Shown piece by piece: positions 1 to 64,000 of a stretch of DNA of 64,000 nt. Source of the stretch: SAR86 cluster bacterium AG-422-E19 (lineage in GTDB: Bacteria > Pseudomonadota > Gammaproteobacteria > Magnimaribacterales > AG-339-G14). Position numbers and translations under genes: made by a program. The number at the start of each line of letters is the position of its first letter. Positions within the stretch are counted from its first letter, which is position 1. The stretch lies in the NCBI GenBank assembly GCA_003213595.1, contig QCMR01000001.1, positions 24,148 through 88,147 on the forward strand, in the 5' to 3' direction. The notes below the pieces were generated by a model. It was not told the origin of the DNA and did not search any database. It saw only the letters and a list, made by a program, of their open reading frames with translations.

Positions 1-1476
1 CAGCCAGTCTTCATAGTTTAAAAAAGGCTTTATTTTATTGGGATATAGTTTGTTCAACTCATCAAAAGTTTTGCCCAAGCCACATGAATGTTCAGCATTT
101 TCAATGCTTGGAAATCTTTTCAAAGCTTCTTTAAATGAACTGATAGACATCCAATAGAAATGAGAATATTTGGATAAATCTTCTATCTCTTTTTCAGGCA
201 CTAATTTATAAGTTGCAATAAGTTTTTTATCTTTTGATTCTGAATCAACATGAGAGACCAAAAACCAATTTACCTCCTCAAGTAACGAGCTGGGTTGCGA
301 TTGTTCCTCTCCTAGGCTATCTGAAGTCCCATTCACCCATATTCCTTTCCTTGCTAATTTAAACCAGTTTTCAATGCCGCTTGTCCAAATGACATTTGAC
401 AAATCAATTGCTCTAACTTTTTCTATTGAACTTGCTCTTGAGATATACAAACCAGAATTTTTAATTGCTTCCATTTCTTTTATCCCTTCGTCAACCTTTG
501 ATCGGGAAAATAATTTAAAATCCTTTTTTGATTTCGGGTAGAAATCTTCGATTGGATTTTTGAATCCGGATAATTCTTTCTTGAAAGGAGAAAAAAACCT
601 TTTATCAATGAGTTCATTTTCTGGCGTTAAGCCTTTCTCAGTGGTGATTTTTCCAAGAGGATGATTTTCTATGCTTACGCCTATTTTTTGATGACAGCCT
701 CCGCCGTATTTTTTGAGTTTTTTTCTTTCCTCTTCTACATCTTTAAAAACATCTAAATCATTGATTTCATTGAGTAATTCAATTACTTCTTTATTACCTG
801 ATTTTATCTCGACAGCTAATGCTCCTTGGCCAGGCGCACAAGGATTTTGTGAACAAGGAATTACCATCCACAAAAATTCATCTAAGTCCTTTTTAAAGGA
901 ATCTAATTCAGTTGTTATCTCTTCTATGGGGGATAAAAGTCGATCCAAAGCAGCCTTGGCTATTACCAAACCATCTGCATTTGAATCTTTAAGTTTTTGA
1001 ACTCTGGTTAAAATATTTCCCCTGATATCACTAAAGCTGAAAGAGTTTATTTCAAAAGGAAAAGCTTTCTTTAAAAATTTTGATAGATTTTCTTGTCTTC
1101 TTGGAGATGACGTATAGATTTCTAATTTTTTCTTTTTGAAGGAACTTTTCTTGAAGATCAAAACATCTCTTGGATCAGCTCTTTTTATAGTTGCAGCAAT
1201 TTCTGTCCCTTCTTCAAGATCAACTGGCAGATCTTTCCAGGAGTGAACGGCAATATCTGCTTTTCCAGTTAATAATTCTTCTCGGATGTCTGAGGTAAAA
1301 ACTCCCATTTCAGGCATTTTGTGCAGGGGTGTAGTTAAGTCTATATCGCCAGAAGTGTCTTTTGTCTTAAAAATAATTTTAATTTCAGGATATTTTTTTT
1401 TAATTACCTCAGAGACTTCTATTGCTTGAAGCTTTGCAAGAGAACTTTTTCTAGAAATGATAGTTAACTCATTCAT
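1..1476 (-). CDS. hemC: Hydroxymethylbilane synthase (porphobilinogen deaminase) with long C-terminal extension; runs off the window's left edge
   Basis: Not in the ORF track. Manual translation from ATG 1476 gives MNELTIISRKSSLAKLQA...TSGD...GVFTSDIREELLTGKADIAVHSWKDLP (HemC signatures). The same frame reads ...PFLNYEDWL at the window edge, implying >=492 aa. Confidence 0.88.
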   Translation of the reverse strand, partial: MNELTIISRKSSLAKLQAIEVSEVIKKKYPEIKIIFKTKDTSGDIDLTTPLHKMPEMGVFTSDIREELLTGKADIAVHSWKDLPVDLEEGTEIAATIKRADPRDVLIFKKSSFKKKKLEIYTSSPRRQENLSKFLKKAFPFEINSFSFSDIRGNILTRVQKLKDSNADGLVIAKAALDRLLSPIEEITTELDSFKKDLDEFLWMVIPCSQNPCAPGQGALAVEIKSGNKEVIELLNEINDLDVFKDVEEERKKLKKYGGGCHQKIGVSIENHPLGKITTEKGLTPENELIDKRFFSPFKKELSGFKNPIEDFYPKSKKDFKLFSRSKVDEGIKEMEAIKNSGLYISRASSIEKVRAIDLSNVIWTSGIENWFKLARKGIWVNGTSDSLGEEQSQPSSLLEEVNWFLVSHVDSESKDKKLIATYKLVPEKEIEDLSKYSHFYWMSISSFKEALKRFPSIENAEHSCGLGKTFDELNKLYPNKIKPFLNYEDWL

Positions 1477-1586
1477 TATAACCAATCCTTATAAACAACT
1501 ATATTATTATAATTCCCTAAAATCTAAATATTTAGTTTGAACTCTTTTACGTCTATAGTAATGTTCAAATTCCTTTTGGAGATGAA

Positions 1587-2837
1587 ATGAACTACAAAAA
1601 ATATTTTTCCGATGAGTTGACCTCTTTAAAGTCGCAAGGTCTTTACAGAAAATTCAGAGAAATAAATCGAGATAAAAAACATTTCCCAAAAGCCACTGAA
1701 AGATTCGAAGGCTCCGAAAGACCTGTTGAAGTCTGGTGCAGTAACGACTACTTAAATTTGAGCCAACACCCAGAAGTTATAAAAAGATCCATTGAAGTTA
1801 TTGAAGAATTGGGGACCGGTTCTGGCGGCACAAGAAATATTTCTGGAACTTCGTCATATCATGCCGACTTGGAAAAAGAGCTTGCCGAACTTCATAATAA
1901 AGAATCCAGTCTGATCTTCCCTTCTGCATATACAGCTAACCAGTCCACTCTTTGGACGCTATGTAAAAAACTTGAAGGTATCGAGGTATTCTCCGATGAA
2001 CTAAATCACGCTTCTATGATTCAAGGTATCAAAAACGCTAACGTTCCTTGTCATATTTTTCGTCACAATGATGTCGATCATCTAAAAGAATTGTTAAATA
2101 CCTCCAATGCCAGTGTGCCTAAACTCATAGTTTTAGAATCTCTTTATTCTATGGAAGGTTTGCGATCACCTCTCAAACAAATCGTTTCCTTGGCAAAAGA
2201 ATTCAACGCTTTAACTTATCTCGATGAAGTTCACTCTGTTGGTCTTTATGGGTCAGAAGGCAGAGGAATTGCAGAAGAGCAAAACGTTAGCGACGAAATA
2301 GACATCATAAACGGTACTTTATCTAAAGCTTTTGGCCAAATGGGTGGCTATGTTGCTGCCAGTTCCGACATTATTGATTTCATAAGAAGTTTTGCTCCTG
2401 GTTTTATCTTTACTTCTTCTGCAAACCCAAGTATTGCAGCTGCTTCTATTAAGGCCATTGAAGTAGCAAAAAAGTCTGAAAATCTTAGAGAAGACATTAG
2501 ACAAAATTCTGATTTAATAAGAACTGGGTTAAGAGATTTGGAAATTCCTCATCTCGACAATGACAGTCACATCATTCCCATTCATCTTGAAGATCCGAGA
2601 CTGTGTAAAAATGCTGCTAATCTTCTTATCGAAGATCATGGAATTTACATTCAGCCAGTATTTTACCCAACGGTTCCAAAAGGCGATGAAAGATTTAGAG
2701 TTACTATTACACCCAAACACCAATCAGAAGATATCGAGAGGTTCTTATCTTCATTAAATCAGGTTTGGGATAAATTAAGTTTAAGAAGAGAAAGCTACGC
2801 ATCCGGCCAAAAACCTCAAGTTACAAAAATTTACTAA
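1587..2837 (+). CDS. hemA: 5-aminolevulinate synthase (PLP-dependent, C4/Shemin pathway)
   Basis: VWCSNDYL, GSGGTRNISGT, SDELNHASMIQGI, FRHND, DEVHSVGLYG, GTLSKAFG (PLP lysine); SD GGAG upstream. Confidence 0.93.
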   Translation: MNYKKYFSDELTSLKSQGLYRKFREINRDKKHFPKATERFEGSERPVEVWCSNDYLNLSQHPEVIKRSIEVIEELGTGSGGTRNISGTSSYHADLEKELAELHNKESSLIFPSAYTANQSTLWTLCKKLEGIEVFSDELNHASMIQGIKNANVPCHIFRHNDVDHLKELLNTSNASVPKLIVLESLYSMEGLRSPLKQIVSLAKEFNALTYLDEVHSVGLYGSEGRGIAEEQNVSDEIDIINGTLSKAFGQMGGYVAASSDIIDFIRSFAPGFIFTSSANPSIAAASIKAIEVAKKSENLREDIRQNSDLIRTGLRDLEIPHLDNDSHIIPIHLEDPRLCKNAANLLIEDHGIYIQPVFYPTVPKGDERFRVTITPKHQSEDIERFLSSLNQVWDKLSLRRESYASGQKPQVTKIY

Positions 2838-2847
2838 TTTAAAAGTC

Positions 2848-2872
2848 GAAATCCCGCCAATGGCGGGATTTC
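2848..2872. terminator. Intrinsic terminator, probably bidirectional (hemA and the convergent TonB receptor transcript)
   Basis: Perfect 11-bp stem GAAATCCCGCC-aat-GGCGGGATTTC with T-rich flanks on both strands. Confidence 0.85.
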
Positions 2873-3079
2873 TTCTCTCCAAAAAACTATATTGAAATAT
2901 CAGGGGGAGATCTTTATGAGATCTGCCATGAGATGAAATGAAAAGGCGTCTCTAAAAATCCACATATCTCAATTTTCGTTTTTTTTCTGGAAGGAAAGCA
3001 ACTCTTAAAAATATTTGAAATATCTTCCTGGATTATTTCAAAATATATAAAGTTGCTTTTCTTCGTTCTCTCCTAATGA
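2873..3079 (-). ncRNA. Candidate 3'UTR-derived regulatory sRNA
   Basis: Unusually long non-coding gap. ~30-bp imperfect hairpin at 2990-3064. CU-rich tract with 13-nt perfect complementarity to the hemA SD/AUG. Ends at the terminator. Confidence 0.45.
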
Positions 3080-5224
3080 TTAAAATCTTTTGCTGTAAGA
3101 AACTCTTACGTTTTGAGACTCACCTACTGAAACTTGATGGTCAGAGTGAGAATGAGGATAATAAGTTTCATCACCTAGGTTTTCAATATTAATCCTTACA
3201 ACATCGTTTTCACCTGGAGTAATTGTCATTGCCATATCTAACCTAGTGTAATCAGGTAATAATGGTCCAGATTCCGCATTAATATAGGATTCATCTTGGT
3301 ATGTTGCTCCAAAGCTAATTGCAAACATGTCGTTAGCTTGGTGTGTATACCACAACGAATAAGTGAGCTCAGGTATTTCCTTTGCTGCTCCCGATCCTTT
3401 CGATTTAGTAGCATCTACAGAAGCTAAGCCAAATCTAATAGCATTGTTATCATTAACTTGGCCGTTAAGAGTTATTTCAAAACCATCGATTTCCAAACCT
3501 ATTTCTCGTGTTTCTTCGCCAGTTCCATTATCAAAAGCAGTTGCTTTAGTCTGTTCACCTGTGAAATAAGCTAATGCAAGCGAGAGACCTGAATCAGTGT
3601 CATATTTAAAACCTAATTCAGTATTTTCAAAAACATCTGGATCAAACTTGCCAGAATCTCCTTTAAAAGTCTTATATTGTTCGCCCGAACGAGGTTGAAA
3701 TGCCTCACTGTAGCTAAAGTATAGCGACATGTTTTCTTGAGGTTTAAAAATTAATCCTAAGCGAGGTGAGAAAAGAGAATCTTTTTTCGTTAAGCTTGGA
3801 TTAGTTCCATTTAAAGCTCCTTTGCCTGTTCCATCAACAGTTATGCCGTACTGTTTAATTGTAGTTTCAACTTCGTCATAACGACCACCTAGGATCATGT
3901 TCCACTGGTCTGCTAAGTCTATGTTCCCTTGAAGATAGAGTGAAGTAACTTCGATGTCAGTATCAGATTGGTTGTTCAAATCAGATATATAATCGACATA
4001 AGTCACTTGGTCTTGAGTTACGTCTGCATCTGTCAATCCACCTGTTTCAAGCGTTCGTCTGTTCGTAAGATTTCCATTTGCTACATTAAAATTCATATTT
4101 CTGACTGGCATAAAGATTTCATTATCGTCTCTAGTAGAAGAGAAGTAAGTGTTGTAACGGTGGTTGTTGTTTTCAGTATCAACCATTTCAAAACCTACAG
4201 TTAATGTTCCTCGATCAAATTCATTTATGCTGCTTAAAGCAATGATTAAGCTTTCACGCATAGTTACATCACGATATCCATCCATCTTAGCTCCCATGGA
4301 AGCTGTGTAATCAGACACGTACAAGTTTTGATACATTTTTCTGAAATCGTTTGCAGTAACACTAAAATTAAGTTTTCCAGTATCAGAATAATTGTGATTC
4401 AGTGAGCCTTTTAAAATATTTGCTTCAAGCGTTGTTGTATTAAGGTCTTTAGTACCAAAAACAATGTCTTTCATAGCATCAATTGGGCTTTTAGTTGCAT
4501 CATCAGTTGGAATACCTCTATCAACGAATCTTTCGTGATCAGCGTATTCATAAGACAAATCTATAGTTGTCTCTGAGTCAACTTGAATTTTCATAGTCGG
4601 GTTAACACCTACTCTATCTCCACTAAACATGTCTCTGTGATTAGCAAGCGAATCAACATGAACGTTTAAACGAAAAGCAACGTTATCGTTGACTATCATA
4701 TTTCCGTCCATAGCAACGTCTCCGCCACCAAAAGAATCAATACCAGTGTCAAGAGAGCTAAAGGTTTCGCCAATTTGAGCAGTCTTAGAAACTCTGTTGA
4801 TTAGACCACCAGTTCCGCCACGACCAAATAAAAGTGCATCACCACCTTTAAGTATCTCAACTTGCTCAACGTTGTAAAGAGATCTGTAGTATTGAACGTC
4901 GTCTCTTACGCCATCTTGATAGAAGTCTGCAGTTGATCTAACACCTCTGAAGACAACAGCATCTCTGTGACCCTCACCCTGAGAAGTATTTACTCCTGGG
5001 GTGTATCTAATTAAATCGCCTATTTGCCTGAATCCTTGGTTTCTAATGTCATCATCAGTGATAACAGATACTGATTGAGGAACATCCAAAATCGGTACTG
5101 GGGGTTTAAGAGAGTTAACTTGATCTTTGTAAAGGACTTTGCCTTTAACCTCAAGTGTCTCATCTTGCGCATAAACCGCTGAAGTTGTAAAAACTAAAGC
5201 GAAAAGAAAAACAATTTTTTTCAT
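3080..5224 (-). CDS. TonB-dependent receptor, siderophore/iron type (Fiu-like)
   Basis: Signal peptide; plug PQSVSVI...YTPGV...RG; YNVEQVEILKG; C-terminal Phe; upstream Fur boxes. Confidence 0.9.
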   Translation of the reverse strand: MKKIVFLFALVFTTSAVYAQDETLEVKGKVLYKDQVNSLKPPVPILDVPQSVSVITDDDIRNQGFRQIGDLIRYTPGVNTSQGEGHRDAVVFRGVRSTADFYQDGVRDDVQYYRSLYNVEQVEILKGGDALLFGRGGTGGLINRVSKTAQIGETFSSLDTGIDSFGGGDVAMDGNMIVNDNVAFRLNVHVDSLANHRDMFSGDRVGVNPTMKIQVDSETTIDLSYEYADHERFVDRGIPTDDATKSPIDAMKDIVFGTKDLNTTTLEANILKGSLNHNYSDTGKLNFSVTANDFRKMYQNLYVSDYTASMGAKMDGYRDVTMRESLIIALSSINEFDRGTLTVGFEMVDTENNNHRYNTYFSSTRDDNEIFMPVRNMNFNVANGNLTNRRTLETGGLTDADVTQDQVTYVDYISDLNNQSDTDIEVTSLYLQGNIDLADQWNMILGGRYDEVETTIKQYGITVDGTGKGALNGTNPSLTKKDSLFSPRLGLIFKPQENMSLYFSYSEAFQPRSGEQYKTFKGDSGKFDPDVFENTELGFKYDTDSGLSLALAYFTGEQTKATAFDNGTGEETREIGLEIDGFEITLNGQVNDNNAIRFGLASVDATKSKGSGAAKEIPELTYSLWYTHQANDMFAISFGATYQDESYINAESGPLLPDYTRLDMAMTITPGENDVVRINIENLGDETYYPHSHSDHQVSVGESQNVRVSYSKRF

Positions 5225-5257
5225 AATAAATTCATCTCCTAAATAAGATTGATTATC

Positions 5258-5278
5258 AAATGATAATGATTATCATTT
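5258..5278. promoter_or_regulatory. Fur box overlapping the sigma70 promoter of the TonB receptor
   Basis: AAATGATAATGATTATCATTT (7-1-7 TGATAAT-n-ATTATCA). Minus-strand promoter TTTACA(5288-5283)-17 bp-TATCAT(5265-5260). Confidence 0.88.
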
Positions 5279-5292
5279 ATATTGTAAATGAA

Positions 5293-5311
5293 AATGAGAA
5301 ACATTCTCATT
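5293..5311. promoter_or_regulatory. Second Fur box
   Basis: AATGAGAAACATTCTCATT, near-palindromic Fur-type site. Confidence 0.7.
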
Positions 5312-5340
5312 AAGATATATATTTATAACTTTTTTATTTT

Positions 5341-6231
5341 TTAAGCGTAAAAACGTCGCCAGAAAGTAAGTCCAAGCAAAAGAGAAGCCAACCATGCAAA
5401 AAGTTCCACATAGTTTGGATTACTGTTGTAACCAAAAAATCCTTTTAAGAATGCGCCAACGCTTCCACTATCATGCATGATGTGTATGTATTTGCCCTGC
5501 CCTTTGATGTTGTAACTATAGAAAAAAGATTGATCATTTTCTCCAAGTTCTTCTTTGGGCTTTAAAATATCCCAAGGTCTGGATATTTCCTCTTTGCTTT
5601 CAAGACCAACCATTTGCAAATTATCGGATTTGACCAAATAACTTTCAATTTCATGAGTGCCATAAGCAACCATGCCTGAAGCTAAAAATACCAACAACAA
5701 TGTTGTCGCTTGGAAGAAAGATCTAATATTGAATCTTTTTCCTTGAATAACAAAGATATAAACCAAGATCAAAGCGGCGATGATTCCAGTAAAAAACCCT
5801 AAATAAGAAAAGCTTTGAGTCATCGAAAAACTAGCTAAAAGGAATACAACCGTTTCAAAACCCTCTCGAATCACTGAGAAAAAAACCAAAAAGAAAATTC
5901 CCCAGGACGAACTCATGGCAATAACTGACTGCTCTTCAAGTTGTTTACGATCACTAACATGTTTTGAAAGCCAAAAAATTACATACCAAATAAAGCCTGC
6001 AGTTATGAACATAAAAATTCCTTCAAAGAGAGCTTTAAGAGAGTTGTTTCCCAGAGCCTGTTGCGCTGAAACAATAAAATAAGCGACCAAAATACTGGCA
6101 ACAATTGATGTTAGAACAGCAAGCCATAGCTTTTGAGTTGAAGCGCCATTACTGGTTAGGAATAAATAAATTATTCCGACAATTAAGGCAGCTTCCAAAG
6201 TTTCTCTAAATAGGATAATAAATTCGTTCAT
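5341..6231 (-). CDS. FTR1/EfeU family high-affinity iron permease
   Basis: Two RExxE motifs (FRETLEA, IREGFET); about 7 hydrophobic helices. Confidence 0.92.
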   Translation of the reverse strand: MNEFIILFRETLEAALIVGIIYLFLTSNGASTQKLWLAVLTSIVASILVAYFIVSAQQALGNNSLKALFEGIFMFITAGFIWYVIFWLSKHVSDRKQLEEQSVIAMSSSWGIFFLVFFSVIREGFETVVFLLASFSMTQSFSYLGFFTGIIAALILVYIFVIQGKRFNIRSFFQATTLLLVFLASGMVAYGTHEIESYLVKSDNLQMVGLESKEEISRPWDILKPKEELGENDQSFFYSYNIKGQGKYIHIMHDSGSVGAFLKGFFGYNSNPNYVELFAWLASLLLGLTFWRRFYA

Positions 6232-6259
6232 AAAAATTTAGTGTGTTCTTGAAAATGTA

Positions 6260-6278
6260 AATGATAACTATTCTCATT
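6260..6278. promoter_or_regulatory. Fur box upstream of FTR1
   Basis: AATGATAACTATTCTCATT overlapping minus-strand TTGTTA-16-TATCAT. Confidence 0.8.
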
Positions 6279-6330
6279 AATATAACAAGTTTTTTTATTT
6301 TTTTTCTTGGTATTTTTTTTAGCTTATGAC

Positions 6331-6360
6331 TCGACTTTATAAGGAAAATAAAGGTATCAT
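6331..6360 (+). promoter_or_regulatory. Putative sigma70 promoter of the large TonB receptor
   Basis: TCGACT-18 bp-TATCAT, followed by G-rich SD CAGGGGGG. Confidence 0.45.
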
Positions 6361-6396
6361 TGCCTCATAAATTAAGATTATCCAGGGGGGATAACA

Positions 6397-9300
6397 ATGT
6401 ATAAAAAACTTTTACTTACGGGAGTCCTTCTCTCGTTCTTTTCGGGCTTGAGTTTTACTCAAGATGAACAAGTTACTGTAATAGGTTCCTTGATTAAAGG
6501 TACCCCAATCGATACAGGTTCACCAGTATCAACATTTAATGCTGAAGAAGTTGCTTCTCAAAATAACTTAAATATTGTTGAGCTTATTAAAATGGTTCCT
6601 GGTAGTTCAGGAATGGATGGTGAAGCCAACCAGTTCGGTTCAAATGCTTCTGAGGGTATTGCTAACGTAAACTTGCGTGGTCTTGGGACCAATAGAACTT
6701 TGGTTCTTGTTAACGGCAAAAGACAAGTAACAGTCCCAATCGCGACTGGTGCTGGAAGGTCCGTTAACTTAAACGATCTACCTATGTCTGCTTTAAGTAG
6801 AATAGAAATCCTTAAAGAAGGTGCTGCCGCGACTTATGGTTCTGATGCCATAGCTGGGGTAGTAAACTTCATCACTGATTCAACTTTTGAAGGATTGAGA
6901 GTTAATTTCGGTGCTAAAGGCATATCAGGTGCCGAACAAGATGGTAATGAATTCTCTATAACCTATGGAACAGCCCTTAATGATGGAACTAACTTTCTTT
7001 TATCACTTGGTGCTCAGAAAAAAGGAGAACTTCGTGCAGAAAATACTGAATACGTCAGAAGAAGTTTCAAAGAAAATGGCGTTGGTGGTTGGTCGTCTTT
7101 CGGTAACCCAGGTACTTTTGTTTTTAAACTAGATGATGGTAATGCTAATACCGATGCACCGACTGGCTATGTTGGAGACCCTGGTTGTAATGCTTCTGGT
7201 GGTTATGCGCAATTGCTCTCAGCAGATTCAAAAGTAGCCCATAAAAATGCTGCTGGAGATACTATAAGTGAAACTGACATGGGTGGTTATCACACTTTAT
7301 GTCGTTACCAGTACGCATACTTTGATAACGTTCAGGAAGAACAAACCAATTCTCAACTTTGGATGGAATTTAACGGAGACGTAAACGGGGAACATGATTT
7401 TCATGTGGAATTTTCTTACGGAAAAACAAACGTTCCTAACTATGCTACATCTCCTTCTTATCCCCCAAACAATCCTACTGCAACAGTTGTTCCTAACTAT
7501 CACCCTGGATTGCAAGCTTTGTATACACAACACCCAGCTTTTGCAACTCTATTAAAAGGATCTGCGTTTGGAGGAGATGGAACTACTCAAAGAGCTGCAC
7601 ATGCAATGTTTGCTAGGCCTTTTGCTACAGCGGGAAATCCAAACGGTGCTTCCAATGGAGCGGAAAATGAATTTAGAAAGTATGACGTTTACAGATTTGC
7701 TTTTGATTTTGAAGGTTCTTTAACTGATGGAATCGAATACAGCACGGGATTGAACTATTCACAAAGTGAAGGTAACTATACTTTCTCAGATACACAACAA
7801 AATAAATATAATTCTTCGCTATGGGGTTATGGTGGGCCTAACTGTCCATATGAAATGACTGCGCTTAGCGCGACAGGTGTTCCAACCATGACACACAAAG
7901 TTACAGGAGTTAACGCTACTCTTAGCGCAACACCTCCTACTGGTTGTGGTTACTTGAACATCTTCTCGAATGCCTTTGAGCAAGGGAACCAAGCATTTTA
8001 TGATAATAAAAACCCTTTTACTGGAGACAATCAAGTGGGGACTTCTATTAAAGATAAAGTTGGTAAAAACCCTCATTATTTAGCAGCTCAAGCTAACGAT
8101 CCAGATTTTCTTAGATGGTTAGTTGACAGAGGTGAAGTTGAAGCTAAATCTACTTTAATGACTGCAGATTTCACCATACAAGGCTCTATGGGCGCCCTAT
8201 CTGGTGGAGATGCTGCATGGGCTTTTGGTTATGAAAGAAGAGAGTACAATCTTGAACAATCGCTGCCTTCGAGAGCTGGAACAAAACTTTCACCAACTCA
8301 CGATATCTTTGACGGAGACAAACATCCTTGTCTATTACCTAAAGACAACAGAGATGCTTCTGAAAGAGCTAGCTGTTTAGCTACAAACCCTGCGGGTCTG
8401 TTTATGTTCTTAGCTCCTGCTTACGGAAGAGACCAAAGCCAAGAAGTTGATTCTCTATTTGCTGAATTCGCACTTCCAATTTTGGATAATTTCGACATGC
8501 AATTGGCTTTAAGATATGAAGATTATGGCAATGTTGACTCTGTAGATCCTAAAGTCGTAATGCGTTGGACACCAATTGATGCACTTACTTTAAGGTTTAC
8601 TGGACAAACTACGTTTAGAGCTCCAAACCCAGATGAAATTTGGGACAAGAGATCTACATCACTTGCCTACGTAGCTCAAACCGGTGCGTTTAAAGCAATT
8701 GATGCTACTGGTAATCCTAATCTTGAGCCAGAAGAAGCGACTACTTACAACTTCGGTATCATTACTGACTTTGGTACAGACAATTGGACAGCAACAGTTG
8801 ACTACTACAACTTTGATTTTGATAACCCAATCATTACCGAAGCATATGCGCAAATTGCTGCTGCTTATGCTGCGGGTAAAGCTGCTGGTGCAACAGCTGC
8901 CCAAACTGCTGCTTTTAACGCTGTTAAAGGCCAAGTACGAGGTGGACCTAATTACCGAACCGATGGTTCTTTTGCAGCTTCTCAAATTGCAAGAATAGAA
9001 ACTCTCTATGTTAACGGTCCACAAACGGAAACAGATGGGCTTGATATCTATGTCAAATGGGAAGACGACTATGCTAATGGTGTTTTATCTGCAGGTATGG
9101 AAGCAGCTTACGTAATTGATTACAGTGTTGCTGCATACTCTAAAGGTGGTGCTCAAATAGCTGGTGCTTATGAATGTGCTGGTTACTTCAACATCAATAA
9201 CACTTGTAGATCTATGCCTGACCTTAAGTCAAAAGCATTTGTGAACTATGTAACTGATCAACACAATTTTTATGGTGCCATCAATTATATATCTTCATAT

Positions 9301-9513
9301 GAAGACAGACGTTCAAATGTTGAGATTGCTCCTCATACTACTGTAGATGCTACTTACACTTACAGTTGGGATGACTTCAGCATGTCTTTCTCAGCATATA
9401 ATCTTACTGATGAACAACCTCCATTTGCTTTATGGGAAATGAGCTATGATCCAAATACTCACAGTCCATTAGGTAGATACTTTAAAGTAGGTTTTACATA
9501 CAATATGGAGTAA
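6397..9513 (+). CDS. Large TonB-dependent receptor (1038 aa), substrate unknown
   Basis: Signal peptide; TonB-box-like EQVTVIGS; plug VNLRGLGTNRTLVLVNGKR; RIEILKEGAAATYGSDAIAGVVNFIT; GNPNLEPEEA; C-terminal GRYFKVGFTY. Confidence 0.92.
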   Translation: MYKKLLLTGVLLSFFSGLSFTQDEQVTVIGSLIKGTPIDTGSPVSTFNAEEVASQNNLNIVELIKMVPGSSGMDGEANQFGSNASEGIANVNLRGLGTNRTLVLVNGKRQVTVPIATGAGRSVNLNDLPMSALSRIEILKEGAAATYGSDAIAGVVNFITDSTFEGLRVNFGAKGISGAEQDGNEFSITYGTALNDGTNFLLSLGAQKKGELRAENTEYVRRSFKENGVGGWSSFGNPGTFVFKLDDGNANTDAPTGYVGDPGCNASGGYAQLLSADSKVAHKNAAGDTISETDMGGYHTLCRYQYAYFDNVQEEQTNSQLWMEFNGDVNGEHDFHVEFSYGKTNVPNYATSPSYPPNNPTATVVPNYHPGLQALYTQHPAFATLLKGSAFGGDGTTQRAAHAMFARPFATAGNPNGASNGAENEFRKYDVYRFAFDFEGSLTDGIEYSTGLNYSQSEGNYTFSDTQQNKYNSSLWGYGGPNCPYEMTALSATGVPTMTHKVTGVNATLSATPPTGCGYLNIFSNAFEQGNQAFYDNKNPFTGDNQVGTSIKDKVGKNPHYLAAQANDPDFLRWLVDRGEVEAKSTLMTADFTIQGSMGALSGGDAAWAFGYERREYNLEQSLPSRAGTKLSPTHDIFDGDKHPCLLPKDNRDASERASCLATNPAGLFMFLAPAYGRDQSQEVDSLFAEFALPILDNFDMQLALRYEDYGNVDSVDPKVVMRWTPIDALTLRFTGQTTFRAPNPDEIWDKRSTSLAYVAQTGAFKAIDATGNPNLEPEEATTYNFGIITDFGTDNWTATVDYYNFDFDNPIITEAYAQIAAAYAAGKAAGATAAQTAAFNAVKGQVRGGPNYRTDGSFAASQIARIETLYVNGPQTETDGLDIYVKWEDDYANGVLSAGMEAAYVIDYSVAAYSKGGAQIAGAYECAGYFNINNTCRSMPDLKSKAFVNYVTDQHNFYGAINYISSYEDRRSNVEIAPHTTVDATYTYSWDDFSMSFSAYNLTDEQPPFALWEMSYDPNTHSPLGRYFKVGFTYNME

Positions 9514-9525
9514 GTCTTACTTAAT

Positions 9526-9558
9526 AAAAAAAGCCTCTGCTTGCAGAGGCTTTTTTTT
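9526..9558. terminator. Bidirectional intrinsic terminator
   Basis: A-run, GCCTCTGC-tt-GCAGAGGC, T-run, between convergent genes. Confidence 0.9.
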
Positions 9559-10183
9559 ATTTAAAGATATTCAATAATTCTTTTTTAACTTGCTCGGCAA
9601 TAATTTTCTGAGCTTTTTGATTGGGATGAATTCCATCTAATTGCATTAAGTCCTTATCAAGGGCAACGTTTTCTAACAAAAAGGACATCTTAGGAATGCT
9701 TTTTTCTTGAGCTATTTCTGAATAAATACTTTCAAACGCCGCTATATAATTTTTTCCATAATTTGGCGGTATTCTTATTTGCATAATAATTGGATAAGCC
9801 CCGGCTTCTAAAGAAACATCTATTATTTTAATTAAGTTATGTTTGATTTTATCAATTGGATAGCCTCTCAGTGCATCGTTACCGCCCAGTTCAACCAAAA
9901 CATAATTTGGCCTGTATTGTTTTAAATCATTCTCAATTCTGGATAAGCCGCCAATGGTTGTATCTCCCGAAATACTAGAGTTGATAATCTGTAATTCCTT
10001 TCCAGATGTCTTCAATGAAACCTCCAATAACTGAACCCAATTTTCCGATTCTTTCAATCCATAACCAGCTGAAATACTGTCTCCTAAAATCAAAAGCTTC
10101 TTTGATTCTGCAGTGATAGAATAAGAAAAAGTTAAAAATAAAATTAATATTATTTTTAATCCATATTTTTCTAAAAAATTCAT
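9557..10183 (-). CDS. tesA: SGNH arylesterase / acyl-CoA thioesterase I
   Basis: GDSISAGYG, ELGGNDALRG, DGIHP; divergent from ybbA. Confidence 0.92.
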   Translation of the reverse strand: MNFLEKYGLKIILILFLTFSYSITAESKKLLILGDSISAGYGLKESENWVQLLEVSLKTSGKELQIINSSISGDTTIGGLSRIENDLKQYRPNYVLVELGGNDALRGYPIDKIKHNLIKIIDVSLEAGAYPIIMQIRIPPNYGKNYIAAFESIYSEIAQEKSIPKMSFLLENVALDKDLMQLDGIHPNQKAQKIIAEQVKKELLNIFK

Positions 10184-10846
10184 TTGATGATTATAGAAGC
10201 AAGAAATTTGTCAAAAAAGATTATTTTTAATAATCAGGAAATAGTCATTCTAGACGATATCAATCTTGAAGTAAGTGCTTCTTCTTCCTTAGCGGTAATT
10301 GGACCTTCTGGCTCAGGAAAATCTACTCTTTTGGGTATTTTAGCTGGCCTCGATTCCCCAAGTTCTGGTGAGATATTTATCAATCAAACACCTCTACATA
10401 ATTTATCTGAAGATGCTCGAGCAAAAATCAGAAAAGACTCAGTTGCATTTGTTTTTCAGAACTTTGAACTCTTGGCAGGCCTTAATGCTTTGGAAAATGT
10501 GATGCTTCCTATAGAGCTAAAAGGCAAGAAAAAAGCAAGAGCCATTGCCGAAACTTACCTTGAAAAAGTAGGTATGCAAAATCGCTTAACGCATTACCCT
10601 CAGCAACTTTCTGGAGGGGAACAGCAAAGAGTTGCTATAGCTAGAGCTTTTGCCTGTGAAGCCGATGTATTGTTTTGCGATGAACCAACTGGAAATTTAG
10701 ATTCCAGTAACAGCGAGCTAATTGCTAATCTTATCTTTGATACTTTTATGGAATCCTCAAGTGCATTGGTTATTGTGACTCATGATATTTCCTTAGCAAA
10801 TAGATGCGATCAAAAAATAGAGTTAGTTGATGGCAAAGTCTTATGA
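10184..10846 (+). CDS. ybbA: ABC transporter ATP-binding protein (YbbA-like)
   Basis: GPSGSGKST, LSGGEQQR, DEPTGNLD. Confidence 0.88.
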   Translation: MMIIEARNLSKKIIFNNQEIVILDDINLEVSASSSLAVIGPSGSGKSTLLGILAGLDSPSSGEIFINQTPLHNLSEDARAKIRKDSVAFVFQNFELLAGLNALENVMLPIELKGKKKARAIAETYLEKVGMQNRLTHYPQQLSGGEQQRVAIARAFACEADVLFCDEPTGNLDSSNSELIANLIFDTFMESSSALVIVTHDISLANRCDQKIELVDGKVL

Positions 10847-13281
10847 CAATTTTTTCATTAGCAACAAAGATTTTTCTTAGAGAATTCAGATCAGGACAAC
10901 TTCTCCTGATGTTTCTCTCTTTGTCCTTGGCAGTAGGTATTGTCGCTTCCATTACCTTCTTTACTGATCGTTTGGATGGCTCTTTAATGATGGAATCAAA
11001 GCAATTTTTAGGAGGTGATTTAAAATATGAGTCCGATACACCTCTTGATGAGTCTTCATTCCCCATTGGAGATTACTCTTATGCAAGTATTTATGAATTT
11101 GGCTCAGTGCTGGGCTCGTCCAAGAAATTTCAACTTGCTTCAATAAAATCGGTCTCCCCACCTTATCCTTTGATTGGCGAGTTTGAAATTCTAAAAAAAT
11201 ATGATCAAAGAATCTTGGAAACAAATCCGCCAAAACCAGGAAACGTTTGGCTAGATACTCGTTTGGCCAACCTCTTAGAAGTTACGATTGATGACACGAT
11301 TAATATCGGTGAAAAAGATTTTTCCATAAGCGGAATCATTCTTGCCGAATCAGACAGGGGCGCTGGATCTTTTGCCTTTGCTCCAAAAGCCATTATGAAC
11401 TCGTCTGATCTTGAGAAAGCAAACGTAATTCAACCAGGCTCAAGGGTAAGATATTCATATGTCTTTGGTGGATCACAAGAGACTATAAAATTATTAGAAA
11501 ATTTCTTTCAATCTAAAAAAAAACCAGGAGATGAGATTACTACTCCAGGAAACGAAACAAGCCCACTCGGCAGGGCAATCAAAAGAGCCTCAAATTTTTT
11601 TCTATTGGGTGCTTTACTAGCAATCATTTTATCCTCGCTAGCCATAGCTATATGCTCCTTGCAGTTCACTAGAAGACACGTGGACTATGTAGCTATTTTT
11701 AAAGCTTTAGGATTATCTCCTATTGAAATAAGAAACGCATACTTACTTATCTTCAGTTTGATTGCTCTATTTTCTTTTTTAACAGGCATTTTCTTAGGCT
11801 GGGTGGTTCAGCTATCGTTTACGAATCTTTTGAAAGATTATTTCCCTACAAATTTGCCTTTGCCTGGGCTAGATCCTTATCTTATTTCATTGTTAACAGC
11901 TTTCTTATGTTTGATGGGCTTTGCTTATCCGATATTAAGAAATCTCTTTAATCTCTCGCCTAATGTCATTTTGAGAAAATCTGAGAAAAATATTAATGCT
12001 TTTAATTCTTCATTTTATATCGTTGGAGGTTTATCAGCCTTTTACGTGCTTTTGATCTTTTTTATTAAGGATTTTTATTTAACGAATATCATATTCTTTT
12101 CAATTCTTATGTTTAGTGGAATTATTTTTGCCTTCATTTATGGCATCTTTCATTTTATAAAGCCTTTGGGACTTAATCCTCTTAAGCCAATGAAAATGCT
12201 TGCTTTTGAGCTCAGCAGGAGAAAACTTTTTAATTCCATGCAAATCGTAGCAATAACTGTTGCTGTTGCTCTCAGTTTAGTAGCCTACTCTGCCTCAACA
12301 AATTTGGTTGGGTCATGGAAAAGTTCTCTCCCAGATAATGCTCCTAACAATCTTTTATTCAATATATATGAGGGAGAAAAAGAAGATCTTGTTGAGTTTT
12401 TAAAGTCAAATGAGATATCAATTCAGCCATTATTTCCGGTAACGAGTGCAAGATTTCAAAGATTGGATTCAAAAAAAGAAATTGATCGTACTTTCAACTT
12501 CACTTGGATGGATAAACTGCCAGAAGGCAATGAAGTCATTGCTGGAGAATGGTTTAAAAATGAAAATAATGGTGTTTCAATTTCATCAGAAATATCAGAA
12601 AGATATGAACTACAGGTTAACGATCGGATTGTTATAGATGTTGCGGGTAAAAAAATTAATAGTTACATTCAAAGTATTAGAGAAGTAAATTGGGAAAATT
12701 TTAGCCCTAATTTTTTTGCCATTGGCTTTCCAGATGACTTTAAAGAAATCTCTTCAACATTTATAACATCCTTTCATATTCCTCAGGAAAAGAAACCTTT
12801 ATCATCGGAATTAATGAAGACCTTTCCAACGATATCGTACATCTCATTGGATGCAATAATTTCGGAAGTTCAATCCATCATCTTAAAAGTTTCACAGGCG
12901 TTAAAATTAATTTTGGGTTTAACTCTAATTGCAGGATTGTTTTTAATGTTGGCAACTATCCAAGAAAGTTTTAAGCAAAGGGAAAAACAAAACGCAATTC
13001 TTAAAACTTTAGGTCTAAATAGAAAAGTCATGCAAAAAAACACTTTTATGGAATACCTATCGATTGGATTATTTTCGGGACTGTTAGGTAGTATGCTTGC
13101 TGTGATAACAACATTTTTTATTGAAGAAATAGTTTTTGAAATAAACTCCCAAATATACTGGGAAGTAACATTCATCGGAGCATTTGGTTCAATTTTAGTA
13201 GTTGGAATAATTGCTGCCCTATTTACGTTCTACCTTTCTTCTAAGACTCCAAAAGACGTTCTAAGAGGTGCAGATGGCTAA
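10843..13281 (+). CDS. ybbP: FtsX-type ABC permease (YbbP-like)
   Basis: Duplicated TM/periplasmic architecture, QPGSRVRY, REVNWENFSPNFF; synteny with tesA-ybbA. Confidence 0.85.
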   Translation: MTIFSLATKIFLREFRSGQLLLMFLSLSLAVGIVASITFFTDRLDGSLMMESKQFLGGDLKYESDTPLDESSFPIGDYSYASIYEFGSVLGSSKKFQLASIKSVSPPYPLIGEFEILKKYDQRILETNPPKPGNVWLDTRLANLLEVTIDDTINIGEKDFSISGIILAESDRGAGSFAFAPKAIMNSSDLEKANVIQPGSRVRYSYVFGGSQETIKLLENFFQSKKKPGDEITTPGNETSPLGRAIKRASNFFLLGALLAIILSSLAIAICSLQFTRRHVDYVAIFKALGLSPIEIRNAYLLIFSLIALFSFLTGIFLGWVVQLSFTNLLKDYFPTNLPLPGLDPYLISLLTAFLCLMGFAYPILRNLFNLSPNVILRKSEKNINAFNSSFYIVGGLSAFYVLLIFFIKDFYLTNIIFFSILMFSGIIFAFIYGIFHFIKPLGLNPLKPMKMLAFELSRRKLFNSMQIVAITVAVALSLVAYSASTNLVGSWKSSLPDNAPNNLLFNIYEGEKEDLVEFLKSNEISIQPLFPVTSARFQRLDSKKEIDRTFNFTWMDKLPEGNEVIAGEWFKNENNGVSISSEISERYELQVNDRIVIDVAGKKINSYIQSIREVNWENFSPNFFAIGFPDDFKEISSTFITSFHIPQEKKPLSSELMKTFPTISYISLDAIISEVQSIILKVSQALKLILGLTLIAGLFLMLATIQESFKQREKQNAILKTLGLNRKVMQKNTFMEYLSIGLFSGLLGSMLAVITTFFIEEIVFEINSQIYWEVTFIGAFGSILVVGIIAALFTFYLSSKTPKDVLRGADG

Positions 13282-13975
13282 ATCAAGAAACATAATTGCG
13301 ATAGGTGGAGGAGGTTTTGGGGCAAATCCAGGACAAGGAATTATTGAAGAGTACATTTTAAAGCAAACCAAAAAAAAGAACCCCAAAATTTGCTTTATTC
13401 CCACAGCAACAGGAGATAACGAGGCTTACAAAGTAAATTTTTATTCTACCTTCACAAACTTAAATTGCTGCCCTTCTCATCTAGACTTTTTTAAAAGAAC
13501 TCCGGACTTAAATGATTTAATTCTTAATCAGGATGTAATCTTTGTTGGAGGAGGAAATACCAAAAGTATGTTGGCTGTTTGGAAGGAATGGGGGTTAGAT
13601 AAAATTCTAAAAAAAGCCTATAAAGATGGAATTGTAATGAGCGGAGTTAGTGCGGGAGCAATTTGCTGGTTTCAAAATGGAATTACAGACTCCTGGGCTT
13701 CGAGCCTAAAAATAATGCCCTGTTTAAACTTTATAAAGGGTAGTTGCTGTCCTCATTATGATGAAGAACCAGAACGCAGGCCAGCTGTAAAAAAACTATT
13801 ACTAACCAATAAAATAAAGGATGTTTTTGCAGTGGACGGAGGCGCAGCTCTGCATATCAAAGATGAAAAAATTTTCAAATCTGTAGTTTTTAGAAACAAA
13901 AAAAGTAGCTACTTTGTCTCGTATGATGGTAAGAAAATAAATGAAAAAAGTTTCAAAGAAATTAAACTTATTTAG
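13274..13975 (+). CDS. Peptidase S51 family (peptidase E-like)
   Basis: FIPTA, VGGGNT, GVSAGA nucleophile elbow, CPHY. Confidence 0.85.
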   Translation: MAKSRNIIAIGGGGFGANPGQGIIEEYILKQTKKKNPKICFIPTATGDNEAYKVNFYSTFTNLNCCPSHLDFFKRTPDLNDLILNQDVIFVGGGNTKSMLAVWKEWGLDKILKKAYKDGIVMSGVSAGAICWFQNGITDSWASSLKIMPCLNFIKGSCCPHYDEEPERRPAVKKLLLTNKIKDVFAVDGGAALHIKDEKIFKSVVFRNKKSSYFVSYDGKKINEKSFKEIKLI

Positions 13976-14014
13976 TAAGATTCACTTAATAATAAAATAC
14001 AAATTGGAGAAAAA

Positions 14015-14425
14015 ATGCTTAAAAATTTAACGCTTCTAACAACTCTTTTTCTTTCTTTTTTTGCTTTTTCAATGGGTCATCTTGATCATGAAAAAGGTCT
14101 TCATCCAGTCGCTAAGTCAGGTCAAGTGATTGTCACTTACCAAGGTGATTGTTCTAAAGGAAATACAAAGAAAGCTATGCAGCTAATAGATAAAATCATT
14201 GCCTATGAAAAGAAAAACAGTCCTATAAAATATTCTTCTGCGCCTGGAACTTGGTCTGATAATTCCATTGGAGCAGTTGATTTGCATGACTCTGAAGATG
14301 CTATGAATAAAGCTTTTGATTGGCAATCTGGTGATAAAAAATGGTCAAATATGTTTGATGGAATTGCAAAAGCTTGCGGGATAACAACTGACGATTTCGT
14401 TATCAAAATAATGAAAGCTAAATAG
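14015..14425 (+). CDS. Secreted hypothetical protein
   Basis: SD GGAG; signal peptide ending AFS; His-rich mature N-terminus; two Cys. Confidence 0.75.
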   Translation: MLKNLTLLTTLFLSFFAFSMGHLDHEKGLHPVAKSGQVIVTYQGDCSKGNTKKAMQLIDKIIAYEKKNSPIKYSSAPGTWSDNSIGAVDLHDSEDAMNKAFDWQSGDKKWSNMFDGIAKACGITTDDFVIKIMKAK

Positions 14426-14438
14426 AGCTATTTTTATT

Positions 14439-14741
14439 ATGAAAAAAAGTAACGATAAAAAGGGATATTGGGTTGCTAAAGCAAATGTGAATTCTCCAGA
14501 AAAACAACAAAATTATGGAAAATTAGCAGAAGCAGTGCTTGAAAAGTTTAAAGGCAAATTCCTCATAAGGGGCGGTCGTCAAGTTACTAAGGAAGGTGAA
14601 GAATACATGAGAAATGTTGTAGTTGAATTCCCTTCTTATAAAGACGCTGTAGATGCTTACGAGAGCAAAGAATACCAAGATGCATTAAAAGTTTTAAATG
14701 GTGGCGCTGAAAGGCTTTATGCTGTGGTTGAAGGCTACTGA
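14439..14741 (+). CDS. DUF1330 family protein
   Basis: GKFLIRGG...EG...RNVVVEFPS...A...Y.S.EYQ.A pattern. Confidence 0.85.
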   Translation: MKKSNDKKGYWVAKANVNSPEKQQNYGKLAEAVLEKFKGKFLIRGGRQVTKEGEEYMRNVVVEFPSYKDAVDAYESKEYQDALKVLNGGAERLYAVVEGY

Positions 14742-14760
14742 ATAAAATCAAAAACCGGAA

Positions 14761-14919
14761 ATGTTCTACTTTCTTCTTCTTGCATGGCTAATGGCATCCT
14801 ATATGGCTTTGTTTTCTTCAAGAATGAAAGATAGTCCTTTGAAGCCTTATGGATGGTCAATATGGTTTGTTGTTACAGTGATAGTTTTAGGAAGTTTAAT
14901 AAGTGAGTGGGTAAGGTAA
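14761..14919 (+). CDS. Small two-helix membrane protein (52 aa), absent from the ORF track
   Basis: MFYFLLLAWLMASYMALFSSRMKDSPLKPYGWSIWFVVTVIVLGSLISEWVR*; fills the gap between co-oriented genes. Confidence 0.65.
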   Translation: MFYFLLLAWLMASYMALFSSRMKDSPLKPYGWSIWFVVTVIVLGSLISEWVR

Positions 14920-14923
14920 AAAA

Positions 14924-15340
14924 ATGCAGAATGACGAAAAATTAAAAAAATTTACAAAAGAATTCTTCGGTAAATCCATGGAATTTCTAAGTCTTGAATA
15001 TATTGAATCTACTGACGATGAAATGATTTTTTCTTGTAAATTTAAAGATGAATGCTCTAATCCCATGGGATCTGTCCAAGGAGGCATGATAACCGCTGCA
15101 TTAGACGATGCTACATCTGCTGCAATGATTTCAGGTTATGACGAAAAGAAAGCCCCCATGACTACGGATTTACATGTCCTGTTTCATAGGCCTCTGGCGG
15201 TAGGTCCTGCAAAAATGAAAGTCAAAATTATAAAATTAGGAAGAAGCAGCGCTACTTCTGAAGGTAGAATTTATAACCAAGAAGATAAATTGGTCGCAAC
15301 CCTTCTTCACACTGCTCAACCAGTAGACAGGCCAAATTAA
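14924..15340 (+). CDS. PaaI family hotdog thioesterase
   Basis: NPMGSVQGGMITAALDD motif. Confidence 0.88.
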   Translation: MQNDEKLKKFTKEFFGKSMEFLSLEYIESTDDEMIFSCKFKDECSNPMGSVQGGMITAALDDATSAAMISGYDEKKAPMTTDLHVLFHRPLAVGPAKMKVKIIKLGRSSATSEGRIYNQEDKLVATLLHTAQPVDRPN

Positions 15341-16140
15341 TTATTTTTCAGCTTGAATATTGCGAGTAGATTTATACTCATACAGCAGTGTAATGATTTA
15401 TCTTCAAAAAGATTCACATTCACATCGATAAATTCATGACCTTTTTTCTCATAAAAATCTTGAACTGACATTTCTGCTATTAAAGTAGTATCAATTGGAA
15501 CGGGTCTGTAATTTTGGGATTTTGTTTGCAAATGAACCCAAGGATTCATGAAAGCATTGCCTGCTAAAATCCAGTTAGAACATCCGAGTAAAAAACACAA
15601 GTTTGCATATCCAACCTCTTTTGGTTGTAAAAGCTTAGGCAATTTCTTTTCATCAGTGAGGTATATTAGTGGTTTATCGCCTCCCCAATGAAATTTGAAA
15701 GCTTTACAACCTTCTTTTTTCAGCTTCTCCCAAACTTCAAAAGAAGCCAATGGAGCTTCAAAATTATCTTGAACAAAAGGATCGCCTAGATAGTCAGGTT
15801 CAGTAATAGAGCTGTTTGAAATCTTAGATTCTGCATTAGCTATGATCTTTCCATCTCGATTTTTTAAAAAAGTGTTTATTTGACCTTCCTTAAAATCTTC
15901 TGACAAAACCTCAAAAGTTTCACCATCGTAAAGCGGGGAAGTTATTTTACAATTGGCATATCCCCTCTCTAACCATGGCTTTCCAATGGATTCTATAACT
16001 GGATGGAGTAAATATGCTGAAACAGTAACACCCGGGACTAATCCACCTTTGAAGCCATACTCTTTTGCTAGTTCATCACTATGAATTTGATTTTCTGAGT
16101 CTGGTGCGGTGTTTAAAGCAGTTGCTTGCCAGGAATTCAT
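15337..16140 (-). CDS. Double hotdog / MaoC-like dehydratase-related protein
   Basis: NQIHSDELAKEYGFKGGLVPG resembles the MaoC hydratase motif; C-terminal YEKKGHEFI strand. Confidence 0.6.
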   Translation of the reverse strand: MNSWQATALNTAPDSENQIHSDELAKEYGFKGGLVPGVTVSAYLLHPVIESIGKPWLERGYANCKITSPLYDGETFEVLSEDFKEGQINTFLKNRDGKIIANAESKISNSSITEPDYLGDPFVQDNFEAPLASFEVWEKLKKEGCKAFKFHWGGDKPLIYLTDEKKLPKLLQPKEVGYANLCFLLGCSNWILAGNAFMNPWVHLQTKSQNYRPVPIDTTLIAEMSVQDFYEKKGHEFIDVNVNLFEDKSLHCCMSINLLAIFKLKNN

Positions 16141-16148
16141 AACCAAAT

Positions 16149-16985
16149 CTAATCTAGCGTTTTCTTTTGTTTAAAATAAAGCACAAGTCCTAGTGCAATA
16201 GGCCAGCTTCCCAATATAAATTCACCAACGAATATCTGATTAAAGCCTGTGCCATGTGCGTAAATTGCAATCAGATTAAATATGCCTGCCCCAATGTATA
16301 TTAATCCAGCTGAGAAAAACCAAACAGGATTTAAAGTAATAACTCCAAAAATAGAAAATAAGAATGTAGCTACAAAAAAAGAAGTAAAGTCTCTCAAAAG
16401 AGCATTTTGTGCTTCGGAAGTTAATTCGCTAAAAACGAACCCAAAATCTGAGGCAGCAATTATTGGGGTGAATACCCAATTAAGTACCAAGCCTAAAAGG
16501 AAGTAAGCATAAAATATTCCTAAAAACCTAATGATGAAAGTGTAGTTCTTTTCCTCTGAAATCAATTTGAAATAAAAGTAACCGCCTAGAAAACCTGCAC
16601 CCCAATGTAAAACTTTTCCTATCAAGGTTCTGTTGCCCCCTAACAATTGAGTTTGAAATAATAATTCCACCATTAAGATAAGAGCCATTCCAATTGCTAC
16701 AGAACCAGCTACAGCATAAAGGTATTTACCTCCCAAACTGCTGTATTTTGAAATCAATCCAGCGATAGTGAAAGCAACAGTAAAACCAATGATTATTACT
16801 CCAAACAAGGCAATTCCTAATCTTTGAAAATCAAATAAGATAACTTCCAAAGACGAAATTAATCCTACAGGCATATCAACAGAGGCAAGCCAAATTAAAT
16901 TAGACAATGAAGAAATTGGTGTCATCAACATTACAGTAAATAAGGCTGCAGAAAGAACTGCGAATGGATATTTTGCTATTCTCAT
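16149..16985 (-). CDS. Multi-pass membrane protein, unknown function
   Basis: About 8 hydrophobic segments; starts 2 bp after the dehydrogenase stop. Confidence 0.75.
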   Translation of the reverse strand: MRIAKYPFAVLSAALFTVMLMTPISSLSNLIWLASVDMPVGLISSLEVILFDFQRLGIALFGVIIIGFTVAFTIAGLISKYSSLGGKYLYAVAGSVAIGMALILMVELLFQTQLLGGNRTLIGKVLHWGAGFLGGYFYFKLISEEKNYTFIIRFLGIFYAYFLLGLVLNWVFTPIIAASDFGFVFSELTSEAQNALLRDFTSFFVATFLFSIFGVITLNPVWFFSAGLIYIGAGIFNLIAIYAHGTGFNQIFVGEFILGSWPIALGLVLYFKQKKTLD

Positions 16986-16987
16986 AA

Positions 16988-18070
16988 TTATTCCGATAAA
17001 ACTTTTATTAACTTTCCTCTTGGCCCATCTGTTAAGAGATAAATAAAGCCGTTTGGTGAAGCTTGAATATTTCTAAGTCTAGAATTCAACTCTGAAAAAA
17101 GACTTTCTTGATTATCTTTTCCGGTCTGAGAAAAAGTAACTTTTTTTACATCTTTGGAAACCAACGCCGTCACTAAAAAACTGTTTTTCAATTCTGGATA
17201 TTTATCACCCTCATAAAAAATCATATCAGAAGGAGCAATTGATGGTGTCCAGTGAAATAAGGGCTGTTCCATACCTTCTTTTTCAGTAAAAGGACTTATA
17301 ACTGCTCCAGAATAATCTATTCCGTAAGTAATTGCCGGCCAGCCGTAGTTAAGAGACGGTTCAATAAGATTCATTTCGTCACCTCCCCTTGGTCCATGTT
17401 CATGCTCATATATTTCGCCAGTTTTTGTAACAATCAGCCCTTGTTGGTTTCTGTGCCCATATGAATAAATGTCTGGTAGAGCATTCTCCACGTTTACAAA
17501 TGGATTATCAGAAGGAATTGTTCCATCTTTGTTTATTCTAATTATTTTTCCAAAATGATTATCCAAAGTTTGAGCCTTTTCACGATGGTCAAAGCCATCC
17601 CCACTAGCAAGTAAAATCGTTCCATCATTTAAAAATGCAATTTTGGCGCCTAGGTGAACGGGAATTCTTCTCGGTGCTTTCGCTTCAAAAATTACTTTTT
17701 TATTTTCAAGAGAATCTTTATTCAATACAGCCGACATTAAATACAGCGTAGATTTTCCATCTGAATTTCGGGCTGAATAACTGAGGTAAATTATATTGTT
17801 CGAGGCAAAGTCTGGGTCAAGTACAACTTCGGAGAGACCTCCTTGACTGCTGTATTGAACCTTTGGGGTGTTTTTAATCTGTGTGATTGAACCATCTATC
17901 AAATTAGCAATTTTTAATTTGCCTGGCATTTCGGTATAAATGATCTCGTCTTCGCTTAAAAACTCTAAGCTCCAAGCATCATCTAAGCCACTCAGAACTG
18001 TTTCAAACTGATAATCTGAAAAAAGACTTGTTGAAAAACATAAAACGAATAAAAGATATTTTGCTCTCAT
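16988..18070 (-). CDS. PQQ-dependent aldose/sugar dehydrogenase (YliI/Asd family beta-propeller)
   Basis: Signal peptide, QGGL, YSYGHRNQQGL, EHGPRGGDE, NYGWP, SIAPS. Confidence 0.88.
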   Translation of the reverse strand: MRAKYLLFVLCFSTSLFSDYQFETVLSGLDDAWSLEFLSEDEIIYTEMPGKLKIANLIDGSITQIKNTPKVQYSSQGGLSEVVLDPDFASNNIIYLSYSARNSDGKSTLYLMSAVLNKDSLENKKVIFEAKAPRRIPVHLGAKIAFLNDGTILLASGDGFDHREKAQTLDNHFGKIIRINKDGTIPSDNPFVNVENALPDIYSYGHRNQQGLIVTKTGEIYEHEHGPRGGDEMNLIEPSLNYGWPAITYGIDYSGAVISPFTEKEGMEQPLFHWTPSIAPSDMIFYEGDKYPELKNSFLVTALVSKDVKKVTFSQTGKDNQESLFSELNSRLRNIQASPNGFIYLLTDGPRGKLIKVLSE

Positions 18071-18162
18071 AACTCCCCTTGATTGAAAGATTAATTATAA
18101 AAGATAAACCCTTAGGTAATAAAATAAATAACAGTTTAAGATTATTGGTTTATCATAAATTT

Positions 18163-19374
18163 ATGAATTTTGAACATACTCCAAAGGTAAAAGAATTGAT
18201 AAGTGAGGTCTCTAACTTCATGAATGAAAATATATATCCTGCCGAAGAGATATATGCGAATGAAATGAAAGCTTTTCGAGACAGCGGTAATCCTTGGCAA
18301 GTTCCTAATGTTATAGAAGAGTTAAAGCTAAAAGCAAAAAAACAAGGTTTATGGAATTTTTTCTTACCTGAAAGCGAAAATGGTTTTGGCTTAACCAATT
18401 TGGAATATGCTCCTTTAGCAGAGATCATGGGCAAAGTGAGCTTTGCATCAGAAATCTTTAATTGTTCTGCGCCAGATACTGGGAATATGGAGGTTTTAGA
18501 TAAGTTTGGGTCTGACTTTCAAAAAGAAAAATGGTTAAAACCTCTTTTAGATGGCGAAATCAGATCGGCCTTTGCCATGACGGAACCAAAAGTAGCTTCG
18601 TCCGATGCTACCAATATAGAAAGTAAGATCGAAGAGGATGGGGACGAATATGTAATCAATGGAGAAAAATGGTGGACTTCTGGATTTGGCAGGCCTGATT
18701 GCAAAGTCATGATTTTTATGGGGGTCACCAATCCAGATAATCCTAAACACCAAAGACAGTCTCAAATACTTATTCCTACTGATGTTGAAGGAATTGAAAA
18801 CCTAAGAATGCTTACCGTTTATGGAGCTGATCATGCGCCCAATGGACATTCTCATCTAAGATTTAATGATGTGAGAGTCCCTAAAGAAAACTTAATTTTA
18901 GGTGAAGGTAGAGGTTTTGAAATAGCCCAGGGAAGACTTGGGCCTGGGAGAATTCATCACTGCATGAGAATCATAGGAGTTGCAGAAAGAGCATTAGATT
19001 TGCTCTGCAAACGCTCTCTAAGCAGAAAAGCCTTTGGTAAACCTTTGGCAGAGCTGGGTGGTAATTATGACGTGATAGCCGACTGCAGAATTGAGATAGA
19101 AATGTGTAGATTGATGACTCTTAAAGCAGCTCATATGATGGATACAGCTGGGAACAAAATTGCAAAAAGTGAAATTGCTCAGATTAAAGTTGCCATTCCT
19201 TTAATGGCAACCAGAGTTATTGATAAAGCTATCCAAATTCATGGTGGCGCAGGTGTCTCTCAAGATACTCCCTTAGCAAGCCTATACGCTTCTGTAAGAT
19301 ATCTAAGAATTGGCGATGGTCCAGATGAAGTCCACAGAAGAACTGTGGCTCGCTATGAGCTTGGAAAACATTAA
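18163..19374 (+). CDS. Acyl-CoA dehydrogenase family protein, ACAD10/11 / LvaC-like subfamily
   Basis: [52 protein letters not shown]; start moved to ATG 18163. Confidence 0.9.
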
Positions 19375-19390
19375 AGTTCTTTAATATAAT
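19361..19390 (+). promoter_or_regulatory. sigma70 promoter, probable leaderless transcript
   Basis: TTGGAA-18-TATAAT, 7 nt before ATG 19398, no SD. Confidence 0.55.
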
Positions 19391-19397
19391 TATTTTC

Positions 19398-19928
19398 ATG
19401 CTTTATTACCAAGAAGAATCTTGTGAACTGACTTTGAAAGAAGGTATTGAAGAATATCGTGAATATTTGATAGCAAATAATCGCCATGTCTTGGGTGAAA
19501 ATTGCTCAGAAGACGAAAAATTCAATATCTTATGTCACGATGCAACTCATGTGATTTTTGGTTTGGATACTTCTTTGGAGGAAGAAGCGATGCTTGATTG
19601 CTGGATATTTTTTGGTGGAGATTACTTTAAAGTTACGATGGAATATTTAAAAGGCTCCTTAGATATAAAAGAAACAAATGAAAAAGTTTTTGCGCTTGTT
19701 AATGAAGTAGGATATTTAAAATACACATATCTGTACTTAAGAGTGATGTTCCAAAAATGGCCAAAGATTTTTTTCAGAACGAGAAAGATGAAAAAATGGT
19801 CTTATTTTTTTCCTGCAGATTTTCTTGAAAAGAAAATCTCAGACCTCAGAAAAGAATTCAATATAAAAATACTTTCTCCTGAAGAAAGAAAAATAACGAA
19901 GATCTCTTGGCAAAGAGCTATTTCTTAA
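19398..19928 (+). CDS. Coq4-like metal-binding protein
   Basis: HDATHVIFGLDTSLEEEA matches the Coq4 HDxxH(x11)E motif; C-terminal ISDLRKEFNI. Confidence 0.6.
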   Translation: MLYYQEESCELTLKEGIEEYREYLIANNRHVLGENCSEDEKFNILCHDATHVIFGLDTSLEEEAMLDCWIFFGGDYFKVTMEYLKGSLDIKETNEKVFALVNEVGYLKYTYLYLRVMFQKWPKIFFRTRKMKKWSYFFPADFLEKKISDLRKEFNIKILSPEERKITKISWQRAIS

Positions 19929-20005
19929 TAAATTCACTTTCTTAAAAATATTCAAGCTTGACAAGTATGCTAATTTGTTAGGTGAAGATTAAATTGAGGT
20001 GAAAA

Positions 20006-21217
20006 ATGCAAAATGCTTTGTCTAGAAAGCTTCCTGTAACCGTGCTTTCAGGTTTTTTAGGAGCTGGGAAAACAACTGTTTTAAGTCATATCTTAAATAA
20101 TAGAGAAAATAAAAAAGTTGCTGTCATTGTTAATGACATGAGTGAAATTAATATTGATGCTGAAACTATAAAAAATGAAATTTCTCTTAATAGGAGCGAA
20201 GAAAAGCTCGTTGAAATGAGTAATGGCTGTATTTGTTGTACTCTCAGAGAAGATTTACTTAAAGAAGTAACAAATCTTGCTAATCAGGGTCGTTTTGATT
20301 ATTTAGTTATCGAGTCTACTGGTATTTCAGAACCTTTACCGGTTGCAGAAACATTCACATTTGCTGATGAAAATGGAATTTCTTTATCTGATGTTGCTGA
20401 TTTAGACACTATGGTAACAGTTGTAGATGCAGTAAATTTTTTAAAAGATTACGAAGAAGCAAAATATCTTAAAGATAAGGGAGAGTCTCTAGGAGAAGAC
20501 GACGAAAGGAGTGTAGCGGACTTATTGGTTGATCAAGTAGAATTTGCAGACTTAATTCTGATAAGTAAAACAGATCTTATTGATGACCAGGCCTTAAAAA
20601 GGCTTATCGCCATAATCAAAACTTTAAACACTAAAGCTAAAATTATTCCCATTATCAAGGGTGAAGTAGAATTAGATAAGGTGTTAAACACTGGTTTGTT
20701 TGACTTTGAGGAGGCTCAAAAAGCTCCTGGTTGGCTTAAGGAAATGCGGGGAGAACACATTCCTGAAACCGAGGAATATGGTATTGCTAGTTTTAGCTAC
20801 GAAGCAAGAAGACCTTTCCATCCAGAAAAATTTCTAAACTTTTTACATTCAACTCAAAAATTTGGAAAACTTATCAGGTCTAAGGGTTTTTTCTGGCTAG
20901 CTACCCGACCTGAATTTGCTGGCCAATGGAGTCAAGCTGGGGGAATTGCTCATTATGGCTTTGCCGGTATGTTTTGGAAAGCTGTACCTGAAAAAGATTG
21001 GCCTCAAGATGAAGAATATCTTTCCTCTATAAAAGAACAATGGGTTGAGCCATTTGGGGACATGCGACAAGAATTAGTTTTTATTGGACAACATCTTGAT
21101 AAAGAAAAAATGATTAATACTCTTGATCAATGTCTTTTAACGGAAGATGAAGTTCTCAAAGGTAGAGAATACTGGGAATCACTTAATGATCCATTTCCTG
21201 CATGGAATGAAAGTTAA
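20006..21217 (+). CDS. zigA: COG0523/CobW-family metallochaperone GTPase (ZigA/YciC-like)
   Basis: [55 protein letters not shown]. Confidence 0.9.
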
Positions 21218-21229
21218 AAAAAGAGATTA

Positions 21230-21850
21230 GTGAAAGCGGTTTTTGGTAATAGCTTCTGTGACTTTGAGAATCTAATCTCAAAGCAAGTTGAAGTTGTGGG
21301 AGTCTTACCTGAAAAATTTGAAGAAGTAATTTCATTTGCAGAAAAGGTTGCCAAGAACAAAAAAAACTTAGAATTAGAATTTTCTTATCCTTTAAATCAG
21401 GATAAGGCATTAGAAAGTTTTTTTTTAAAATCTTTAGATATGAATGATGTCGCTTTAATTACAAATCCTATAGTTGAGGTAAGTAAAATTTTAAGAAAAC
21501 TTACAAAATGCAAAAAAGTTAACATCAAATTAACATCCTTAAGATCTCCGATGTGTCCTATCTTTCATGTTGATAATATTCCATGTAGGTTTTTGGTAAC
21601 TCTTTATGGATCAGGGACAGAGTGGATTCCCCATGATGAAGTTGATTGGAAAATTTTTGACGAAAAGGATTCCAACAAAAGTCCTTTAAAAGACAGATAT
21701 AAAATTAAAAATTTTAAAACAGGCGAATGGTCTTTACTCAAAGGTGGTTCCTGGCAAGAAAATTTTAATGGAGTAGTACATAGATCTCCTCATAATAATG
21801 AAGAGAGACTGCTTCTCTCAATTGACCCCTTATTTTTAGAGACTGATTGA
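21230..21850 (+). CDS. DUF1826 family protein
   Basis: MCPIFHVD...RFLVTLYGSGTEW...LLKG...HRSP...RLLLSID; a common partner of zigA. Confidence 0.82.
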   Translation: MKAVFGNSFCDFENLISKQVEVVGVLPEKFEEVISFAEKVAKNKKNLELEFSYPLNQDKALESFFLKSLDMNDVALITNPIVEVSKILRKLTKCKKVNIKLTSLRSPMCPIFHVDNIPCRFLVTLYGSGTEWIPHDEVDWKIFDEKDSNKSPLKDRYKIKNFKTGEWSLLKGGSWQENFNGVVHRSPHNNEERLLLSIDPLFLETD

Positions 21851-21857
21851 TAAATCT

Positions 21858-21934
<77 letters not shown>

Positions 21935-21961
21935 GAATAATATCTAGCATTCTGAATGAAT

Positions 21962-23752
21962 TTATTCGTCTAGGAAAGTTTTAAGATGTCCTGATCTTGA
22001 TGGGTGTCTGAGTTTTCTCAGAGCTTTAGCTTCAATCTGTCTGATTCTCTCTCTAGTCACGTCAAATTGTTTACCAACCTCTTCTAAAGTATGATCGGTA
22101 TTCATGCCAATCCCAAATCTCATTCTCAATACTTTTGCTTCTCTGGCCGTTAGGCTAGATAAAACACCATCTGTTGCATCATGAAGATTATTTTCTGTAG
22201 CTGCATCAATTGGAGAATCTTGTAAGGGGTCTTCAATGAAATCACCTAAGGTGGTGTCGTCTTCATCTCCTATTGGAGTTTCAGTAGAAATAGGTTCTTT
22301 AGCGATTTTTAAAACTTTTCTTATTTTTTCCTCTGGCATGTCCATCTTTTCTGAAAGTTCTTCTGGTGTTGGTTCCTTGCCATGTTCTTGTAACATTTGA
22401 CGAGAAATTCTGTTCAATTTATTGATAGTCTCAATCATATGAACAGGAATACGTATCGTTCTCGCTTGGTCTGCAATCGATCTAGTAATAGCTTGTCTAA
22501 TCCACCAGGTTGCATAGGTTGAAAATTTATATCCCCTTCTGTATTCAAATTTATCAACTGCTTTCATTAAACCAATATTTCCTTCTTGAATAAGATCTAA
22601 AAATTGCAGGCCTCTATTTGTATATTTTTTTGCAATAGAAATAACAAGTCTTAAGTTTGCTTCAATCATGTCTTTTTTAGCTCTTCGGATTTTAGTTTCG
22701 CCTTTAGTCATTTTTGAGGTAATGTCTTTGAGCTCGCCGACGGTCATTCCAACGTTGTCTGTAAGAGACGTTATTCTTTTTTGAATCTTGTTAATATCTG
22801 GTTTTGCTTCTTTAAGAAGTTGAGCGTAGTTCTTCTTGGAACGAATGGTACTATCAAGAAATTTGGGATTTGTTTGGTTATCTCTAAAAATTTCCAAGAA
22901 GTCCTTTCTTGGCATGTTGCAATCTTGCGTGCAAATGTCATAGATTTGTCTTTCAGAATCCCTAATTGCTTTTGCCAAAGCCCTAGCTGTGAGAGATATT
23001 GTTTCAAATCTTTTTGGTGAGAGCTTAAGAAACTTAAATATCTCACCTAATTTATCAAGCTCTTTTTGAGCTTTATCATTATCTCTGCCGGAGGCAGCAA
23101 TGGTTTTTTGTGACTTGTTGTATTGTCTTTTAACAGAAGAAAGTCTTTTAGCAAGTTCTTCCATATTAATACCCACATCTTCTTCTTCTTCATCATCATC
23201 ATCTGCTGCAGCTGCAATTTCCTGAGCTGAAGGTGGAAGATCTTCTTCTTCATCCATGAAACCTACAACTAAATCTGTGATTCTTTTATCTTCTTTTTTG
23301 ATTAATTCATATTCCAATAAAACATCTTCAATGATTCCTGGATAGAAGGCACAGGCATGAAGAAGATCTCTTGCACCTTCTTCAATACGCTTTGCAATTG
23401 CGATTTCACCTTCTCTTGTTAACAAGTCAACAGAGCCCATTTCTCTCATGTAGAGCCTTACAGGATCGGTAGTTCTCCCAACTTCGGACTCAATGGTACC
23501 CATTTCGTTTTCGGTTGGTGGTTCAGGAGTATCTTGGTTTGCAGGAGAAAAATTAGAACCTTCTTCTGGAGCCTCTTCTAGAACTTGAAGGCCTAAATCG
23601 TTTATTATCTGGATAACTTCATCCAGTTGATCTGGATCAGAAACTTCATCGGGTAAGTAGTCGTTTATGTCAGCAAAGGTGATGTAGCCCTGTTCTCTGC
23701 CTTTTTCAATGAGCTCTCTCAGCCCACTATTCTCTAAATCGTCGTCAATCAT
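21962..23752 (-). CDS. rpoD: RNA polymerase sigma factor RpoD
   Basis: [67 protein letters not shown]. Confidence 0.98.
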
Positions 23753-23810
23753 ATTTTGGGAATTTGATTATATATAAGTTTGAAAGTCTTAACTATTAAA
23801 TTTTTAGCAA

Positions 23811-25559
23811 TTAGAGCTTTTTAAATAAGGATAGTTCGTCCTCTGTAAGTTGTTCAAATTTAGAAGTAAGAAGTTTTTTTAGCTCTATTTTTTCTTTGGA
23901 ATCCAACTCATTTTTTTCATACTTTATCTTTAATTTTTCCAAAAGATTATCCCCTTGATTTCTTTCAATGTAATCAACTGCCTGTTTGATGAACTCCAAA
24001 CCCTCATCAGGACCGATGAGGTTTTGATCGTTTGAAAGATCAATCAAAATGTTTTTTTGCTCAGGAAACTCTTGGATAATCATAGGAAAAGATAAATCTG
24101 ATTTAGCTCTTAAAAAAGAAATTAAGGAACTAATTAAGAATTCATTGTTATCTATAAAATAATCTAGGTATTCAGATTTAGCTAAATCTGGATTATGAAT
24201 AATGCATTTTAGTAAGCTCTTAGTTACCTTACTAAGATCCATTTCCATGTCCTTTGTTTGAGAATGTTTTTTAGCTTCTGGTTTTGTTGGTGAAACCTCA
24301 ATGAGATCAATATCCATTTTTTTTGAAAACTCTTTGATCAGAATAGTTTTAAAGTTGCCTTCTTGCATGGGCTTTACTAAAGAAACAAACTCTTTGGATG
24401 CTGCAGCCTTACCTTCTAAAGAGCTGTCATGTTTTTCTAGAATGCTTTCAAATAAATAGTCGGAAAGATTTGTTGCGTCGTTAATTAGCTTAGGTAATTC
24501 GTCTTTTCCTTTTTCTAACAGCAGACTTGCTGGATCATGATCATCTGGTAAGAATAAAAACTTAACTCTTTTGCCATCTTTCACAACCGGAATAGCTATT
24601 TCGAGTGCTAATTTTGAGGCATTTCTGCCTGCCTTATCTCCATCAAAACAAAATATAACTTCATCTGTCTTTTGAAAAAGTGTTTCTAAATGAAATTTAT
24701 TAGTCGCTATTCCCAATGTTGCAACGGCAATGGGTAAATCAAAACTAAAACAAGCCAAAACATCCATATAACCTTCCACTACTAGGATCTGACTTGGTCT
24801 TGAGCTTCTTGCTAAAACATTTGGAAGTCCATATAGTTCTCTGCTTTTTTTGAAAACTTCTGATTCTGGAGTATTGAGGTATTTGGGTTGATCTTGATCA
24901 TCTAAGACTCTGCCTCCAAATCCAACAATTTTGTTTCTTCTTGAGACAATAGGAAAAATCAATCTGTTTCTGAAAACATCATACTTTCTTTCATTTTTTG
25001 CAACTTTAAAAAGTTTAGAAGATTCCTTGGCTTCAATCTTTTTGGATTCAAAATGTTTTACAAGATTATCCCAACCTTCCAAACTTAAACCCAATTCAAA
25101 TTCCTTTGAGATTTTTTCTGAAATTCCTCTTTCCTTCAAATAAGATCTTATGTGTTCTCCTTCCTTTGGCTTAAGAAGATTATTCTTATAAAAGTTTTTA
25201 GCCTCATCATTAAAACGAAATAATTCATCAAATTTTTCCCTATCGTAGTTTGATTTTGTCCTTGGAATTTCCAAACCAAGGTTTTTTGCTAAAATTTCCA
25301 CAGCTCCAACAAAATCTTTTGACTGATAATTCATCAAAAAACCAATAGCATTTCCTGAAGCTCTACATTTAAAACAATAATAAAACTGCTTTTGATCACT
25401 CACGCTAAATGATGGGTTGCTTCCATCATCACAAAAAGGACACTGTGCCCAATGATCTTTGCCTTTTCTTTTTAAAGGAACATAAGAATCAACTAAAGAG
25501 ACAATATCTGAATCCTCTAGAACTTTTTGAATAAAATCTTCAGGAATAAAATCAGACAT
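23811..25559 (-). CDS. dnaG: DNA primase
   Basis: Zinc ribbon, FRNRLIFPI, GFGGR, PKYLN, VEGYMDV, FDGDKAG. Confidence 0.96.
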   Translation of the reverse strand: MSDFIPEDFIQKVLEDSDIVSLVDSYVPLKRKGKDHWAQCPFCDDGSNPSFSVSDQKQFYYCFKCRASGNAIGFLMNYQSKDFVGAVEILAKNLGLEIPRTKSNYDREKFDELFRFNDEAKNFYKNNLLKPKEGEHIRSYLKERGISEKISKEFELGLSLEGWDNLVKHFESKKIEAKESSKLFKVAKNERKYDVFRNRLIFPIVSRRNKIVGFGGRVLDDQDQPKYLNTPESEVFKKSRELYGLPNVLARSSRPSQILVVEGYMDVLACFSFDLPIAVATLGIATNKFHLETLFQKTDEVIFCFDGDKAGRNASKLALEIAIPVVKDGKRVKFLFLPDDHDPASLLLEKGKDELPKLINDATNLSDYLFESILEKHDSSLEGKAAASKEFVSLVKPMQEGNFKTILIKEFSKKMDIDLIEVSPTKPEAKKHSQTKDMEMDLSKVTKSLLKCIIHNPDLAKSEYLDYFIDNNEFLISSLISFLRAKSDLSFPMIIQEFPEQKNILIDLSNDQNLIGPDEGLEFIKQAVDYIERNQGDNLLEKLKIKYEKNELDSKEKIELKKLLTSKFEQLTEDELSLFKKL

Positions 25560-25974
25560 TTTTACTTTTTTCTCTTAACCAAGATTCCAAAATTACCTGA
25601 GCAGCTAAAGCATCAATTCCAGGATTAGGTTGTATCTTATTTTTTTTAATTATTTCCTTTTGCTCCTTTGCCTCAAAAGAAGACAATCTCTCATCATGAA
25701 GTTTACATTCTATGTTTAAAGATTTTTCAATTTTTTCCTTAAAACCTCTAACCTCTTTAGACATTTTACTTTCTGTATCGTCCATATTTATTGGGAGGCC
25801 TAAAATAATTAATTTTACTTCCCACTCGTTTACTAAATCTTGTATTTCTTGAAAGAGTTTTTTTTGTTTTTTATAAATAATTGTTCCTTGGGTTGAGGAA
25901 GTAAGTGTAATGTCATTACCGATGGCATAACCGATATATTTTTGCCCATAATCTATACCTAAGATGTTTGCCAT
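25552..25974 (-). CDS. yqgF: YqgF/RuvX pre-16S rRNA nuclease
   Basis: LGIDYG, GLP, DERLSS, IDALAAQVILE. Confidence 0.92.
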   Translation of the reverse strand: MANILGIDYGQKYIGYAIGNDITLTSSTQGTIIYKKQKKLFQEIQDLVNEWEVKLIILGLPINMDDTESKMSKEVRGFKEKIEKSLNIECKLHDERLSSFEAKEQKEIIKKNKIQPNPGIDALAAQVILESWLREKSKNV

Positions 25975-26909
25975 TAAAAAGCTTTTTCTATCTGCTCAAT
26001 TAAGTCCTTGGCGAGGTTTATGCCTTGTTGATCATACAATTCTCTAAAACAAGTAGGACTCGTAATGTTTATTTCTGTCAGAAAAGATCCCAATATGTCT
26101 ATGCCTGCAACCAAAATGCCTTTTTCGATTAATTTAGGTTTTATGGCATTTACAATCTCAAGATCTCTATCGTTCAATTCTCTAACTTCTGCCTTTCCTC
26201 CAGCAGCAAGATTTCCACGAAAATCATCTCCTTGAGGAATCCTGGTCACAGAAAAACCACAATCTTTGCCTGAAATTAGAATGACTCTTTTATCTCCTTC
26301 AAATACTTCAGGAATGAATTTTTGTATCATCATTTTTTCTTTTTTTTGATCAATCAAGTCAAGGGTTTCAAGAAGATCTGAGTCTTCATGATGAAGTCTT
26401 TTAATGCCTTCCCCGCCCATCAAACCTAAAGGTTTAATAACTACTTCTGAATTTTTATGAATAAAATCTTTAATAATCTCTTTTGAAGAAGAAACTATGG
26501 TATGAGTAATTAAAGAGGGATAATCAAGAATTGCCAATTTTTCATTGTTATCTCTAAGTGCTTTTGGATGATTAAATACTTTGACTCCCAATTTTGTGGC
26601 AGCTTCCAAAATATAAGTATTATTTATGAAGTCCATATCGAAAGGAGGATCTTGTCTCATCAATATTGCATCAAAGAAATCTAAAGACGAGATGGTATTT
26701 TCCCCTTTTTCATACCAGCTAGATTCTTCATATTTAACTGAAATAGGAGAAAATTCTGCACAAGGTTTGTCAGCATTAAAAAAAAGACAATCTGGCTCTA
26801 TGTAAAAAATTTCATGCCCTTTTTCTTGAGCCTCAACCATCATAGCTAAAGTAGAGTCTTTTTTATAAGAAATCTGAGAGATGGGATCCATTACAAAAGC
26901 TAGTTTCAT
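25974..26909 (-). CDS. gshB: Glutathione synthetase
   Basis: MDPI...KDST, MRQDPPFD, NEKL, RGNLAAGG, EINITSPTC. Confidence 0.96.
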   Translation of the reverse strand: MKLAFVMDPISQISYKKDSTLAMMVEAQEKGHEIFYIEPDCLFFNADKPCAEFSPISVKYEESSWYEKGENTISSLDFFDAILMRQDPPFDMDFINNTYILEAATKLGVKVFNHPKALRDNNEKLAILDYPSLITHTIVSSSKEIIKDFIHKNSEVVIKPLGLMGGEGIKRLHHEDSDLLETLDLIDQKKEKMMIQKFIPEVFEGDKRVILISGKDCGFSVTRIPQGDDFRGNLAAGGKAEVRELNDRDLEIVNAIKPKLIEKGILVAGIDILGSFLTEINITSPTCFRELYDQQGINLAKDLIEQIEKAF

Positions 26910-26910
26910 T

Positions 26911-27612
26911 CTATTTATTTAAAATTTTTAACATTGACAATAATACAGTAGGTACTGTTTCTGTTTTGATGACTAACTCTCCAAGAGAGATGCCTTCTAA
27001 ACCATTGGATTTCATTTTATCAATTTCCTTAGGAGAAAAGCCTCCTTCTGGGCCTATAGAAAAGTAAATTTCATCCAATTTCGACAAGGATTCAATTTTT
27101 TTATTCTCTCCTAGATTTAGATAAAACTTATTCTCCGATGGTATTTCCATTTGCCATTCATCTAAGGTCTTATATCCAATTTGTGGCATCCAATTGTTTC
27201 CAGATTGTTCACAGGCTCCCGTTACAACTTTTTTCCATCTTTCTATTTTTTTTTCTGAGGGTTTTTTTAAAAACTTTGATCTTTCAGATGATAAGCAATC
27301 AACTCGATGAACTCCCAATTGAGTCACTTCATTTAAAATTTTTTCAAAATTTTTTATTTCAGAAATGCCTAAAGAGATTTTTGGGATGATTTTTTCTTGA
27401 ATCTTTGTCTCACTGGTTGAGAAAATTTCACAGGTTTTTTTGTTAATGAGGGAAATAGCTGCTTCAAGGAATTGTCCTTTAGAATTAAATACTTCTATCT
27501 TGTCTCCTTCTCTTTTTTTTATAACTAGAAGGTGGTGAAAACTGTCTTTATCTAGTATGTAAGTTTTGTTTTTTGTAAGTTCCTGATCGAGAAAAATTCG
27601 TGGTATTCTCAT
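26911..27612 (-). CDS. rsmE: 16S rRNA m3U1498 methyltransferase
   Basis: MRIPRIF, ACEQSG, IGPEGGFS, KTETV. Confidence 0.9.
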   Translation of the reverse strand: MRIPRIFLDQELTKNKTYILDKDSFHHLLVIKKREGDKIEVFNSKGQFLEAAISLINKKTCEIFSTSETKIQEKIIPKISLGISEIKNFEKILNEVTQLGVHRVDCLSSERSKFLKKPSEKKIERWKKVVTGACEQSGNNWMPQIGYKTLDEWQMEIPSENKFYLNLGENKKIESLSKLDEIYFSIGPEGGFSPKEIDKMKSNGLEGISLGELVIKTETVPTVLLSMLKILNK

Positions 27613-27653
27613 ACTTTTATCTTACTGCATATATTTAGCTTGTTTTTATTTAA

Positions 27654-28208
27654 ATGAAAATTTTTCTGATTAGACATGGTGAAGCTTCCCAATCTTGGGA
27701 CCAATCAGCGGATCCAGGATTAAGCGAACTTGGCAAAGAACAAGCTCTGGAGTGTTTTAATACTCTCTATGAAAATGAAGATCTCAATCAATTTAATTTA
27801 ATCTCCAGTCCACTTAAAAGAGCTCAAGAAACTAGTTTGCATTTCAAAAAAAACTTAGATAAGCAACTGTCCTTGAATGAGGCCTTCAGAGAAATTCCAT
27901 CTCCAGGTATATCTTTATTAGAGCGTAAAAATTGGTTACAAGAAGTTTTCAAAAAAAATATTAACGAATTGGAAAAGCCTCAACAAATTTGGCAATCAAA
28001 AATTCTTTCTACTTTAAAAAGTTTTACCGAACCAACAATCATATTCTCTCACTTCATGGTTATAAATATTGTTGTAAGTACTTTAAAAAATGATCCCAGA
28101 GTGGTTTCTTTTTATCCTGACAACTGCTCGATTACTGAAATAGAGAATAAAGAAGGCAAACTAAATTTAATATCTATAGGAAATGAATTACAAACCCACG
28201 TAAATTAA
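27654..28208 (+). CDS. Histidine phosphatase family protein
   Basis: RHGE, SSPLKRAQET, FSH. Confidence 0.88.
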   Translation: MKIFLIRHGEASQSWDQSADPGLSELGKEQALECFNTLYENEDLNQFNLISSPLKRAQETSLHFKKNLDKQLSLNEAFREIPSPGISLLERKNWLQEVFKKNINELEKPQQIWQSKILSTLKSFTEPTIIFSHFMVINIVVSTLKNDPRVVSFYPDNCSITEIENKEGKLNLISIGNELQTHVN

Positions 28209-28471
28209 TGAGAAGTAAAGATCAAAATAAAGAAGATAGAAAGTCGTTAAAATATCAAGTTGGATTATCCTTGAGAAGATACTTCAAAGAATTGGATGGA
28301 AATAAAGCCACTAATGTTTTTGAAATGGTCATAAAAGAGGTGGAAAAACCAATGCTTGAAGAAGTGATGAAATTTTGTAACGGCAATAAATCCCAAGCCA
28401 GCAAAATATTAGGTATAAATAGAGTCACACTTAGAACAAAACTAAAACAATACAATATAAAAAATGGCTAA
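28208..28471 (+). CDS. fis: Fis family DNA-binding protein
   Basis: EVEKPML...GNKSQASKILGINRVTLRTKL; precedes purH. Confidence 0.9.
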   Translation: MRSKDQNKEDRKSLKYQVGLSLRRYFKELDGNKATNVFEMVIKEVEKPMLEEVMKFCNGNKSQASKILGINRVTLRTKLKQYNIKNG

Positions 28472-30026
28472 AAATCGCAAAATCAAAATCAAACGAGCTC
28501 TTGTCAGTGTTTCTAACAAAACCGGCATTGTAGATTTTGCAAAAAAACTCCATAACTTGAATATAGAAATCATATCGACAGGAGGAACAGAAAAATTATT
28601 GAGAAAAAATAAAATTCCAGTAGTTCCTGCTGAAAAATTTTCAGGTTCTCCTGAAATGATGGGTGGCAGAGTAAAAACATTGGTCCCACAAATTCATGGC
28701 GGGATTCTTTCTCGCCGAAAAGAAGATAGAGACGAAACAAAAAAACACGGTATCAAAGAAATTGATCTAGTTGTGGTGAATCTCTACCCGTTCGAAGAAA
28801 CAATAAAAAAACCTAACATTGAATTGGATGAAGCAATTGAAAATATTGATATTGGAGGTCCAACAATGTTGAGATCAGCCGCTAAAAATTTTTTCCATGT
28901 CGCTGTAATTTCGTCTCCAAATCTTTATGATTCATTTATCGCTGACTTAAAGAGTGAAAGTGGCAAGTGTTCATATGAAACTCGAAGAAAATTGTCTTTG
29001 AAAGCTTTTGAACATGTAGCAAATTATGACATTGCAATAGCAAACTTTTTATCAACTTATGATGATGAGGCTCCAGAAAACTTTTTCAGCAGTCATAAGC
29101 TTAAACAAGTATTACGGTATGGAGAAAATCCTCATCAGGAAGCAAATTTTTATATAAATTCTGGGTCTGTAGGAGCAGGCATCACTTCAGCAGAGCAAGT
29201 TCAAGGAAAAGAACTTTCTTACAATAATATTGCAGATACCGATGCAGCCATTGAATGCGTTTCAAATTTTAAAAAACCCTCTTGTGTCATTGTCAAGCAT
29301 GCAAATCCTTGTGGTGTGGCTTCAGGGAAGACATTGTTAGAAGCCTATGAGAAAGCTTTTTCTTGTGATGAAACCTCTGCATTTGGCGGCATTATTGCTC
29401 TCAATAAAGCACTTGATAAATTTACTGCGAAAAAAATTATCGATAATCAATTTGTTGAAGTTATAGCTGCACCAGCCATTAATCCTGCTGCAAAAAAAAT
29501 AATAGCTAGAAAGAAAAATGTACGTCTTTTATTAGTTAAAGATTTATTTCAAAAACCAATCGGATTTAAAACCCTAACTATGAACCAAGGTATTCTGGTC
29601 CAAAATGTTGATGACGGTGCGGTATCAAAAAAAGATCTCAAAGTAGTAACTAAGAAAAAACCAACTTCCAAACAAGTCAATGATGCTTTATTTGCTTGGC
29701 GTGTAGGAAAATATGTCAAATCCAATGCAATTGTTTATGCGAAAAATAATATGACTCTTGGTATAGGAGCGGGTCAAATGAGTAGAATCGATAGTGCTGA
29801 AATTGCCGTCAGTAAAGCCAAAAAAGCAGGTTTTAATCTTAAAGGAGCAACTATGGCTTCGGATGCATTTTTTCCATTTAGAGATAGCATTGATGAAGCT
29901 GCAAAGAATGGAATCCAATGTGTGATTCAACCTGGTGGATCGATAAGAGATAAAGAAGTTATTGCTGCAGCTAATGAAGCTAATATGATCATGTTTTTCA
30001 CCAGCATGCGTCACTTCAGACATTGA
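28464..30026 (+). CDS. purH: AICAR transformylase / IMP cyclohydrolase
   Basis: RALVSV, STGGT, GRVKTL, IDIGGP, YGENPHQ, KHANPCG, RHFRH. Confidence 0.97.
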   Translation: MAKNRKIKIKRALVSVSNKTGIVDFAKKLHNLNIEIISTGGTEKLLRKNKIPVVPAEKFSGSPEMMGGRVKTLVPQIHGGILSRRKEDRDETKKHGIKEIDLVVVNLYPFEETIKKPNIELDEAIENIDIGGPTMLRSAAKNFFHVAVISSPNLYDSFIADLKSESGKCSYETRRKLSLKAFEHVANYDIAIANFLSTYDDEAPENFFSSHKLKQVLRYGENPHQEANFYINSGSVGAGITSAEQVQGKELSYNNIADTDAAIECVSNFKKPSCVIVKHANPCGVASGKTLLEAYEKAFSCDETSAFGGIIALNKALDKFTAKKIIDNQFVEVIAAPAINPAAKKIIARKKNVRLLLVKDLFQKPIGFKTLTMNQGILVQNVDDGAVSKKDLKVVTKKKPTSKQVNDALFAWRVGKYVKSNAIVYAKNNMTLGIGAGQMSRIDSAEIAVSKAKKAGFNLKGATMASDAFFPFRDSIDEAAKNGIQCVIQPGGSIRDKEVIAAANEANMIMFFTSMRHFRH

Positions 30027-30027
30027 T

Positions 30028-31293
30028 ATGAAAGTTTTGGTAATAGGTTCTGGCGGAAGAGAACACGCGCTTGTTTGGAAACTTGCTCAAAGCAATTTGT
30101 GTGAAAAAGTTTTTGTTGCTCCTGGTAATGCCGGTACTGCTGATGAGCCAAAAACAGAAAACGTTGACTTAAGTACCGAAGATTTAGACGGACTATTAGA
30201 TTTTGCAAAAAACAAAGAAATTGATCTAACTATTGTCGGTCCTGAGGCTCCTTTAGTCTCTGGTCTGATTGATTTATTTGAAAAAAATAATTTGCTTTGT
30301 TTAGGTCCCAATAAACTTGCTGCGCAAATGGAAGGCTCAAAGATTTTCATGAAAGATGTTTTAAGGAAAGGAAATATTCCTACTGCAACTTATGAAGTAT
30401 TTTCAGATCCTGAACCTGCTAGAGATTATTTAGAAACATGCGATATCCCAATTGTCCTTAAAGCAGACGGCCTTGCAGGCGGGAAAGGTGTAATCGTTGC
30501 TTTTACTAGAGAAGAAGCCTTAGAAGCTTTGAACTCTCTAATGGTAGATCAAAAACTTGGTTCAGCAGGAGATAATCTTGTTATTGAAGAATTCCTTAAA
30601 GGCGAAGAAGCTAGCTTCATAGTTTTGTGTGATGGTGAAAATGTAATTCCTTTGGCAAGTTCTCAAGATCATAAACAAAGAGATGATGGTGACAAAGGTC
30701 CTAATACAGGTGGGATGGGAGCATATTCCCCTACTCCCTTAATTACTAAAGAACTGAATGAAGAAATTATGCAAGAAATAATTTATCCAACCTTGGCTGA
30801 ATTAAAACGAAGAAACATAGAATATAAGGGTTTTTTGTATGCTGGTTTGATGATAGATGATCAAGAAATTAAAGTCTTAGAATACAACTGTAGGTTTGGG
30901 GATCCAGAAACTCAACCGATATTAATGAGAATGAAGAGCGATTTTCTCAGCTTATGTTTAAAGGCTGCAAAACAAGAATTAAGGGGAGAACAAATCGAGT
31001 GGGATGAAAGATTTGCATTAGGTGTTGTAATGGCTTCAAAAGGCTATCCTGAAAAATATGAAACTGGTTTTCAAATCTTGGGTATAAGAGAAGAGAATGA
31101 AACTACAAAAGTATTTCATTGTGGAACAAAGAAAGAAGGAGAAGAGATTCTTTCGAATGGCGGTCGGGTTCTTTGTGTTACTGGATTAGGAAATGATTTA
31201 GATACTGCTTTTGAAAAAGCTTATGAAGCTACTTCTGAAATTAGTTGGAGTGGCGCTTTTTACAGAAAAGATATTGGAAAAAGAAATCAGTAA
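30028..31293 (+). CDS. purD: Phosphoribosylamine-glycine ligase
   Basis: GSGGREHA, KADGLAGGKGV, QDHK, NTGGMGAY, RFGDPE. Confidence 0.97.
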   Translation: MKVLVIGSGGREHALVWKLAQSNLCEKVFVAPGNAGTADEPKTENVDLSTEDLDGLLDFAKNKEIDLTIVGPEAPLVSGLIDLFEKNNLLCLGPNKLAAQMEGSKIFMKDVLRKGNIPTATYEVFSDPEPARDYLETCDIPIVLKADGLAGGKGVIVAFTREEALEALNSLMVDQKLGSAGDNLVIEEFLKGEEASFIVLCDGENVIPLASSQDHKQRDDGDKGPNTGGMGAYSPTPLITKELNEEIMQEIIYPTLAELKRRNIEYKGFLYAGLMIDDQEIKVLEYNCRFGDPETQPILMRMKSDFLSLCLKAAKQELRGEQIEWDERFALGVVMASKGYPEKYETGFQILGIREENETTKVFHCGTKKEGEEILSNGGRVLCVTGLGNDLDTAFEKAYEATSEISWSGAFYRKDIGKRNQ

Positions 31294-31296
31294 ATT

Positions 31297-32079
31297 TTAG
31301 ACAAGTATTTCTCGAAGTGCTTTGCCTGGACTTGGCTCTCGCATGAAACTTTCGCCAATGAGGAAGGAATGAATGCCTTGCTCTTTAGAAGATAAGATAT
31401 CTTCTCTTGAACTAATACCGCTTTCAGAAACCACAATCACATCTTTAGATATTTGCTTAGCTAGTTCTGTCGCTAAATTTTTATCGACCTCAAAGGTAGT
31501 GAGATCTCTATTATTAATACCTAATAATCTTGGACCGACAGACAAAGCTATATTCAATTCATCTTCTGAGTGAACTTCGATCAAAACATCCAGATTTAAC
31601 TCTTCTGCTAACTGAGAAAAGTCCTTCAATTGAACTAAATCAAGAGCAGCAACTATCAAAAGTATACAGTCTCCTCCTGAAGCCTTTGTCTCATATATTT
31701 GATAAGGATCAATCATGAAATCTTTTCTTAAAATTGGTAATGCACAGGTATTCCTTACTATGTCGAGGTACTCCAATTTTCCTTGAAAAAATGGTTCGTC
31801 TGTGAGGATACTTAAAGAAGTTGCGCCATTTGTTTCATAATCTTCTGCAATTTCTTTCGGCTCAAAGTCTTGCCTTATAAGGCCTTTGCTGGGCGATGCC
31901 TTTTTGATTTCAGCAATAATAGCGGTTTCTTCCTTAGAAACCTTCGTCGAAATTGATTCAATAAAGCCTCTTTTCTCATATTTTTCAAAGTCTTCCTCTA
32001 AAGAAGAAATCGGCCTATAAGAACTAGACTTTTTAACTGTTTCTTTAGTAGTTTCTATTATTTTATTAAGCTGATTCAT
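31297..32079 (-). CDS. trpC: Indole-3-glycerol phosphate synthase
   Basis: IAEIKKASPSKG, LRKDF, GINNRDL, SESGI. Confidence 0.96.
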   Translation of the reverse strand: MNQLNKIIETTKETVKKSSSYRPISSLEEDFEKYEKRGFIESISTKVSKEETAIIAEIKKASPSKGLIRQDFEPKEIAEDYETNGATSLSILTDEPFFQGKLEYLDIVRNTCALPILRKDFMIDPYQIYETKASGGDCILLIVAALDLVQLKDFSQLAEELNLDVLIEVHSEDELNIALSVGPRLLGINNRDLTTFEVDKNLATELAKQISKDVIVVSESGISSREDILSSKEQGIHSFLIGESFMREPSPGKALREILV

Positions 32080-33097
32080 TAAAATTATTAGAAAAAGTAG
32101 CTAATTCCTTAAGCTTATCAAAGCCTGATCCAGACTTTATTATGTCAATTGCAATCTCAAATGCTTTTTCAAAGCTAGTTACTAAGTCAGAAACATAAAT
32201 TACAGCAGCGGAGTTTAAACTTGTTATATCTTCGCCCGATTTAAAGCCTTTATTTTGGAGAGTTGTTTTTATGAGATCTAGACTTTGTGATGGAGAGTCT
32301 ATTTGAAGATCATTTAAATCATCATGATGAATATCAAAATCTTTTGGATCAATTTCATACTCTTTAATTTTATTATTTTCCAATTCCGCCACAAATGTTT
32401 TATCTACTGAACTAATTTCATCAAGACCATCTTTTGAATGAAAAACCATCGCTTTAATTGTTCCAAGATTTTTTAGAGTTTCTGCAACAGGCAAAACCCA
32501 TTTAGGATCATAAACCCCAATACATTGTCTTTTTGCACCTGCAGGATTGGTAAGTGGTCCAAGCAAATTAAAAATAGTCTTATCAGCAATTTGTTTTCTT
32601 ACTGGCATGACAAATTTCATTCCTGGATGAAAATTTTGAGCGAACATAAATCCAATTCCAATTTCCTCAATACATTTAGCAACTTGATTTGGACTAAGAC
32701 TCAAATTTACATCAGCTGCTTCTAAAACGTCAGCACTGCCACTTTTACCAGTTGCTGTCCTGTTACCGTGTTTTGCAATTTTTATTTTTGCTGCTGCTGA
32801 TACCAAAGCTGCAGTTGTAGATACGTTCATCATACTTTTTCCAAGTCCTCCTGTTCCACAACAGTCAACAAGATTATCTTTCTCTTTCAAATCAACTTTT
32901 AAAGACGCAGCTCTCATTGCTAGGACAGCTCCAGTTAATTCATCTGATGTTTCTCCTTTTCTAGAAAGACTAAGAAGAAAGTTTTCAATATCTTGTTCTG
33001 AAATCTTTCCAACAAAAATTTCTTGCATGACATATGCAGTTTCTTCCTGAGAAAGATTTTTTGAGGAAACTTTAGATATGATTTCAGTTGAATTCAT
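32066..33097 (-). CDS. trpD: Anthranilate phosphoribosyltransferase
   Basis: DCCGTGG, NVST, KHGNR, FNLLGPLTNP, DGLDE. Confidence 0.96.
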   Translation of the reverse strand: MNSTEIISKVSSKNLSQEETAYVMQEIFVGKISEQDIENFLLSLSRKGETSDELTGAVLAMRAASLKVDLKEKDNLVDCCGTGGLGKSMMNVSTTAALVSAAAKIKIAKHGNRTATGKSGSADVLEAADVNLSLSPNQVAKCIEEIGIGFMFAQNFHPGMKFVMPVRKQIADKTIFNLLGPLTNPAGAKRQCIGVYDPKWVLPVAETLKNLGTIKAMVFHSKDGLDEISSVDKTFVAELENNKIKEYEIDPKDFDIHHDDLNDLQIDSPSQSLDLIKTTLQNKGFKSGEDITSLNSAAVIYVSDLVTSFEKAFEIAIDIIKSGSGFDKLKELATFSNNFNESA

Positions 33098-33660
33098 ATT
33101 GTATTTAAAAAATTAGAAAGAAGTTTTTTCCCATCTTCGGTCATGATTGATTCTGGATGAAACTGAACTCCACTCACATTCAATTTGCAATGTTGAATTC
33201 CCATGATAGAACCATCAACAGTTCTCGCGTTAATAATAAAATCTTCTGAAAGGGTTTTTTCCTCAATGACCAAAGAGTGATATCTGGTTGCAGTGAAATT
33301 ATCAGGTATGCCTTCAAATAAGAAATTGCCATCGTGCTGTATTTCAGAGGTTTTGCCATGCATAAGTTCTTTAGCTTTTATGATATTTGCACCAAAGACT
33401 GCGCCAATGGCTTGATGTCCCAAACATACGCCTAAAATAGGCTTATTTTCCTTAAAAGAATCAATAACTTCCATCGATATCCCAGACTCTTTTGGGGTAC
33501 AAGGTCCTGGAGAAATTACAATATATTTAGGATCCAATTTCTTTATTTCTTCTATCGTTATTTGGTCGTTTCTGAAAGTTTTAACCTCCTGCCCTAACTC
33601 TCCAAAGTACTGAACAAGGTTATAAGTAAAAGAGTCGTAATTGTCGATCATCAATAACAT
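33094..33660 (-). CDS. trpG: Anthranilate synthase component II (glutamine amidotransferase)
   Basis: IDNYDSFTYNL, SPGP, GVCLGHQ, QFHPE. Confidence 0.95.
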   Translation of the reverse strand: MLLMIDNYDSFTYNLVQYFGELGQEVKTFRNDQITIEEIKKLDPKYIVISPGPCTPKESGISMEVIDSFKENKPILGVCLGHQAIGAVFGANIIKAKELMHGKTSEIQHDGNFLFEGIPDNFTATRYHSLVIEEKTLSEDFIINARTVDGSIMGIQHCKLNVSGVQFHPESIMTEDGKKLLSNFLNTI

Positions 33661-35112
33661 TCAAGAACCTATATTGTTAATTGCTTTGACTATTGCCATT
33701 GATTTATTATTTACTTCTTCCCATTCCTGCTCTGCAACAGAATCGGCAACTATGCCTCCACCTGCTCCAACATATATTTTTTTATCTTTGATGACAGCAC
33801 TTCTGATGACAATAGCAGTATCCATATTACCTGACCAAGATATGTACCCTACTGCACCGCCATATATTCTTCTTCTTGAAACTTCTAGTTCATCAATAAT
33901 TTCCATAGCCCTGACTTTGGGGGCACCTGTTAGAGTTCCTGCCGGGAAAGTTGCTCTTAGTGCGTCTATCGGAGAAATATTGTCTCTAACCTTTCCGACT
34001 ACATTGGAGACCAGATGCATTACATGAGAGTATCTTTCAATAATCATTTTTTCATTAGTATTTACTGACCCAATTTCTGCAACTCTTCCGATATCGTTGC
34101 GACCTAAATCTATTAGCATTAAATGTTCCGCCAATTCTTTAGGATCATTTTTGAGTTCGTCCTCAAGTTGTTGGTCTTCTTTTTCATTTTTTCCTCTAGG
34201 TTTAGTTCCAGCAATTGGTCTGACGGTAATATCGCCATGCTCAAGTCTTACTAATATTTCTGGAGATGATCCAACTAGTTGGTAATCTCCAAAATCCAAG
34301 AAAAACATGTAAGGAGAAGGATTTAATTTTCTTAGAGATTTGTAGAGTTCAAAAGGAGGAAGATCAAAATCTGCCGATCTTTCTTGAGCAAAGACGACCT
34401 GCATTACGTCTCCCTCAATTATATAGTCCTTTATTTTTTCAATACACTTTGTGTATTGTTCGAAATTCATATTTGATTTGAAAGTTATTTCATTTTTGGA
34501 TGTAACTTCTTCAGTTTTTCTATCATCTTGAGATTCTAGTCTTTCAATCAACTTATCAATCTCGCTAAATGTTTCTGAGTATGAATTTTCAATATTTGGA
34601 TTTGAATAAAAAACAACTTCTAAAGTTTTTTTTAGGTTATCAAAAATCATCACTTTGTCAGATATAAGTAAATTTATATCTTCTATTTCATGAGCTTCAT
34701 TTTTTGAAGTATTCTGAAGTTTAGTTTCTATTAGCCTAATCGATTCGTAACCAAAAAAACCAACTAATCCTCCTGAAAAAATTGGTAAATTTCCTGTATC
34801 TGGGTAAAAATTTTCTTCTAAATAATTTTCAATAAATTTTAAAGGTTCAGATGACGAAATTTTTTCTTCATCACCATTTAGATTTAGAAAAATTTCAGAA
34901 TTCTTAACTTTAATTGAAGATTCAGAGGGTAATCCAATAATCGAATATCTACCCCATTTCATGTCAACTTCTGCAGATTCTAGAAAATAAGAGCCTTTTG
35001 ACTTAAATTTATCAAAAATATCAATGGGTATAAGCTTTTCAGCCTTAATTTTCTTTGATAAAGGTACACGATTATATGTACCTTTTTGACTGTAGAATTC
35101 CTTTTCTTTCAT
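33661..35112 (-). CDS. trpE: Anthranilate synthase component I
   Basis: LESA, NPSPYM, RPIAGT, EHLMLIDLGRND, GAPKVRAM. Confidence 0.95.
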   Translation of the reverse strand: MKEKEFYSQKGTYNRVPLSKKIKAEKLIPIDIFDKFKSKGSYFLESAEVDMKWGRYSIIGLPSESSIKVKNSEIFLNLNGDEEKISSSEPLKFIENYLEENFYPDTGNLPIFSGGLVGFFGYESIRLIETKLQNTSKNEAHEIEDINLLISDKVMIFDNLKKTLEVVFYSNPNIENSYSETFSEIDKLIERLESQDDRKTEEVTSKNEITFKSNMNFEQYTKCIEKIKDYIIEGDVMQVVFAQERSADFDLPPFELYKSLRKLNPSPYMFFLDFGDYQLVGSSPEILVRLEHGDITVRPIAGTKPRGKNEKEDQQLEDELKNDPKELAEHLMLIDLGRNDIGRVAEIGSVNTNEKMIIERYSHVMHLVSNVVGKVRDNISPIDALRATFPAGTLTGAPKVRAMEIIDELEVSRRRIYGGAVGYISWSGNMDTAIVIRSAVIKDKKIYVGAGGGIVADSVAEQEWEEVNNKSMAIVKAINNIGS

Positions 35113-35520
35113 TTAATTTAGGATTAGTTTTGAATTATCCTTAACATTGTGTGAAGAAAACCAGCCTCTGGATAGTTCTAAAGCATATTTAGCAGGTTCA
35201 GATGAACAAACAGAATTAAGCGATCTTGGAGATAATTCCTTTACTTCAATCAAAGTCATATCTTCTCTAAAGAAACCAAGGTCTAAAGGAATATAAGTAT
35301 TTTTCATCCACATGCATCTCTTACCTGCATTTTTCCAAACGAACAACATTCCATCTGAATTTGATAAATCTTTTCTATACATGAGACCTTTTGATTTTTC
35401 TCTCTGAGAAATAGCCAATTCTACGCATAAATTTAATTTCTCAATAGAAACTGAACTACATTGTTTATCAGAACTAGCTAAAACTGGAGCCAGTAAAAGG
35501 AGAAAAAGTAATTTAATCAA
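35113..35520 (-). CDS. DUF192 family protein
   Basis: GLMYR...GMLF...WMKNT.IPLD...YALEL. Confidence 0.9.
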
Positions 35521-36181
35521 TTAGAGATTTTAAATTTGAGATTGTGTCTTGGTAATCTTTTGTTTTAAAAATAGCAGAACCTGCAACAAAAGTATCGGCA
35601 CCTGCCTTGGAAACTTCTGAAATATTTTCTTTTGAAATTCCTCCATCTACTTCTAACCTAATTTCTTTATCTAGTGAATCTATTTTCTTTCTTAGCTTTT
35701 TAATTTTAGGTATTGTTGAATCAATGAACTTTTGTCCTCCAAAACCAGGGTTAACACTCATTAGTAAAACCAAATCTAATTCAGGCAGAATTGAATTAAT
35801 TGTGCTTAACGGTGTAGCTGGATTAAGAACCATACCAGCTTTTAAATCATAATTTTTTATCGTTTGAACACATTTGTGAATATGTTCAGTTGCTTCTGGA
35901 TGAAAACTTATAACAGATGCGCCTGCTTCAGCAAAATCATCAATCAGTCTTTCTACTGGCTTTACCATCAAATGAACATCTATTGGGGCTTTTATTCCAT
36001 AATCAATTAAGGACTTACACACCATAGGACCAATTGTAAGGTTGGGTACATAGTGATTATCCATTACATCAAAGTGAACCCAATCAGCACCAGCCGATAA
36101 TACATCATCAACTTCTTTACCTAGCTGCGAAAAGTCTGCAGATAAAATTGATGGAGCAATTACATTCTTTTGTTTAGCCAT
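35513..36181 (-). CDS. rpe: Ribulose-phosphate 3-epimerase
   Basis: [34 protein letters not shown]. Confidence 0.97.
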
Positions 36182-36194
36182 AAACAGAAGTTTA

Positions 36195-36854
36195 CTATTC
36201 GACTACTAACCCGTCTAACAAGTTCAACTCTTTTTTTGAGTTTAAATTTATTAAATCACCTGAATAAATCTCTCCTGTAACTTCATTTTGTTTTACATAT
36301 TTTTGAAGTAAATCAGTCCACAAATCATAATAATCCTCTTTTAAACCTTTAAAAATTTTTGGATTTACTACAGCAATGCCTGCATAAGTTAAATTATTTT
36401 TTGTTTTTGAATTTTTTACGATGCCAGCTTCAAGATATGCATCTTTTGATTTTTTTTCTCTAACGAAAATTAAATGAGCCGCTTTTTTCAATTTAAAGTC
36501 TAAAAATTTTTCAATAGGATAATCACTCCAAAGATCTCCGCTAATTAACAAAAAAGGTTCTTTTTGAATAATCTTTTTAGCTGTTACTAAAGCCCCGCCA
36601 GTACCTTTTATTTCTTCCTCATGAGAATAAGTGATTTTTAAACCATATTTTTTCCCTGAACCCACCGATCTAACAATTTTATTTGATAGATAGTGAGTAT
36701 TTATGACTATATTTTTGAAACCTGCCTTTCTGATCTTTAAAAGGTTCCAATGAATAAGAGGCTTTTTTTTAATTTTTATTAATGGCTTAGGTAATTTTTT
36801 TGTAAAAGGTCTTAGCCTTTTTCCAAAACCAGCTGCCAAAATAAAAATTTTCAT
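36195..36854 (-). CDS. murU: MurNAc-1-phosphate uridylyltransferase-like nucleotidyltransferase
   Basis: [12 protein letters not shown]...PKPL; follows amgK. Confidence 0.75.
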
Positions 36855-37870
36855 AGTGTTTTTAACCTTTGCTCCAAAATAGGTATTAAATTTTTAAAGA
36901 AATCACTATATCGTTTTGTCTCATCGTATTCTAAAGAAGTAGTCATTAAATATTTAAGAATGATCTTAAAATCTTTCAATCTAGCTGACCTTTTTAATTC
37001 TAAAAATACTTGAGATAATTTACCTAAAATCCTTGTCTGTCTTTGAAGACTAGCAATATCAACCATTCTTTTTACTTCTGCAGTTTTAAGTGAGGCAGTT
37101 TTAACAATTTGAGAATTTTCAACATAAAAATCAAGCCATTCTGATATTTCTTCTTTTGTCCACTTCTGGTAGAGATCTTTGAAGATGGAAGCTAAATCTA
37201 TGCCCAAAGGTCCTATCAATGCATCTTGAAAATCAATTACACCAATTTTTTTTTCTGACAATGAAATTAGATTTCTTGATTCAAAGTCATAATGATTTAT
37301 GACCTTTGGATTATCTTTAAGCTCAGAGATGATTATCGAATAAAATTCATCAATTTCTTCTTTTAAGTTTTCTAGCTCAGTTACTTCTAAAAACTCTTCT
37401 AAAAAGAATCTTTTAAATAGGTATAAATTATTTTCTGTAATTTTTTCAAAATCAGAAAATATCCTTTCGTCTGGCTTTATTACTTCAATTTTATGAATTT
37501 GTTCTATAGCTAATTTGATTAATTTGTTTGAATTTTTCTCATTCAAGTAAAATTGCAAAACGTCATCGCCAAAATCTTCAACGATCAAATTTCCAAGCGA
37601 GTCATTTTTAAAATAAATGACTGGCACATTAACATTTGCCTTTTTAAAAATTTCTGCTTTTGTGTAAAAAGACTCAATACTTTCATCTATTCCCTCAGGA
37701 ACCACCATTAATATCGAGCTTTTATCTTTGAAAGGAATTCGAAAAAATGTCCTTTGACTGGACTCTATTCGAAGTTTTTGGCCTTTAGAGAGAATCTCTT
37801 CATTTGACACACCAATACTCTCTGATATCCAATTCAGGGATTCAGCAGAAATATCGCCTGACTGAATCAA
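36851..37870 (-). CDS. amgK: Anomeric MurNAc/GlcNAc kinase-like phosphotransferase
   Basis: SQRTFFR, EDFGD, HYDFESRNL, IDFQDA; amgK-murU near lptD as in Pseudomonas. Confidence 0.75.
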   Translation of the reverse strand: MIQSGDISAESLNWISESIGVSNEEILSKGQKLRIESSQRTFFRIPFKDKSSILMVVPEGIDESIESFYTKAEIFKKANVNVPVIYFKNDSLGNLIVEDFGDDVLQFYLNEKNSNKLIKLAIEQIHKIEVIKPDERIFSDFEKITENNLYLFKRFFLEEFLEVTELENLKEEIDEFYSIIISELKDNPKVINHYDFESRNLISLSEKKIGVIDFQDALIGPLGIDLASIFKDLYQKWTKEEISEWLDFYVENSQIVKTASLKTAEVKRMVDIASLQRQTRILGKLSQVFLELKRSARLKDFKIILKYLMTTSLEYDETKRYSDFFKNLIPILEQRLKTL

Positions 37871-37874
37871 AGCT

Positions 37875-38735
37875 TCAGGAGTCTATCGCTGCCTGAGGGG
37901 GAGGAATGTCATCTGGCACAAAAAAATCTGGCGCTAACTGAGCAAAAGGTACTTCCGCATATTTTGAAAAGTCTTTCACTCCATTATCGGCTAACAAATT
38001 ATCATCTATACAAAAGTTACCCGTGAACTCTTTAGAGTCTTTTGTGAGGATTACATAGGCAGCATCTGCCATAATTTCTGGAGTTCGAGAGACTTTAACA
38101 GTTTCGTCTCCGCCAAGTATGTTTTTTACTGCTGCGGTTGCAATAGCGGTTCTGGGCCACAAAGCATTTACTGCAACACCTTGTTCTTTAAATTCTTCTG
38201 CCATTCCCAATACACAAAGACTCATCCCAAATTTAGCAATCGAGTAAGCCACACTATTTGCAAACCACTTGGGATTCATATCCAAAGGTGGAGATAAATT
38301 TAAAATATGTGGATTTTCAGCTTTTAGCAAAAAAGGTAGACACTTCTTTGAAGTTAAAAAAGTTCCCCTTGTATTTATTTGGTTCATTAAATCATATCTT
38401 TTCATGTCGGTTTGGAGGGTATTAGTCAATTGAATAGCACTAGCATTATTCACACATATATCAATCCCTCCAAAATGATCAGCTCCCTTGTTCACAGCTT
38501 CCTCCAATTGATCTTCAAACCTGACATCACATAGAACAGGAAAAGCCTTTCCTCCAGCTTCTTCAATTTCTTCAGCGGCTGTATAAATTGTTCCTGGAAG
38601 TTTTGGGTGCGGTTCAGCTGTTTTAGCAGCTAAAATCACGTTTGCTCCATCTTCAGCAGCTTTTTTAGCAATTGCTAGTCCAATTCCTCTAGAGGCTCCT
38701 GAAACGAATAAAGTTTTGTTTGTTAATTTGCTCAT
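37875..38735 (-). CDS. Short-chain dehydrogenase (HSDL2-like)
   Basis: GASRGIG, KTAEPHPKLPGTI, NNASAI, YSIAK. Confidence 0.88.
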   Translation of the reverse strand: MSKLTNKTLFVSGASRGIGLAIAKKAAEDGANVILAAKTAEPHPKLPGTIYTAAEEIEEAGGKAFPVLCDVRFEDQLEEAVNKGADHFGGIDICVNNASAIQLTNTLQTDMKRYDLMNQINTRGTFLTSKKCLPFLLKAENPHILNLSPPLDMNPKWFANSVAYSIAKFGMSLCVLGMAEEFKEQGVAVNALWPRTAIATAAVKNILGGDETVKVSRTPEIMADAAYVILTKDSKEFTGNFCIDDNLLADNGVKDFSKYAEVPFAQLAPDFFVPDDIPPPQAAIDS

Positions 38736-38825
38736 AAAAGTTCCTTTTTAAAAGAATTATTTTAAACAGAATTAAAATTCTGTATATCTCTAATATTAAA
38801 TACTTTTAAAGGTAAAATAGCATTC

Positions 38826-40874
38826 TTGAATAAGATATTTAATTTTCTTTTTTTCACTGCTTTTTATTTTGGAAGCATATTTGCTTCTAATATTGAATTT
38901 GAGGCTGACAAGACTTCTTTTAACACTGAAAATGAACTTCTGTTACTTGAAGGTAATGTATCTCTAAAAATAGAAAATCTTTTATTTAAAGCCGATCAAG
39001 TAAGTTTAGATAATAAAAATAAAGTATTTTCCAGCGAAAAAATTAGTTTTTCTTCCTTAGATGACTTTCTTTATGGACAAACTAATTTTGTAAGCATTTC
39101 TGAAAATGAAACAATAATGAGGGATGTTGAATTTTCAACCTGTCCTTGTGAAGATAAAATTTGGTGGGTTGAATCCGAAGAATTGAAATTCCTAAACAGT
39201 ATCAATACCCTTGCAGCAAAAAAAAGTAAGCTCAAAGTGCAAGGTAGGACTCTAGCGTATTTGAATAATGCAAATTTTCCTATAAGCGCAAAAAGAAAAA
39301 GTGGCATTCTTCTTCCAGAAATCTCCATAAATGAAAGATCGGGTCTTGATGTAAAAATTCCGGTTTATCTCAACCTTAAAGAAAATCTTGACCTTACTGT
39401 TGAGCCGAGATTGATGACTCAAAGAGGATATGGATTAACAAACCAACTTAGATACTTAGGTCAAGGCTATGAGGGATATTTCAATTCTTCTTTTTTAAAA
39501 GATGATGAATCTTCATTCAACATTCTTGAAAGAGATGATTTTAGGTGGTCGTATAACTTTTTTCATGAGCAAAAATTTAAAGACTCTATATTTTTAAATT
39601 TTGATATTTCTTCTTCAGGAGATCCGTTTTATCTATCAGACTTGGGAAGTTTTCTCAGCGGCTTATCGAGAACTTACATATTACCTCAAAAAATTGATTT
39701 AAATTTTTTTAGTAAGAATTTGAAAATAAAAACGGATTTCAACTCTTTCAAACTAACTAATCCACTTGCAAAAAACCAATTTCAAAGACTTCCTGGGTTA
39801 GAGCTGAATTATTTTTTAAATAGAGACAAATTAAATTTCAACCTCAATATGGATTTTGCTTTTTTCAGCAAAGGCGGTGCCTTTAGAAACGCTGATAAAC
39901 AAAGCCTTATGAAAATCAACTTAAAACCTGAGATTTCACATGCTTTTACCAAAAATAATTATTTCTTGAGAACTTCTCTTGCTTTTAATTATTCTTTCAA
40001 AGATTACGACAACCAAAATTTTAGTGAATTTCTTCCTATTTTATATTTGGATCAATCTCTGAAGTTTTTTAAAAAAAATAAAACTTCTAAAGTTTATATT
40101 GAACCTTTTTTGAATTTAGCAGTATCCGATCAAAAAAAAATTATCAACGAAGTAAAGGTTGACTCTGGTTTGAAGCTATCTTCTATAAATGAAGGTCAAA
40201 CATTTGGGGATGTATTCATGAGCTACCAAAAAGATATAAATGTTGGATCTAGATTTTCAGTTTTTGATACTAGTAAAAGTAAATTAAACATAAAGCTTGA
40301 AAAGCTCTACACAATAGGTACAAAAAATTTATTTTATAAGAATTTAAAGATAGATTTTCCGGACCCATTTTCTTTGGAAATAGATTATAGAAAGAATGGA
40401 AAAATAAATTATATTTCAAGAATATCTGTTGATAGTGAAAATAACTTTAGCTCCTATAAAAATACTCTAAATTTTAATTCTGATGATTACAGACTTTCTT
40501 TGAAGCATAGTCTCATAAAAAATATTCAAATTTTTGATTTTGATCAAAATGCACTCAGTAAGAAAGAAATTAACTCTTTAGAATTCGTTGCTTCATTAAA
40601 TTTTTCAAAAAATTGGAGTGGTGGATTTAAATTCATCAACGATATTGAAACGAAAAAAAATATCACTAATGTATTTTCTATTGATTATGAAAATGATGGG
40701 TTTATTGTTGGCATTGCCTACATGAAATCTTTGGAGCTAGATTGGATAAGTATTTTGGAAAAAGATATATTTAAAGATTATCATAAGGACCGTTTGAGAA
40801 TTTATTTTGAACTCAAGGGGCTAGGATCTCTTGGAAGGCCAAAAGAGAGTTATTTGAAAAGAAGAACACTATGA
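38826..40874 (+). CDS. lptD: LPS assembly protein LptD (divergent)
   Basis: FSTCPC, RKSGILLP, PVYLNL...PR...RG, QRLP, FELKGLG; precedes surA-pdxA-rsmA. Confidence 0.85.
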   Translation: MNKIFNFLFFTAFYFGSIFASNIEFEADKTSFNTENELLLLEGNVSLKIENLLFKADQVSLDNKNKVFSSEKISFSSLDDFLYGQTNFVSISENETIMRDVEFSTCPCEDKIWWVESEELKFLNSINTLAAKKSKLKVQGRTLAYLNNANFPISAKRKSGILLPEISINERSGLDVKIPVYLNLKENLDLTVEPRLMTQRGYGLTNQLRYLGQGYEGYFNSSFLKDDESSFNILERDDFRWSYNFFHEQKFKDSIFLNFDISSSGDPFYLSDLGSFLSGLSRTYILPQKIDLNFFSKNLKIKTDFNSFKLTNPLAKNQFQRLPGLELNYFLNRDKLNFNLNMDFAFFSKGGAFRNADKQSLMKINLKPEISHAFTKNNYFLRTSLAFNYSFKDYDNQNFSEFLPILYLDQSLKFFKKNKTSKVYIEPFLNLAVSDQKKIINEVKVDSGLKLSSINEGQTFGDVFMSYQKDINVGSRFSVFDTSKSKLNIKLEKLYTIGTKNLFYKNLKIDFPDPFSLEIDYRKNGKINYISRISVDSENNFSSYKNTLNFNSDDYRLSLKHSLIKNIQIFDFDQNALSKKEINSLEFVASLNFSKNWSGGFKFINDIETKKNITNVFSIDYENDGFIVGIAYMKSLELDWISILEKDIFKDYHKDRLRIYFELKGLGSLGRPKESYLKRRTL

Positions 40875-42127
40875 TTTTAAGAACGTTAATATTCCTCATT
40901 TTCGCAAACACATTAATTTCAGAAATAAGCTTTATAGATCAAATTGCGATTATTGTCGATGAAGGAATAATTATGGAATCTGAATTGAATGAAGCTTTAG
41001 AAAATACAGTAAAGAATTTTGAAGAAAGTGGTGAAAGGCTTCCTCCTAAGGAAATTCTTTTTTCGAGAGTTACCGAAAGATTGATTATGGATGAAATACT
41101 TTTACAAAAAGGTGAGAAATTTGGAATCAGAATAAGTGATCAAGAACTTAATGAGTCCCTAGTAAGATATGCTGAAAAGGACGGTCTTAGTCTGCAGGAA
41201 TTGAAAAAGAAAATTGAAGGTGAAAATAACTCATTCAAAGACTTTAGAGAGTCGTTGAAGAAAGAAATGATTATCAGGAGAGTTCAGTCAGGTTTAGTAA
41301 GGCCAAAAATTATTGTTTCAGATCAGGAATTGATAAATTACATTGACTCTGCTGAAGGTCAAAACTTAATATCCATTGAATATAAGATTAATCAAATTTT
41401 ATTAAAAAATGATAATGATGAAGAGAATCAAAGCAAAGCTTTGGAAGTCATTAAAGAGATAAATAACGGACTATCGTTTTCTGAAGCGACAAAAAAATAT
41501 TCAAGTTTGTTCAACAATGGGGATAATGGGAATTTAAACTGGAGAACAAAGTCAAACATTCCTACTTTATTTGTAGATCATTTAAACAAAATGAAAAAAA
41601 TGGAAGTTTACGGGCCAATAAAAAGTGGAGCCGGACTTCACCTTCTTCAATTAGAAGATATAAGGGGCGAAACCATTCAGATTGAATCTCAAACACTTGT
41701 TCAACATATTCTGATAGAAGAATCTGAAATTAGAAGTGAAAAACAATCAAAAGATCTAATAATTGAATTGCATGAAAGACAAAGCAAAGGGGAAGAAATG
41801 AGCATCTTGGCGAGAGTATATTCTGACGATCCTGGCTCAAAGCTAGATGGTGGAAAACTCGATTGGGCTCCTGAGGGGATTTATGATAAGACTTTTGAAA
41901 AGGTAATGATGGAGACAAAAATTGGTGAGGTAAGTAAGCCATTTAAGAGTGCTTTCGGTTGGCATTTTTTGAAAGTCTTGGATAGAAGAGAAAAAAATAT
42001 TTCAGATGAACGTTTGAAAGATAAGGCTTTTGGCATTCTTTTTCAAAGAAAATATAGAGAACAACTGCAAAATACCCTTGAAGAAATAAGATCTGAAGCT
42101 TTTGTAGACATAAAAATTTCTTCATGA
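40871..42127 (+). CDS. surA: Periplasmic chaperone/PPIase SurA
   Basis: SurA N-domain and two parvulin domains (HIL, YSDDPGS..GG.LDW, FGWH). Confidence 0.93.
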   Translation: MILRTLIFLIFANTLISEISFIDQIAIIVDEGIIMESELNEALENTVKNFEESGERLPPKEILFSRVTERLIMDEILLQKGEKFGIRISDQELNESLVRYAEKDGLSLQELKKKIEGENNSFKDFRESLKKEMIIRRVQSGLVRPKIIVSDQELINYIDSAEGQNLISIEYKINQILLKNDNDEENQSKALEVIKEINNGLSFSEATKKYSSLFNNGDNGNLNWRTKSNIPTLFVDHLNKMKKMEVYGPIKSGAGLHLLQLEDIRGETIQIESQTLVQHILIEESEIRSEKQSKDLIIELHERQSKGEEMSILARVYSDDPGSKLDGGKLDWAPEGIYDKTFEKVMMETKIGEVSKPFKSAFGWHFLKVLDRREKNISDERLKDKAFGILFQRKYREQLQNTLEEIRSEAFVDIKISS

Positions 42128-43068
42128 CCAAATTTTTTATTTCGCCGGGTGATCCTGCTGGCATTGGCCCCGAAGTAACTCTTAAAGCCTTATCAAAAAA
42201 TAAAAAGATACAGAACAACTTTATCCTGGCTGGAGATAAAAATTTATATCAAAACCTCATTAGCCAAAACAATCTTGATCTTAATTTGATCGAAGAGGAT
42301 TCTGATGAAGAAGGCGTTATTTTCAAACACTTTCCTCTAAAGAATAATGTTTCGATAGGCAATCCAGATGTAGGCAATACAAACTATATTATTGATATTC
42401 TTTCTCACGGTGCTCTAGGTTGTCTCAAAAATAAGTTCAAAGGTCTTATTACTGGGCCAATAAATAAAGAATTGATTAATCAATCTGGATTTGAATTCTC
42501 GGGTCATACAGAGTTTCTAGCAGATATTGCTAATGTTAAAAAAGTAGTAATGCTTTTAATGAACAAAAAATTAAAGATTGCTCTTCTTACTACCCACATT
42601 CCTCTCTCTGAAGTACCATCCAAAATTTCAAAAAAAAATCTAGAAAATACCATTTCCATTATTTCTGATGAGTTTGAAAATACTTGGAAAATTAAAAATC
42701 CGTCTATCTGTCTTTTGGGACTTAATCCACATGCCGGCGAAGGAGGTTATATTGGTCATGAGGAAGAGGAAATATTGAAACCTTTCGTGAATTCCTCCCC
42801 TAAAAATGTTTTTGGCCCAATATCTGCAGATACGGCATTTATTGAAGAAAATATGAATAAGTACGATGTTTTTCTTGCCATGTATCATGATCAGGGATTA
42901 CCCGTAATTAAATCAATGGGTTTTGGCAATACGCTAAATGTAACTATGGGATTACCTTTTATAAGAATTTCGGTAGATCATGGAACAGCTTATGAAATAG
43001 CAGGAAAAAATAAAGCTGATTTTTCTAGCATGGACGAAGCTTTAAAGACATCTTTTTCTCTGCTTTAA
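42124..43068 (+). CDS. pdxA: 4-hydroxythreonine-4-phosphate dehydrogenase
   Basis: GDPAGIGPE, GHTEFL, NPHAGE, MYHDQG, SVDHGTA. Confidence 0.96.
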   Translation: MTKFFISPGDPAGIGPEVTLKALSKNKKIQNNFILAGDKNLYQNLISQNNLDLNLIEEDSDEEGVIFKHFPLKNNVSIGNPDVGNTNYIIDILSHGALGCLKNKFKGLITGPINKELINQSGFEFSGHTEFLADIANVKKVVMLLMNKKLKIALLTTHIPLSEVPSKISKKNLENTISIISDEFENTWKIKNPSICLLGLNPHAGEGGYIGHEEEEILKPFVNSSPKNVFGPISADTAFIEENMNKYDVFLAMYHDQGLPVIKSMGFGNTLNVTMGLPFIRISVDHGTAYEIAGKNKADFSSMDEALKTSFSLL

Positions 43069-43069
43069 A

Positions 43070-43840
43070 ATGCAAGCAAAAAAGAGATTTGGGCAAAACT
43101 TTTTAACAGACAAAAAACTATTAGAAGATTTAGTAAATCTTATCAATGTTGCTTCTAACGATAGAGTTTTAGAAATTGGTCCGGGAAAGGGAGACTTAAC
43201 AAAAATCCTCGTAAATATTTGTGACTCCTATTTTGGAATAGAATTAGATAAGGATTTATTAATCTTTTTGAAAAAGAAGTTTCCGAAAAATATAAATGCT
43301 TTTATTGGCGGAGATATCTTGAAACTAAACCCCTCAGACATTTATGCCTCAAAAGAGTTTCGAGTTATTGGAAATATTCCCTACAACATATCAAGTCCAA
43401 TCTTAGATTGGTGCGAAAAGCATTATGAAAAAATACTCGACATGCATTTCATGCTTCAAAAAGAGTTTGCATTAAGATGTGCTGGAAACGAAAAGACTTC
43501 ATCCTATGGGAGGTTAAGTGTCATTTGCAATTATTTATATGAGGTCACAATTTTAAAAGAAGTTTCAAAGGAATTTTTTAATCCTGAACCCAAAGTAGAT
43601 AGCTTGTTTGTAAAATTTTACCCAAAGAAAAAAAAAGTGAATCTAAAAGAGTTGCATAATTTAAAGAAAGTTACGCGGGCTTTGTTTAATAAAAAGAGAA
43701 AAAAAATTTCCAATTCTCTTGAAGATATCCTTCATAAAGAAAGTATCAAGAAATTAAATCTGAATTTAAATCTTCGTCCAGATGAACTATCTTTAAATGA
43801 GTTTCTTCAAATATCTGCATTGGTGAAGGATGATGGCTAA
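43070..43840 (+). CDS. rsmA: 16S rRNA dimethyladenosine transferase
   Basis: KRFGQNFL, LEIGPG, GNIPYNIS, YGRLSV. Confidence 0.96.
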   Translation: MQAKKRFGQNFLTDKKLLEDLVNLINVASNDRVLEIGPGKGDLTKILVNICDSYFGIELDKDLLIFLKKKFPKNINAFIGGDILKLNPSDIYASKEFRVIGNIPYNISSPILDWCEKHYEKILDMHFMLQKEFALRCAGNEKTSSYGRLSVICNYLYEVTILKEVSKEFFNPEPKVDSLFVKFYPKKKKVNLKELHNLKKVTRALFNKKRKKISNSLEDILHKESIKKLNLNLNLRPDELSLNEFLQISALVKDDG

Positions 43841-44651
43841 TTACGCAGTTGGAGATATTCAAGGTTGTTTTGAAGAGTTCAAAGAAGGTTTAGAGCTAAT
43901 AAAATTTAAAAGTTCAAAAGATTTTTTGTGGATTACAGGTGATCTAATCAATAGGGGTCCAGACTCTTTTAAAGTTTTAGAATATGTCTTCAAAATTAAA
44001 GATTCAGTTCACATAGTCTTAGGTAATCATGACTTACATTATCTAAATTGTTTCTTTAACAATAGAAGTCTTAGTGATGAAGATACTTTTCAATCTCAAA
44101 TGTTCCATAAAAAAAGTTCAAAAATGGCTAAATTTCTCTTGCAACAGCCTTTTGTATTCTCAAAAAAAATTTTAACTAAAAGAAAACCTATTCAAGTTGC
44201 CATGGTTCACGCAGGAATTCCAAGAAATATGTCGCTTAAAAAGGCTGAAACTTTTTCTAAACTTTGCGAGTTAAAATTAATAAATGATCCAAAAAAAAAT
44301 TTAAAAAAAATTTTTGAAGATAAAAAAAATTTCCATTCAGTTGACTCTTTTAGTGGTTTAGTAAATTTTTTTACGAGAGTTAGAGTTGTAAATAAAAATG
44401 GATTTCCTAATTTCTCATTCAAAGGCAGAAAAAAAAACATTCCTTCTAATTTAGTCGCATGGTTTAAAAAAGAAAATAAAATAATGAATGATGTTGATCT
44501 TTTGGTCTTTGGCCATTGGGCAGCTCTTCAGGGCAAGACAGATATATCTAATATCATAGCCTTAGATACTGGATGTTGTTGGGGAAAAGAATTAACATTT
44601 TTAAGATTGGAAGATCAAAAAAAATTTGTAATTAAAAGTAAACAAAAATGA
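43830..44651 (+). CDS. apaH: Symmetrical bis(5'-nucleosyl)-tetraphosphatase
   Basis: GDIQGC, GDLINRGP, LGNHDLH, VHAG, FGHWAAL, LDTGC. Confidence 0.94.
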   Translation: MMANYAVGDIQGCFEEFKEGLELIKFKSSKDFLWITGDLINRGPDSFKVLEYVFKIKDSVHIVLGNHDLHYLNCFFNNRSLSDEDTFQSQMFHKKSSKMAKFLLQQPFVFSKKILTKRKPIQVAMVHAGIPRNMSLKKAETFSKLCELKLINDPKKNLKKIFEDKKNFHSVDSFSGLVNFFTRVRVVNKNGFPNFSFKGRKKNIPSNLVAWFKKENKIMNDVDLLVFGHWAALQGKTDISNIIALDTGCCWGKELTFLRLEDQKKFVIKSKQK

Positions 44652-45727
44652 GAGTTTTCTTAGTCGGTGGAGCAATAAGAGATGAGTTATTGGGAATTCC
44701 TTTCAATGAAAAGGACTGGGTTGTTGTAAATTCATCTCATAGGGAAATGTTAAAACAAGGCTTTAAACAGGTCGGAAAAAACTTTCCGGTTTATTTGCAT
44801 CCCGAAACAAAAGAAGAATATGCTTTAGCTAGAAAAGAAACAAAAATCGGAATGGGTCATAAAAATTTTTCATTTAATACAAAATCTAACGTTTCACTCA
44901 ATGAAGATTTAAAAAGAAGAGACATTACTATAAATGCTATTGCTAAGGATGAGTCTGGAAAATTATATGACCCTTTTGGAGGAATTAAAGACCTTAAAGA
45001 CAGAAGGATTAGAATAGTTTCCAAAGCTTTTTCCGAAGATCCCTTGAGGCTTTTTAGAGTTGCAAGATTTAAATCAAAACTAGCTGATTTTAATTTCTCA
45101 ATTTCCAGAGATTCTTTAAAGGTTTTAAAAAAAATGTCTTTAAACAATGAGATAAATTTTCTTTCTGGAGAAAGAATTTGGGATGAAACGCAAAAGGCTC
45201 TTAGTTATAAAAATTCTAGTAAATATTTTGCAACTCTAAAAAAAGTTGGAGCTCTCAAATACTTTGATGGAATTGAAAAGGCCTACTCTAAAAATCTTAA
45301 GTTTCTTAAAAAAATGGATAATGAAACAAATATGATTATTGAAAAATGGGCAATAATTAATCTAAATTCAAATCACGCTGAAATTCTTGAAAGAAAGATT
45401 AGGGTTCCAAATAAAATTACAAATTTTAGAAAAACACTTAATGAACTATTTCAAATTATTAAAAAGAAAAATATTAATGAAAAAAAACTTTTAACCAGCC
45501 TTAACAAAATGAATTTTTTTAGGAATGAATCATATTTAATAGATTCATTAGACTTACTTCAAAAGTTAAAAATAATTTCTTCAAAAAAAAATAAAAATTG
45601 GAAATCTTTCTTGAAAGAACTAAAAAAAGTTAAAGTAAAAACATCCGGTCTTAGAGCAGAAGAAATTAAAGAAAAAATATTTAATGAAAGATTAAAAGCA
45701 ATTCAGAATAAAAAAAATGATTTATAA
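44648..45727 (+). CDS. cca: CCA-adding tRNA nucleotidyltransferase (short form)
   Basis: VGGAIRD, EYALARKE, DLKRRDITINA, EDPLR..RVARF, ERIW.E. Confidence 0.92.
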   Translation: MRVFLVGGAIRDELLGIPFNEKDWVVVNSSHREMLKQGFKQVGKNFPVYLHPETKEEYALARKETKIGMGHKNFSFNTKSNVSLNEDLKRRDITINAIAKDESGKLYDPFGGIKDLKDRRIRIVSKAFSEDPLRLFRVARFKSKLADFNFSISRDSLKVLKKMSLNNEINFLSGERIWDETQKALSYKNSSKYFATLKKVGALKYFDGIEKAYSKNLKFLKKMDNETNMIIEKWAIINLNSNHAEILERKIRVPNKITNFRKTLNELFQIIKKKNINEKKLLTSLNKMNFFRNESYLIDSLDLLQKLKIISSKKNKNWKSFLKELKKVKVKTSGLRAEEIKEKIFNERLKAIQNKKNDL

Positions 45728-46439
45728 AACTGCCTTAATTACTGGAGGAGCAATAAGAATTGGTAAAGATATATGTAAAAAACTGCATGAAAACGGTTAC
45801 AACATCATTTGCCATTACAACAAATCAGAAAATGAAGCAAAAGACCTTAAATCCGAATTAAACAAATTAAGAAAAGATAGTTGTGAGATTTTTAGCTTAG
45901 ATCTTAATGATTTTGAACAAGTGAAAGAGCTGACAAGTAAGATAAATAATAATTCTAATTCTCTGGATCTTTTGGTAAATAATGCCTCATCTTTTTTTAA
46001 AACAGATGTGGAAAATCATAATGACTCAGACTGGGATGATCTTATTAACTCTAATTTACGAGGGCCGTTCTTGTTATCAAGGCACTGTAAAAAAATGCTT
46101 TCAGAATCTAAAGGATTGATAATTAATATATCTGATGCAATGGTTAATAGAGGAATGAAAAACTACGTTATTTACTCTATGGCAAAAGCAGGGCTTGAAA
46201 ATTTAACCAAAACTCTTGCGCGTGAGTTTGCTCCCGAAGTAAGAGTAAATGCCGTTGCCCCCGGCGCAATATTGTTACCTTCAGATGGCTCATCTGAAGA
46301 ACAAGATCTGCTAAATGAAATTCCTTTAAATAGAATTGGAACAGAGAAAGATATTTCTGAGGCAGTGCTTGGATTGACTAAATTTTCCTACGTGACCGGT
46401 CAGATTTTAAAAATTGATGGTGGCAGATCTTTAAATTGA
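45717..46439 (+). CDS. Pteridine reductase (FolM-like SDR)
   Basis: TGGAIRIG, NNASSF, YSMAK; next to cca and the fol genes. Confidence 0.85.
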   Translation: MIYKTALITGGAIRIGKDICKKLHENGYNIICHYNKSENEAKDLKSELNKLRKDSCEIFSLDLNDFEQVKELTSKINNNSNSLDLLVNNASSFFKTDVENHNDSDWDDLINSNLRGPFLLSRHCKKMLSESKGLIINISDAMVNRGMKNYVIYSMAKAGLENLTKTLAREFAPEVRVNAVAPGAILLPSDGSSEEQDLLNEIPLNRIGTEKDISEAVLGLTKFSYVTGQILKIDGGRSLN

Positions 46440-46466
46440 TGTATATTTACTTTTTTTAAGAAAAGC

Positions 46467-47516
46467 ATGAATAGCAAATTCAAAGGGGAATATTCAGGTA
46501 CAAAAAACGTATCAGAAAGACATGAGATTCATCAAAACAAGCTTCAAGAATTTCTCAATGACAAATTAGAAAACTTTGGAGATATAAAATCAATTGAAGA
46601 ATTCGTTGGAGGGCAATCCAACCCTACTTACCTTTTAAAAACTCAAAGAGAATCTTATGTCTTAAGAAGAAAGCCTCCAGGGAAGCTTTTGAAATCCGCG
46701 CATGCAGTTGATAGAGAATACAAAGTAATTGCTGCCTTGAATAAAACAGATGTTCCGGTTCCAAAAGCCTATATACATTGCGAAGATGAATCAGTCATTG
46801 GAACAGAATTCTTCTTGATGAGTTTTGTAGATGGGGAAGTAATGTGGGAACCTCATATCCCTCAAGCATCTAATGAAGAAAGACAAAAGATCTATCATTC
46901 TATGAACGAAACGATTGCGATGTTACACAGTGTTGATCATGAAAGCATTGGGCTAGAAACTTTTGGAAAACCTGGAAATTATGTTGGTCGACAAGTTGCA
47001 AGATGGTCCAAACAATATGTTGCATCGGAAACGAGAGAAATAAAATCTATGAACAATCTTATGGAGTGGTTGCCAAAAAACCTCCCTGCTGAAAAAGCAA
47101 CAAAACTTGTTCATGGTGACTTTAGTTTAAGCAACGTCATGATTGACTTAAAAACTTTTAAAATTTGCGCAATACTGGATTGGGAGCTTTCTACGCTAGG
47201 AGATCCTGCTGCAGATTTTAGTTATCACTGTATTCAATATAAGTTAAACCCCGTTTTATCGGATGAAAAACAATGCAAAGATTTGGGTATTCCTACTGAA
47301 ATGGAATATTTAGAAATGTATGAAGAGAAAACTGGTTATCAAATCAAACCGGAGTGGAATTTGTACATGGGTTTTAATTTATTTAAGTTAGCAGCAATCA
47401 GTCAAGGAATTATGGGCAGAGTCAGAGACGGAACTGCAGCAGGTAAAAATGCTGACTCTTTTGGCGAAAATGCCGTTATGATGGCTGATGAAGCTTGGAA
47501 ATTAATTAACGAGTGA
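46467..47516 (+). CDS. APH-family phosphotransferase, ACAD10/11 kinase / LvaA-like
   Basis: GGQSNPTY, VLRRKPPGKLLKSAHAVDREY, HGDF, LDWELSTLGDP. Confidence 0.88.
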   Translation: MNSKFKGEYSGTKNVSERHEIHQNKLQEFLNDKLENFGDIKSIEEFVGGQSNPTYLLKTQRESYVLRRKPPGKLLKSAHAVDREYKVIAALNKTDVPVPKAYIHCEDESVIGTEFFLMSFVDGEVMWEPHIPQASNEERQKIYHSMNETIAMLHSVDHESIGLETFGKPGNYVGRQVARWSKQYVASETREIKSMNNLMEWLPKNLPAEKATKLVHGDFSLSNVMIDLKTFKICAILDWELSTLGDPAADFSYHCIQYKLNPVLSDEKQCKDLGIPTEMEYLEMYEEKTGYQIKPEWNLYMGFNLFKLAAISQGIMGRVRDGTAAGKNADSFGENAVMMADEAWKLINE

Positions 47517-47523
47517 GGTAAAA

Positions 47524-48006
47524 ATGTCAAAAATAAAAATGCCAGTCGAAAAAAGTCACATCATGATGTTTGCGAGATCAATTGGAGATGCAAATCCTAA
47601 ATATTATGAAGAAAAAGATGAAAACGTTATTGCACCTCCTACTTTTATTCAATCTAGTGCGCAATTTGATCCTGATTATTTTTTAAGACCAAAAATCGGT
47701 GGTGATAATTGGTTTGGATCTGGTAAAGAAGCTACTGGAATGAAATCATCGGGTTCTGGCTCTGGGGGTGGAGGAGCAGCAATGGGCCTTCATGCTGAAC
47801 AACATTATGAATACCATAAACCTTTGAAAGTGGGCGATGTTATTACTGCTGAAGTTAAACCAGGAAAATCTTGGGAAAAAGAAAGCAAAAGAGCCGGAAA
47901 ATTAAAATTTAGTGAAAGTGTAACCGAATACAGAAATCAAGATGGTGAGCTCATCATTACTGCAACTTCTGTTGGCGTGGTTACAGAAAAACCTGTAGAA
48001 AATTAG
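47524..48006 (+). CDS. MaoC-N / FAS1-like dehydratase subunit
   Basis: FARSIGDANP...APPTF...LHAEQHYEY. Confidence 0.82.
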   Translation: MSKIKMPVEKSHIMMFARSIGDANPKYYEEKDENVIAPPTFIQSSAQFDPDYFLRPKIGGDNWFGSGKEATGMKSSGSGSGGGGAAMGLHAEQHYEYHKPLKVGDVITAEVKPGKSWEKESKRAGKLKFSESVTEYRNQDGELIITATSVGVVTEKPVEN

Positions 48007-48015
48007 GAGAAGGAT

Positions 48016-48432
48016 ATGTTGAAGAAAAATGAAATTAAAGTTGGAGATACTTATTCTGAAAAGCTCGTAGAAGATTTGAAGAGAACTCAAATTGTTCAAT
48101 ATGCTGGAGCATCTGGTGACTACAACCCTCTCCATTCCGATGATAAATTCACTAAAGAAATTGCCGGTTATCCAGGTGTCTTTGCTCATGGAATGTTGTC
48201 GATGGGAATGACGGGTAAGATGCTTACAAACTTCGTAGGTGACGGCACGCTTAAAAAATATGGCGTTCGTTTTACCAATCAAGTTTGGCCTGGAGATTCT
48301 TTAGAAAGCACTGCAACAATCATAGATATCAAAGAAGAGGATGGTGAAACCCTCGCTGAGATTGCTATTGAAACAAAGAATCAAGACGGTGCTACTGTTA
48401 TCACTGGCTCTGCTACTGCAAAAGTAGGCTAA
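48016..48432 (+). CDS. MaoC family dehydratase (HadB-like)
   Basis: YAGASGDYNPLHSD...GVFAHGM hydratase-2 motif. Confidence 0.9.
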   Translation: MLKKNEIKVGDTYSEKLVEDLKRTQIVQYAGASGDYNPLHSDDKFTKEIAGYPGVFAHGMLSMGMTGKMLTNFVGDGTLKKYGVRFTNQVWPGDSLESTATIIDIKEEDGETLAEIAIETKNQDGATVITGSATAKVG

Positions 48433-48444
48433 TAAATAAGTTTT

Positions 48445-50043
48445 ATGAATAATCCTTCTATTCCAGAAGTCGGTGGCCGTAGTGCAAAATTTGCTCTAAT
48501 TCTGCTTGTCATAGTCTATGTGTTTAATTTTATAGATAGACAAATCTTAACCATTCTCGCAGAAGATTTAAAAGCAGACTTAAATATCTCTGACAGTGAC
48601 ATTGGCTTCTTGTATGGAACTGCTTTTGCAGTCTTCTACTCAGTGGTTGGAATCCCAATGGGTAAACTTGCTGATACTTGGAATAGAAAAAATTTAATAA
48701 GTTTGGGTTTGGCTTTTTGGAGCTTGATGACATTTTTGTCAGGTACTGCAAAGTCTTTTTTATCATTATCAATTTATAGATTTGGTGTTGGCATTGGAGA
48801 ATCTAGCGCGTCACCAGCATCTTACTCGCTTTTGTCAGACTATTTCTCTCCAAAAGTTAGAGCAACAGTATTATCGATATACGCAAGCGGACTTTACATA
48901 GGTTCGGGAATAGGGATATTCATTGGAGGGCTGATAGTAGATAACTGGAATGAAGCTTTTCCAATAATATCTGAGGCCCCCTTTGGATTGAAAGGATGGC
49001 AAGTAGCTTTCATGGCGGTTGGTCTTCCAGGAATTTTACTGGCCCTTATAACATGGCACATAAAAGAACCACCTAGAGGTTTAAGTGAGGGTTTAACAGA
49101 AACCAAAAAAGAAAATCCTCTTAAGGCAGCTTTTGGAGAACTAGTAGGACTAACTCCCATTGGGTTGCTTCAAGCTGAAAATACACGAAAAGAATTATTA
49201 AGAAATTTTGCTTTGCTTATTTTTGTTTTATCAGCTGCCTATTGGTTGATTCAAACAACTGGAGATTATTTGCAATGGATTGCCTTTGGATTAGGTTTTT
49301 ACATTGTGTGCAATTGGATTCAAGGACTAAGAATTAGAGATAAAGTTGCTTTTGAATTGATGTTCAAAAGCAAGGCACTTTTACTTGGCCTGTTAGCTTT
49401 TCCTTTTATTACTTTCGTCACCTATGCATTAGGTGCGTTTGGCCCCGCCTTTTACATAAGAAATTTCGGTATGACAGCCTCTGAGGTTGGTGTTATCTAT
49501 GGCTTGATAACTGCTTTTGGATCCATGGTAGGAGTAATTGGGGGTGGTTTTGTTGGAGATAAACTAAGAGAAAAATACATAAATGGAAAGCTGTATTTGA
49601 TAATGGCTTCTGCTCTAGGTACCGCAGTCACAGGTCTAGGATTTTTGTATTCACCTGAAGCCAATGTCTCTTTTGCATGGAAATTTTTCTATCATGTTTC
49701 TTCAACTGCTTGGTTAGGTTGTGCAGCATCAACAGTAACTGAGCTTGTTTTACCAAGGTTAAGAGCGGTGGCAAGTGCATTTTTTATTTTAATGCTTAGT
49801 ATGGGTGGATTAGCTTTGGGACCTTATCTGACAGGTATGTTGAGTGATATTTATACAATGCAATTTCTTGCTGAAGGGATGAATAAATCAATGGCAGAAG
49901 CAATTGGGTTAAAACAAGCCCTTGCTCAGTCTTTAGTGGTTTTATTAGTACCAATGGTTTTATTGGGTTTTGCTTGTAGATTTTTGAAAAAAGATGAAGA
50001 GAATCTTTTTGTTAAAGCGAGAAAGCTAGGCGAAGCTATTTAA
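48445..50043 (+). CDS. MFS transporter, spinster-like
   Basis: FNFIDRQIL, GKLAD..NRK, RFGVGIGES, SDYF...RAT, EPPRG. Confidence 0.88.
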   Translation: MNNPSIPEVGGRSAKFALILLVIVYVFNFIDRQILTILAEDLKADLNISDSDIGFLYGTAFAVFYSVVGIPMGKLADTWNRKNLISLGLAFWSLMTFLSGTAKSFLSLSIYRFGVGIGESSASPASYSLLSDYFSPKVRATVLSIYASGLYIGSGIGIFIGGLIVDNWNEAFPIISEAPFGLKGWQVAFMAVGLPGILLALITWHIKEPPRGLSEGLTETKKENPLKAAFGELVGLTPIGLLQAENTRKELLRNFALLIFVLSAAYWLIQTTGDYLQWIAFGLGFYIVCNWIQGLRIRDKVAFELMFKSKALLLGLLAFPFITFVTYALGAFGPAFYIRNFGMTASEVGVIYGLITAFGSMVGVIGGGFVGDKLREKYINGKLYLIMASALGTAVTGLGFLYSPEANVSFAWKFFYHVSSTAWLGCAASTVTELVLPRLRAVASAFFILMLSMGGLALGPYLTGMLSDIYTMQFLAEGMNKSMAEAIGLKQALAQSLVVLLVPMVLLGFACRFLKKDEENLFVKARKLGEAI

Positions 50044-50487
50044 CTTCTTTTTCCAAATCTCAGAGATTTTTTCTTGATGCTTTGGATGTATCAAGTTAGG
50101 GGCAATTTCTGCTAAAGGCTCCAGTACGAATCTATATAGATCAATGTCTTTGTGAGGTATGTCTTTGCCTAAAGCTTTGCCTACGTATTTTCCATATAGC
50201 AACAAATCAATATCAATTTCTCTATCGGAAAACTTTTCTGACCTATCTTTTCTGCCGATTTTTTTTTCGATGTCTTTCAACATGCCAACAACCTCTTCTG
50301 CAGAATCTTCAGTTGTGAGGCACACTACTTGATTTAGAAAATCTTCACCTTCAAAGCCTTCTGATTTTGTTTTATAAGTTTTCGATTCTTTTTCTAATTG
50401 GTACTCCTGACTTAAAAGCTCTTTTGCTTTATTTAAATTTTCCTCTGGTTTAATGTTACTGCCAAGACTTAAATATATTTTTGGCAT
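50026..50487 (-). CDS. folK: 6-hydroxymethyl-dihydropterin pyrophosphokinase
   Basis: LSLGSN, FLNQV, REIDIDLL, IPH, FVLEPL. Confidence 0.94.
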   Translation of the reverse strand: MPKIYLSLGSNIKPEENLNKAKELLSQEYQLEKESKTYKTKSEGFEGEDFLNQVVCLTTEDSAEEVVGMLKDIEKKIGRKDRSEKFSDREIDIDLLLYGKYVGKALGKDIPHKDIDLYRFVLEPLAEIAPNLIHPKHQEKISEIWKKKLNSFA

Positions 50488-50840
50488 TATCTTGAGCGGA
50501 AAATTGTAAGCCCTACTTCTTTTGAACCACGAAGAGCGCCAGGCTTGGATACAGATAGAGAAAGATTTAACACCCTTTCGTCTTGCATGATAATTTTTGA
50601 AACTTTTTCAGCAAGAGCTTCAATAAGCTGAAAAGATGATTTTTCTACAAATTTTATTATTTTTTTTGATGTAGTTTTATAGTCAAAAGTATCTTCTATA
50701 TTGTCTGACTTAAAAGCTTTTTTGATATCAACTTCTACTTCGTAAGAAATTTTTATGAGCTGCTTAACCTCTCTTTCCCAATCAAAGATTCCTATTATGG
50801 CTTCAATTTCTAAATCTTTTACAAAAATCTTATTGGACAT
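50487..50840 (-). CDS. folB: Dihydroneopterin aldolase
   Basis: IIGIFDWER..Q, DY, LIEALAE, KPGA. Confidence 0.94.
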   Translation of the reverse strand: MSNKIFVKDLEIEAIIGIFDWEREVKQLIKISYEVEVDIKKAFKSDNIEDTFDYKTTSKKIIKFVEKSSFQLIEALAEKVSKIIMQDERVLNLSLSVSKPGALRGSKEVGLTIFRSR

Positions 50841-51846
50841 TTTCTAAACTCCATCTTGGAGCAACATCAATACTAAAATCTTTGGTTTGCTCTTTAATTT
50901 TTTGGAAACCTGCAAAAGCGATCATCAATCCATTATCGGTACAGTGTTTTTGATCTGGATAATAAAGATTTATGGTTCCTTTGTGCTTTTCCAGTTCCTC
51001 TCTTAGGTATTTGTTAGCAGCAACTCCACCGGATAAAACAAGTGATTGGCTATGTTCAATTGAACATGCCTTAAGGGATTTTTTAACCAGACAATCTATT
51101 GCAGCATTTTGAAACTCAAAAGCAATATCGTTTACTGTATCCTCTGAAAGGTCTTCCTTTTCTGATAAATCTTTTACCTTATAAAGTACAGAAGTTTTTA
51201 AGCCACTAAAACTAAAATTTAAATCCTTAGAATCAATCATGGGTCGTGGAAAAGAAAAATGATGTTTTCCTTTAGATAGCAAAGCTCTTTTTTCAATTTC
51301 TGGACCGCCTGGGTAACCCAATTTCAATAATTTTGCAGTTTTATCAAAAGCCTCCCCCACAGCATCATCTTTTGTTTGTCCAATGACTTTATATGCGTTG
51401 GGTGAAGAAACTTTGACTATTAAAGTATGTCCTCCTGAGACTAATAAACTAATAAAAGGATAAGTTAAATCTTCTGCGTCATATTTTGCCATTATCAAAT
51501 GTGCTTCCATATGATGTATTGGTATTACAGGAATATCTAGGGCATAAGATAAAGAGTTTGCAAAGCCTGCTCCAACCATTAAAGGTCCTCTTAAACCAGG
51601 TCCATTGGTAAAAGCAATTGCTTCTATCTCTTTCATCGAGATGCTTGAACTTTTCATTTTATTTTTTAATAAAGGCAAGAGTCGATTAATGTGATCTCTA
51701 GCGGCTAGCTCAGGAACTACCCCTCCATACAAATCGTGCTCTTCTGCCTGACTGTATAAAGCTTCGAATACAATTTGGTTAGCTTTACCGTCATATAAAG
51801 CAATTCCAGTTTCATCGCACGAAGTCTCTATTCCTAATATTTTCAT
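50830..51846 (-). CDS. tsaD: tRNA t6A37 threonylcarbamoyltransferase
   Basis: GIETSCDET, GGVVPELAARDH, HHMEAH, VSGGHT, DDAVGEAFDK, TDNG. Confidence 0.97.
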   Translation of the reverse strand: MKILGIETSCDETGIALYDGKANQIVFEALYSQAEEHDLYGGVVPELAARDHINRLLPLLKNKMKSSSISMKEIEAIAFTNGPGLRGPLMVGAGFANSLSYALDIPVIPIHHMEAHLIMAKYDAEDLTYPFISLLVSGGHTLIVKVSSPNAYKVIGQTKDDAVGEAFDKTAKLLKLGYPGGPEIEKRALLSKGKHHFSFPRPMIDSKDLNFSFSGLKTSVLYKVKDLSEKEDLSEDTVNDIAFEFQNAAIDCLVKKSLKACSIEHSQSLVLSGGVAANKYLREELEKHKGTINLYYPDQKHCTDNGLMIAFAGFQKIKEQTKDFSIDVAPRWSLENVQ

Positions 51847-51863
51847 TTAAATTAAAAGTTATT

Positions 51864-51892
51864 TTGCAAAATATCTTAACTCTCTATAGAAT
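51864..51892 (+). promoter_or_regulatory. sigma70 promoter of rpsU
   Basis: TTGCAA-17 bp-TAGAAT. Confidence 0.7.
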
Positions 51893-51910
51893 TGCCAGCC
51901 TAATATAAAT

Positions 51911-52129
51911 ATGCCTATTATAAAGCTAAAAGATAACGAATCTTTCGATTCTGGACTCAGAAGATTTAAAAGGTCTTGTGATAAAGCCGGAATCATTTCC
52001 GAAATAAGAAAAAGAGAATTTTACGAAAAACCTACCTCTGTTAGGAAAAGAAAAGCTGCAGCAGCAGTAAAAAGACAAGCTAAAAGAAGAAAGTTCGGCA
52101 AAATGCCGCCTTTGAGAGCAAGAGTCTAA
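51911..52129 (+). CDS. rpsU: 30S ribosomal protein S21
   Basis: [11 protein letters not shown]...RKREFYEKP. Confidence 0.97.
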
Positions 52130-52579
52130 ATGTCCAAAGATCTTAAAAGCTTGATTAAAACTCAAGTCACAATTTCTATGAAAGATGGTGACAAGTTTAG
52201 AACTACTGTTTTGAGAATGATTCTTGCGGAAATTCAAAAAATTGAAATTGACGAAAAGTCAGATCTTAATGAACTTCAAATCACTTCAATTCTTGAAAAG
52301 ATGGTTAAACAAAGAAATGATGCAATCGCACAATTTGAACAAGCGAAAAGACAAGAATTGGCTGATAAAGAAAAACAAGAAATAGAAATCATTAAGGAAT
52401 TTTTACCTGAACAAATGTCAGGTGATGAGATTTCTGAATTAGTTTCTAAAATTATCTCTGAAGTTGGTGCCCATGATATGAAAGATATGGGCAAAGTAAT
52501 GGGGTCTCTAAAACCTTTGATCGCAGGTAAAGCAGATGCTGGTGTTGTTAGCCAATTAGTAAAAAAAGCTTTAAGTTAA
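52130..52579 (+). CDS. yqeY: GatB/YqeY domain protein
   Basis: KQRNDAI.QF, FLPEQMS, KDMGKVMG, GKAD. Confidence 0.93.
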   Translation: MSKDLKSLIKTQVTISMKDGDKFRTTVLRMILAEIQKIEIDEKSDLNELQITSILEKMVKQRNDAIAQFEQAKRQELADKEKQEIEIIKEFLPEQMSGDEISELVSKIISEVGAHDMKDMGKVMGSLKPLIAGKADAGVVSQLVKKALS

Positions 52580-53164
52580 TTTTTTAACGGTCTCAACTAT
52601 AGAAATCGTTTGTTGGTCTGCTTCAACATTTACAAAATCACCTTTTTTCAGGAAAGATAAATTAGTTTTAGAGATAGTTTCTGGAATTATAGAAATTGTA
52701 AAAAAATTATTTGTCACATTAACGACAGTTAGGCTGATTCCATTTATAGAAACATATCCTTTTTTGAAAATGTATCCTTTCAAATTAGAAGGAATTTTGA
52801 TTTTAAGAATTCTTTCTTTTTTATTCTCGAAACTTATGATTTCAGCAATATTATGAACGTGACCAGAGACAAAATGTCCTCCTACTTCATCACCGATCTT
52901 CAATGATCTCTCTAAGTTAAATGGTATGGAAGAAAATTTCTCTGAAATGTTTGTTAATTTGATTGATTCGTGTACAACATCAAATTCAATAAGGTCTTTT
53001 TTGAAATCAACGACCGTTAAACAAACACCATTGACTGCAACGCTATCGCCCTTTTTTAATTTTTTTGTGAAATTAGCAGGAACGGTGACGGATAACTTAT
53101 ACCCGTAATCCTTATCTTCAAATTTTACCTTCTTTGATACAGCCTGAACTATTCCACTAAACAT
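52571..53164 (-). CDS. ribC: Riboflavin synthase (alpha chain)
   Basis: MFSGIV, GDSVAVNGVCLTV, NLERSL, GGHFVSGHV, NGISLTV. Confidence 0.95.
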   Translation of the reverse strand: MFSGIVQAVSKKVKFEDKDYGYKLSVTVPANFTKKLKKGDSVAVNGVCLTVVDFKKDLIEFDVVHESIKLTNISEKFSSIPFNLERSLKIGDEVGGHFVSGHVHNIAEIISFENKKERILKIKIPSNLKGYIFKKGYVSINGISLTVVNVTNNFFTISIIPETISKTNLSFLKKGDFVNVEADQQTISIVETVKKLT

Positions 53165-53167
53165 TTT

Positions 53168-53722
53168 TTATTTTTTAAGTTCCGAAATTTTTGCTATTGA
53201 ATGTATTTTAATGCCTTGCTCAGCATAAAACTCCTGAAAGGTTTTATCTGAATCATAAGGCTCTTCTCTGTCCAAAGCTACTAATGCTCCCACAAAAGTC
53301 CCCCTGTTGCTTTCGATGATTTCTATTGAGTTCTTAATGGCAGTTCCAGCGGTTAAAACATCATCAATCAATAAAGCTTTCTTTCCTTCCAAATCTCCCA
53401 TGATGATTCCTCCTTCGCCATGACTTTTCTCTTCCTTTCGGTCAAAAGCTAAAGGAATATTTTGTTTTGTTGCTTCAAAATATTTTGTTGCAACAACTGA
53501 CGCCAAAGGGATGCCTTTGTATGCAGGGCCAAAAAATAAATCAAAATCTATTTTCAAGTCCAATATTTTAGATACATAGCAATCAGCTAAAAAAGAAAGC
53601 GATTCAGAATCAAAAAAAGCAGCAATATTAAAAAAATAGTCGCTTTCCATGCCAGATTTCAGTTTAAAACTTCCAAACTTAAGTGCTTCTAATTCAATGG
53701 CTTTATCTAAAAAATCTTGCAT
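53168..53722 (-). CDS. pyrE: Orotate phosphoribosyltransferase
   Basis: FGSFKLKSG, FGPAYKGIP, RKEEKSHGEGG, IDDVLTAGTA; start moved to ATG 53722. Confidence 0.95.
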   Translation of the reverse strand: MQDFLDKAIELEALKFGSFKLKSGMESDYFFNIAAFFDSESLSFLADCYVSKILDLKIDFDLFFGPAYKGIPLASVVATKYFEATKQNIPLAFDRKEEKSHGEGGIIMGDLEGKKALLIDDVLTAGTAIKNSIEIIESNRGTFVGALVALDREEPYDSDKTFQEFYAEQGIKIHSIAKISELKK

Positions 53723-53745
53723 ATTGGTTTCAACGTTTCCATACT
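53717..53745 (+). promoter_or_regulatory. sigma70 promoter for gmk, probably leaderless
   Basis: TTGCAT-17 bp-CATACT, 6 nt before ATG 53752; the -35 overlaps the pyrE start codon. Confidence 0.55.
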
Positions 53746-53751
53746 TTATCA

Positions 53752-54375
53752 ATGCCTGAAAATCTCCACAAACTTTTTGTTATTTCCAGTCCTTCGGGAG
53801 GCGGTAAAACTTCTTTGATAAATAAGCTTTTTGAAGATTCAAGATCTGCAAACTTTGAAAAAAGCATTTCGGACACTTCGAGGCAAAAACGTCAAGGAGA
53901 TTTAGAAGGCAAAGATTATTATTTTTTATCTGAAAAAGATTTCAAATATAAAATTAATAAGGAAGAATATGTTGAATACGCAACTGTCTTTGGGAATTTC
54001 TATGGTACATCAAAGGAAGAAATAAAAACAAAATATAATAACTCAAACCTAATTTTAGAATTGGATTGGCAAGGTGCTTATGCTGTTAAAGAACTTTTTG
54101 ATAATGCTAGGCTAATTTTTTTAGTTCCTCCGTCTCTAGACGATTTGAAGCAAAGACTAATAAAAAGAAATCTAGATTCGTCTAAAGAAATAGAAAGCAG
54201 ACTGTCAGAGGCAAAAAAAGAAATCAGTAAGTCTGAAATGTATGATTATTTAGTCTTAAATGATGATTTCCATAAAGCCTTTGAAGATCTGTCACAAATT
54301 CTTTTTGAAGGTATTTCGCCTATAGATTTTAATTCAAGAGCATCTAAAGACTTGATTAAAAGATTAGTAGAATAA
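53752..54375 (+). CDS. gmk: Guanylate kinase
   Basis: SPSGGGKTS, GKDYYF, GNFYGT, LDWQGA, PPS; start moved to ATG 53752. Confidence 0.95.
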   Translation: MPENLHKLFVISSPSGGGKTSLINKLFEDSRSANFEKSISDTSRQKRQGDLEGKDYYFLSEKDFKYKINKEEYVEYATVFGNFYGTSKEEIKTKYNNSNLILELDWQGAYAVKELFDNARLIFLVPPSLDDLKQRLIKRNLDSSKEIESRLSEAKKEISKSEMYDYLVLNDDFHKAFEDLSQILFEGISPIDFNSRASKDLIKRLVE

Positions 54376-54419
54376 TCAATAAAAATTAAGTAGAATCCTT
54401 TCCCTCAAGAGGTTTATAC

Positions 54420-54689
54420 ATGGCTAGAATTACTGTCGAAGATTGTTTAAAAAAAATCCCCAATAGATACGAAATGGTGAAACTTGCTGCAAAGCGAGTT
54501 AAACAACTGGCTATAGACGGAAGAGAACCTACCATTGACCCAGAAGATGACAAACCTACAGTAATTGCTCTTCGAGAAATTGCTGCTGGAACTGTAACTC
54601 TAGAAAACATAGACAGCTTCAATTTTGATGCTTTTGAAGAGGAACTCTCTGACCAATTAACTTCAGACGACGAAGAAGGCATAGAATAA
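54420..54689 (+). CDS. rpoZ: RNA polymerase omega subunit
   Basis: MARITVEDC...NRY...AAKR...[11 protein letters not shown]. Confidence 0.96.
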
Positions 54690-54716
54690 CTTTTTTTTGG
54701 TAAACTCTCTTTGCTA

Positions 54717-56894
54717 ATGGCAACAGAGACAAAAAACCTTAATAAACTTACCAAAAACCTTGGAAAATATCTTGATCAAGATCAACTTGAACAAGTAAAA
54801 AAGGCTTATTTTTTTGCCGCAAATGCTCATTCGGGTCAGTTTCGAGTGAGTGGAGATCCTTACGTATCGCACCCTCTTGCTGTTGCAGAAATACTAGGAA
54901 AATTAAAAATGGATCAAGACTGTCTGTCTGCTGCAATGCTTCATGATGTTATTGAAGATTCAGGTATTCCAAAGACCTTCTTAAAGAAGGAATTTAATAA
55001 AGAAGTTGCAAACTTAGTTGATGGTGTAAGCAAGCTTGACAAAGTTGAATTAACCTCAAAAAAAGACTTACAAGCTGAAAGCTTTCAAAAAATGGTTCTC
55101 GCAATGTCGGAAGACATAAGGGTCATTGTTGTAAAGCTTGCAGATAGATTGCACAACATGAGAACAATAAAATTCCTGAATAAAGAAAAAAAATTAAGAA
55201 TAGCAAATGAAACCCTTGAAATTTATGCACCAATCGCTCACAGATTAGGAATGCATCAAATTTATAGGGAACTTGAAGACTTGGCCTTTGAAATTTTATA
55301 TCCTCTGAGGTTTAGAGTTATCGAGGAGGCTGTAAAGAATAACACCAGAGGAAGAAAAAAGATTCTTAAAAAAGTTGAAACCTCCATAAGTCAAAAATTG
55401 CAAGAGCAAGACTTGGATTGTGCAATTTCCAGTAGAAGAAAACATTTTTATGGTATTTATAAAAAAATGAAAAGGCAGTCCAAAACTTTAAAAGAAGTTT
55501 TGGATGTTTATGCTCTGAAAATTACCACATCAAATGCTATGGATTGTTATAAGGCTTTAGGTGTAATACATAATGCCTTTAATCCTATCGAAGGAAGATT
55601 CAAAGACTATATAGCCATACCGAAATCCAATTCTTATCAATCACTGCATACCGGAATCATGACTTTTGAAGGACTACCTGTAGAAATTCAGATTAGAACT
55701 AGTGAAATGGACGAATTAGCCGAGTTTGGAATAGCGGCTCATTGGGTTTATAAATCTGGAGAAAAGGATAACCCAGTTCAAGCCAGAGCGAGAAGGTGGG
55801 TTAATGGCTTGATGGAAATCAATGCTCGATCAGAAGATGCCTCAGATTTTGTTGAAGTAATCAAAACAGGATTGGTATCCAATGAAGTTTACGTTTTTAC
55901 TCCTCAGGGAGATATCATCGATTTGCCCAAAGATTCAACGCCGATAGATTTCGCCTTCGCTTTGCATTCAGATATTGGACTGCATTGCAGCGGTTGTAGA
56001 ATCAATAAGAACCTTGCTCCACTGAGCGTTCCTTTAGAAAGTGGTCAGACAGTAGAAATTATTACGGACAAAGTTCCGCAAACAAACCCAAGCTGGTTGG
56101 ATTTCATTAGGACCTCCAGAGCAAGATCAGCTATTCGCCATAATTTAAAGAATCTCAAAGAGTCAGAATCAAGAAAATTTGGAAAGCAGCTTTTAGAACA
56201 ATCTTTATTTCCTCATCAAACAAAACTAAGAGATGTCCCAAAAAATAAAATGAAAAAGCTTCTCACCTCCTTAAACTATAAAAGCGTGAGAGAACTTCTT
56301 GAAAGCATTGGCTCAGGAAAAAGATCCAGTCTAGTTGTTGCACATCAAATCATGCAATTTCTCGACGAGAAAGAAAATGAAGAAATTCAATTTTCTAACT
56401 TACAAATTACAGGCGCGGAGGGTTTGGTAGTAACTTATTCAAGTTGCTGTCGTCCTATTCCTGGAGATCACGTAATTGCGCATTTTTCAACAAGCAGAGG
56501 TATTGTTATTCACCAAGAAAGATGTAAAAACATCTTACCAATTCGTCATGACCCTGCCTTATGTTCTCCGGTACAGTGGGAAGATACTCTGTCAGGAGAC
56601 TTTTCAGTTGAGATAAAAATTGTTGCAGAAGATAAAGCTGGGATACTTGCAGAAGTTTCTGCAGTAATCGCAGAGTACTCAACTAACATTGAAAGTATAA
56701 AAAGTGATCCCCCTGCTGGAAATAAGGTGGATCTCTATATTCTGCTCGCAGTAACGGATAGGGATCATTTGGCAAAAATATTAAGAAGATTGCGTCGAAA
56801 AGACTTTGTCATATCAGCTACAAGAATACATAGCTGGGAACAAAGAAATGCTACCCTTCCAATTATTGAAGAGGGACTAAGTGAAGATAATTGA
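54717..56894 (+). CDS. spoT: Bifunctional (p)ppGpp synthetase/hydrolase
   Basis: H.GQ.R.SG.PY..HP, LHDVIED, KLADRLHNMRT, YQSLHT, TGS and ACT domains; gmk-rpoZ-spoT order. Confidence 0.95.
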   Translation: MATETKNLNKLTKNLGKYLDQDQLEQVKKAYFFAANAHSGQFRVSGDPYVSHPLAVAEILGKLKMDQDCLSAAMLHDVIEDSGIPKTFLKKEFNKEVANLVDGVSKLDKVELTSKKDLQAESFQKMVLAMSEDIRVIVVKLADRLHNMRTIKFLNKEKKLRIANETLEIYAPIAHRLGMHQIYRELEDLAFEILYPLRFRVIEEAVKNNTRGRKKILKKVETSISQKLQEQDLDCAISSRRKHFYGIYKKMKRQSKTLKEVLDVYALKITTSNAMDCYKALGVIHNAFNPIEGRFKDYIAIPKSNSYQSLHTGIMTFEGLPVEIQIRTSEMDELAEFGIAAHWVYKSGEKDNPVQARARRWVNGLMEINARSEDASDFVEVIKTGLVSNEVYVFTPQGDIIDLPKDSTPIDFAFALHSDIGLHCSGCRINKNLAPLSVPLESGQTVEIITDKVPQTNPSWLDFIRTSRARSAIRHNLKNLKESESRKFGKQLLEQSLFPHQTKLRDVPKNKMKKLLTSLNYKSVRELLESIGSGKRSSLVVAHQIMQFLDEKENEEIQFSNLQITGAEGLVVTYSSCCRPIPGDHVIAHFSTSRGIVIHQERCKNILPIRHDPALCSPVQWEDTLSGDFSVEIKIVAEDKAGILAEVSAVIAEYSTNIESIKSDPPAGNKVDLYILLAVTDRDHLAKILRRLRRKDFVISATRIHSWEQRNATLPIIEEGLSEDN

Positions 56895-57255
56895 AACGGA
56901 TAATGCGCCAAAGGCTATTGGGACCTACTCCCAAGCAGTTAAGGTTAATGGTTTTTTGTTTATTTCAGGTCAGATACCCTTAGACCCCTCAACGATGGAA
57001 TTGGTTGAAGGAATTGAAAATCAAATCAATCAAGTTTTTGAAAATATCAATCAAATTTTAAAAGCCGATGGAATGGATTTTTCAAATGTAGTTAAACTTT
57101 CTGTATTGCTTGAAGACTTAAGTCACTTCGAGAAAGTAAATGAAATAATGGCCAACACATTTTCAAAGCCTTATCCTGCACGAGCTGCATACGAAGTATC
57201 AAAATTACCAAAAGGAAGTTCAGTAGAAATCGAAACCATTGCTTTTAAAGAGTGA
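56881..57255 (+). CDS. ridA: RidA (YjgF) family enamine deaminase
   Basis: APKAIGTYSQAV, SGQIP, PARA, LPKG..VEIE. Confidence 0.92.
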   Translation: MKIIETDNAPKAIGTYSQAVKVNGFLFISGQIPLDPSTMELVEGIENQINQVFENINQILKADGMDFSNVVKLSVLLEDLSHFEKVNEIMANTFSKPYPARAAYEVSKLPKGSSVEIETIAFKE

Positions 57256-59345
57256 AAAGCAAAGCGCTTCAAAAAAACATCGCAAAAATAAAAGGGGTTG
57301 GTCCCAAAGTTAAAGAAGAGCTAAATAAAATTGGTATTAACCATATCCAAGATGCTCTCTTTTTATTACCCAAGAAATACGAAAATCGAACGAAATTAAC
57401 TTCCATAAAAGATTTAACTCCAGGAGAAGCGTTTCAATTTGAGGGTGAAATTCTTGAAAGCAAGACCATATTTCCAGGTAGGAGATCTTTTATGGCAAGA
57501 ATATCTGACGGCACAGGATTTTTACAAATTAGGTTATTCTATTTTTCATTTGCTCAAGCCAAAGCTTTTAAAGTTGGTCTGTATGTTAGAGGCTATGGTG
57601 TTATTAGGACCAATGGCTCTTTGTTTCAGGTATTTCATCCAAGCTATAAAATCTTTGCATCATCCAAACGTCCTGTTTTAGATAATACCCTTACACCAAT
57701 TTATTCTCTTGGTTCCACAAAACTGACTCAATTTAGAGCAAGAAACATAATTAAAGAATGTTTAAAAGAAATTGAGGAACTAAATCTCAATGAAAAGGAG
57801 ATTGATTCAATGTTTAAACAACAAAAAATTAGTTCTTTATCAGTTAAAGATGCCTTACTGAAAATTCACAGCCCTTCTGTTGATGATGACATTATTAAAA
57901 TCAATAGTTACAAGCACGAAGCTCAAGAACGTTTAATAGTAGAAGAATTAGCGACGAATCTAATTGGAGTCAAAATTGCCTCCGAAAAAATTAATAAGCT
58001 CAAAGCAAAACAAATGCCAATTTCTAAAGAAGAAGTAGAGTTATTTAAAGAAAATTTACCTTTTAAATTAACTAATGCTCAAGAAAGGACAATCAAAGAG
58101 ATTTCAGATGATATATCTCTTACCAAGCCTATGAGGAGATTGGTCCAAGGTGATGTGGGATCAGGAAAAACAGTAGTAGCTGCTGTAAGCATGTACATCT
58201 CGGCAAAAAATAACACGCAATCTGTTTTGCTCTGTCCCACAGAGGTTTTGGCTGAACAACATTTCAAAAACTTTTCAGCATGGTTTAAAAACACAGATAT
58301 AAAAATTGAATTATTAACTGGGAAAATGCCTGTTTCGAAAAGAAGAGAAATCTATCAGGACTTAGAAGATGGCGGAATTGATATTTTGATTGGTACGCAT
58401 GCAGTCTTTCAAGATAAAGTGAAAATGAAAAATTTAGGGCTCGTTGTAGTTGATGAGCAACAAAGGTTTGGCGTAAAGCAAAGATTTGATTTGGTTAAGA
58501 AAAGTTCCAATCAAATAATGCCCCATCAATTATTCATGACCGCTACGCCCATACCAAGAACTTTAGCAATGACAATTTTTGCTGATCTGGAAACATCGAA
58601 AATTGATGAATTACCTCCAGGCAGAAAGCCAGTAGAAACTTTGGTTTACAGCGATAAGAAAAAAGATGAAATAGTAAAAAGATTGGAGACTGTATGTAAA
58701 TCCGGTAATCAAGTTTTTTGGCTTTGTACTATGATCGAAGAATCTGAAAATCTAGATGTTCAAGCTGCAGATGAAGCCAAAGAATGGATTAAAGAAAATA
58801 CCAATGGTTTGAATGTTGGTCTTGTGCATAGCAAACTTTCAAAAGATCAAAGAGATAAGGCCATAGAAAATTTCAGAAGTGGAAAAACCGATGTTCTGGT
58901 TTGTACGACTGTCATTGAAGTTGGCATGGATGTCCCTAATGCTAGTTTGATGGTTATTGAAAACGCCGAAAGACTGGGTTTGAGTCAATTACACCAATTA
59001 AGGGGAAGAGTCGGAAGGAAAGCAGATTTAGATGCTTATTGTGTTTTGATTTATCACGGAGAGATTGGTGAAATTGCTAAGGCTAGACTCGAAGCGATGA
59101 AATCGACAAATGATGGATTTGAAATCTCAGAGATTGATATGAAGCTGAGAGGTACCGGAGAAATTCTAGGAACTAAACAATCTGGAGGAATAGAACTTAA
59201 GATCTCAGATTTATCTAGAGATGCTCATTTAATTAAAAAAGCAGAAAAACTGGTAGAAGGCTTAAATCAAAAAGACGAAGAAATATCTAAAATTCTTCTT
59301 GATAGGTGGCTAGGCGACAAACAAAATTTAATTATTGCTCAATAG
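57252..59345 (+). CDS. recG: ATP-dependent DNA helicase RecG
   Basis: QGDVGSGKT, DEQQRFG, MTATPIPRTL, QLHQLRGRVGR. Confidence 0.97.
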   Translation: MKSKALQKNIAKIKGVGPKVKEELNKIGINHIQDALFLLPKKYENRTKLTSIKDLTPGEAFQFEGEILESKTIFPGRRSFMARISDGTGFLQIRLFYFSFAQAKAFKVGLYVRGYGVIRTNGSLFQVFHPSYKIFASSKRPVLDNTLTPIYSLGSTKLTQFRARNIIKECLKEIEELNLNEKEIDSMFKQQKISSLSVKDALLKIHSPSVDDDIIKINSYKHEAQERLIVEELATNLIGVKIASEKINKLKAKQMPISKEEVELFKENLPFKLTNAQERTIKEISDDISLTKPMRRLVQGDVGSGKTVVAAVSMYISAKNNTQSVLLCPTEVLAEQHFKNFSAWFKNTDIKIELLTGKMPVSKRREIYQDLEDGGIDILIGTHAVFQDKVKMKNLGLVVVDEQQRFGVKQRFDLVKKSSNQIMPHQLFMTATPIPRTLAMTIFADLETSKIDELPPGRKPVETLVYSDKKKDEIVKRLETVCKSGNQVFWLCTMIEESENLDVQAADEAKEWIKENTNGLNVGLVHSKLSKDQRDKAIENFRSGKTDVLVCTTVIEVGMDVPNASLMVIENAERLGLSQLHQLRGRVGRKADLDAYCVLIYHGEIGEIAKARLEAMKSTNDGFEISEIDMKLRGTGEILGTKQSGGIELKISDLSRDAHLIKKAEKLVEGLNQKDEEISKILLDRWLGDKQNLIIAQ

Positions 59346-59483
59346 CTATTCTGAAAATTTACAGGAATCAAACTGACAAGTATCAAAGGTATTCGTATTT
59401 TGAGCGGTTGTCTGTGTTGAGTTACCTCCTCCACAGGAAAATAAAACAAGTAATAAAAAGAAAAAGCTAGCTTTGTTTGTCAC
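59346..59483 (-). CDS. Small lipoprotein (45 aa, GTG start)
   Basis: [20 protein letters not shown]...: lipobox-like LFSC; start overlaps the upstream gene's stop. Confidence 0.6.
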   Translation of the reverse strand: MTNKASFFFLLLVLFSCGGGNSTQTTAQNTNTFDTCQFDSCKFSE

Positions 59484-60015
59484 AATAAAAGTTTCGAAGA
59501 GGTCCGCCAAAATGACCGGTTTTTTTCCCTGCAAACCTATTAGGGCCATGGAATTTCAAGGAGAAACTTCTTTGAATTGAGTCTGACCAAGAAATATAAA
59601 GTTCATTATTTAATACTTTAAATTTTCCAGTTAAAGGATGGTCATTACCAAAAAGATCTCCGTTAGGGCTATTTGCAGATGCATCCCATGTACCAGGATT
59701 CCCAGTTGCAAAAGTCAATGAATAGCCTGATCTTTTGTAGACAGTAAAAGGCGCTGGAGTATTATCTGCGGACCACCCAGCAACACTATCGAAGCTTTCT
59801 CCACTAAATGCCAGACCAGTACATGTCCAGTTACCTAATAACATTTCATCTTTAACCTTTCTCGATGAAGACTTTAATTTTTTCATAACAGAATTCCACT
59901 CAGAAGACCTTAAAACATCTCCAGCTTTTTTATCTTGTGATTGAAGTTCTAGTTCGTCAGAAAATAGATTTAATGATATGAATATTAAAAATACTAATTT
60001 AAAAAACAATTTCAT
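59467..60015 (-). CDS. Secreted hypothetical protein
   Basis: Signal peptide; beta-rich C-terminal part with two Cys. Confidence 0.75.
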
Positions 60016-60050
60016 AATATGATTTTAAAAAAAATAAGCTCAAATTGCTA

Positions 60051-62033
60051 TTACAACAATGGGGAAATAACTAAACTCACTATTGCCATCACGTTAATAA
60101 GAATATTCATTGAAGGCCCTGAAGTGTCTTTAAATGGATCTCCTACAGTATCTCCAACGACGGCTGCCGAATGAGTATCGGTACCCTTCCCTCCAAGGTT
60201 TCCTTTTTCGATATATTTTTTTGCGTTATCCCAAGCTCCACCGGCATTAGCCATCATTAAAGCCATCGCAACACATCCAATTAGTCCACCGCCAAGCATT
60301 CCACCCAAAGATTCTGCGCCTAAACCAAAACCTACTACAGCAGGCGCACCTACTGCGATAACGCCTGGAATGAGCATTCTTTTCAGAGCTGCTGAAGTTG
60401 CAATATCAACGCACTTCGCTGTATCTGGTTCTGCATTTCCTTCAAGTAAGCCAGGAATTTCCCTGAACTGTCTTCTGATTTCATTGATCATTTCAAAGGC
60501 AGCATCTCCTACTGCAGTCATTGTGATTGAAGAAATTAAGAAAGGAATTGAGATACCAATGAACATTCCTACTAAAACGCGTGGATCTGAGAGAAGCAGT
60601 TCAAACTCTCCTTTATTGTGAGCAACCGTTTCTACGAAGGCTGCGATAATAGCCAAAGCTGCTAGAGCAGCTGCACCAATTGCAAAACCTTTTCCTATGG
60701 CTGCAGTTGAGTTTCCAACCTCATCTAAGCCATCTGTAATTTCTCTGGTCTCAGGACCCATACCAGCCATTTCTGCTATACCGCCAGCATTATCAGCGAC
60801 AGGTCCATAAGCGTCTATGGCCATGGTTATACCAACTGTAGCAAGCATTCCTACGGCAGCTATTCCAACTCCGTATAGACCAGTCAAACTTGTTGATATC
60901 CAAATTATTGTTGCAAGCACGAGGATTGGAAGAACCACAGATTGCATACCAACAGCTAAGCCGGTAATCATTACAGTTGCTGGACCAGTCTCTCCTGATT
61001 TTGCAATTCGCCTAATTGGACTGCTTCCAGTGTAATACTCAGTAATCAATCCTATGAGAACTCCTCCGACTGCACCAGTAAGAACGGCAAGCCAAATATT
61101 AACAAAACCTTCTCCGATGAATAATTGGATTAGAAAATATGCGGCTATGATAAATAAAACTGCCGATCCTATGGTGCCGGTTCGTAAGGCAGCATCAGGA
61201 GACATAGAAGAGAATGCTTTGACAATAATTATTCCCAGAACTGAAGCTATCAGTCCAATAGAAGCAAGCGCAAGAGGCAAAAGCATCATTCCAGAATCAT
61301 CTAAAGTTGATGCAATAGCAATTGAAGCAATCATTGCTCCACAATAAGATTCAAAAATATCAGAACCCATTCCAGCAACATCGCCAACATTGTCACCAAC
61401 GTTATCGGCAATTACACCGGGGTTTCTTGGATCGTCTTCAGGAATTCCTGCCTCAACCTTACCGACTAAATCAGCACCAACATCCGCACTTTTGGTATAA
61501 ATTCCACCACCTACTCTTGAGAATAACGCTACACAGGATGCACCCATTCCAAATCCTTCGATAGCTCTTGCAGTTGCTGGATCTCCACCAAAATAAAAAT
61601 ACAATCCTCCCAAGCCAACTAGCCCTAAAGAAGCAACACACAAACCCATTATCGATCCACCATAAAAGGCAATTGAAAGGGCTACTTTGGAGCCTTTTTC
61701 AGCTGCAGCGGTTGCTGTTCTGGAGTTTGCTTTCGTAGCAGAAAACATACCCAGCCAACCTGCTAAAGAGGAGGAAAGAGCTCCTGCTGTAACTGCAAGT
61801 GCAGTATTAAAACCAAGAGCAAAATAAGATAAAGCGATTAAAACTAAAACAAAGAAAAATAAGTATGTATATTCTCGGCGCATAAAGACCATTGCACCTA
61901 AGTGTATTTGGTCAGCAATTTTTTTTACTTTTTCAGAACCTTCGTCATAACTGACAACAATAAAATAAATAACTAATGCAATTAACAAACCGAAAAGGCC
62001 GAAAATTGGCGGCATAGAAATATAAGTTTCCAT
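60051..62033 (-). CDS. hppA: Membrane-bound ion-translocating pyrophosphatase (K+-dependent, probably Na+-pumping)
   Basis: [51 protein letters not shown]. Confidence 0.95.
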
Positions 62034-62086
62034 AAGTAACTCTCCCGAGAATAAAAACGCTAATTTACCAGATTAGTAACTATTTT

Positions 62087-63322
62087 TTAACTAATAAAAT
62101 CTTTTCTTGAGAGCTGATTTTCTGAATTTGCAACAATGCAAGAGATAGTCGCATCTCCTGATACGTTGACTGCTGTTCTTAACATATCTAATAATCTATC
62201 AACGCCAATGATTAAAGCGATTCCCTCAACTGGCAATCCTACTTGTTGTAAAACCATGGCTAACATGATGAGTCCTACTCCGGGAACCCCGGCGGTTCCG
62301 ATTGAGGCCAAAGTTGCTGTGACAATAACCATTAAATATTCCATCATGCTCAAATCAACTTGATATACCTGGGCGATGAATACCGTTGCTACACCCTGCA
62401 TGATTGCAGTGCCATCCATGTTTATGGTTGTTCCCAAAGGAATACAAAAAGAACTTACAGATTTATCAACGCCGAGCTTTTCTTCTACAGTTTTCAAAGT
62501 TACCGGCATAGTTGCACTGCTTGAAGATGTGCTAAAGGCAAAAATAATCGCTTCTCTCATTTTTGAGAAGAAAATGAACGGATTAATTTTTGCTAACGAA
62601 GTTAGTAATACGCTATAAGTAAAAATAGCATGAAATATTAAAACCCCTACAACAATTAGAAAATAATTAATTAAGGTGAAGATGATTGATATTCCCAAAG
62701 AGGAGAAAGTTGAGAATATCAAACAGAATACTCCAACTGGGGAAAGCCAAATTACAAAATTAACTATGTTTAAGATAATCTCATTTAGATCTATGAAGAA
62801 CGATCTTACTTTGGAAGTCTCGTTTGAAATTTTGTTTACACCATAGCCAAATAACATAGCAAAAATGATGATCTGAATCATATTACCCTCTGCCATTGCT
62901 TCAATTGGATTGCTGGGAAATAAATTTACAAAAGTATCTTTCAGAGATGGAATGGCATCTTGTTCAAAAGACGAATTACTTACCATGCTGACACCATTTG
63001 CCATTTCAAAGAAAGAGCTCACAAATAAAGCACTAATAATTGCCAATGCAGTAGTGAATAAATAAAGTGCTATTGCTTTAGAACTGATAGACAGGAGTTG
63101 CTTGTCGGAAGTTAGGTTGGAAACTCCCACAACCAAAGATACAAAAACCAATGGAACAACCAGTAATTTAAGAAGAGAAAGAAAAATACTTCCAAGAGCA
63201 TCAATAAATTCTGAAAAGAAATTTAAAAAGCTTGGTAAATTTTCTTGAAAGACAGAGTTTGAGATACTTCCAAAAATTATTCCGAGAAGCATCCCTAGAA
63301 GGATTTTTGCAGTTAAAGACAT
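62087..63322 (-). CDS. Dicarboxylate/amino acid:cation symporter (GltP/DAACS)
   Basis: AFSTSSSSAT, TINMDGTA, SIGTAGVPG, DRLLDMLRTAVNV. Confidence 0.93.
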   Translation of the reverse strand: MSLTAKILLGMLLGIIFGSISNSVFQENLPSFLNFFSEFIDALGSIFLSLLKLLVVPLVFVSLVVGVSNLTSDKQLLSISSKAIALYLFTTALAIISALFVSSFFEMANGVSMVSNSSFEQDAIPSLKDTFVNLFPSNPIEAMAEGNMIQIIIFAMLFGYGVNKISNETSKVRSFFIDLNEIILNIVNFVIWLSPVGVFCLIFSTFSSLGISIIFTLINYFLIVVGVLIFHAIFTYSVLLTSLAKINPFIFFSKMREAIIFAFSTSSSSATMPVTLKTVEEKLGVDKSVSSFCIPLGTTINMDGTAIMQGVATVFIAQVYQVDLSMMEYLMVIVTATLASIGTAGVPGVGLIMLAMVLQQVGLPVEGIALIIGVDRLLDMLRTAVNVSGDATISCIVANSENQLSRKDFIS

Positions 63323-63328
63323 TTGGGA

Positions 63329-63520
63329 TTAGTAGCTTTTTCCACCCTCCAAAGGAACCATCTCAAAATCTTCTTTTCCAACTCCGCAGTCAGGACAAAC
63401 CCAGTCAAAAGGAACATCTTCCCATTTTGTTCCAGGTTCAATGCCGTCTTCAGGCCAACCTTCTGCTTCATCATAAATCAATCCGCAGACAATGCATTCC
63501 CACTTAATGTATTCTTCCAT
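63329..63520 (-). CDS. Rubredoxin
   Basis: CIVCGLIYD...[23 protein letters not shown]. Confidence 0.95.
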
Positions 63521-63563
63521 AGCTAAATAAGTTTAATATCTTTATGAGGTTTGGATTATATTC

Positions 63564-64000
63564 ATGTTGGACGTTTTAAAAAACTATTTTTTCCTTCTAA
63601 GACTAGATAAACCCATTGGAGTGTATCTTCTGTTGTGGCCGTCTTTAGCAGCAGTGTGGCTTGCTTCTGAGGGCAATCCAGGGCTTTTAATAATTATAAT
63701 TTTTTGTCTTGGCAGTTTCTTCATGAGATCCGCAGGAGTAATCATCAATGATTACTTTGATCAAGATATCGATAGAAAGGTATTAAGAACATTTAATAGG
63801 CCTATAGCTAACTATTCTGTCTCAGATAAAGAAGCCCTTGCCTTGTTTTCAATATTGTTGATTTTGTCATCAAGTTTGCTTCTTTTTTTAAATCTCAAAA
63901 GTTTATACATAGCTTTATTCTGTATTCTATTAATTTCTACTTATCCTCTGATGAAGAGATTTTTACCAATTCCTCAACTTTACTTGGGAATTTGTTATTC
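63564..64000 (+). CDS. ubiA: 4-hydroxybenzoate polyprenyltransferase (partial, runs off the window)
   Basis: Manual translation: MLDVLKNYFFLLRLDKPIGVYLLLWP...MRSAGVIINDYFDQDIDRKVLRTFNRP...YPLMKRF. Confidence 0.93.
   Translation, partial: MLDVLKNYFFLLRLDKPIGVYLLLWPSLAAVWLASEGNPGLLIIIIFCLGSFFMRSAGVIINDYFDQDIDRKVLRTFNRPIANYSVSDKEALALFSILLILSSSLLLFLNLKSLYIALFCILLISTYPLMKRFLPIPQLYLGICY

Follow-up and report, generated by a model that had tools for sequence, protein, structure and literature searches.

A conserved structured element between hemA and a Fur-boxed TonB-dependent receptor gene in SAR86 bacteria, with predicted pairing to the hemA start

Introduction

Why would the non-coding gap between two convergent genes carry an exact copy of the translation initiation site of one of them? 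The question is raised by a window of 64,000 nucleotides (the whole stretch of DNA analysed here) from a SAR86 genome, in which hemA faces a gene for a TonB-dependent receptor. Iron limits bacterial growth across much of the surface ocean, and the bacteria that carry the element described below are abundant, uncultured, small-genome gammaproteobacterial plankton whose post-transcriptional control is almost unstudied. Fur-repressed sRNAs of the RyhB and PrrF type lower iron-consuming functions by covering ribosome-binding sites, and CpxQ, SdhX and s-SodF are sRNAs derived from 3′UTRs. A preliminary description of this locus proposed a combination of the two, namely a Fur-controlled 3′UTR sRNA antisense to the hemA start, and our analysis supports that reading in part. 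The best explanation we can offer is that a minus-strand 3′UTR module of ~145 nt (~2988 to ~2840) represses hemA, an account to which we give about an even chance.

Results

A long convergent gap repeats the hemA initiation site

The plus-strand gene hemA (1587-2837) encodes a 5-aminolevulinate synthase (ALA synthase) of 416 aa that scores 548.5 bits against the NCBIfam model TIGR01821 (cut-off 338.6). The facing minus-strand gene (3080-5224) encodes a siderophore-receptor-like TonB-dependent receptor of 714 aa with plug and beta-barrel domains, whose TIGR01783 score of 213.6 bits is slightly below the cut-off of 223.5. This arrangement is found throughout the family, and in 15 of the 16 other genomes of the genus synteny extends over the ~1 kb that surrounds the gap. 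The gap between the two genes (2838-3079) had been described as unusually long and non-coding; its 242 nt compare with a median intergenic gap of 3 nt in a crude ORF call of 62 genes in the window, by which it ranks third in length overall and is the longest of nine convergent gaps, the others measuring -18 to 121 nt. The sequence and coordinates of the preliminary description agree with the window base for base.

Within the gap, GAGATGAAATGAA at 2930-2942 is identical to 1579-1591, as had been noted beforehand. On the plus strand the latter interval covers the hemA Shine-Dalgarno sequence (SD; GGAG from 1578), the spacer, the AUG (1587-1589) and the first bases of codon 2, and on the strength of this identity it is the predicted target site of the minus-strand RNA. 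The 13-mer occurs twice in the genome of 1,109,701 bases, both times at this locus (1579 and 2930), and no copy was found on the opposite strand within the window. The identity extends by 0 bases on either flank. Smith-Waterman comparison of the gap with the hemA initiation region, using 500 shuffles, gave p=0.002 in the same sense and p=0.10 in the other orientation.

The two genes share a GC-rich hairpin, GAAATCCCGCC-AAT-GGCGGGATTTC (2848-2872), presumed to be a bidirectional terminator and the 3′ end of a minus-strand RNA. It is kept at all 16 loci with two compensatory pairs and three one-sided changes that leave G.U pairs on the minus strand but A.C mismatches on the plus. At loci without the element described below, this hairpin directly follows both genes. 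A consensus promoter and terminator scan of the window, in which the number of sites was no higher than chance, did not flag the hairpin at 2848-2872.

The gap contains a conserved non-coding element

Comparison within the genus revealed that the gap contains a functional, conserved non-coding element and is not filler. The ~145-nt module is present in 14 of 17 genomes, in single copy and always at the hemA/receptor locus, and the gap alignment places AGGGGGAGATCTTTAnGAGATnnGCCATGAGATGAAATGAAAAGGCnnCTCTAAAAATC in 14 of 16 gap loci. A search with the core pattern, allowing up to 3 mismatches, matched 14 of 266 genomes of the order, all from one genus and with one copy each; the reversed control matched 0, and no module was found in other genera of the order. 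Likewise, a covariance model run on 50 family genomes returned 14 matches at 108-150 bits and nothing credible outside the 14 carriers; two element-less genomes scored 40-47 bits, apparently from the terminator alone. In metagenomes, a scan with the loop left unconstrained used a pattern that was too loose, recovering at least 14 true elements among the 120 stretches listed, and GAGATGAAATGA was retained in all 14 true elements among the matches listed.

The gap has an invariant run of 16 nt, whereas none exceeds 8 nt in a 1233-nt hemA coding alignment of 13 genomes (L015, with a partial hemA match, was left out). Across the same 13 genomes the four-fold sites of hemA have a mean pairwise identity of 43%, and 3 of 115 are invariant. 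Low divergence therefore does not explain the conservation, since neutral sites are saturated. The pattern search, the covariance model and the invariant run together sustain the earlier impression that the region is more than spacer. The alternative raised alongside it, decay of a duplicated gene start, is excluded because the match stops at 13 nt and the element has stayed unchanged while neutral sites became saturated.

In a hemA tree of 19 rows (again without L015), carriers lie on every deep branch and two non-carriers are nested among carriers rather than being sisters, which indicates an element that is, by this tree, ancestral to the genus and was lost twice. The loci of these two genomes, G009 and G008, hold the terminator and one CTCTCC only, in gaps of 45-52 nt.

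The module is predicted to fold on the minus strand

Read along the minus strand from the receptor stop codon, the gap begins with a long imperfect hairpin (2990-3064). This hairpin is optional, as it is absent from 3 of the 14 element-bearing genomes; its stems vary in sequence among genomes and retain complementarity in an alignment read by eye. An A-rich stretch, AGAAAAAAAACGAAAA (2973-2988, minus strand), separates it from the module. In predicted folds of the module, which held for all 14 single sequences, an outer helix P0 is formed by a 5′ arm UUGAGAUAU (2964-2972, minus strand; folds and arm-pairing energies) and a 3′ arm AUAUUUCAAU (2891-2900, minus strand). Enclosed between the arms are the seed hairpin (2909-2960, minus strand) and the nearly invariant C-rich motif UCCCCCU (2902-2908, minus strand), which is single-stranded in the folds. 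The linker UUUUUUGGAGAG (2875-2886, minus strand) leads on to the terminator, and its U-run pairs with the A-run of 2973-2988 in the predicted folds. The CTCTCC of the linker recurs at 3068-3073.

The seed hairpin, which holds the 16-nt invariant run, is an imperfect hairpin of 15 bp, with stems GAUUUUUA/UAAAGAUC, GAGA/UCUC and GCC/GGC closing a 17-nt loop, UUUUCAUUUCAUCUCAU (2928-2944), that is invariant and open. The seed within the loop, UUCAUUUCAUCUC, is the complement of plus-strand 2930-2942 and is flanked by plus-strand GCC at 2925-2927 and GGC at 2945-2947. It was proposed in advance that a GCC/GGC stem could display the seed as a loop, and the predicted fold does so, with an unpaired probability of 0.98 for the seed in the ensemble; the hemA target site averages 0.53.

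We asked which strand bears the fold. The window's module gave fold z-scores of -3.5 for the minus strand, where the 17-nt loop is open, and -4.3 for the plus strand. The plus strand thus also folds well, and the strand call rests on G.U asymmetry and not on energy. When the pairs of a hand-drawn structure (seed hairpin stems and terminator) were tallied on both strands, the minus strand had 95.9% of cells paired and the plus strand 90.7%. All seven one-sided changes preserve pairing as G.U on the minus strand and produce A.C mismatches on the plus; four of them fall in the seed hairpin, which also has one invariant U.G on the minus strand. No compensatory change was found within the seed hairpin among the aligned carriers because the hairpin scarcely varies. 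The same architecture, including an outer helix built from variable flanks, was recovered in 14 of 14 single-sequence folds. The P0 arms pair at a mean of -7.4 kcal/mol with their cognates, compared with -4.2 for 176 non-cognate combinations and -5.0 in the plus sense, and they pair better in the minus sense in 11 of 14 genomes. The asymmetry, the covarying outer arms and the single-sequence folds put the earlier assignment of the RNA to the minus strand on a better footing, and we consider a functional minus-strand RNA to be highly probable.

These data also bear on the possibility that the plus strand is the functional one, or that the 13-mer is itself what is recognised. A plus-strand RNA, produced by read-through from hemA or as a transcript that stops at the long hairpin, would then present a copy of the hemA ribosome-binding site in a loop and could act as a decoy or offer a further binding site to a protein or RNA that recognises the hemA start. 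Such a transcript would be in keeping with the strong plus-strand fold, with the strongly SD-like character of AGGGGGAG on that strand and with a T-run that follows the long hairpin in several genomes (7 T in L008, 8 T in L014). However, seed hairpin, outer helix and terminator all show a G.U/A.C asymmetry in favour of the minus strand, and the long hairpin is wholly missing from three carriers. A small plus-strand ORF was also considered and rejected: small frames are excluded because the ATG after AGGGGGAG is not conserved and the A-run changes length by 1 nt (AAAGGC, AAAAGGC, AAAAAGGC). We therefore regard a plus-strand function as improbable.

An element acting as DNA would be either a protein-binding site that the hemA start region has in common with the gap or the remnant of a mobile insertion with CTCTCC at its borders. 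The same 13-mer does lie at two nearby places, and CTCTCC flanks the module as a direct repeat and is present in one copy, beside the terminator, in genomes without the module. Nevertheless, the covarying helices and strand-specific G.U pairs point to RNA, an operator leaves the 145-nt fold unexplained, and a single copy at one locus is not like a mobile repeat, so that we give this explanation very little credence.

A short minus-strand reading frame does not account for the conservation

On the minus strand, an AUG at the 3′ edge of the loop opens a frame of nine codons (M-A-x-L-x-K-I-S-P-stop) that might encode a micropeptide or be translated for regulation. Of 28 sequences (14 genomes, and 14 metagenome contigs among the matches listed), 26 preserve the frame and the position of its stop; all three stop codons occur, and codons 2, 4 and 7 vary at their third positions. 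However, codon 3 changes radically (D/N/Y/M/K/R/I), the frame is shifted or extended in two sequences, and neither AAG nor the third positions of the four-fold codons TCC and CCC vary at a divergence that saturates neutral sites. Moreover, no SD precedes the AUG, and a peptide would leave the invariant loop upstream of it unexplained. Together, the invariant third positions, the upstream loop and the missing SD indicate that selection acts on the RNA, and a coding role is most unlikely.

The module is the probable end of the receptor 3′UTR

The module lies on the receptor's strand (2840-2988), downstream of the receptor stop (3080), and the first GC-rich hairpin with a U-rich tail 3′ of that stop is the shared one (2872-2848); no U-tail follows the long hairpin when it is read on the minus strand. 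From this arrangement we infer that the module forms the end of the receptor 3′UTR and terminates at the shared hairpin. A position downstream of the stop codon, on the coding strand and ending at the terminator of the mRNA is what characterises 3′UTR-derived sRNAs. The A-rich stretch at 2973-2988 could possibly serve as a processing site.

We sought the module in RNA libraries. Fifteen runs matched parts of the locus, and four were examined as assembled contigs; these contigs are unstranded, may contain DNA and speak for presence only. A 492-nt contig from X2 (depth 37.9; depths are not comparable between strains) aligned colinearly at 3219-3258, 3079-3112 and 2902-2973, and thus spans from the end of the receptor coding sequence into the core element. 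A 574-nt contig from X1 covers 3013-3586. In the contigs of X1-X3 the bins at 2740-2873 are uncovered and no listed contig joins hemA and the module; such holes are uninformative.

The hemA start is the leading predicted target

The preliminary description had suggested comparing the seed with all initiation regions of the genome. By duplex energy with the 17-nt loop, hemA ranked first of 2318 candidate start regions at -18.3 kcal/mol (mean -5.95, sd 2.9), and the next candidates lay between -17.5 and -15 kcal/mol; the regions come from a crude, over-inclusive ORF call, and several of the runners-up are internal sites and not true starts. The hemA duplex consists of 13 contiguous Watson-Crick pairs that span the SD, the spacer and the AUG, so that the predicted loop presents an accessible seed complementary to the ribosome-binding site, as in an antisense repressor. 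A 13-bp helix within a 17-nt loop requires opening of the weak GCC/GGC stem. RNAcofold of the module with the hemA leader gave an unrelated interaction and was discarded, as it cannot represent pairing of a loop with a linear strand; duplex energies and unpaired probabilities were used thereafter.

Pairing with hemA is retained across the carriers: it is a perfect 13 bp in 11 of the 14, 13 bp with one G.U in two, and 12 bp in one. Nine metagenome contigs among the matches listed reach the hemA start, and the site is unchanged in five and differs by one A-to-G in four. The changes seen in the target are thus A-to-G only (2 of 14 genomes, 4 of 9 metagenome contigs) and are wobble-compatible with U. 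A-to-G is also the commonest type of mutation. No compensatory covariation between seed and target was seen across carriers because both partners are nearly invariant. Among the candidates compared, hemA alone retains its site in both deep clades, the acnB and iscS-like sites being confined to one clade and preserved in 11 of 17 and 8 of 15 genomes, respectively. Both genomes that lost the element retain hemA, with a diverged site (AAAACGAAATGAA) in G008 and an intact one in G009. The upstream gap between hemA and hemC is highly conserved over its whole length, and conservation of the site may therefore have other causes.

The same scan bears on whether hemA is the main partner. The loop sequence appears to resemble the 16S anti-SD, and many start regions pair moderately with the seed because it resembles an anti-Shine-Dalgarno followed by an anti-AUGAA. 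True starts among the top 25 of the 2318 include those of a Gcw_chp outer-membrane protein, RNase E/G, PepA, AcnB, a TauD-family dioxygenase, a KatG-like peroxidase, ETF-QO (4Fe-4S), TonB and the receptor itself. That iron and heme functions recur among the top candidates is suggestive, for a list assembled post hoc. Start regions complementary to the C-rich motif formed a mixed list with no clear theme in a genome scan. A 14-nt overlap with the loop was also found at C5:44140(-), a position internal to an ORF.

A minus-strand RNA might be real and have hemA as an incidental match. It could be a general iron-sparing regulator that acts on acnB, iscS, katG, ETF-QO and tauD through its anti-SD-like loop and C-rich motif, or it could act in cis, as a 3′UTR element for stability or termination of the receptor mRNA. 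By energy alone hemA is no outlier, and the runners-up are close; the iscS-like start has a 12-nt match, which in G011 reaches 15 nt (-20 kcal/mol). The intact hemA site of G009, a genome without the element, points the same way, as do the short-form genomes, in which the element occupies the entire 3′UTR. On the other hand, the first rank of hemA and its unique retention in both deep clades favour it as partner. An element for stability would have no need of an invariant, open 17-nt loop, and the list of iron proteins behind a general regulator consists of about a dozen true starts picked by hand, with no genome-wide annotation. On balance we think it rather unlikely that hemA is not the main partner.

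The receptor lies behind a conserved Fur box

That the receptor is Fur-boxed had been claimed from this window, and the genus as a whole agrees. A Fur box at 5262-5280 on the minus strand overlaps a promoter-like site, TTTACA-17-TATCAT, at 5288-5260. In the 64 kb it is the sole sequence within 3 mismatches of the consensus, for which 0.05 chance matches are expected, and all 17 genomes of the genus have it ahead of the receptor gene, with 16-18 of 19 positions matching. No Fur box was found near the module at up to 3 mismatches in the 64-kb window. Another promoter-like site lies at 3186-3158(-); such sites occur at chance frequency (13 against 12.6 expected).

The genome, which is 91% complete, encodes Fur and RNase E/G. 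A search for Hfq (PF17209), which as a control matched 5 of 14 reference genomes, gave 0 matches in it; in an incomplete genome this is not proof of absence. Glutamyl-tRNA reductase (PF05201) of the C5 pathway was likewise not found in this 91%-complete genome, and ALA synthase therefore seems to be the sole entry to heme, as the apparently only route to ALA.

Repression of hemA by the module would proceed as follows. When iron is scarce, Fur would leave the receptor promoter, and the module would be produced together with the receptor mRNA, folding into the outer helix, the open-loop seed hairpin, the single-stranded UCCCCCU and the terminator; cleavage in the A-rich stretch, on the far side of the long hairpin where there is one, might release it. 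Its loop would pair with 13 nt of the hemA mRNA (SD, spacer and AUG) and so block initiation of ALA synthase and lessen iron-consuming heme synthesis. Given that Hfq was not detectable, pairing would be chaperone-independent and initiated at the loop. The sequences show the conservation, fold and strand preference of the element, its complementarity to hemA with the rank of that pairing, and the Fur box; transcription as a 3′UTR, processing, the response to iron and repression of hemA are inferred. If the account is true, it provides the carriers with a concrete, testable regulatory RNA; one transcript would couple iron uptake to heme synthesis without Hfq or a separate sRNA gene, and the ratio of module to receptor coding signal would serve as a marker of iron stress in metatranscriptomes.

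The module represents a new family of a known type

The RNA had been described as belonging to no recognised family, and a cmscan of 1400-5400 against Rfam, with E up to 10, bore this out with sub-threshold chance matches only. The best match was mir-787 (29.3 bits against a gathering score of 57), which lay on the long hairpin and reflects hairpin shape only. A whole-genome search for RyhB (RF00057) gave 0 matches; the control matched in E. coli. The proposed logic, in which Fur derepression yields a base-pairing RNA that covers the ribosome-binding sites of iron- or heme-consuming functions, is nevertheless that of RyhB and PrrF. The module differs from RyhB in sequence and structure (negative in Rfam and for RF00057), and from both in that it has no detected Fur-boxed promoter of its own and sits in the 3′UTR of a Fur-boxed receptor, that no Hfq was detected, that its seed is in a large hairpin loop and that its target is the adjacent ALA synthase.

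Its location at an mRNA end, the common terminator and the proposed action in trans are like those of 3′UTR-derived sRNAs. IsrR of Staphylococcus aureus is an iron-regulated sRNA whose single-stranded C-rich motifs probably pair with SD sequences, and it acts without Hfq. The module resembles it in its link to iron, its single-stranded C-rich motif and its supposed independence of Hfq. In contrast, IsrR is an independent gene rather than part of a 3′UTR, and the Rfam scan gives no sign of a sequence relationship between them.

Control of heme synthesis by such RNAs has precedents. RyhB is reported to control heme biosynthesis genes in Shewanella oneidensis (PMC13688836). Srn_9342, a 3′UTR-derived sRNA of Staphylococcus aureus, is reported to repress hemQ (bioRxiv 10.1101/2024.10.25.620293) and, like the module as proposed, has a heme-biosynthesis gene as its target; the RNA family, the organism and the target differ (hemQ there, hemA/ALAS here), and the module is predicted from sequence. 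A different non-coding RNA of SAR86, near sugar-metabolism genes, is mentioned by Dupont et al. (PMC3358033). Our literature search, which did not extend to supplementary material, found no report of the module. The module is a new RNA family of a known type, the iron-linked base-pairing RNA borne by a 3′UTR. Since Fur-linked occlusion of ribosome-binding sites and 3′UTR regulators are established elsewhere, the advance is the family and its host lineage and not the principle; its distinctive points are the lineage, the lack of a detected Hfq and the proposed direct link between an iron receptor and the heme gene beside it.

Related genera hold other structured elements at the same place

Genera g2 and g4 of the family have conserved, structured gap sequences of their own at the same place, and the g4 gap folds to about -55 kcal/mol on the minus strand against -38 on the plus strand. 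Different structured RNAs at one spot in related genera would make the receptor 3′UTR an evolving platform for such regulators. In its broadest form, hemA repression by the module would then belong to an iron-sparing response that these genome-streamlined bacteria, in which neither Hfq nor RyhB was found, have built into the receptor 3′UTR, by which one Fur-controlled transcript imports iron and shuts off ALA synthase and, in part of the genus, also acts on mRNAs of Fe-S and heme enzymes (acnB, iscS, katG, ETF-QO). We put this forward tentatively, as a possibility that has somewhat more against it than for it.

The g4 gap shows no complementarity to g4's own hemA start. A likeness between the g4 and g1 elements seen by eye (GAUUUUU, a stem-loop and CACCCCU) is unsupported, because the covariance model failed to link the elements of g2, g3 and g4 to the module. 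When targets of the g4 loop were sought in three genomes at up to 2 mismatches, the only match without mismatches was the element itself, in all three, and an 11-nt shared core was present elsewhere. The g2 gap has a marginal, gapped, same-sense similarity to its own hemA start (p=0.02-0.04).

The hemA/receptor gap within and beyond the genus

The conserved structured RNA element (module) that lies between hemA, the 5-aminolevulinate (ALA) synthase gene, and the convergent TonB-dependent receptor gene (gap at 2838-3079, element proposed to be read from the minus strand) is not retained in every genome. The optional long hairpin just after the receptor stop codon (2990-3064) has a presence/absence pattern at odds with the hemA tree (19 rows, with L015 dropped). 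Furthermore, the whole module is flanked by a 6-nt direct repeat, CTCTCC (2875-2880 and 3068-3073), and genomes that lack the module retain a single CTCTCC copy. Together, these sequence patterns suggest that the module and the long hairpin have been subject to repeated deletion between short repeats.

Further genera of the family have different conserved, strongly structured sequences in the hemA/receptor gap (genus g4: L020, L028 and L029; genus g2: L023, L024 and L032). The g4 gap folds to -55 kcal/mol on the minus strand versus -38 on the plus strand, and its minus-strand features are a 12-16-bp hairpin, a CAU-containing 15-nt loop and a CACCCCU stretch. A covariance model of the element from the window's genus revealed no link to the g2 or g4 gap structures.

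The receptor locus

In the acnB start region, several genomes match the window at 95-98% identity, yet around hemA and the receptor they do so at only 71-80% (compared at loci L184-L217 for acnB and iscS-like, and L003-L018 for hemA/receptor). Identity falls to 56-63% in the C-terminal 200 aa of the receptor. The receptor locus looks like a hot spot where divergence or recombination is concentrated. Upstream of the main Fur box at the receptor promoter (window 5225-5340) there is also a second palindrome resembling a Fur box, AATGAGAATGTTTCTCATT; other genomes have AATAATAATCATTCTCATT at the same position.

Heme-pathway genes

ALA synthase (1587-2837; loci L047-L126) is the ALA-making enzyme of this gammaproteobacterial lineage. 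Its closest relatives outside the group are alphaproteobacterial (44-49% identity), and a PF05201 search of the 91%-complete genome found no glutamyl-tRNA reductase; these results suggest that the lineage acquired a C4 enzyme in place of the C5 pathway. Upstream, the hydroxymethylbilane synthase (hemC) ORF (1-1485, minus strand) encodes at least 495 aa and continues beyond the window edge. Only residues 7-235 of it fall within the Porphobil_deam domain, and the long C-terminal extension beyond them may represent another heme-pathway domain that has become fused.

The divergent hemC/hemA gap (1486-1586) is nearly invariant in 16 genomes (e.g., CATTATAACCAATCCTTATAAACAACTATATTATTATAAT and TTTTACGTCTATAGTAATG). 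Because this conservation is far above what promoters alone would need, the gap may hold regulatory sites common to the heme genes. At the start codon of hemA, AUG-AAA-UGA forms an overlapping two-codon frame (1582-1590); it falls within the 13-mer shared by the hemA initiation region (1579-1591) and the gap element (2930-2942), and the arrangement is thus also copied in the latter.
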